Assembly: GCF_964213995.1 (NCBI RefSeq)
Contig: NC_135818.1
Span: forward strand, 47,058,001 to 47,122,000
From: Mustelus asterias
Taxonomy: Eukaryota
Reading direction: 5' to 3'
DNA: 64,000 nucleotides
Shown: one piece after another, positions 1-64,000 of the stretch
Numbering within the stretch: position 1 is the first letter of the stretch
Layout of the letters: each line of letters starts with the position of its first letter
The notes under the pieces: model-generated
The model's input: only the letters and a program-made list of their open reading frames with translations
Told to the model about the DNA's origin: nothing
The model's database searches: none
Translations under genes and position numbers: made by a program

Positions 1-271
1 GATTTACAGCACAAAATTCACCCAAAAAAAGGCAATTACATTTATCTGTCCTTGAAATTGCATTTCCCGTGGACTAATCATGAACCAGCATTTACAGCAA
101 TCACAAATAAATTCAGTCTGCGCCATACTGTTCTATTAACTATAAGAGCGCGAAAGCAGTTAATGACTTCTTTTAAACTGAAATACTGTAAGTTATGAGT
201 CCATTCCACATATTTACATTCTCAGAATGTGCCACTAAAACTCATCGGAACATGTGCACTCTTGGTCATAC

Positions 272-347
272 CTTCGTGTCTGCTGCCATCTGCTGGTTCA
301 GTTGGAAGGTGTCTTGCGGTTGCTTGTTCATGATTTGAACTTGGACA
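272..347 (-). CDS. candidate internal TALPID3 exon (CPSSNHEQATARHLPTEPADGSRHE)
   Basis: Acceptor ttttttgtattcataaaaccag and donor GAAG|GTATGA around an open 76-nt frame in non-repetitive DNA on the TALPID3 strand; no recognisable peptide similarity. Confidence 0.35.
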
Positions 348-619
348 CTGGTTTTATGAATACAAAAAATCAGTAAATTTTCTAAAATTTTTCAAAGACG
401 TGCATCAATTCACAAAATTGGAATCAAGAAAAGATTTTCAAAACAAATTGCTTTCTTGCTCTTCCTCATTCTTTGCAAAAGGTTTATTTCCCACATTACA
501 ATTACTTTTTGGTCGACCTGAAGCTTTTAAATTAGCTATTAAAATCCAATACTTTAACTAGTGAGCCTAACTTTCCATACTTATGTACTGATATCACAAA
601 GCAAGTGCAGAATAGTCTG

Positions 620-2540
620 CAGGAGAGACATGGAACAACCGAAGTCATAGTACATGCTGAAAGTAACAACTCATGAAGGAAAAGACCGACGGTTCTGCAG
701 TTCAAGAGATAGGGAAGAAATTAAACAGCAAGTCCTCAAAAGGTGGTAATCTCAGGATTACTCAGTGTCACAAACTAGGGAGGGATAGTAAAATAAGACA
801 TGTTAATGTGTGGCTGGACAAATAGTGATGGGGTTCAAAGTCCTGGAGCACTGAGACTACTTCCAGTACTTATGTACAAGATGCATGGGTTACATCTCAA
901 CCAATTTCACTGCACCATGGTTAACTTATGCTGTGGACGAGGCAGAGCAAATTAATTTGGCAGGAGGCAGCACACCAGGTTGAAGCATTGGAGAGAAATA
1001 AAATGGGAGAGACAAACAGCATAAGAATAAAGAGTACTGTAGAATTGTAGAATAAAGAAACATAGAAGGGATTAGACAGAGGAGGAAGGCAGGCCAAAAT
1101 GGATACGGAATGCATGTAATATATGCATGGAACATGGTTAATATGATAGGTGGGCTGCTAGCACAAATTGCCACATGGGATTATGATGTAAAGTCCTGCT
1201 GTTCACAAGGGTTTATTCACATTAAACCTCGCAAATGGCGAAATCCCCAACTACGAACACGTTTCTCAAAGAATCTTAATTAGATATATTCCAGCAAATT
1301 GTGATGCAGTGTGTGTGGGGGACAGACGGGGGAGCCTCTGAGCAGTAACACATCGATCAAAAATTCAAAATTGTTTGGGCTGCACTTCAGCTCCCAGAAT
1401 AATAATCATTATCAAAAAAATGCCTCGATTGCCACTTTATATCTTGAAAGAGCCGAGGCAAGAATGAGCTGCTGCCCAGAAAGCTTCTTCCCACTTGAAT
1501 CAACAAACATTCAGCACCGGCCAAAAGCCTTTGGGAAAGAGAGAAGGAGCAAAAACATCGATAAACAAAACATTGCTCTGAAATGCGGTGTACAAAATAC
1601 AGAGTGCAGGTAAGTGAAAACGAGAACAAGGAAGTCACGAAAGGCGGGACCTAGCTGTGGTGCCAATAACAGAAACCCGGCTCAAACAAGGGAAGGATTG
1701 GGAATTTAATATTCCTAATTACAGGATAGTCCGGAAAGAGAGGAAGGAACGGCAGTATTAAAAAGAAATGATGTACTTGAAACTCCAAAGACAAAATCCA
1801 TTTGGTTGGAATTAAGGAGCAATAGCAAAGCTATTTTGGCGTTGGGTGAATCCTATATGTCACCAAATAATAGGAAGAATATAGAAGAGTAAATTGGGGG
1901 GGGGGGGGGGGGGGATCATAAAGTTACAAGAACTATAGATTAAGTAAAGTGGAAAATTCAATTATCCTAACATAGGAGAGTTAAGGGTAAAGGGGAGGAA
2001 TTTCTGATATATGTAGAAGAGAACTTTCTTGATCAGTATATTTGCAGCCTGACAAAAGGAGGAAGCAGTTCTGGATCTGCTTCCAGGTACTGAAGTGGGG
2101 CAAGTGGATCATGTTTCAGTTGTGAAGCATTTGGGTTACAGTGAGCACAATATTAGGATTGAGTAGTTATGGAAAATGGCAAAGAGCAATCAAATGTAAA
2201 ATCACTCGATTAAAGGAGGATTAATTTCAATGTTTAAAAATATTCTGGCCCGGTGGATTGGAATCAAATACTGACACACTAAACAATGAACAAAGGTTTG
2301 GGACCTAAAAGAGAGAGAGTACCGACTCGGCACAGTGCCACACAGGCAAAAGGAAAAGAACCCAAAGTTGGAGCTCCCTGGATGATATCGAAATTAAAAC
2401 AAAACAGAAAAAGAAAGCTCACAATAAATGTCAGATCCATGATACAGGGAGAACCAGATAAATATAGAATATATAGAGACTGAAAATGGAAATAATAGGG
2501 ATAAAATATGAGAATGGATTAAAAAATATTACAAATGCAA
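620..2540 (+). mobile_element. degraded CR1 LINE (ORF1 end and AP endonuclease), interrupted
   Basis: Remnants such as WDYDV..ITETxLKQGKDWEFNIP, ENFLDQY and EHLGYSEHNI. Confidence 0.7.
1191..1655 (+). mobile_element. degraded Penelope-like GIY-YIG endonuclease fragment interrupting a CR1 endonuclease region
   Basis: Frame-broken SKNLIRYI..NCDAVCVG/GQTGEPL...LFGLHFSSQ...LERAEARM resembles the PLE GIY-YIG domain; CR1 YDV|VxITET is split around it. Confidence 0.45.
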
Positions 2541-2849
2541 AGTCCTCTGCCTCCAAGAAAATATCTCCACTTTGTTCCCTAATTGGCCCCACCCTTCCTT
2601 TGACTACTTTTTAACTATTTATATTTATAAAAGACTTATTTTGTTACCTAAACCATTCTCAAATAATAACAGAAAATGCTGGAAATGCTGACATGGAGGT
2701 AGCAGCTTATCTTCTTGCCTGGTCCCTTTAAAAAAACAAAGTGGCAATCGAGGTTCTTTTTGATAATGATTATTATTCTGGGAGTTGATGTAGAACCCAA
2801 AATGAAAATGTTGGAGATATTCATCAGGTCTAGCAGCATCTGTGGAGCG

Positions 2850-3125
2850 TTTAGTTTATTTAGTGTCACAAGTAGGCTTATATTAACACTTCAATGAAGT
2901 TAATGTGAAAATCCCCTAGTCACCACATTCCAGCGCCTGTTCGGGTACACTGAGGGAGAATTCAGCATTGTCAATGCACCTAACCAGCATATCTTTCAGA
3001 CTGTGGGAGGAAACCGGAGCAAACCCACGCAGACACGGGGGAGAATGTGCAGATTCTGCACCCCAAACCGGGAATTGAACCTGACGCTGTGAGGCAGCAG
3101 TGCTAACCACTGTGCCACCTTGCTG
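2850..3125 (-). mobile_element. HE1/V-SINE, tail type 1
   Basis: Reverse complement of the 12605 element. Confidence 0.82.
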
Positions 3126-3404
3126 CCCTCAAGAGAAGCAGAATTAACAGTGATAACCTCTTGCCAGAGATAACTCTGTTTTGCTCTCTCTTCAAATGCT
3201 GCTACACCTGCTAAGCATTTCCAGCATTTTCTGTTCTTATTATTTGAGAATGGTTTGGGTAACAAAATAAGTCTTTCATAAACATATAAATAGTTATAAA
3301 GTAGTCAAAGGAAGGGTGGGGCCAATTAGGAAACAAAGGGGGGATATTCTCATGGAGACACAGGACTTGGCTCAGATACAAAATGAGTACTTTAAAAGAA
3401 CACA

Positions 3405-3920
3405 AGAAATAGGAACAGGAGCAGGCCATACAACCTTTAAACCTTCTCCATCATTCTGTAAAAACATAGCTGACCTTCCATCTCAGATCCACTTTTCCAC
3501 CTACCCCCTCTTAGCCTTGACTTCCTTAGTGCCCAAAAATCTATTGGTCTCAGTCTTGAATATTCTGAACAATGAGTAACCACAGCCCTCTGGGGTACAG
3601 TCTAAAGATTCACAACTCTGAGTGAAGCGATTTCTCCTCATCTCATTCTAAATGACTGACCCCTTATCCCGAGACTAGTTCTAAAATCTCATACCAGGGA
3701 AACAGCCTGTCAACATCTATTCTGTCAAGCCCTCCAAAATCTTTTATGCTTCGAAGACAACACCTCTTGTTCTTCAAAAATCGAGAAAATATACATGCAT
3801 TCTGCACTCTCTCCTCAAAGGCCAACCTTCTCACCCCAAAACTCAATCTATAGAACTTTCATTGATAACTCCTCGAAAGCAAGTAATAGCTTCCTTAGGT
3901 GTAGAGATTAAAAGTGTACA
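3405..3920 (-). mobile_element. CR1 3' fragment
   Basis: Reverse complement of the CR1 3'UTR (GAAATAGGAACAGGAGCAGGCCAT on plus) and RT tail. Confidence 0.7.
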
Positions 3921-3924
3921 CAAG

Positions 3925-5920
3925 TGTAGGAGAATCCCAAGGTTTTTATGCATATATTAGGAGCAAGAGGGTAGCAAGAGAAAGAGTAGGCCTAATCGAA
4001 GACAGTGGAGGGAAGTTATGTGTGGAGCCACAGGAAATGGGTGAAATCCTTAATGAGTACTTCGTATCGGTATTCACCAAGGGGAAGGACATGACGGATG
4101 TTGAGGTCAGGGATAGGCCTGTGAACGCTCTAGAGAATGTCAATATATCGAAAGAGGAAGTGTTGAGTATGCTAAATTGCATTAAGGTAGACAAGTCCCC
4201 AGGGCTGGATAGGATCTATCTATCTATTACTGGGGGAGGCAAGGGAAGAAATAGCTGGGGCCTTAACAGATATCTTCATATCCTCTTTGACCACAGGTGA
4301 GGTTCCAGGGGACTGGAGAATAGCCAATGTTGTTCCCTTGTTTAAAAAAAGGAAGCAGGAATAATCCAGGAAATTATTGGCCAATGAGCCTGACATCAGT
4401 GGTGGGGAAACTTTTGGATAAGATAATGAGGGACAGGATATATGCACATTTGGAAGAAAATGGACTAGTTAGTGACAGGCCGCATGGTTTCATACAGGAA
4501 CTGTCATGTCGCACCAACTTGATTTGAGTTTTTTTTGAAGAGGTGACAAGATAATTGATGAGGGAAGGGCTGTGGATGTAGTTTATCTGGACTTTAGTAA
4601 GGTGTTTGACAAGGTCCCACATGGCAGACTGGTACAAAAACTAAAATCACATGGGATTCGGGGTGGGCCGGCTGGATGGATACAGAACTGACTTGGTTAT
4701 AGAAGACAGAGTGTAGCGGTGGAAGGGTGTTTTTCAGCAAGAATATCAATAGCTAGTGATGTTCTTCAGGGATCAGGGCTGGGAACTCTGTTGTTTGTAG
4801 TATATATAAATGATCTGGAGGAAAATGTGGGGGGTCTGATTAGTAAGTCTGCGGATGGCACAAAGATTGGTGGACTTGCTGATAGTGCCAGGGACTGTCA
4901 GAGGATACAACAGGGTATAGATAGATTGGAGACTTAGGCACAGAAATGACAGATGGAGTTTAATCCAGACAAATGTGAGGTGAAGCATTTTGGGGGATCA
5001 AATTTAGGTGTGAATTATACTGTAAATGGCAGAGCCCTCAGGAACATCAACATACAGAGGGATCTGGGCATGCAGGTCCACAGTTCCCTAAAAGTAGTAA
5101 CACAGGTGGCAAAGGTGATTAAGAAAGCATATGGCATGCTTGTCCTTAATCAGCCGGGGCATTGAGTACAAGAGTTGAGAAATCATGTGGCAGATATATA
5201 AAACCTTAATTAGGCCGCATTTGGAGTATTGCGTTCAGTTCTGGTCACCACACTACTAGAAGGATGTGGAAGATTTGGAGAGAGTGCAAAGAAGGTTCAC
5301 CAGAATGTTGCCTGGTCTCGAGGGTGTTGGTTATGAGGAGAGGTTGAATAAACCCTGCAGTATAAATATCTCCCACTTTCTATGCCTTTTAGCTTTGACA
5401 AAGGGTCATCTGGACTCAAAGCGTCAGCTCTTTTCTCTCCTTACAGATGCTGCCAGACCTGCTGAGATTTTCCAGCGTTTTCTCTTTTGGTTGAATAAAC
5501 TAGGATTGTTTTCACTGGAAAAATGGAGGCTGAGGTAAGACCTGATAGAGATCTACAAAATTATGAGAGACATAGACAGGGTGGATAGTCAGAGGCTTTT
5601 TTCCAAGAGTGGAAGTGTCAATTACAAGGTGGCACAGGTTCAAGGTGAGAGGGGGAAAATTTAAGGGTGTTGTGCGGGAAAAGTTTTTCATGCAGAGATT
5701 CATCGGTACCTGGAACACGCTGCCATAAGATGTGATGGAAGCAGGCACATTAGCAACATTTAAGAGGCATCTGGATGGGTACATGAATAGGGAGGGAATA
5801 GAGGGATATGTAGCGAGTAAGGGCAGAACATTTTTTTTTAGTTTAGTAAGGCATCATGATCAACACAGGTTTGGAGGGCTGAATGGCCTGTTCCTGTGCT
5901 GTATTTTTCTTTGTTCTTTA
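3925..5920 (+). mobile_element. CR1 LINE 3' portion (RT, pseudogenised)
   Basis: ORF fragments VDKSPGLD, NPGNYWPMSLTSVVGK, LFVVYINDL..ISKSADGTKIG and ERVQRRFTRM; CR1 3'UTR GGGCTGAATGGCCTGTTCCTGTGCTG. Confidence 0.92.
5354..5488 (+). mobile_element. short Penelope-like terminus (family B) inserted in CR1
   Basis: 12-bp duplication GGTTGAATAAAC (5342-5353 / 5489-5500); degenerate hammerhead-like motif at 5391-5429; tail CAGATGCTGCCAGACCTGCTGAGATTTTCCAGC. Confidence 0.65.
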
Positions 5921-6988
5921 GTACTCCAGATATGGTTTCACCAAATAAACAACAAGACTTTCTTATTCGTATACTCTAACTCCCTTGCAATAAAGGTTAA
6001 TATAACCACTTGCCTTCCTAATTGCTTGCTGTACGTTAACTTCCTGTGCATCCAGATCCCTCTGCAAATAAGTTTTAGTTCTATTCTTCCTACATAAGTG
6101 GATAATTTCACATTTCCTCGTAACCTACTTCATCTGCAAACTTCTTATCCACTCACCTCACCTGTATATATCCCTTTATGTAATTCTCAGCTTATTTTTC
6201 CACACAGATTTGTATTTGTTACATGTTTAGGAAGGATGCAGGTTTCTTTAAGATCTGATCACATGATTTGATGGTGATGTCATTAGGGTGTGTACTTAGG
6301 CTGCTGTTTTACTTTCAAATTTGCATTTGATGCAGTGCAGCGAGCAGCTCTTCGATAAAATCTGTTGTATTGTTTGAATCTACGTGTGCAAGCTATGTTC
6401 TTTTCTTTGTTAAAACCCACAACCCCTAACAAAGTTAGGTCATTACAGAAAGAAAATTGGCGATGAGGATGAGATTTTGTTTCATTGAGAAAAGATCCTA
6501 AGTCGCAGGAAAAAAAAATGTGGATCCTCACACTGGGGAGAAGCAACAACAGGATTAAAGATTAAACTGCCAGTGCCAGGAAGAAATAAGAAAAAAGCTC
6601 TCTGTGTTGTTTTTAAAAGGGGTGTTTTTCCAATCAGAGAAGGGAGAGATTCCAGGCAGTATCTGGAATATTTGAAAAGAGTGTATGCTGTGCTGTATAG
6701 CTGAGGCTATTAAAAAAATACATCAAGTCAACGATCTCCAGATTAAAAAAGGGAATGCTGAGAAGACAGTATTAAAAAATATATAGTGAGCAGTCTTGAG
6801 TTGCTGGTGCCTGCAAAATAAATGGTGGATCAGTTAGAATCCATGGGTCCTTTCAATTGAGAAAATGAATCTTGGAGTTCCTGTGCCAAGCGTTTTCAGT
6901 GCTTTGTACAAGCGAATAAACCAATTTTTCTCAGTACAATAAGATGTAAACTTGTAATTTGCTCTAAAGCTTGGTTCAACCAACAAAG

Positions 6989-7175
6989 TAAGAAGTTTAA
7001 CAACACCAGGTTAAAGTCCAACAGGTTTATTTGGTAGCAAAAGCCACACAAGCTTTCGGAGCTGCAAGCCCCTTCTTCAGGTGAGTGGGAATTCTGTTCA
7101 CAAACAGAGCATATAAAGACACAAACTCAACTTACATGAATACTTAGGATCCAACGCCGGCATCTCCACATCATG
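6989..7175 (-). mobile_element. Penelope-like terminal fragment (family A) with inverted tail, inserted in Gypsy gag
   Basis: 13-bp duplication TCAACCAACAAAG (6976-6988 / 7176-7188). The body is in minus orientation, followed by the 3' tail TCCAACGCCGGCATCTCCACATCAT in plus. Confidence 0.7.
7046..7084 (-). ncRNA. second copy of the minimal hammerhead motif
   Basis: Minus strand TCAC-CTGAAGA-A-GGGGC-TTGCA-GCTCC-GAAA-GCTT-GTGT; stem II retained through a G-U pair while the loop differs. Confidence 0.7.
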
Positions 7176-7699
7176 TCAACCAACAAAGCCAGGAAGCAAA
7201 ACTTACAATGACTTGACAAAGATCCTTGAAGAGCATTACGTTCCAAAGCCATTGATCATTGCAGAACGGTTCAGGTTCCACCAAAGGAATCAAATGGAAG
7301 GCAAAAGCATTGCTCAGTTTGTGGCAACCTTAAAAAGGCTCGCACAGCATTGTGAGTTTGGCGAGTCACAGCAGATTCTCTTCGCAATCATCTGGTTTGT
7401 GGTCTCCAAAATGTGGCTCTCCAAAGAAGATTACTTACTGAACATGCTTTTTCTTTAAAGACAGCCCTAAAAATCGCAGTGTCGATGGAACAGACTGTCA
7501 AAGAGGCTTCACAATTTGGTGCAGGAATGAAGATCCAAAGATTGGGAACTGCCGATAAGTCAAAACAGCAAAACACATGTCACAGATGTGCCAAAATGGG
7601 TCATTCGAGTGAATGCTGGGTAATTTTCTCAGGATCAAAATAGACACTTGTGCAACCTGCTGACAACAGTCATTTGATCTGGTGTACAAAATGTTTCTG

Positions 7700-8610
7700 T
7701 GTTGTGGTCCACAATCACTCAGTGGTCTCTTTTGTCAGATTGCACAGAAGGGCAGGTAGTGAGGAGGATATTGAGGACAGGAATGAAGCACCTAGAGTAC
7801 ATGTGTCCTAGCAGACTTTGCATTTCCAGTTTGTAGGATCCACAGCATTTGCAATGATTTCAATTTCCTGTGATACTCCTTCACCTCTGAATACATGACG
7901 AAAGAATCGAATTCTGCTTTCACTGATCAAGCACCTTGAACATAAACGAGGTTATATTCTCATTGTAGGCATGCTTGTAGGCTTGTCTCAAGTTCACTTT
8001 CAGTGCAATGATAAAGAGGAGAATGCCATCACTGATGTTCAGCATGCAAGTCCTTAAAGTACAGACTGAATCATATGCTGAAATACCTCAGCTGCTGAGT
8101 TGGTTCCAAAGTTGAGCTTCTTGTATCAAAAAAGTCCAATGCGAATGATGAATACTGTAAGATACCTTGATTCGTCTGCAAGTCAGATATCAATGAATAT
8201 CAGTGTCAAGTGCCATCCTTGTTGAATGGCTTAGTTTGGTGACCGCATTTCAATGCACATTCTAATCTGGTTCTGACTCTTTGCTTTTTTGATGATGTAT
8301 TTGTGAGGGTCAAAGGGTCAGCCCCAAATTTCTCAATAATATAAAGGTCAAGTAGGCGCTGAAGTTCCTTCTCTGTTTGCTTTCTGACATGAAAAGGTAT
8401 TCATGACCATTGACACATGATTGGGGGCACAGTAGGCTCTACATGAAGCTTGAATTTAAAACCTTTCAATTTGCTGATGCCAGCAAACTGAAGAATGCTG
8501 TTGGCACACATAGGAATTGCATATGTGACTGCAATATTCTGCAGATCCATTGCTGTGTGGAAACTGTGTCAAATTTGCCATGTATTAAAATGTCATTGAA
8601 TGAGACTGGC
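7700..8610 (-). mobile_element. degraded Gypsy reverse transcriptase fragment (separate element, opposite strand)
   Basis: Minus strand reads RYLTVF..IGLF.YKKLNFGTNSAAEVFQHMIQSVL...LNISDG, matching Gypsy RT (YKRLNFG...NISDD). Confidence 0.7.
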
Positions 8611-8614
8611 GTTT

Positions 8615-9057
8615 ATAGAATCCTAAAGTGCAGAAGGAGGCCGTTCGGCCCATCAAGTCTGCACCAACCATAATCCTATCCAGGCCCTATACGCATTACC
8701 CCATGCATTTCCCGTAGCTAGTCCTCCTGACACGAAGGGGCAATTTAGCATGGCCAATCCACCTAACCCACACATCTTTGGTCTGTGGGAGGAATGATGT
8801 GGAGATGCCGGCGTTGGACTGGGGTAAACACAGTAAGAAGTTTAACAACACCAGGTTAAAGTCCAACAGGTTTATTTGGTAGCAAAAGCCAGCAGATTCC
8901 TCCCTGTGGGAGGAAACCAGAGCACCCGGGGTAAACCTACACAAACATGGGGCGACTATGCAAACTCCACATAGATAGTGACTCAAGCTGGTAATCGAAC
9001 CCAGGTCCCTGGCACTGTGAGGCTGCAGTGCTAACCACTGTGCCATCATGCCGCCCT
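8615..9057 (-). mobile_element. HE1/V-SINE, CR1-like tail type 2 (hosts a family A insert)
   Basis: Head at 9057; tail ...GATGGGCCGAACGGCCTCCTTCTGCACT..GATTCTAT. Confidence 0.85.
8794..8903 (-). mobile_element. Penelope-like terminal fragment (family A) inserted in a V-SINE
   Basis: Same sequence as the 36916-37010 segment; duplication CTGTGGGAGGA (8783-8793 / 8904-8914). Confidence 0.72.
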
Positions 9058-10219
9058 AAAAAATCCTGAGAACTTTTGAGTGGTTTACCATTGTTGTAAG
9101 GGAATTTTTTCATCTTCCCAGGTAACTTCCTATCTTTAGTACTCTATTAATAAAGTCAAGGATTCCATATGCTTTTTTAACAGTCTTCCTCACTTGTCCT
9201 ACCACCTTCAAATATTTATGCATACCCACCCAGGTCCTTCTGTTTCTACATTTGGAGTTGCAAGACCCAAAACTCAAGGGTATTTCTATGAAATAGAGAT
9301 GCTTGAGCAGCATCATGCCTCTGCAAAGCTTTGGTGATTGAACTTCAAGATGTGAGCCAACTGGCAGTACTCTTGTACTCTTTTTCTTAACAGTCCTTCA
9401 TGGCAATATCAGACTTGTCATCTTTGCAACCCCAAATGATATATGACTGTTTTATTGGATTCGCCAACTAAAAAGCAGCAAATGGAGTGGCAGAACGGAG
9501 CACAGCTTCAAAACCATGCCGTCACTGTATCTCATTGATGTCAGCATCTATGTAGGATTGCATCGGATACATGGCACAGAAACAAGCCATTCAGCCCAAG
9601 AAGCCCAGATCAAATGATTGTTGTCAGCAGATTGCACAGGTGTTTATTTTAATCCTTAGAAAACTACTCAGTTAATCGTGAATCCCACTATAAACTTTCC
9701 TTCAATTCAAAAAACAACCATTCACCCTACTCTCCTTTTCCTGTCACTCAGCCAATTTTGTATCGATATTGCTACTGTCCCTTTTATTCCATGAGCTCTA
9801 ATTTTGCTCATAGGTCTGTCGCGCAGCACTATTATCAAATGTCTTTTGGAAGTCAATGTACACCATATCAACAGCATTATGCTCATTAACCCTCTGTTAC
9901 CTCTTCAAAAAAAAAACGCAAGTTAGTTAAATACAACATGCCCTTAACAAGTGCATGTTGGCCTTGCTTAATTAACCTACATTTGCCCAAATTTCTATTA
10001 ATTTTGACCAGAATTCTTATGACGAGAGGTTTCTTTTTTTTAAAACAGGACCTGAGTGTCACTGGCTTGGTCAGCATATATTGCTCATCCCTAACCACGC
10101 TCCATTACAGAAGACATTTAAGAGTTAACCACATTGCTGTGGGTCTGAAGTCACACGTAGGCCAGACCAGGTAAGGACAGCAGATATCCTTCCCTAAAGG
10201 ATATTAGTGAACCAGATGA

Positions 10220-11550
10220 GTAGATTGAACCTGTATTCATTTGAGTTTAGAAGAATGAGGTGTGACATTGAGACATATTGGACTCTCAGGGGGCTTGACA
10301 GGGTAGATGCTTAAGTTTCTGCTTGTGGGAGCACGACCAGAGAGCATAATATAAGAATAAGGCGTCATCCATTTCAGACAGAGATGAGGAGGAATTTCTT
10401 CTTTCAGAGGGTAGTGAATCTGTGGAATTCTTTACTGCAGAGGGCTGTAGAGACTGGGTTGTTAAGTACGTTCAAGGATGAGATAGACAGATTTTTAATC
10501 AGTAAGGGACTCATGGGTTATGGGATAAGACAGGAAAGTGGAGTAGAGGATTATCATATCACCAAAATTGATGGCACAGTGGACAGTGAAGAAGATTATC
10601 TCGGATTGCAACGGGATCTTGATCAATTGGGCCAGTGGCCTGACGAATGGCAGGTGGAGTTTAATTTAAATAAATGCGAGGTGATGCATTTTGGCAGATT
10701 GAACTTGACTGACTCAGTTAATGGTAGGGCGTTGGGGAAAGTTACAGAACAAAGAGATCAAGAGGTTCAGGTTCATAGCTCCTTGAAAGTGGAGTCACAG
10801 GTGGACAGGGTGGTGAAGAAGGCATTCAGCATGCTTGGTTTTATTGGTCAGAACATTGAACACAGGAATTGGGACGTCTTGTTGAAGTTGTACAAGACAT
10901 TGGTACGGTCACATTTGGAATACTGTGTACAGTTCTGGTCACCCTATTATAGAATGGGTATTATTAAACTAGAAAGAGTGCAGAAAAGATTTACTAGGAT
11001 GCTACTGGGACTTGACAACTTTGAGTTATAAGGAGGCTGGATAGACTGGGACTTTTTTCTCTGGAGCGTAGAAGGCTGAGGAGTGATCTTATAGAGGTCT
11101 ATAAAATAATGAGGGGCATAGATCAGCTATATAGTCAATATCTTTTCCCAAAGGTAGGGGAGTCTAAAACTAGAGGGCATAGGTTTAAGGTGAGAGGGGA
11201 GAGATACGAAAGTGTCCAGAGGGGCAATTTTTTCACACAGAGGGTGGTGAGTGTCTGGAACAAGCTGCCAGAGGTAGTAGTAGAGGCGGGTACAATTTTG
11301 ACTTTTAAAAAGCGTTTAGACAGTTACATGGGTAAGATGGGTATAAAGGGATATAGGCCAAATTCAGGCAATTGGGACTAGCTTAGGGGTTTAAAAAAAA
11401 GAGAAGTATGGACAAGTTGGGCCGAAGGGCCTGTTTCCATGCTGTACACCTCTATGACTCTATATCAGATCAGTCATGATTTTATTGAACGGTGGAGCAG
11501 ACTCAGTGGGTCGAATGGCCTACTTCTGCTCCTCTGTCTTATGGTTTATT
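10220..11550 (+). mobile_element. two nested CR1 3' fragments (younger copy ~10560-11465)
   Basis: ORFs 10384-11031 and 11109-11381 (QVEFNLNKCEVMHFG, LEYCVQFWSP, NFFTQRVV); outer 3'UTR resumes after 11465. Confidence 0.88.
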
Positions 11551-12604
11551 AAACTGACTGGCCAGTAGTTGCTAGGCTGACATTTACACCCTTATTGAAC
11601 AAGGGTGTAACATTTGCAATTCTCCAGTCCTCTGGCACCACCCCGGAGTCGAAGGACGATTAGAAAAGTATGGCCAGTGCCTTCACAATTTCCACTCTCA
11701 TTTCTCTCAGTATACTTGGATGCATCTGGTCCTGGTTCCTTATCAACTTTAAGTACAGACAGCCTATCCAATACCTCTTCCTTATTAATTTTAAACCCTT
11801 CTTGTGTCCAAATTACCTCCTCTATAACCATGGCCTGGATAGCATCTTCCTCCTTGGTAAAGACAGCTGCAAAGTATTCACTTAATATATTAGCTATGCC
11901 TTCTGGCTCCAGGTGTAAGTCCCCCTTTAATTGGCATTCTTCCTCATGTTACCATCTTCTTAATATTTATATGCCTATAGGAGACTTTGGGATTCCCTTT
12001 TATCGTGGCTGCCAACCGCTTTTCATTCTTCCTCCCTGCTCCTTTTATTTGCTTTTTCACCTCCCTTCTGAACCTCCTATATTAAGCCTGGCTTTCAATT
12101 GTATTTTCAACTTGACATCACAAGCACACATTTTTTTCTTTATCTTAATTTCTATCTCTTTTGTCATCCAGGGAGCTCTGGCTATGTATTCCCTACCTTC
12201 CCCTATCAAGGGAATATACCTTGATTGTGCCCAAACTATCTCTTCTTTGAAGGTAGCCCATTTTTCATCTATTGTTTTTCCTGCCATCCTTTATTTGATC
12301 CATGTTTATTCTTAGCCCAATGAAATTGGCTGCCCCTGTTCATTATTCTTACTATAGATTGTCCTTTGTCCTTTTCCATAGTCAGCCTAGACCCTATGAT
12401 ACAATGATCACTGTTCCCTAAATGTTATCCTCCTGACATTTGATCCACTTGGCCTACCTCCCAAGAACAAGGTCCAACAATCCTTTGTTTCTTGTTGGAC
12501 TGGAAACAAATTGTCGTGCAAAATTTTCCTGAACACATTCTAGAAATTCTTTCCCTTCTCTGCCCTTTACACTGCTGCTATTCCAGTTCATACTTAGATA
12601 ATTA

Positions 12605-35492: not shown

Positions 35493-36271
35493 TCATCATT
35501 CCCTCTAACACTGGCAATTCTAATCACTACTGAATCAGGAATCTGTCAATTTATTTATGATGGTGTCAAATTAATTGAAAAGCTAACTTCTGGAACATAA
35601 AATTGTTGCTAATTTTAGCAAGGGTAATAATTTTGAAAACTTGGATACATTTCCCCTGTTTTGTCTAGTTCCAATCAGGGTAGATTTTGCTCCACTGGAA
35701 TTTAACTTATAAATCTAAGAAGCAGAACCAAATATTCTCTTTTGAATAACTAAATATAGCAATACAATGGATATCCTGGGATGTGTGGACGCCAACATTT
35801 TGTTTGCCTTGGCAATTGCTGCCAGGTAATATGATATTAAAACATTTCTTAAATAGATTTTTCCACCAAGTTTTCTTCCTTTGTTCCTGTGGCTTGGTAG
35901 GTTTATGCAGAGTCCTCCAATACTTCAAGCAGTTGATCATTCTTCATGTATCAAGGTAGAAAGGGAATATCAGCTGCTAATTAAATATAAACCGCACCAC
36001 AATTTACCACAAGCTTTCCCCCACCCACAACCTTTACAATAGGAATCATTGGATAGTAATGAGAAGCAAGAATTGAAATTCATTCTCCTTGTGCCTACCC
36101 AGTTTATAATCAAATACACTGATGCTAATGTCAGCCAGTTCCTACTGCCTTCAGATGAGATCAGTAAACCCTCGGGATTGAACCTGGAAATGTTCTTGGT
36201 CTAAGTGCCGGTTTCCCCCACAATTCCCAAGAATATACCAACCATACATCACTATGGGTCGTCAATCTTAC

Positions 36272-36321
36272 CTTGTAAATACAATCATTTTCTTTATCTT
36301 GTTTCTTCTGTTTTCTTCTTC
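36272..36321 (-). CDS. TOMM20L: TOMM20-family exon 2 (RRRKQKKQDKENDCIYK)
   Basis: ttatag acceptor, AAG|GTAAGA donor, phase-compatible with exons 1 and 3; basic linker typical of Tom20. Confidence 0.88.
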
Positions 36322-36769
36322 CTATAAATTTTGAGAATCGGAATAGCCATTTAAAATCATGGAAACATGAAATGCAAAATCAAATATAATTTCTGAATTT
36401 TGAATCAGAGCACAGATGACGTTAAAGGAATTTCTTTATTAATCGCCAGAAAGGCAGGAATTTATATGATTTATATTCATTATTGGAACTGTAAAATAAA
36501 TCAACTGTGATCATTTACATCAGGGAACAATTCCAATTGCAAATTACAGCCTCACTAATTCATTTTATGTACTTTGAAGCGCATGAAGTGATCTTTAAGA
36601 TCCTTGTGATCTTTCTTAACAATGATTATAAAACTCGAGCGGCATGGTGGTTAACACTGCTGCCTTACATCGCCAGGAACATGGGTTCGGTTCCGGCCTC
36701 AGGTGACTGTGTGGAGTTTGCACGTGTCTGCATGGGTTTGCTCCAAGTGCTCTGGTTTCCTCCCACAGT

Positions 36770-37009
36770 GTTTGTACCTTTAAGACTTGATTAGCTGTAA
36801 GTATTCGCATTCCAACCATTATTCTGTAAATTGAGTTTGTGTCTTTATATGCCCTGTTTGTGAACAGAATTCCCACTCACCTGAAGAAGGAGCTTAAGGC
36901 TCCGAAAGCTTGTGGCTTTTGCTACCAAATAAACCTGTTGGACTTTAACCTGGTGTTGTTAAACTTCTTACTGTGTTTACCCCAGTCCAACGCCGGCATC
37001 TCCACATCA
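36770..37009 (+). mobile_element. Penelope-like terminal fragment (family A) inserted in a V-SINE
   Basis: 13-bp duplication TTCCTCCCACAGT (36757-36769 / 37010-37022); contains the hammerhead motif and an AATAAA. Confidence 0.75.
36877..36915 (+). ncRNA. minimal type-I hammerhead ribozyme motif in a Penelope-like terminus
   Basis: TCAC-CTGAAGA-A-GGAGC-TTAAG-GCTCC-GAAA-GCTT-GTGG: CUGANGA and GAAA cores, 5-bp stem II, stem I CAC/GTG, palindromic AAGCTT helix III. Confidence 0.72.
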
Positions 37010-40000
37010 TTCCTCCCACAGTTCACAGATGTGCAGGTTAGGTGGATTGGCCATGCTAAATTGCCCTGAGTGCGTAGGTTAAGTGGATTAGCTATGGTGG
37101 TTGTGCTGGGTTGCGGGGATAGGGCAGGCCTGGGTGGGATATTCTTCGGAGGGTCAGTGCAGACTCAATGGGCTGAATAGCCTCCTTCTGCACTGTAGAG
37201 ATGCTATGATTCTAAGGAATAATTGTAGCATAGCTGGCAAGACAATATTCAATATATCTTGTTCAGAGCATCCCAACAATGCAGAAGCAGGCTACTCTTC
37301 AACTATTCTTATCTACGAAAGAAAGATATTTCTTATCTGAACAAACTTGTTTTTTAATAATCAGAAAGGATATGTTGGCTTTTGGCCTCAACAGTAAATC
37401 AAAACATCCCAGAATTTTGGTTCAATTGTCCATTAAAATTTAACTACGTGGTTATCTAAAAGCACACTGTTTCATTATGGTTCTAATGATTAAACAATAT
37501 ACACTTTGCCCTTAAACAAATATGGATTATTTTATTGCCAGTTCAAGATTACAAGGTTTCATTTAATATTGAAATCGGAGCTGAAAAGATATTTGTTTCC
37601 TTAGGTTAGACAGAAAATTATTCAATATTCAGCCAAATGAAAAATTGGATGGCAAATAAGTCTTAAGAGGGAATAAAGGAATATGTCAATGCACCACTTC
37701 ATGTTTTGTAGTCTTTGGTGATCTGGTATTTATAATTACCAATTAACTTCTACAGTTCTATTGTTTTGACGTGTAATTTAGTTTTAAAAGGTTTACTGGT
37801 AATTGTCTTTTTAAAAACAACCACTTGCATAGACCTCCTTGGTACATGCAACGTTATGTATTAAATTGCACCAGAATGTAGATCTCAAAGTGAAAATGGA
37901 CATGATACCACTTTTTTTTCCATTGAGAGAAATCCCAGATCTCCTATTGAAAAATAAACTCACACAACTTCCTGATCTACTGAATGAAATCAAAATAAGC
38001 TTATTTTAGTGTCCCTCCTAGCCCTGCACTGACAATAATCCACAATAACAATGGTTATGTTACACAAGGAAAGGTCTGTTGCGAATATAAAACTTCAGTA
38101 CTGCCACAAGCTGACATACTCCAGAGATAGTCAAAAAATGTTATCAGCATACCACCAAGGGCTCATTCTCAATTTACATTTTACACTATGGGCTTGATAG
38201 CTTTTAAACTGAGTTCTGCAGTTGAGTAGTAATAGTCAATTAAAATCTATCAAAATTATGACAATTGTCTTGACTTCTTTTAAAACTTCAACACTGATAT
38301 AACATAATTATATTGGAAGTTACTGTGTATTGTAGCAGGTTACATATTCTCATCTATATTTGCCAACCTTGAGCAACAAGGAAAAGGAAAAGATGGGAAC
38401 TGAAAAAGATAGGAAGAAACGTAAGTTGACAAATTACTCTCTGGTTGATCAGAGAAATTAAAGATAGTATCAAAGGAATCTTAACTTTCTCACCTTAACC
38501 TTCTGAACAAGAGAATACCACACAACATGGGGAAACAGAGAGGAGCTTAAAAAGATGGAAAATGGGACAGAAGGGAATTTTAGTTTTATTTATAAAAAAA
38601 TACACAGGGGCCCCACTATAACATGGTCTGCTACAGCATGGAACTGAGTATAATATGGATCCCTCTTGGACCCCAAAATTTTAAGTATTTGTCCAGTCTG
38701 GTATTAGAGTCTTCCTGAAGACTTCTATATAAGTAACTAAACTCTGCTTAGGTAGCAAAGGCATTTCAGCTGACCTCAGCACTACTGTGTTAGGAAAGAG
38801 GCAAACATGCCAGTGCTGCTGCTGGCTGTCCAATAATTCCTGCTGGATAGTGTATACATATGTAAGCCCAAGTTCTAAGCACCAACAAAAGACACAGCTT
38901 TGAGTGGGCCCAATGCGTACACATCTTATTGGCCTAGGAGAAAGGCTAATTGATCTCAGAAACAAAAATACCCGTACCTTTATATGAAACCAGATGTGTT
39001 TCTCACCAAATACATTGTAACATGATCTCGAGATATGGATCCCATGAGCCACATTATAGCGGGATCTCAGTGCAAGTCAAACGTTAAGAGTTGAACATTG
39101 AATATATAACACAAATATTACTCAGATATGCTTTCCTTTACTGAACAGAGCCTCTCCACTTGCATCTTCATGTGTACAGATCATTCTGAGAAATATAATC
39201 AGAGTAATTATGCTATGATTCAATCTGCAACTTAACACTATTATATAAAAGTTGATCAAAAATCAAGATTCAAGTATTACAGGTACTTCTGAAACAAAGG
39301 CCAATCGATCAAATCATCCTGTGAAACTTGTTTCACTTTACCTTAGTCCTGTAACCACGTACTCACTAAGATTAACCAATCTGAAGCATTCTTTGATGGT
39401 TCCATCATCTCATTGGAGAATGCAACAAGTAAGAGAACAAGAACTTATTGAAAATAAGAACAGTTATTGTTTCATAACTCAATTTCAATTTAAAATGCAT
39501 CACCATGAAGCAAAATGCTCATCAGTTGGATGCAGAGTCCTACATGGTTCCATAAAAGACAAATTACAATCACAAACTTTATTGATTTATGTCAAGATTT
39601 TGGATGCCTCCTTCCCGAATGAGGACATTTAACATCAAGGCATAGTCTTGAAAATTCAGGTGATTTCAAGTGAATTTGGACATAAATGTTGGCTCACTTT
39701 TCTTTATGACTCAAAATACCAGATAGTGCCCCTGTACAGAATCCATGGTGTGGATAGACACTTCCTCCCTCCTTCACTGAGATGTGGGGAGTTAGGATTA
39801 AAAGCAATGACCTTTGTACAACTCAACCTAAACACAGAGAAGAGCCGAATGTAAAGACTCATCTTATAAAATCATCAGGAGACTAAAAACTGCATTACAA
39901 CTACATCCCCCAATTTAATTATTAAGTGTACATGAAATATTTTGCCAGGCACCTGGTACACCACCCAAAGTGTTCTTAACCCCATAGATCAATATTTTCT

Positions 40001-40601
40001 CAATTTAAATCCCTGATTCCTATTGAGTTAGATTATTCCAGTGAAAAATCTAGAAGCCCTACTAGAAATTAGACATTCTGTATCAACGCTAACTTTCTGA
40101 ACCTCTCCACTTCCTTGATGTTGTCAGACTGCTTGTCCCGATGTTCAGTCCAGGTTGAGCCACAAATTCTTTCAATTAAACATCAGAAATATTGAAGATA
40201 TTATCTTGTCTCATGTCACAAATTCCATCCCATCACCACCAATTCCAGCCTCTACCCATCCCAATGCCTTACGTTGAACCATTCTGTTTGCAACTTCGAT
40301 GTCCTATTTGATCCCATGCTGAGCTTCCAAGCCCACATGTTCTCCATCACAAAGATTGCCTACTTCCACCACCATAATATTACACACCTGCAAGTGAAAC
40401 CCTCATCATCCACGCTTTTATCTCAAAACCCACCTTCCGCTCTCCACAAACGAACTGATGCAAACTCTGCTGCCCATATCTAAACACACGCTGCAAATTC
40501 CATTCACCTATCACCCGCAGCTTGTTCACCTACATTATCTGCTGGTTGATCAAAACATTGATTTTAAAATGTTCACCTGTGTATTCAAATTCCTCTGAAT
40601 A

Positions 40602-40937
40602 TCATAGAATCACTACTGTGCAGAAGGAGGCCATTCACCCCCATTGAGTCTGCACTAACAACAATCCCACCTAGGCCCTATCCCTGTCGCTTCACATATT
40701 TACCCCGCTAATCCCTCAAACCTACGTATCCTGGGACACTAAGGGGCAATTTAGCATGGCCAATCCACCTAAACCGCACATCTTTGGACGGTGGGAGGAA
40801 ACCAGAACACCCGGAGGAAATCCACACAGGCATGGAAAGAATGTGCAAACTCCGCACATACAGTGATCCAAGGCCAGAAATAAATGCAGATCCCTGGCAC
40901 TGTGAGGCAGCAATGATGACCACTGTGCCACCGTGCC
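40602..40937 (-). mobile_element. HE1/V-SINE, tail type 2
   Basis: Same architecture, in TOMM20L intron 1. Confidence 0.8.
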
Positions 40938-42316
40938 ACGCTCTAACTGGATTACTCCTTGAAAGAACTGATACTGACTCGATAGGTCAAATGCCCTCCT
41001 TCTGTGTTGTATAATTTATTGATTTAGCTGTAAAATTCTAATTCTAAATACTGTCTAATAAGTCATATTTTGTAGCAAGTTTGAGAAATTTGTTGCAAAA
41101 TTATCTATTTTAGAATGGTTCCTACCTGCAGAAGATACTAAAAAATTAAATGTCTAATTTGGCTCGGAAAATAACTTAGTATCACTCAGAATTGTTTACT
41201 ACATTTGATCTGTAAAATATTTCAACTGACAACGTACTCCACAATTTTTATCATCAGTAATGTAACAATCTTGCCCCTGGCCCAACCTCGACCCACCATT
41301 TGTCATGTAATCATACTGGTCTGCTCGATTCAGGGTTTTAAACTCCTAACAGCAGAGAGTAATCCCTCTGCTTTACTTCATTTTTCAATGCAGGAGGGCA
41401 GCTACAGAAAACTACAGAAATATTTTTCAGATTAACTGGATTTTGCCATAACCAATTGGAATTGCTTGTTTTATGAAATAAGATGCAGATAGTTGAATTT
41501 AATTCACTTGTGTCACCAACACTGCATTGGGTTATCTCTAGAGATATTTTTATGGGAATTTACAGTTACCACCAACTCATCCAAACTCTACACAATTTTA
41601 ATTGAATCATTCACCACACATATTGCCATGACATGTTATCCACTTTGTGTGGGCAGATTGTGTGTTCATTAGACAGATGTTTTAATCAGCAAGGAAATCA
41701 AGGGTTATGGGGATAAAGCAGGAAAGTGGGGTTGAGGATTATCACAGCACATCTCACTCAATGGCCTAGATTAATGCCCTACTTTTACTCGTGGTCTACA
41801 CTGGTCCTTGGGTTGTGTTATTCCTTGCAATACACTCTGGCACAACAATTATTCGATAGTCAACAAATGCTTATTGTACAAACACAATACTACTGCAGAT
41901 GCTGGAAATCTGAAATAAGCACAGAAAATGCTGTAAATATTCAGCAGCGCAGGCAGCATCTGTGAAGAAATACTTAGACAATCATAGTTTTAGAACCAGC
42001 CGAAACTCACGTTATAAAGCAGATTGTGCTGCAAGAAGGATGCTTTTATTCCAGTTCAGACCCACGTTCTTTAGAGCAGCTGCACTCTCCTGTAATTTAG
42101 CAAGTTCATCCACGCTGGAAAATCAACTGAGGAAACGATGCCGGGGCCCCCGAGGGGGTGTCAGTTATTCTAAATAAATTACATATATTTCTGTAACTGA
42201 GCAGCCTCCATCCTAAATGCAATGTTTGTAGTTTGTTGGTGAACAGGACACAACCACCTGCGGTTAACACAAACATCCATTTGTCGCTGGTAACTGGGAG
42301 ACGCTGAGTGACTTAC

Positions 42317-42443
42317 TTTCGCGCAACTTTGCTCTGAAATCGGGGGCGCTTCTTCTTTTTCTGTCAAAATATATACAATAGCCGATGAAGGCTGCTCCAA
42401 AGACCCCAGCCACGATGGCCCCTGTCTTACCGACCAGCAGCAT
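42317..42443 (-). CDS. TOMM20L: TOMM20-family gene exon 1 (MLLVGKTGAIVAGVFGAAFIGYCIYFDRKRRSAPDFRAKLRE)
   Basis: Tom20 anchor motif GYCIYFDRKRRS; donor A|GTAAGT. The symbol is assigned by position between ARID4A and TIMM9. Confidence 0.9.
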
Positions 42444-42610
42444 TTCTGCCCGCTGTCAGCTCCAGCTGCAGGCCCCAGCCCGGCCGCCCGACCCGAGCCA
42501 ATCCGGAAGTGGAACCCCGCCCCACCCCCAACTTCCGCCACCACATACTGGCAACAAGTGTGAGTTAGAGAACGCGGGCGGGCGCCATCTTTCTGACTGG
42601 AACAATCTCA
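42444..42610 (-). promoter_or_regulatory. CpG-island promoter of the TOMM20-family gene
   Basis: CCAAT 42498-42502, ETS/GABP-type CCGGAAGTG 42503-42511 and ACTTCCG 42531-42537, GC box 42515-42523, YY1-type CGCCATCTT 42583-42591. Confidence 0.7.
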
Positions 42611-42769
42611 GGGTTCATAGGATGGTTCCATCTCTCTGACTCTCTCAAGGTACCATATCCTAAGAGAAGGTTGGCATGGTGCTAGAGTGATATCATAGAA
42701 TCCCTACAATGCAGAAGGAGGCCATTCAGCCCATTGAACCTGCACCGACAACACTCCCACTCAGGTCTT

Positions 42770-44715
42770 ATAAGAACTAGGAGCAGGAGTAGGCCACCTG
42801 GCCCCTCAAGCCTGCTCCGTTATTCAATAAGATCACGGCTGATCTTTTTGTGGACTCAGCTCCATTTACCCACCCGCTCACCTTAACCCTTAATTCCTTT
42901 ACTGTTCAAAAATTTATCCATCCTTGCGTTAAAAACATTCAATGAGGTAGCCTCAACTGCTTCACTGGGCAGGGAATTCCACAGATTCACAACCCTTTGT
43001 GTGAAGAAGTTCCTCCTCAACTCAGTCCTAAATCTGCTTCCCCTTATTTTGAGGCTATGCCCCCTAATTCTAGTTTCACCCGCCAGTGGAAACAACTTCC
43101 CTGCTTCTACCTTATCTCTTTAAAATTCTTATATGTTTCTATATGATCTCCCCTCATTCTTCTGAATTCCAATGAGTATAGCCCCAGTCTACTCAGTCTC
43201 TCCTCATAAGCCAACCTTCTCAACTCCGGAATCAACCTAGTGAATCTCCTCTGCACCCCCTCCAGTGCCAGTATATCCTTTCCAAAGTAAGGAGACCAAA
43301 ACTACACATGAATTCAAGGTGTGGCCTCATCAGCACCTTATACAGCTACAACATAACCTCGCTGTTTTTAAAGTCCATCCCTCTATCAATGAAGGACAAA
43401 ATTCCATTTGCCTTCTTAATTACCTGTTGCATCTGCAAACCAACTCCTTGAGATTCCTGCACAAGGACACCCAGGTCCCTTTGCACAGCAGCATGCTGCA
43501 ATTTTTTTACCATTTAAATAATAGTCCATTTTTCTGTTATTCCTACCAAAATCGATGACCTCACATTTACCACCATTGTACTCCATCTGTCAGACCCTCG
43601 CCCACTCACTTAGACTATCAAAACCCTTTGCAGACTTCCAGCGTCCTCTGCACACTTTCAGCGTCCTCTGCACACTTTGCTCTGCCACCCATCTCAGTGT
43701 CATCTGCAAATTTTGACACACTACACTTGATCCCCAACTCCAAATCATCTATGTAAATCATAAACAATTGCGGTCCCAACACTGATCCCTGAGGCACACC
43801 ACGAGTCACTGATCGCCAACCAGAAAAACACCCATTTACCCCCACTCTTTGCTTTCTGTTAGTTAACCAATCCTCTATGTTAATACATTACCCATAACAC
43901 CATGCACCTTTATCTTATGTAGCAGTCTTTGGTGCGGCACCTTGCCAAATGCCTTCTGGAAATCCAGATACACCACATCCACAGGTTCCCCATTGTCCAC
44001 TGCACATGTAATGTTCTCAAATAATTCACCAAATTAGTCAAACATAACCTTCCCTTCATGGACCCATGCTGCGTCTTACCAATGGGACAATTTATATCCA
44101 GATGTCTCGCTATTTCTTCGTTGATGATAGATTCAAGCATTTTCCCTACTACAGAAGTTAAGCTAACCAGCCTATAGTTACCTGCCTTTTGTCTACCTCC
44201 TTTTTTAAACAGTGGCGTCACATTTGCTGTTTTCCAATCTGCGGGAACCACCCCAGAGTCCAGCGAATTTTGGTAAATTACCACTAGTGCATTTGCTATT
44301 TCTCCCGCCATCTCTTTTAGTACCCTGGGACGCATTCCATCAGGACCAGGAGACTTGTCTACCTTTAGCCCCATTAACTTGCCCAACACTACCTCTTTCG
44401 TGATAATGATAGATTCTAGGTCCTCACCTGCCATAGCCTTCCTGTCATCAATTTTTGGCATGTTATTTGTGTCTTCCACTGTGAAGACCGACACAAAATA
44501 CCTGTTCAATGCCTCAGCCATTTTCTCGTTTCCAGTTATTACATCCCCCTTCTCATCCTCTAAAGGACCAATGTTTACTTTAGCCACTCTTTCTCATTTT
44601 ATATATTTGTAGAAACGTTTGCTATCTGTTTTTATATTCTGAGCTAGTTTACTCTCATAATCCATCTTATTTTTCTTTTTAGCTTTTTTCGTGGCTTTCT
44701 GCTGACCTTTAAAGA
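42770..44715 (-). mobile_element. CR1 LINE 3' 2 kb (RT) inserted in a SINE tail
   Basis: ORFs KVDKSPGPDGMRPRVLKE, GVPQGSVLGPQLFMIYIDDL..SKFADDT and RRNFFTQRVVNLWNSL. Confidence 0.93.
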
Positions 44716-44759
44716 CCCATAATCCCACATATTCATCCTGCTAGTCCCCCTGACACTGA

Positions 44760-45064
44760 CTCTCTGATAGAGTACCTTACTCAGCCCCTCTTCCCCGCTC
44801 TATACCCATAACTTCACACATTTACCATGGGTAATCCATCTCACCTACACATTTTGGGACACTCAGGGGCAATTTAGCATGGCCAATCCACCTAACCCGC
44901 ATATCTTTGGACTGTGGGAGGAAACCAGAGCACCCAGTGGAAACCCATACAGACACGGGGAGAATGTGCAAACTCCACATGGACAGTCACCCAAGGCTGG
45001 AATTAAACCTGAGTCCCTGGTGCTGGGAGACAGCAGTGCTAACTAGTATGCCACCATGCCGCCC
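44760..45064 (-). mobile_element. HE1/V-SINE, tail type 2
   Basis: Same architecture, adjacent to the CR1 insertion. Confidence 0.75.
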
Positions 45065-47334
45065 AAATGATGTCTCCTTTTGCAGGTGGTTGACCAGGAA
45101 TCTCTCTCACTCTTACCACTAGCCACAGAGGTATTGGAAGGATTTATAGCCCTGCTCACCACGTTAGAAACGCATCTTCCTTGGCCACTGTGTCTTGGAG
45201 TGGGACTTGAACCTGGAGCTTCTGGCTCAGAGGCAGGGACACTACCCACTGCAACAAAAGACCACCCCCACAGGATCATTAGGAACTAGAAATCCCAAGT
45301 CAACAAACTCGTCCAAAACTCAATTGTCTGCAATATCCTGTACTATTTGCAGCAGAACCTTCCAGGCACAGATCGGCTATGTACCCATCTGAACCCTAGC
45401 AAACCCCCCAGACAATGAACATGGGCATCTTCACCCCAAAGGATGAACAAGAACAGGAATGAGGAAAGCCAGTCAGGCCATCTGGATTGATCACTCCCAA
45501 GGATTCCTGGGACCTTCCCCATTCCAGCTTCGGGTCATTCTCAAGAGCAACAGGACAGGCTAACACAGCTCTACTTTAATTGCAAATTGTGTGGTAGTAC
45601 TGCCTCAATTCCAAACTCAATTTGCTTTCCAAAGCCCTTGTTACCTCGCAAACCTCTCTTTCCCAAAACCCCATGTTTGAATCCCTCCAATCAGGTTTCT
45701 GACCACCGTCCTTCACGAGCACAGTACCAAAACATCCCATCAAAGTTACAATGGCATTTTATGTGACTGTAACAAAGACAGACTATTCCTTTTTGACCTC
45801 TCTGCAGCCTTCCACAAAGTTGAACTCACCATCATCCTCTAACAACACTCCACTATCATCTATATGGATGGGACTGCATTTGCCTGATTTCATCTGTACT
45901 TATCTTTTGGAGCCAGAATATCACCTGCAATGGTTTCTAATCCTGCTGTTTAACCATTACCTCTTGTGTCCCACAATTATCTATCCTTGATCATATGAAA
46001 TAGAGCACAAGTTTGCCATTTGCCCCCTCGAGCCTGCCCTGACATTCAGTGAGGTCATGGCTGATCTGATTGTGGCCTTAACTCAACTTTCCTGTCTGCT
46101 GACCATAACCCTTGGCTCTCTTATAGATCAAAAATTCTGTCTAACTCAGCCCTGAATATATTCAATGATCCTGCCTCCACTGTCTCTGGGGAAGAGAATT
46201 CCAAAGACTAACGACTCTCAGAGGAGAAATTCCTCCTAATCTCGGTCTTAAATGGATGACCTCTTATTTTTATGCTGTGCCCCCTAGTTCAAGATTCCTC
46301 TACAATGGGAAAGATCATCTCAGCATCTACCATGTCAAGCCCCCTCAGAATTTTCAATGAGTTTCAATAAGCTCATCTCTCTTCTGAATGAGTATACTCC
46401 CAAGCTGCACAATCTTTCCTCATAAGACAACCACTTCATCCCAGGAAACAGACTAGTGAACATTGGAGACCAAAACTGTACACAGTACTCTAGCTGCAGT
46501 CTCACCAATGCCCTGTACAGTTGTAGCAAGACTTTCCTACTTTTATACTCCATACCCCTTAAAATAGAGGCCAAAATGCCATTTGCCTTCTGTCACAGAA
46601 AGAATTTACATTTTCCCTTCTATTCCCATGATCAATATGTTTGTATGTAAAAGATATGTGTTTTCTTCCCCTCAGACTGATTGCCTAATTTAAATAATTA
46701 CAACTAGAGGAAGCTTTTGTGAGTTTTTAGAGAAAGGATATCTGTTATCACACACTTGCCCCAAATGGTTAAAACACGTCTTACTCACACACACAAAGAT
46801 TAGATACAGATTAAGGTAAACCAATACAATTACCATTTACGGTTCTCTCAGTCGCTTTCATGACAGGCCTGCTATTTCTGAGATGAGTCAAATTTTATCT
46901 TAAGTGAAAGCCTTGTAAAGCAGAGGATTCTCAGTAAGCTGGAGGCTTCTTGCAGTTGAATTTCCAGAAGGTTGGTTCGCAGGCGAACTTGGAATTGGAA
47001 CAGATTTGGGGAGCCTTTCTCCCATTTTCACTTTTGCTGTTTATTGCCTCGGCTGCTTAGATGGAACTCCGTCTGCAGAACAGCTACTTGTTATTTTAAA
47101 AGCAGACAACAAAATAGTTTATTCACCATGTGCCTTGTACAAATTCAAAGTCCTTTTTCTAAAAAAAAAGGGTGGTGTGTTGATTACACATCTTGTGTTG
47201 TCCTTGTGACACCTTGAAATTCACCTAGTCTAGTTTGGACGAGGAACAATTATAATGTAATGGAAGGTCAATGGGATCCATTCACATTCGGTTAACACAC
47301 ATCGAGTTTCAGTTTGTTTATGTCAATGCAAAGA

Positions 47335-47668
47335 TCATAGAGTGCCTACAGTGCAGAAAGAGGCCATTTGGCCCATCAAGTCTACGCCAACTCTCTGACA
47401 GAGTATCTTACCCAGGCCCTTTCCCCCAGCCTATCCCCATAACTCCACGCATTTACCATGGCTAATACATCTAACCTACACATTTTGGGACACTAAGGGG
47501 CAATTTAGCATGGTCAATCCACCTAACCTACACATCTTTGGACTGTGAAAGGAAGCCCATGCAGATATGGGGAGAACATACAAACTCCACACAGGCAATC
47601 ACCCAGGGCAGAATTGAACCTGAGTCACTGCGCTGTGAGGCAGGAGTGCTAACCACTGTGCCACCATG
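47335..47668 (-). mobile_element. HE1/V-SINE, tail type 2
   Basis: Same architecture. Confidence 0.78.
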
Positions 47669-48279
47669 CAAGGTTAATGCCAGTGGCAGTAGGAAGCGAC
47701 CCTTAAGGCAGCTAGGCAGGACTGCTATCCATGGGCCTTCCACCACAGACATAACAGTCATCGTCCTACCTGATTAGATGCCCTCCCCACCTCCAAACTC
47801 ACCACGGTGGTGAGCATAAATTACCAGCCAATGAGAGAGGGGTATGGGATGTCCAAACTATGTAACCACTTTGAGAGCCTCCTCTTGCATTGAGAAGTAT
47901 ACCCTTTGCTCAGTGATATTATGGATCAGTAGATGGAACAAGATATGACTCCCCATTCTAATGAGTTGGGCTGATTTAAAACAAAAGATGGACATTTTAA
48001 TCGGACATGACTCTTTCTCATACCACATTTCATGGGCATTGGTGGTAATACAATGATTCTCAACTGGAAATATACATATCCGGCACGTTTTTTTCCTGCA
48101 CTTCCGAATCATGTCACATGTGGATGAATCCTGATCCAATTTAAACTACAAGCTGCCTTCCCAGGATTCTTAACATCATATGAACACAATTAAACTCCTC
48201 TTTCTGAACAACACTCCACTTTAAAGCTGTCCTGTGAGTAGTTTTGGCTGATTAGAATAGTTGGGGGAGAAGCACATAG

Positions 48280-48960
48280 GACAGATGAATATTCTGTTCC
48301 AAGATCCCAAAGTACCTTCCATTCATTTGAATTGTTTCCAAATTTGATACTTGTTCAACATAGTTGAAAGGAGGATCCAATTTCCCCTTTCCAGATTTGC
48401 CCCTGTGCTTCAATCAACTGAAAAAGAGCATTCACCTTCCTAACATCACTTTTACATACATGAACTGACATCTTTATCCTCCCACATTGCAGCATGCTAC
48501 CATTCCATGCTGCCTCTCATTAACCCTCAGCCAACTTAATCAGCACTGAACCATCTCCAACTTTTCCCATTCCGGTCCTTTTGTGCCAACTGGAATAACA
48601 TCTGTGTCGGGCACATCAGGCCATTCAAACTCTGTCCTCAATCTTTCATCCTATTTGTTACTCTTGCCATTGTCCAAATACAATCTTAAGTGTTTAATTG
48701 AGTGGGCAATCTGTACAGTATTTTTCAACATACTTTGGAGGGTATATTTTCCCTTTGTAATACTCCTGAAAACTCAGGGTAGGGTAGCTCTGCAATTTGT
48801 GCTCAATTCCCATCATTTTCTGTAATTTGGTGATTTTTTTCCCCCCAGTAAAATGTGACCCTTGGTCATTATCCATGTACAGATCACCCAACAATATTAC
48901 TTGTCATGTCGCAGACATGGTGCAAAAGCAAGAATTTAATTTTTCATCAATTATGAACTT
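48280..48960 (-). mobile_element. degraded LTR-retroelement pol remnant (integrase core plus protease-like motif)
   Basis: DNDQGSHFTG..KLQKMMGIEHKL..YPEFSGVLQREN..TLQSMLK (frameshifted integrase core); EWKVLWDLGTEYSSV near 48298-48325. Confidence 0.5.
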
Positions 48961-49130
48961 AAGATTCTCCAAATCTCCTTTCACCTGTATCTAACTTGAG
49001 GATAGTTCTTACGAGGTACTATTACTCCCAAGTACTGAATTGTCTCAATGCAGGAAGTGGGAAGGCTCGTCAGTCTGGTTTCACACGTTGATCCGAGGGG
49101 TTTCTGGCTTGACATTTCCCTTTTTTATGG

Positions 49131-49432
49131 ATGGCACGGTGGCACAGTGGTTAGCACTGCTGCCTCACAGCACCAGGGACCTGGGTTCGATTCCCAGCTT
49201 GGGTCACAGTCTGTGCGGAGTCTGCACGTTCTCATCGTGTCTGCATGGGCTTCCTCCAGGTGCTCCGGTTTCCTCCCACAGTTCAAAAGATATGCTGGTA
49301 AGATGCATTGGCTATGCTAAATTCTCCCTCAGTGTACCCGAACAGGCGTCGGAGTGTGGCAACTAGGGGATTTTCAGTAACTCCATTGCAGTGTTAATGT
49401 AAGCCTGCTTGTGACACTCATAAATAAACTTA
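49131..49432 (+). mobile_element. HE1/V-SINE, tail type 1
   Basis: Full head GGCACGGTGGCACAGTGGTTAGCACTGCTGCCTCACAG...GGTTCGATTCC, V-domain and tail. Confidence 0.87.
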
Positions 49433-52400
49433 AACTTAGAACCTCATACTGGGGCACAGACGGCACTGGCAAACTCAGAACAGGCATCTGTAGCCTGACG
49501 AGAAAGAGGAAATGAAGGAGCAGGAACTCAATTGTCTCATGGTGGGGGGGGGGGGGGGGTCTCTGTATGTCACAGTGCATTTGGTTTCAAGATGGTGAGG
49601 GGTCAGGTCATCATGGGACATAGAGGCATCAACATCAGAGGATTCGAGGGTAGGATAGGATCCATAACCATGACTTTGGGATCAAGGATTAGAAGAGGAA
49701 GGAGTGTGATTGGAGGGAGGAAAACGTGTGAATTATGCTTTTTCAGGACAATGGTAGGGATTTCCATGGTCACCAGGGGGAGGGTCAAAGCTGGTCTAGA
49801 AGTAGAACACTTGCACCATCATTTTCTGACCTGAACCTATGGTGCAGTTGAAACAAAGTGTGAAAAGATCTGCAGGGGAGGACTCTCAGGACCTGTGGCA
49901 GTAGTCAAACACTGCACTTGTGGACTGGTTGAAGGGGCACCCTCAAAGTCCAAATTTTGAAATGAAGAGGAAAGCACAACTGAGACATTTAGCAGCATAA
50001 ACCCAATTGAGGGAATCTGAAGCCTTAACTGTTATAACATTTTCATGCAAGAGTGATTTAGGTCGAGCCATTAAATGGTCTCCTTGCCAAAATCCTTTGT
50101 GCCCCTCTTGGCAACTCCCAATTTTAAGAATGCATCATTAGACAATGGAGCAACAGGACAAAATGCAGAAGACTGTTGACCCCAACACCTCTAAACCTTG
50201 CAGCTGGCAGGTTTACATATGGGAACCTCCACCCCCTCCATTCCCTCATTAGTTTGCACAGCAGCCTAAATGACCAAAGAATGCAGTCTCAGAGAGTCCT
50301 GCCTCAAGCTTTCAGCACCTTGCAGAACATTTGCAGATCAAAGCGTCTGTCCAAAACACTGTCATTGCAGTGCTGTCTGTTGGGGTTGGGATGGACAGTG
50401 GAGCTGTTAGCACTTCAGGTGATCCTGAAGGCTGTAGTAGTGCTGCGTAGGGACTAAGGGATGTGGTGGTCAGACCTGAAGTAACCCATTGGCCCCAGTC
50501 AGCGACAGGAAGGTGACTGTTGGAGGCTCAGGCACTCATTTCTCTGTCCAATGTACCTGCAGAAGGAAAGATGGATGGACCAGCTAACATGACATTCATC
50601 CTGGGATACAAGCAGCATGCTGGGCAAAAGGAAGAAATTCACTCTGATCGGCATGAGGCAATGAGGCCCCTTCAAATTCCCAAAGCTGAGGAAGAGGTTA
50701 TTATACTGGCCAAATGAGGCAGCCGTATATGTGTAACAAATGGAAGATGATGACAATCAGCAATGATGATTCATTTTGACCAGTCCTTCATGCCGGGTCC
50801 ACCTTACTTGCCCTCCTCTTCATCTGTGGCCCAACTCAATCTCTGAATGAGTGCTTACACTCGTGTCACTATGTCCTCATCCTAGGAAGGTAAGGCAACC
50901 GCAAGAACATGTGACCTTTCTGTAATGTGATCTTATCTACAACAGGACATTTCATGCAGACCCTTCTACCATTTTGCCAACATGGTACTGGCTACAGTAG
51001 CCCTACAAGAGACAGGAGTAGCACTGCAATCCTCAGTGCACTCCTAGCAATATGCCAGCATTATGACAAGGCATCACAAGGAGGTCCCTCTCCACTTAGT
51101 GCACATTGCCTTCATGCAGGAGTTTGATTATCATAGAGAAATTCAGTTTTTGGGGTCAGCCAGCCAATTAGGCAAGACAAGTATAGGAACAGGCCTTCTT
51201 CCCTCGGGCTGGGCCTTGTATTTGTAAACAGTGCAAGCTTTAAATTACTGGACCCAAGGACATCTGCTACTGAAATGAGGCCAGATGCACTGAAATCTAG
51301 ACTGTCCAGTAAAAAAGACATATGACCACTCTACTGTGATCACATATATCATCACAAATATGGGGCATTCCCACCTCCATAAACACCATATAATCCCTCA
51401 GACAAGCCTTCATTACCTCTAGACTGGACCAATGCACATCTGGCTGGTCTCCCACATTCTACTCTACATAAGGCTGAAGTCTTCCAAAATCCTGGAACTC
51501 ACTCTCCAATACACCATGTAGACTGCAGTGGTTCAAGGCAGCAGCATACCACCTTCTCAAGGGCTATTAGGAATAGGGCAATAAATGCTGGTCTCACCAG
51601 TGATGAATATAAGAATGATAATACATTAGGGTCACTATCACAGGGGACATAATTTTTATTCATGCCATTCCAGTGCTATGGCAGGGGAAGAACTTGATTG
51701 AAGAGATCCAAACACTGCTTTGGGAGAGCAGGGACATAAATTTGAACATATTAACCTGCGAGATAAACGAAGATTTGAAACGAGTTGGTAGTTCGCAGAC
51801 ACACATCTTTCAGGATAAACCAGAAACAGTGGGCTAAATGCCTTCTTTTCATCTTATATCACCATAATCTATTAGGATAACATGATAGGGAAAGCAATCA
51901 ATTAGTGCTGTTTTTGTCCATTAATCTAACAGCATCTACCTTTATGGAATGCTTCAGTGTGAAATTAAGATACTGAATTATTGTTTTGATGATACCATTA
52001 GAAGTCCAGTTGAGGGTTCAGAATTGCAAACACCAGCATCTAGAGTCACTTGAATTAAGCAATTAGTCTACTGGATGCAAGATAAATATCAAGCTATTGT
52101 TTCACGGATTTTCATTATGGAGATTTTCAACAGGTATTAGTTTGTAAGATATATAAAAGGAGTGAAACTGACAGAAATTGAATACCTTTGAAAGATTTTC
52201 TCAATTTCAAGATTCCCACTTCCAATCAGTTTCTAGAACCATAAAGCTATATACATCTAGTTTATAAAGTTACTGTTCTCATTGTTCACTGTCCCTCTTA
52301 TTATGAACTAATAGCAACACATTAAATATATGGCATTATGAATACATATCAAGCAAAGAGCTTGGATGATAACTTAAAATTGTAAAAAGTAAGTTGGCTT

Positions 52401-53779
52401 GGGTAATCATTAACCTGTTAACTCTACTATTCCTTTCTTCAGAGACTGCTTGAGCGAATCCATAATTTTCCTATTCTTATTTCAGATATCCAGCATCTAG
52501 AGTCCTTTGCCTCTTAGTTTCAAGAACTTCTCCTGAAAAACATACATGGCTGTACTTCAATCTTCCTTCATTTTTTGCATTAAAAACATACTCAGTAACA
52601 AACTTGTTCCTTCCTCTCGAAATGGACTAAAGAAATAAGCACTTCTAAGTTTAATGGGAAAAAATGCTCAATTATAACTACGGCTTACCATATGCAAGTG
52701 ATAACGTGATTGCCAGCAGTACAAAAATAATTATTCATGACAACAGCATTTGTTCTGCCCAGCGTACAGATCTGTAATTTACTTTAGCGAGGGCTACCAA
52801 CAACTTTCAATCACATGTCCTCTTTGGTTTTAAATAACAACCTAGGGCATTTCACTTAAGGAAAATGGACACCAATGGAGTGTTTCAGAGAGTTAGAGAA
52901 ACATAAAGAACTTGGTTGGAGGAGGAGGGTTGGCAGGGATAAGATAGGGATAGGCAAGGTCATGGGAAGATTTAAATATAAGGATACAATTTTAAATGTG
53001 AAGCATTGGGAGATCAGGAACCAAAACGGGTCCGAGAGATCAAGTGTTTTGGACAAACATGATTTGATGTGGGATAGAAAACACAGGATAGCTTCCGATA
53101 AGCATAAAAGCCTGAGGAGCGTGAGAACGGGAGTCCAGGAAATCATTGGAGCAAGGAGAATTTTGAGGTGACAGGCATGGCTGAGGCAGGGCAAAGCAGT
53201 GCAATGTTGCTAAAGTAGCAGGTAGTCTCATCAATGATGAGATCAGATGTTTAACTAAGAGCAACAGGTCAGTAAGTTTGGAAACATTCAGCTTCCACCT
53301 AAAACAGTGGCCCGGATGGGGTTGAAGTCAGAAGCAAAGGTATAGATTTTGTACTTGGGCCAAAGACTCTGCTTTGGCCTTCAAGTTTAAAGAAAGTCAT
53401 GGCTCATATAAAACTGCCAGCGAAGCAACTAAACATAGAGGCATCTGAGAGGCTGAAAAAGATAATGGAGAGTTAGAACTGAGTTTCAGCAGCATACATG
53501 TGGATGCTGATCCTATGTCTACCATTGCGTTTGCCAAAGGATGGCCACATAGATGCCTCCAAGATAGATGCTTATCTGACTCTAGAAATAACTGCAGGAG
53601 GGGAAAGAGAAGCCACTGCTGGAGATGCTCACTGGTTACTATCGGATAGGTAATAATTGAACCAAGAATGGGCAACACAGTGCTCAACAGTGGAGGAGAG
53701 GCATTGGAGGAGACTATAATGGGCATGTCAAAGGTTGCAAAAATCAGAGGATGAGGAGGAAATCATAACAAGACACATT

Positions 53780-53908
53780 GGCCAGAATTCTCCGACCTAG
53801 CCCGCAGCTGGGATTCTGCAGCCTGCTGCTGTGAATGGAGATTTGGCTGAGCGCAAAATTCTCCGTTCTCACTGGCAGCAGGGTGTGCAAGATCAGAGAA
53901 TTCCAGCC
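53780..53908. mobile_element. small palindromic MITE
   Basis: TIRs GGCCAGAATTCTC / GAGAATTCCAGCC and central hairpin GAATGGAGATTT...AAATTCTCCGTTC. Confidence 0.6.
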
Positions 53909-54429
53909 GTTACCTCTTTCTCAAAATCCCAAGGAAATGTGTGCGCGAGTTTCAGCATCTTAATGGTTTAAATTCTTCCTATTTTGCATTATGTAAATGA
54001 AGTGAAATGAAATGTTAATTTTAAAAACATTACTGCAAGTGGGAAAGAAAAATTGAAAATATCAATTATTTCTGTATCTGTTGGAATGTATGTTTTTCCT
54101 TGTAGGCACACATCACATGAATGATTCATTTTCTTTTCACAGAAGTTATGCCACACCACCTCTAGTCGTGATTGAGTTGAATATCGGTTTTCTTAAAATC
54201 ATATCACCGCATTCCAATTTTCCAAAAAATGTGGATTCTTGATTTCATCCATGTCACCAAGGGAGGTTAGTTCAGGAGCATGCCACTTGAACTCATATTC
54301 TCCGCCACTTAACCAAGCCGAGAACAGCAAAGGCAGGAGCTTAGAAGTAGGCTGCCAGCCCACTGTTTTAGCTGGGGAATGGTACATCATGCAGAAAATG
54401 TCACAAAAAGTGACAAAAATAATTCAAAA

Positions 54430-56246
54430 CAGGTTTCTTAAAACTTGGCCTTTATTAAACTCTGTACTGAGCTCCATTTTATTTCACATTACGATACACC
54501 AGCTTTGCAAGTGGAAGAGAGAAAAAAAAAGTTTGCTCTGTTTTTAGAAAGTTAAGCCATTGTCAAATTATTCTCTCCCACTACAAGTGTGGAAGAAAAA
54601 AATCCATTGTAATAACTACTACAATTTCACGCTGTCAAGAAATACAAAAAAAAAATCTCAAACATAAAATGAATGGACATTGATTTGTTAGCAGTTCTAT
54701 GGAATACTATTACAATCCACCTCAGGCCCAATGCTGTTCTGAACCACAGTATCATAATATACAAACAGTCTAGAGCATTCACACTATTACTCTACAGTAT
54801 ATTAAACATTGGGAAGGGACACCAACTCCTTACAATGTACAGTACAAGTATGGATAAAAATTGATAAAATAATCACATCTGTACACAATATATGTGCAAA
54901 CTGTATCCGTTAAATACTTGGTTCTGGAAGAGTTGAAATATATACAAAGTATGCAATGGAGTCACCATGGCTGTACCCATGGACTGAAAATTGTACACAG
55001 CCACCTAATGGTAACCATAATTCCTTGTAGTTTTTGTTGTGCTATGCTGCTTTTAATTGTACGATGTTTGGATTGTAGATAATTTGGCATAGTTTCAAAG
55101 GTTGGACCAACCAGCTTTGTTTAACAGGGCAAATAATACATTTTACCATTAGGCAGTGTGACCATAAAGCTAGACAACTGAACCCTACGGGATATGCAAT
55201 CAGGGCAAGCGACCCTGCTTTTGAAATGATTGAAATCGTAATTCAAGGTTTGTAACATCTTTTAAATTAGAGCGAACAAACCTGGAAAACTGAACCAAGT
55301 CTGAAAATATCTTTCTTTCTTGTTTTAAAAATACATAAAAAATACAAGTATTATGTCCATTGCGTTGTCTGAATAAATATACTTCACAAGTTGCAAGATA
55401 ATACAATTTTTTTTATTTTACACAAAATTCTCAGATCTAGAAATTTTTGTTAAATAACTTCATTGCTGTGATATATTTGAAACTTTTTTTGTAATAAAAT
55501 AAAAACTCTGCAATTACATATAAAAAGAGACAAAATAGTCTTGCTACAGAAATTAGTCTACTGAAAACCAGCTTCTCCAATGACTGTAAACATTACAAAA
55601 TTTAAATAAGAAATCTCATTTGCATAACTGTGTGCTCAAAATCCAACAGCAAAATAGCGGAAGACATTTTTCATTACAGTTTCAGTTTTCAATACACTAA
55701 ATTTCCTGTAACAATCTATTTTGTCCCATTTCCAAATTACACAAAATAGGGCACTCTGCTCACCGTGTACTTTGGCAGTTCAACATAGCTAATGCTCCCA
55801 CAACTAAGACTGAATTGGAACTACTAACCCAACATATGAACTGAGCTGACTGGGCTCACACTTTGCATCATCCGTTCCATTATCAATAAAGCTTTCTTCT
55901 GGCGCAGTTATTGTTTTGCGTGTGTGTCTTCCAAAGAAAATGGTCACATTCATTTTATTAATTCACTGAGAGGCTTCCACAAAGTGCTTTTTCATGTAAT
56001 AGAGTGGACAGTAGTCATCAGTGAACCATGTCGCTTTTCCAAATTACATTCAACTCTGTGCCTTGCAGTGCTAAAGGAACTGGAAGTTAACCAGGTGGAG
56101 TAGGAAACATTTACTTGAATCCCACTGGTAATGCACAAGTCCAATCAGCTGAGTGCTTCCTATGCTAAAGTTCCAGGGTTTATAGCACTTGTGTCATGGC
56201 AGCAGCTGCTGTGGAAAGGGATAGTGAAGGTTGGAGGGGCGTTTCA
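54430..56246 (-). other. ARID4A: ARID4A 3'UTR (approximate distal end)
   Basis: Transposon-free AU-rich stretch after the stop; AATAAA on the minus strand at 54451-54456 and 54478-54483; several miRNA seed matches. Confidence 0.65.
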
Positions 56247-56350
56247 TCACCTGCACTCTACTGCCACACTATTCTGGGCTGGTGAAGAGGAAGTAGGACT
56301 CATTCCAGTTTCTGAAGAAGCAGAGGATGTGCCCGGAGCTGCAGTTGTAA
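56247..56350 (-). CDS. ARID4A: ARID4A last coding exon (VTTAAPGTSSASSETGMSPTSSSPAQNSVAVECR*)
   Basis: Matches human ...[26 protein letters not shown]; tandem TGA TGA stops. Confidence 0.95.
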
Positions 56351-57019
56351 CTATAGAGTAAAAGATCATATAAATTAGCAAATAGATCTGCATAAAATAT
56401 TGTACAATGTCAGTATGAGCACTGAATTATTATAACTGGTCCTTGTAAGATCTCAGAAAGTTTATAATAGATTGTTTTGTTCATTGAACTTTCAACACGC
56501 CGTCCCAAAGGCTGACAGGTTCAACTTGATACTCCACAAGTGCCCAATCCAGACTATATCATCAGGAGACGAGCCCAACAGAAAACCAGATGCTTCCCCA
56601 CAAGGAGGGGTGGGAAAAAAGCTCATAAAACCTGGCCAGTCACCAAGTGCTGTTTTGCTGGCTCACCAGCAACATGAGATGAAATCTGGGAAGTCTGTCA
56701 TCTTCTTGGGGAGGGAGCATTAAAAGACAGAAAATAACAAGAGTAAGAAACACAGTTTTAGATCTTACCACAGCATGAAAATTAACACTTTATGAAGAAA
56801 TATTAAATATAAAGACTCAATGACTGATGCTAGTTTCACATTGAATATTATGTAATCAATATCAAATTACTATACAGTAACAATGATAAAAAATGTCTGG
56901 ATCTTAATTAAAAAACGCAATATCATCTAGCTTGAGGAAAAATAAAATGGAATTGTTCAAGTTTCTTTTGTTGTTCAAGTTTCTTTTGTAGCGTGTAATC
57001 TCTTCATTGTAAGATTTAC

Positions 57020-57990
57020 ATTGGATTGGTCATTGTTTGGGGGCTTGGAGAAAGCAACTAAAAACAAAGGGAACATTTTTGATTGGTGAAATGCAACAAA
57101 TGGCATTTCCCAGGGATTGGTACTAGGGGCATAAGTTCTCATTATAAATATTAATGATGGTTGAAGGAGCTGAGTGTTGTGTACCCAAGTTTACAAATGA
57201 CATAAAATTAGGAGGTACAGCTGAGAGAAGGCTAGAGGAACAAAAACAGATGAAGTGAATGGGCAAAAACATCAGATGGAATTCCAGTCCGAGGTCATCC
57301 ACTTCAGACCACTTTAAAGCAAAACACTAGGAGTAGTAAAGGGATTTGAATGTTCATGTAGACAAGCCATTAAAAGTTAGTGCACATGTGCAAAAAATAA
57401 CTTTTAACAAACTGAAATGGGATAGCTGTCTTTATCTCAAAGGAACTGGAATATAAAGGAGACTAAGTGATGCGTCAATTGTGCAGAACCTTAAGATGAC
57501 CTTGTCTGGAATACTTTGTTTAAAGTTTGGGTACCACAGTTCAGAAAGATATATTGGTTTTCAGAGGGGGTGCAGCACATATTCAGCAGAACTATGCTGT
57601 TTAATAGGGTTAGATTTTATGTCAAGGTTGCATAAACTTAGTTTATATCACCCTGAAGTTTAGAAATTGAGCTGTTAAAAATAGCACAAGTTTCAAAAGC
57701 ACGGATACAGGGAATCTCATCCCTCTGAAGGAAAACCAAGAACAAGGAAGCATAATTTTGAAATCAGAGTTCGGCCAATCAAGAGTGAAAGTGAGAGACA
57801 CTTTCTCTGAAGAGTAGTAGAAAATTTGGAATACACTATCCCAAAAGGCACTGGGTGCTGGGCCTATTGAAATTTCAAAATGGTGATTCATATGGAGTGG
57901 GATATACATCAAAAAGTGCATCAATGCAGTTAAAGTACAAATCAGCAATTAACTGACTGAGCAGCTGAATGGCCTACTCCTGTTCCTATG
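57020..57990 (+). mobile_element. old CR1 3' fragment in the last ARID4A intron
   Basis: Degraded RT motifs and CR1 3'UTR GCTGAATGGCCTACTCCTGTTCCTATG. Confidence 0.65.
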
Positions 57991-58055
57991 TAAAAAGAAT
58001 ATGAAACATTGTTATTCATGCGACTGTGCAAGTCATAAATTACATTGGACTGTAC

Positions 58056-58202
58056 CTTCTCTTTCTTTCTTTTTTAACCGTTTTCTCCTCCTGTCTATGG
58101 ATGCTACTTCAGATTTCAAAGACATGTAATATTTTCTGATCTCCTGTAATTTATCTTGTAGGAAGGCTATTCGTTCAGCACCTGTCAGGTTGTTAAGGTC
58201 AG
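58056..58202 (-). CDS. ARID4A: ARID4A penultimate coding exon ([48 protein letters not shown])
   Basis: Conserved C-terminal R2 repression region; RKYYMSL is the ARID4A rather than ARID4B (RKHYLSL) variant. Confidence 0.96.
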
Positions 58203-60590
58203 CTGTTGAAAAGAGAAGTGATGAAATCCACACATTGATTTTTAAAAATCAGTTTCCTATTATGTTACAATAAATAGGCCAAGATCTGAAATGAATATTA
58301 TACCAATACAATACTTCACCAATACAAACTCAATTTCAATTTAATTTCCAGGAAAGCAACTTAATGCCCAACGTTTTATGTCTTTATCCACTATACTCTA
58401 TTATCAAAACCTTTCACGTTTTTAAAGATTTTGATTATGTCATGCCTCACTCTGTTGTCCATCTCATGCTGATTCACTTCAGCATCAACTTGGCAACATA
58501 AATAAAATGATAAACATGACATGATTGGGGTAATTTAGAGTCAGAGAGTAATTTACAAGACAGAGGGAGGCCATTCAGCCCATTGAGTCCATGTCTGCTC
58601 TCTGTGGATCTAGCCAGTTAGCCCTATTCCATCTGTAGCTCTGCAAGTTCATTCCCTTCAAGTGCCTATCCAGTTTTCTCTCGAAACTGGTCATCGTCTC
58701 TGCTTCCACTGCCTTTGTAACGTCCTTAACTAACCCAAATCTCTCCAAGGACCTGTTGATCTTTTCTCCCCAATCATTGTTTCTAAAGCCTTATCCACAA
58801 CCAACATCAAACGAACTGGCCCATAGTAACCCTTTCTTGACATTTACATTTGTAAACCTCTGGCCCTCTGGCATCTCCACTGTGATAAAGATTGGAAGAT
58901 TATGGTAAGCCCTTCCACCATCCACCCCTACTTCCTTTAGCAACCTGGGATGCAAGCCTTCCGGACCAGGTGATTTACCCACTTTATGCATAGTCAGCAT
59001 TTCCAGCATATCTTGCGTCTCTATTTCCACCCTACCCATTACCTCTACCATCTCTGCTTCCACTGATACTTTGTATCAGTGTTTATTAATGATGAGGAAT
59101 TTGACAAAGTACACATTAAGAATTCTAGCCTTGCCTTGCCCCCTTAAGCATATATCACCCTCTTTATCCCAAATAAGATTCATGTTACCTTCAACTACCC
59201 TCTTACTATTTACATGTCACATGATGATTTTTGGGTTCTTTTTTCTCATATTGTCACTTTGTCAGTCTTGCATTCCCTCCATACTTCCCCTCTCAACCTA
59301 TTATATTTAACTTGGTTCTCACTTGAAGAATTCACCAGACATGCATCAGACACCCTCAAGGAGCCCTGACTTTGGTTCTTCAACCATGCACCCTTGTTGG
59401 AATGTACCTAGCCTATACCGGAAACATCTCCTTAAAGATCAACCAATGCATGTACAGATTTTGTTCCGTCATTCTTTTGTTGCATTTTACCTTGGTTGGA
59501 TCTCTTCTCACCTTAATAAAATTAGCCCTCTTCCACTTTAGATATTCTACTTTACATTGTTCCTTGCTCTTCTGTATTACTTCCTAAACTTTATATGCTG
59601 ATAACTTCTCACCCAAGAGTTCCCCACACACATTTAGGCCACTTGGTCCAGCTCATTGCGCAGCACAAGCAAAAACAAAATGTTTTCCACTTCTGTTCAA
59701 TTGAGGTTCATTTTCCAAATGCAGTAATGATGAACATTGGAAGATTGTACAATGCAGATAATTCTCTGCAAATTACAAATGCAAATCCAGTACGATCCCA
59801 CCATTTACACTGTCCATGTTCATCATAGCTAGCCATCTGTATTAGACAAATATCACTAACCATTTGTCATTCCCATTGAAGTGAAACACAATAAAAATGC
59901 TAGCTATTTCTAGCACCAGCAAATAAGATTCATCGTACTACATGGTGTTTTCCAGGTAACGCAGAGCCATTGTTACATTTAGACATTATGCCACTGCTGA
60001 ATAATGTTGTCATGAAAATCATTTGCCATCGTGGGCAGCAGTGATCTCTGGAGCATTGGGTTTTTCTAGCAGCTTCAGCTGTCCAATTAGAATTAGCACC
60101 ATAAATCTTTTGTTTTGACATCGCACTGATTAACAAAAACAGTTTAATCATTTAACTGTTTTAACATGAAGGAAGTAGTGTATAACACGGCAGAAAACAT
60201 AACGATGGGAGTTGAAATCTAATGTGCAAGTATCTTGAAAATTGAGCCAGCAGAAAAGATTCAAGTATCTTGAAAATTGAGCCAGCAGAAAAGATTCAAG
60301 AATGAGTTCTGCTAGAGAAGGTTCAGTGTTTCACATGAACACTCGTGCACAATAACTCCAGTTGCATCCAATAGCAGGTTCTTCACATTAACACCAACCT
60401 GCATTCTAAAACTGGTGGAGATAGTAAACGATAAATTCCTTTGTAGAATAAACTGAGAAGCTATATTTCAAATTCATCAGTTGTTTTTGCACTCCATCCT
60501 CTCATATCAACATGGCGGTTTAGCACATTACTTGATGCATCAAACAGCTTAAAGTAACTTAATTTGAATAGTAATGAAATGTTTTCTTAC

Positions 60591-60791
60591 TGAGCTGGAA
60601 ACTCCATTTATAAGTCCTGGGTGATGTACCATCACTTCCCTCTTTGTCTTTATGCTTATCCCCATCTTTAGCGTTTGGAGAAGTCCTTGAAGGAGACCTG
60701 CCAAGTTTTTGAGACTTATTTGTGTTCTTCACTGGAGTGCATTTATTGGAGTTGTCGGTGACTGCAAGGTCCTCACTGTCACTGCTATTAC
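60591..60791 (-). CDS. ARID4A: ARID4A exon ([22 protein letters not shown]...[11 protein letters not shown])
   Basis: Matches human SSDSEDL...KCTPVK...[11 protein letters not shown]; canonical splice sites. Confidence 0.94.
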
Positions 60792-60877
60792 CTTTAAAAA
60801 AAAAATCAGAATTAAAAATATGCATGTACTTAAAAAAATGTAAAAACTCATTTTCAAGTTCTGGCTTCAGAGCCTAC

Positions 60878-60982
60878 CAGTTCCATTCTTTTCATTCTTA
60901 CTGGACACATTTGATCGTTTGTGGCTACGCTTTTGTTTCTTTGCTGGTGTCCCATTGCTGTTGTCGCTTATTCTTTTCTGAC
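60878..60982 (-). CDS. ARID4A: ARID4A exon (GQKRISDNSNGTPAKKQKRSHKRSNVSSKNEKNGT)
   Basis: Matches human [35 protein letters not shown]; canonical splice sites, phase 1-1. Confidence 0.92.
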
Positions 60983-62183
60983 CTACATGAAATTGAAAAA
61001 AATGAATGTAAAAGTAAACCATGCTGCTGGAGAACAACTAAACTGCTGAGTAACTGAAGTCATAGTTATTAAAGAACACAACTAGTTCCTGGATTTCATA
61101 TAAATATTAACATGTTCATGCCTATAACTACAAATCTTATTTGACAAGACATTGGTATAAACTATGCTCAAGTGTTTTTTAAAGGAGTGCTTAAAGATGG
61201 AAAATTCTACTGTGGATACAGCCAGAGTCAAAAGTCAATATAGACCTGGAATGCACAAGTGTTTCACCCAAATCTTGCATATTACCTGAAATTTACTTGG
61301 ATTGATCCAAATACATCTGATAAAAGTTAAACCATAGGTGGGCCATATGAAAATAAGTAATTTTTAAAACTGATCTTCTGCTTCTTGGTTTCATTGAACA
61401 AATCAGTCCCATTAGACTATTTCCCTGAATGGCTTCCAATGGTGCTGTTGTTATTCATGAAAGCAGCCAAGGATTTGGGCATTTGACTGCCATGTTGCCA
61501 GAGAATTAGTTTTGTATACTGCGCACACACAATTGTTTCTGATTGACGTTATCCAGTGATCCCTGGTTACACAAGATTATCGATGAGCAGGCGCATGTCT
61601 TTTAGATGTGGTTTTGCTGTCATGTCTAATAGTGAACTAGGCTATACACTGCAATGGCTCACACCAAGAATATGTCCTTCTGAGGTACTGGAGAGTTTGA
61701 GTTTTACTCCAGCGTAATTAAACATTTCCAAAACATGAAGCAGATGGAAAATGTAATTCTTAAAGGTGTGCAAAATGATAACAAATAAGCAAGTGGACTA
61801 ATAAGAATATTTTCAACAGGATGGTATCTAGAGAAACACTACCAAGGACAGGAACAGTGAGCTTTCTACTTGGCTTGGGAACAGATCATGCATGCACCTA
61901 TTTCCTTGAAAAAATAGTATGCAGAATCTTGATAGGAGGAGATTTACATTCCTACAAACTTTATAAACAGTGTTAAGAATGGCTTTGCCAGAGACCTCTA
62001 AATTGGTTGCTTGCTTGGCTACCAGTTCAGAAAATGGTGTCTGGCAAAGAGAGCAATGAGGAGAAGCGAAAATGCAAAATTAAAAGTGCCCCTGACAAAA
62101 TCTGAAACATACTATCCAAATTATTCAACATTTCAGAATTAATTCCATGTTAACAAATGCTGCTTATCTATATAAGTACCTAC

Positions 62184-63314
62184 CTTTTTCCTTGATCTCA
62201 GCCTCCTGTACTATAATGCTGCTGCTCGAGCTTGTACTGGCATCAAACCCATTGGCAGACTCGCTCTCACACAATCCTTCCTGCGATTCTCCAGCAACAC
62301 TGTCCACTTCTATAGTGATGTCACTTTCACTTTTTACGCTACGAACTTCATCCTGATGAAGCAATGCTGGGGAAGCAATTGGCAAAACCTGCTGCACCGA
62401 CGCAGATACAACAGCTATTACTGACTCAGGAGAATTGGATCCCGAGTTTCCAGCATGCATATCTTCACTGTTACTTTTCTCTTTTTCATCAAAGTCATCC
62501 AAATCTACCTCATGGCAAACTAAAGCTTCAGGTCCAATTGGAGGCATAATATCTTCTTCAGTTTTCAATGAAATATCCTCTTCAATTTCTAAACAGGGAG
62601 CTTCCAGTTCCTGCTTCACACACCTGTCTGTCACAATCTCTAAAGGAGAGGCTTCACCATTTTCGAGTTCTAACCTTTCAACAGTTTCAGATTCTTCACA
62701 ATTGCCTGCAAAGCACTCCATTTTCTCAATACCTTCATCTTTTACAGTTTGCGTTTTTTCTTCATTTTCTATCCGAAGCCTTTTATCAGGTGTTAACTGT
62801 TCTGGAGATTTTCTTTTCCCTGGCTTCTTCTCATCATTTGTAAGCTCAGTTGTCAAGCCAGGATCTGTAACTGGGATGGTTTCTTCAGGCACATTGGGAG
62901 CAGGTAGCAGCTTGACCTCTGAGCTTTCCAATGTTTCCATATTTTCTCTGCTTTCAGTAATTATGTGATTAGCAAGGTGAGTCTTGTTATGTTCCGAATA
63001 TAAATCCCGTGTCCTACTCCTCCTTCCTTTGCCCTTTGGCGACTTGTCTACAATCTCTTTCTGTATATCTTCAGCCTGAGTTACCATTTTCTCATTGTCA
63101 GTTTGTTCTATACTTTCTACTTCTTGCTTTACAGATGTGATTTTCAAATTCTCCTCACATGGTAATTCCCTTGTTTCTTGCGTACAAATATCTTTTAGTT
63201 TTTTCCCCTCAGATTTCTCTTCTTCATCTAATGTCTTTGCTGAAACAACATCTTCTTTGACAGATTTGTCGGCTGAAATTTCTATTTCACTTTCATCTGA
63301 GGAGTTGCTAGACC
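62184..63314 (-). CDS. ARID4A: ARID4A large acidic exon
   Basis: 1131-nt open frame containing IMPPIGPEALVCHEVDLDD and RSVKSESDITIEVDSVAGESQEGLCE, which are ARID4A-type motifs; ttatag acceptor and G|GTAGGT donor. Confidence 0.93.
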
Positions 63315-64000
63315 CTATAAAACATGATTTCAAATTAAATATTGAGAATGAAGTAAAAATAAAAATGCAACATTATAATACGTAGTTCAACTAATATCTT
63401 ATTCTGGAATGGACAGAAAATATTAAAGATGTGGTTCTAGAGAACTGGCAGAGAGCTAGCCTATACCTATATTTAAGAAGGGAGATAGAACATGTCTAGG
63501 GTATTTTAGACCAGTCAGCTTAACTTTGGTGGTCGGAAAAATATTGGAATTTCTACTAAAATTGAGAACAGAAGGAAACTTAGAAATTAAAAACATAATA
63601 GCATGGATTTCAAAAGGCTTGAACAATGTAATTGAATTGTTGTGGTGGTGACAGGGACAATAGACAATGGTAATGCAGTAGTTTTAATTTATTTGGAGGT
63701 CTTTCATAAGATGTCCCATAATAGACGATTGTATGAGAACAGAGAATGTGAAGACTGGGGACAAGTGGCAGCACAGATTGCTAGTTGGTTTAAAGACAGA
63801 AAGTGGGAGTAAAAGCTAGCTATTCAGAGCAACAGAAGGTGGGTAATGTTGTTCCACAAGGATTAGTGCTGGGAAAATTGCTGTTCATAATTTACATTAA
63901 TGATTTGGACTTTGAGAGCAAAAATGCAACTTGACAGCAAATTGGAGGATGATGGTCAATACTGAGGAGGACTACAACAAGTTTACTGGAAGGATTGATA

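Follow-up and report, generated by a model that had tools for sequence, protein, structure and literature searches.

A putative Penelope-type element inserted twice at the same base of the V-SINE core of Mustelus asterias, at a site that fits a short two-sided motif

The stretch of DNA analysed here, called the window, comprises 64,000 nucleotides of Mustelus asterias contig NC_135818.1 (positions 47,058,001 to 47,122,000). It holds 12 SINE copies composed of a tRNA-derived head and the V highly conserved domain, as judged by a by-eye match to the V_HCD, Ac1 and MER6 rows in the supplement of PMC6887750. V-SINEs are described in PMC4824008 as including HE1 of sharks and rays. Head and V-domain are common to the 12 copies, and two tail types separate them into 5 and 7 copies, with a tree support of 1.0 for the 5-copy group. 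Of the 12 V-sites in the window, two carry an insert (2/12), in agreement with a preliminary description of this DNA that spoke of two of about a dozen SINEs being hit. Both hit SINEs, A and B, fall in the 7-copy tail group, and a third copy of the inserted element, C, lies elsewhere. The features concerned are as follows.

36638..37212, plus strand: host V-SINE copy A (tRNA-like head, V-domain and tail), split within the V-domain
36757..36768, plus strand: duplication of A, 5′ copy, 12 nt, with left half-site TGGT before it
36769..37009, plus strand: insert A, putative 5′-truncated pseudo-LTR end of a Penelope-type element, from sequence comparison with B and C
36876..36915, plus strand: predicted minimal hammerhead motif (CUGAAGA, one unpaired A, 6-bp stem II opening with G-C, GAAA, palindromic AGCU, short helix I)
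36972..37010, plus strand: 'tail' of 38-40 nt between the inner end used by the inverted arm of C and the outer 3′ end
37010..37021, plus strand: duplication of A, 3′ copy, 12 nt, then degenerate right half-site TTCA
8615..9057, minus strand: host V-SINE copy B; identity to host A 72%
8904..8915, minus strand: duplication of B, 5′ copy, 12 nt, with TGGT before it
8892..8903, minus strand: 12 extra nt of B, the first 7 pairing back onto the duplication (8-bp hairpin, -6.9 kcal/mol as DNA)
8795..8891, minus strand: insert B, last 97-98 nt of the element
8783..8794, minus strand: duplication of B, 3′ copy, then right half-site ACCA
6976..6987, plus strand: duplication of C, 5′ copy, 12 nt (non-SINE), with TGGT before it
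6988..7148, minus strand: inverted arm of copy C; carries a predicted hammerhead motif at 7054-7080 and stops 38-40 nt before the outer 3′ end is reached
7150..7175, plus strand: forward arm of copy C, made up of the final 25 nt and a G; the two arms meet in a near-palindrome around GGATCC
7176..7187, plus strand: duplication of C, 3′ copy, then right half-site GCCA
3116, 12608, 18646, 18957, 49141: SINE copies of the 5-copy tail group
8615-9057, 28883, 32048, 36638, 40929, 45052, 47662: SINE copies of the 7-copy tail group

Elsewhere in the window there are LINE-type reverse transcriptase fragments (RVT_1) at 16505-17341 (+) and 43621-44593 (-), and G/C-rich tandem repeats at 19650-22690 with two N runs (the window has 493 N). 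An acidic open frame of 402 aa at 62164-63372 (-) has no Pfam match, and 29322-29570 (+) gives a weak match to the Tim10/DDP zinc finger (E 1.2e-4). Both are likely host exons, and may resemble an ARID4-type gene beside a small Tim gene.

The last 30 nt of the element have two exact matches in the 64-kb window, 36981-37010 (+) and 8794-8823 (-), and none of 100 shuffled sequences yielded two matches to this 3′ end. Inserts A and B are identical at 98/98 nt and the next base 3′ of both is the same V-domain base, which bears out the earlier observation of one foreign element with one 3′ junction in two SINE copies. Copy C is identical as well over its 58+25 shared nt, so that the identity of A and B reflects a young family. 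Around each insert lies an exact duplication of 11-13 nt (A), 11-12 nt (B) or 12-13 nt (C), the range depending on the assignment of shared end letters; for A and B this duplication had been described beforehand. The difference in length and 5′ junction between the inserts was likewise borne out, A being about 241 nt long and B about 109 nt (97-98 nt of element and 12 extra nt at its 5′ junction). The fold-back at this junction (8892-8915, minus strand) suggests a free single-stranded 12-nt overhang during insertion. Copy C (6988-7175), previously placed in a Gypsy gag, is real; it lies outside any SINE, and the gag label comes down to a weak Retrotrans_gag match (E 1.2e-4, below the Pfam cut-off) which it directly precedes. 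Its inverted arm is 93.8% identical to A over 161 nt and its 3′ end is identical at 25/25 nt. At 7135-7148 the arm lacks about 18 nt present in A between two TATTC repeats (36790-36826).

With the inserts removed, hosts A and B share 72.1% identity, and the nearest SINE copies are at 74.7% for host A and 76.0% for host B, in comparisons that exclude tree row S42749 (a fragment with tail only). A and B are not sisters in the tree, and they diverge immediately past the duplication. Since the hosts are only 72% alike, and the 5′ junctions are unlike while the inserts agree at 98/98 nt, our data support that A and B are separate insertions of a young element into two old, unrelated SINE copies. 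The preliminary description had already argued for independent events rather than one amplified composite, and the pattern expected of a composite SINE, a single clade with one 5′ junction, is not seen in hosts A and B.

The inserts were earlier called parts of a ribozyme-bearing Penelope-like element. The hammerhead motif is present in A and C, and a minimal-hammerhead descriptor finds 2 sites in 64 kb, both inside the element; B has no motif and its element part begins 1 nt past the cut predicted after 36911 (one case). Stem II folds and is kept in A and C despite unlike loops. Rfam gave no match at gathering score and two chance-level hits at E up to 10, and folding z-scores of the whole motif did not reach significance (-0.3 to -1.4 for stretches of A, +0.5 for C, +0.7 for the 3′ end). 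In public contigs the predicted cleavage base 36911 varies between U and A, both of which are permitted, with A at about half to four fifths of the depth. In copy C the inverted arm falls 38-40 nt short of the tailed one, and the sequence is nearly palindromic where the arms meet (one copy). All three copies combine a short duplication and 5′ truncation with the lack of a poly(A) or simple-repeat tail. Copy C ends in ATG, and the loose-end consensus of two public runs (X5 and X8, see below) starts with the G that completes this ATG.

Among 150/154 ORFs of 75 aa or more in the window, Pfam gave no GIY-YIG match, and RVT_1 matches only in the two LINE-type fragments, far from the inserts. No ORF of the element was found in the window, so that its Penelope membership is assigned by architecture, namely hammerhead motif, shorter inverted arm and tail. 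The insert is likely the pseudo-LTR end of a Penelope-type element, which would encode a reverse transcriptase and a GIY-YIG endonuclease. Patterns of the element had 0 matches in metagenome, genome and viral collections. A shorter 18-mer matched 47+1 prokaryotic or viral loci; these were rejected as chance, the match never extending beyond 24 nt.

This architecture can be compared with described systems. Endonuclease-positive Penelope-like elements (Penelope/Poseidon, Neptune, Nematis) are described with truncated terminal-repeat inserts, duplications and a hammerhead in the repeat, all of which have counterparts here. In Pen2a_Av of Adineta vaga the inverted repeat is 37 bp shorter and a 31-bp tail is given (PMC3846280), and for PAc of the anole the tail arrangement is explained by two reverse-transcription starts (PMC11167929). 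Both resemble copy C in the head-to-head inverted arm (shorter by 37 bp there), the tail of 30-40 bp, the palindrome at the inverted junction and, probably, the cutting of both strands. The hammerhead motif agrees with the metazoan Penelope minimal hammerheads of PMC4209133 in the unpaired base after position 9, G10.1-C11.1, the palindromic 15.2-16.2 and a short helix I, and differs in its 6-bp stem II and in its absence from B; it is here a predicted motif. As in the V-SINEs HE1 (PMC4824008) and Ac1 and V_HCD (PMC6887750), a tRNA-like head is followed by the V-domain, here with the target site, the match to Ac1 and V_HCD being made by eye.

Under uniform insertion, the chance that 2/3 insertions strike the same SINE base in the same orientation is 1.6e-5. 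The sole duplication length fitting all three copies is 12 nt, and in this register the left flank ends in TGGT in 3/3 copies, and the right flank starts with ACCA in B, GCCA in C and TTCA in A, whose half-site has 2/4 motif letters only. All three insertions fit a 12-bp duplication between inverted half-sites, TGG(T)-N12-(A)CCA. Three adjacent letters common to all four half-sites, as in B and C, are found in 6e-5 of random site pairs, and two common letters, as in A and C, in 2.8e-3 of random draws. An extended motif score with a maximum of 16, fitted to these same sites and so drawing on two independent targets (the SINE site and C), gives 13 for A, 16 for B and 15 for C. With this score, all 12 V-sites reach 12-16/16. 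About 63 kb contain 161 sites with a score of at least 12, of which V-sites make up 7.5%; at a score of at least 13 the V-site share is 20%, and the site of B is the single top score in the window (16/16). TGGT occurs in 4/12 V-sites, and both hit SINEs are among those 4 (chance 0.09, by hand). Both carry the CpG-decayed CTGG, seen in only 4/12 copies, where the SINE consensus is CCGG. The V-domain thus happens to spell TGG(T)-N12-(A)CCA well, apparently best after CpG decay of CCGG to CTGG.

Simpler or looser preferences were also considered. With a preference for GTT or GGTT alone, the observed hits have a chance of 9e-5 to 2e-3, an estimate which overstates the chance by counting all 12 SINE sites as carriers, and one-sided short motifs (GTT, GGTT, TGGTT) were rejected as sole cause because 2/3 hits stay improbable. 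A looser likeness between the 3′ region of the element and the V-site (GTTT..CCC..AGTCCAA) is within shuffles (p 0.29). Furthermore, 5/5 nt at the top-strand end of the SINE duplication could pair with 36971-36975 of the element (CUGUG), and 5/6 nt at that of the C duplication with 36972-36977, where the inverted arm of C starts; about 0.5% of window positions have such complementarity.

Data from public runs were compared with 36593-37252 as query, using contigs X1, X5 and X8, which carry three organism labels, and raw reads X21. Element and SINE are very abundant in the three contig runs, with 146,071-281,121 contigs matching the stretch, and the raw-read run had 17 matching reads only. In X5 and X8, which represent other organisms, mostly with a sister subfamily (G at 36960/36962), the element stops at 37010 and is followed by other DNA in 2057 and 1657 contigs, respectively, and the agreement with a flank consensus at these contig ends is only 0.35-0.36. 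In these two runs, therefore, the element is not confined to the V-site. Past position 9, the only G/C letters of the flank consensus are C at 15 (X5) or 14 (X8) and GG at 17-18. From the motif with its 12-nt spacing one would expect C at 14-15 and purines at 17-18, a comparison made post hoc with the consensus lines already seen. Random flanks had no G/C letter past position 9 in 300/300 draws. The consensus opens with letters resembling read-on into the element. Shared read-on at about 8% of contigs gave 1-3 G/C letters in 42/100 simulations, and in 0/100 at 12% or more; that such letters land on the predicted places would be a coincidence of about 4e-4 (by hand). Simulations with the motif gave CC at 14-15 and an agreement of 0.32-0.41, but A instead of G at 17-18. 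At a consensus agreement of 0.35 the simulated V-site share is about 1-10%, and hence 2/3 at the V-site in one window is still a lucky draw.

The joints listed (15 of 1421) were SINE-to-SINE. Among the pieces listed (24 of 456,130, beside 19 loose-end rows of 2416), at least one contig each in X5 and X8 (pieces 15 and 24) joins the element to the V-domain no more than about 8 nt from the site hit in A and B, and both pieces have 18 other letters and 8 bases fewer on 36920-37066. They perhaps come from one common older insertion 8 nt away, or from another junction type. These pieces are neutral between a hot spot and SINE targeting, because a few junction-spanning contigs are to be expected by chance among thousands.

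We hold it moderately probable that the V-domain is a motif hot spot, where the enzyme prefers TGG(T), 12 bases, (A)CCA, and the V-SINE core spells this by chance. The preliminary description had proposed a target preference for the V-domain with the SINE as safe harbour. Of this, the non-random target stands; the SINE as such is less apt than a short symmetric motif that is present also at the non-SINE target of copy C. A DNA motif is preferred over SINE targeting since 1/3 local copies and the 2057 and 1657 contigs end outside the V-site; dedicated SINE targeting fits less well than the motif hot spot, and a 'safe harbour' role is unsupported.

Under the motif hot spot, an autonomous copy elsewhere would provide the reverse transcriptase-GIY-YIG protein, which would likely nick both strands 12 nt apart, one nick per half-site, as a dimer would. 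Such a dimer is predicted for the anole Penelope protein, an enzyme reported to cut both strands and to extend them (PMC11167929). The bottom nick would then prime cDNA at the outer RNA end. In copy A the top end may have been joined to truncated cDNA, in copy B it may first have folded back on itself, and in copy C it may have served as primer for a further cDNA from the inner start, 38-40 nt upstream, giving the inverted arm. Abundant V-SINEs with near-top motif scores, especially after decay of CCGG to CTGG, would be hot spots that hold a minority of the copies. A more specific version, in which a vertebrate Penelope dimer reads a bipartite palindrome with fixed 12-nt stagger, the RNA (CUGUG) serves as a check and the V-SINE core is the main landing pad, appears doubtful to us.

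Alternatively, the element may home to the V-domain as a safe harbour, in the manner of retrotransposons that target rDNA or U2, with the other sites as spill-over onto look-alikes. This agrees with the 2/3 local copies and 2/4 TGGT-type V-sites that are hit, with the top score of the B site (16/16) and with the contigs of X5 and X8, at least one in each, in which the element leads into the V-domain at most about 8 nt away from the hit site; however, copy C lies outside any SINE, the contig ends elsewhere agree at only 0.35-0.36, and both hits are on decayed CTGG copies, whereas the SINE consensus is CCGG. We consider such homing unlikely. PLE-X in 28S rDNA (PMC8557442) and Utopia (PMC4640811) likewise insert repeatedly at a single position within a multicopy sequence that is conserved, and other non-LTR elements are well known to target repeats (PMC4640811, PMC8869645). 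PLE-X and Utopia are described as largely or strictly confined to their target, whereas our element has thousands of other sites and a SINE core as target. Strict targeting of the R2, Utopia or PLE-X type is not what we see, as copy C and the 2057 and 1657 contigs (X5 and X8, other organisms) are elsewhere. A weak preference together with chance, a very abundant element meeting an abundant SINE in a luckily picked window, is also improbable. There are three insertions only, many windows were scanned, and 146,071-281,121 contigs in related runs match the SINE-plus-element stretch, all of which speaks for luck, but the figures for uniform insertion (1.6e-5) and for a GTT or GGTT preference (only 9e-5 to 2e-3) are low, and the half-site agreement between unrelated targets would be improbable.

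Quite unlikely, too, is a choice of sites guided by RNA, in which the top-strand end of the duplication pairs with CUGUG (36971-36975) of the element RNA and no protein reads the half-sites. Such guidance would account for the complementarity of 5/5 (SINE) and 5/6 (C) at the inner start, met at about 0.5% of positions; it leaves the outer TGG half-sites unexplained, and A and B have no inverted arm and hence no pairing product. Moreover, reverse transcription by the anole element is reported to start on RNA not homologous to the cut DNA (PMC11167929). RNA pairing could nevertheless act together with a motif hot spot. Finally, one insertion may have been copied between SINEs, as a composite SINE or by ectopic gene conversion, and later shortened in B, which would explain the same base, orientation and 98/98 insert as well as the CTGG variant common to both hosts. 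This we regard as very improbable and largely refuted already: the hosts are 72% identical and unlike directly past the duplication, and in B the 5′ junction is a fold-back of its own, with the element part beginning at the cut predicted for the ribozyme.

The preferred reading, a motif hot spot, would differ from the preferences reported for Penelope elements, which are for AT-rich DNA (5′-ATT-3′) or microsatellites (PMC11167929; PMC3846280). In contrast to Pen2a_Av and PAc, the site here contains C and G and is two-sided with 12-nt spacing. Precise Penelope targeting is reported in PMC8557442 only for the endonuclease-less PLE-X in spike-moss rDNA, and neither a Penelope target motif with two sides nor a V-SINE hot spot for Penelope elements turned up in the open-access and bioRxiv literature searched.

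Target choice and cutting by Penelope elements are little known, and one full-length protein has been studied in vitro, with AT-rich preference (PMC11167929). A motif preference would be a sharper targeting rule than those reported for these elements. If it is true, a family of tens of thousands of copies with a two-sided, fixed-spacing motif would make the dimer and double-nick model directly testable, both in genome data and on a short DNA substrate. Moreover, finding this element at the same site in two SINE copies would not prove their common descent. If the reading with a dimer and an RNA check is also true, this lineage would integrate sequence-specifically and in part under RNA guidance, in a group of elements whose insertion is regarded as almost random.
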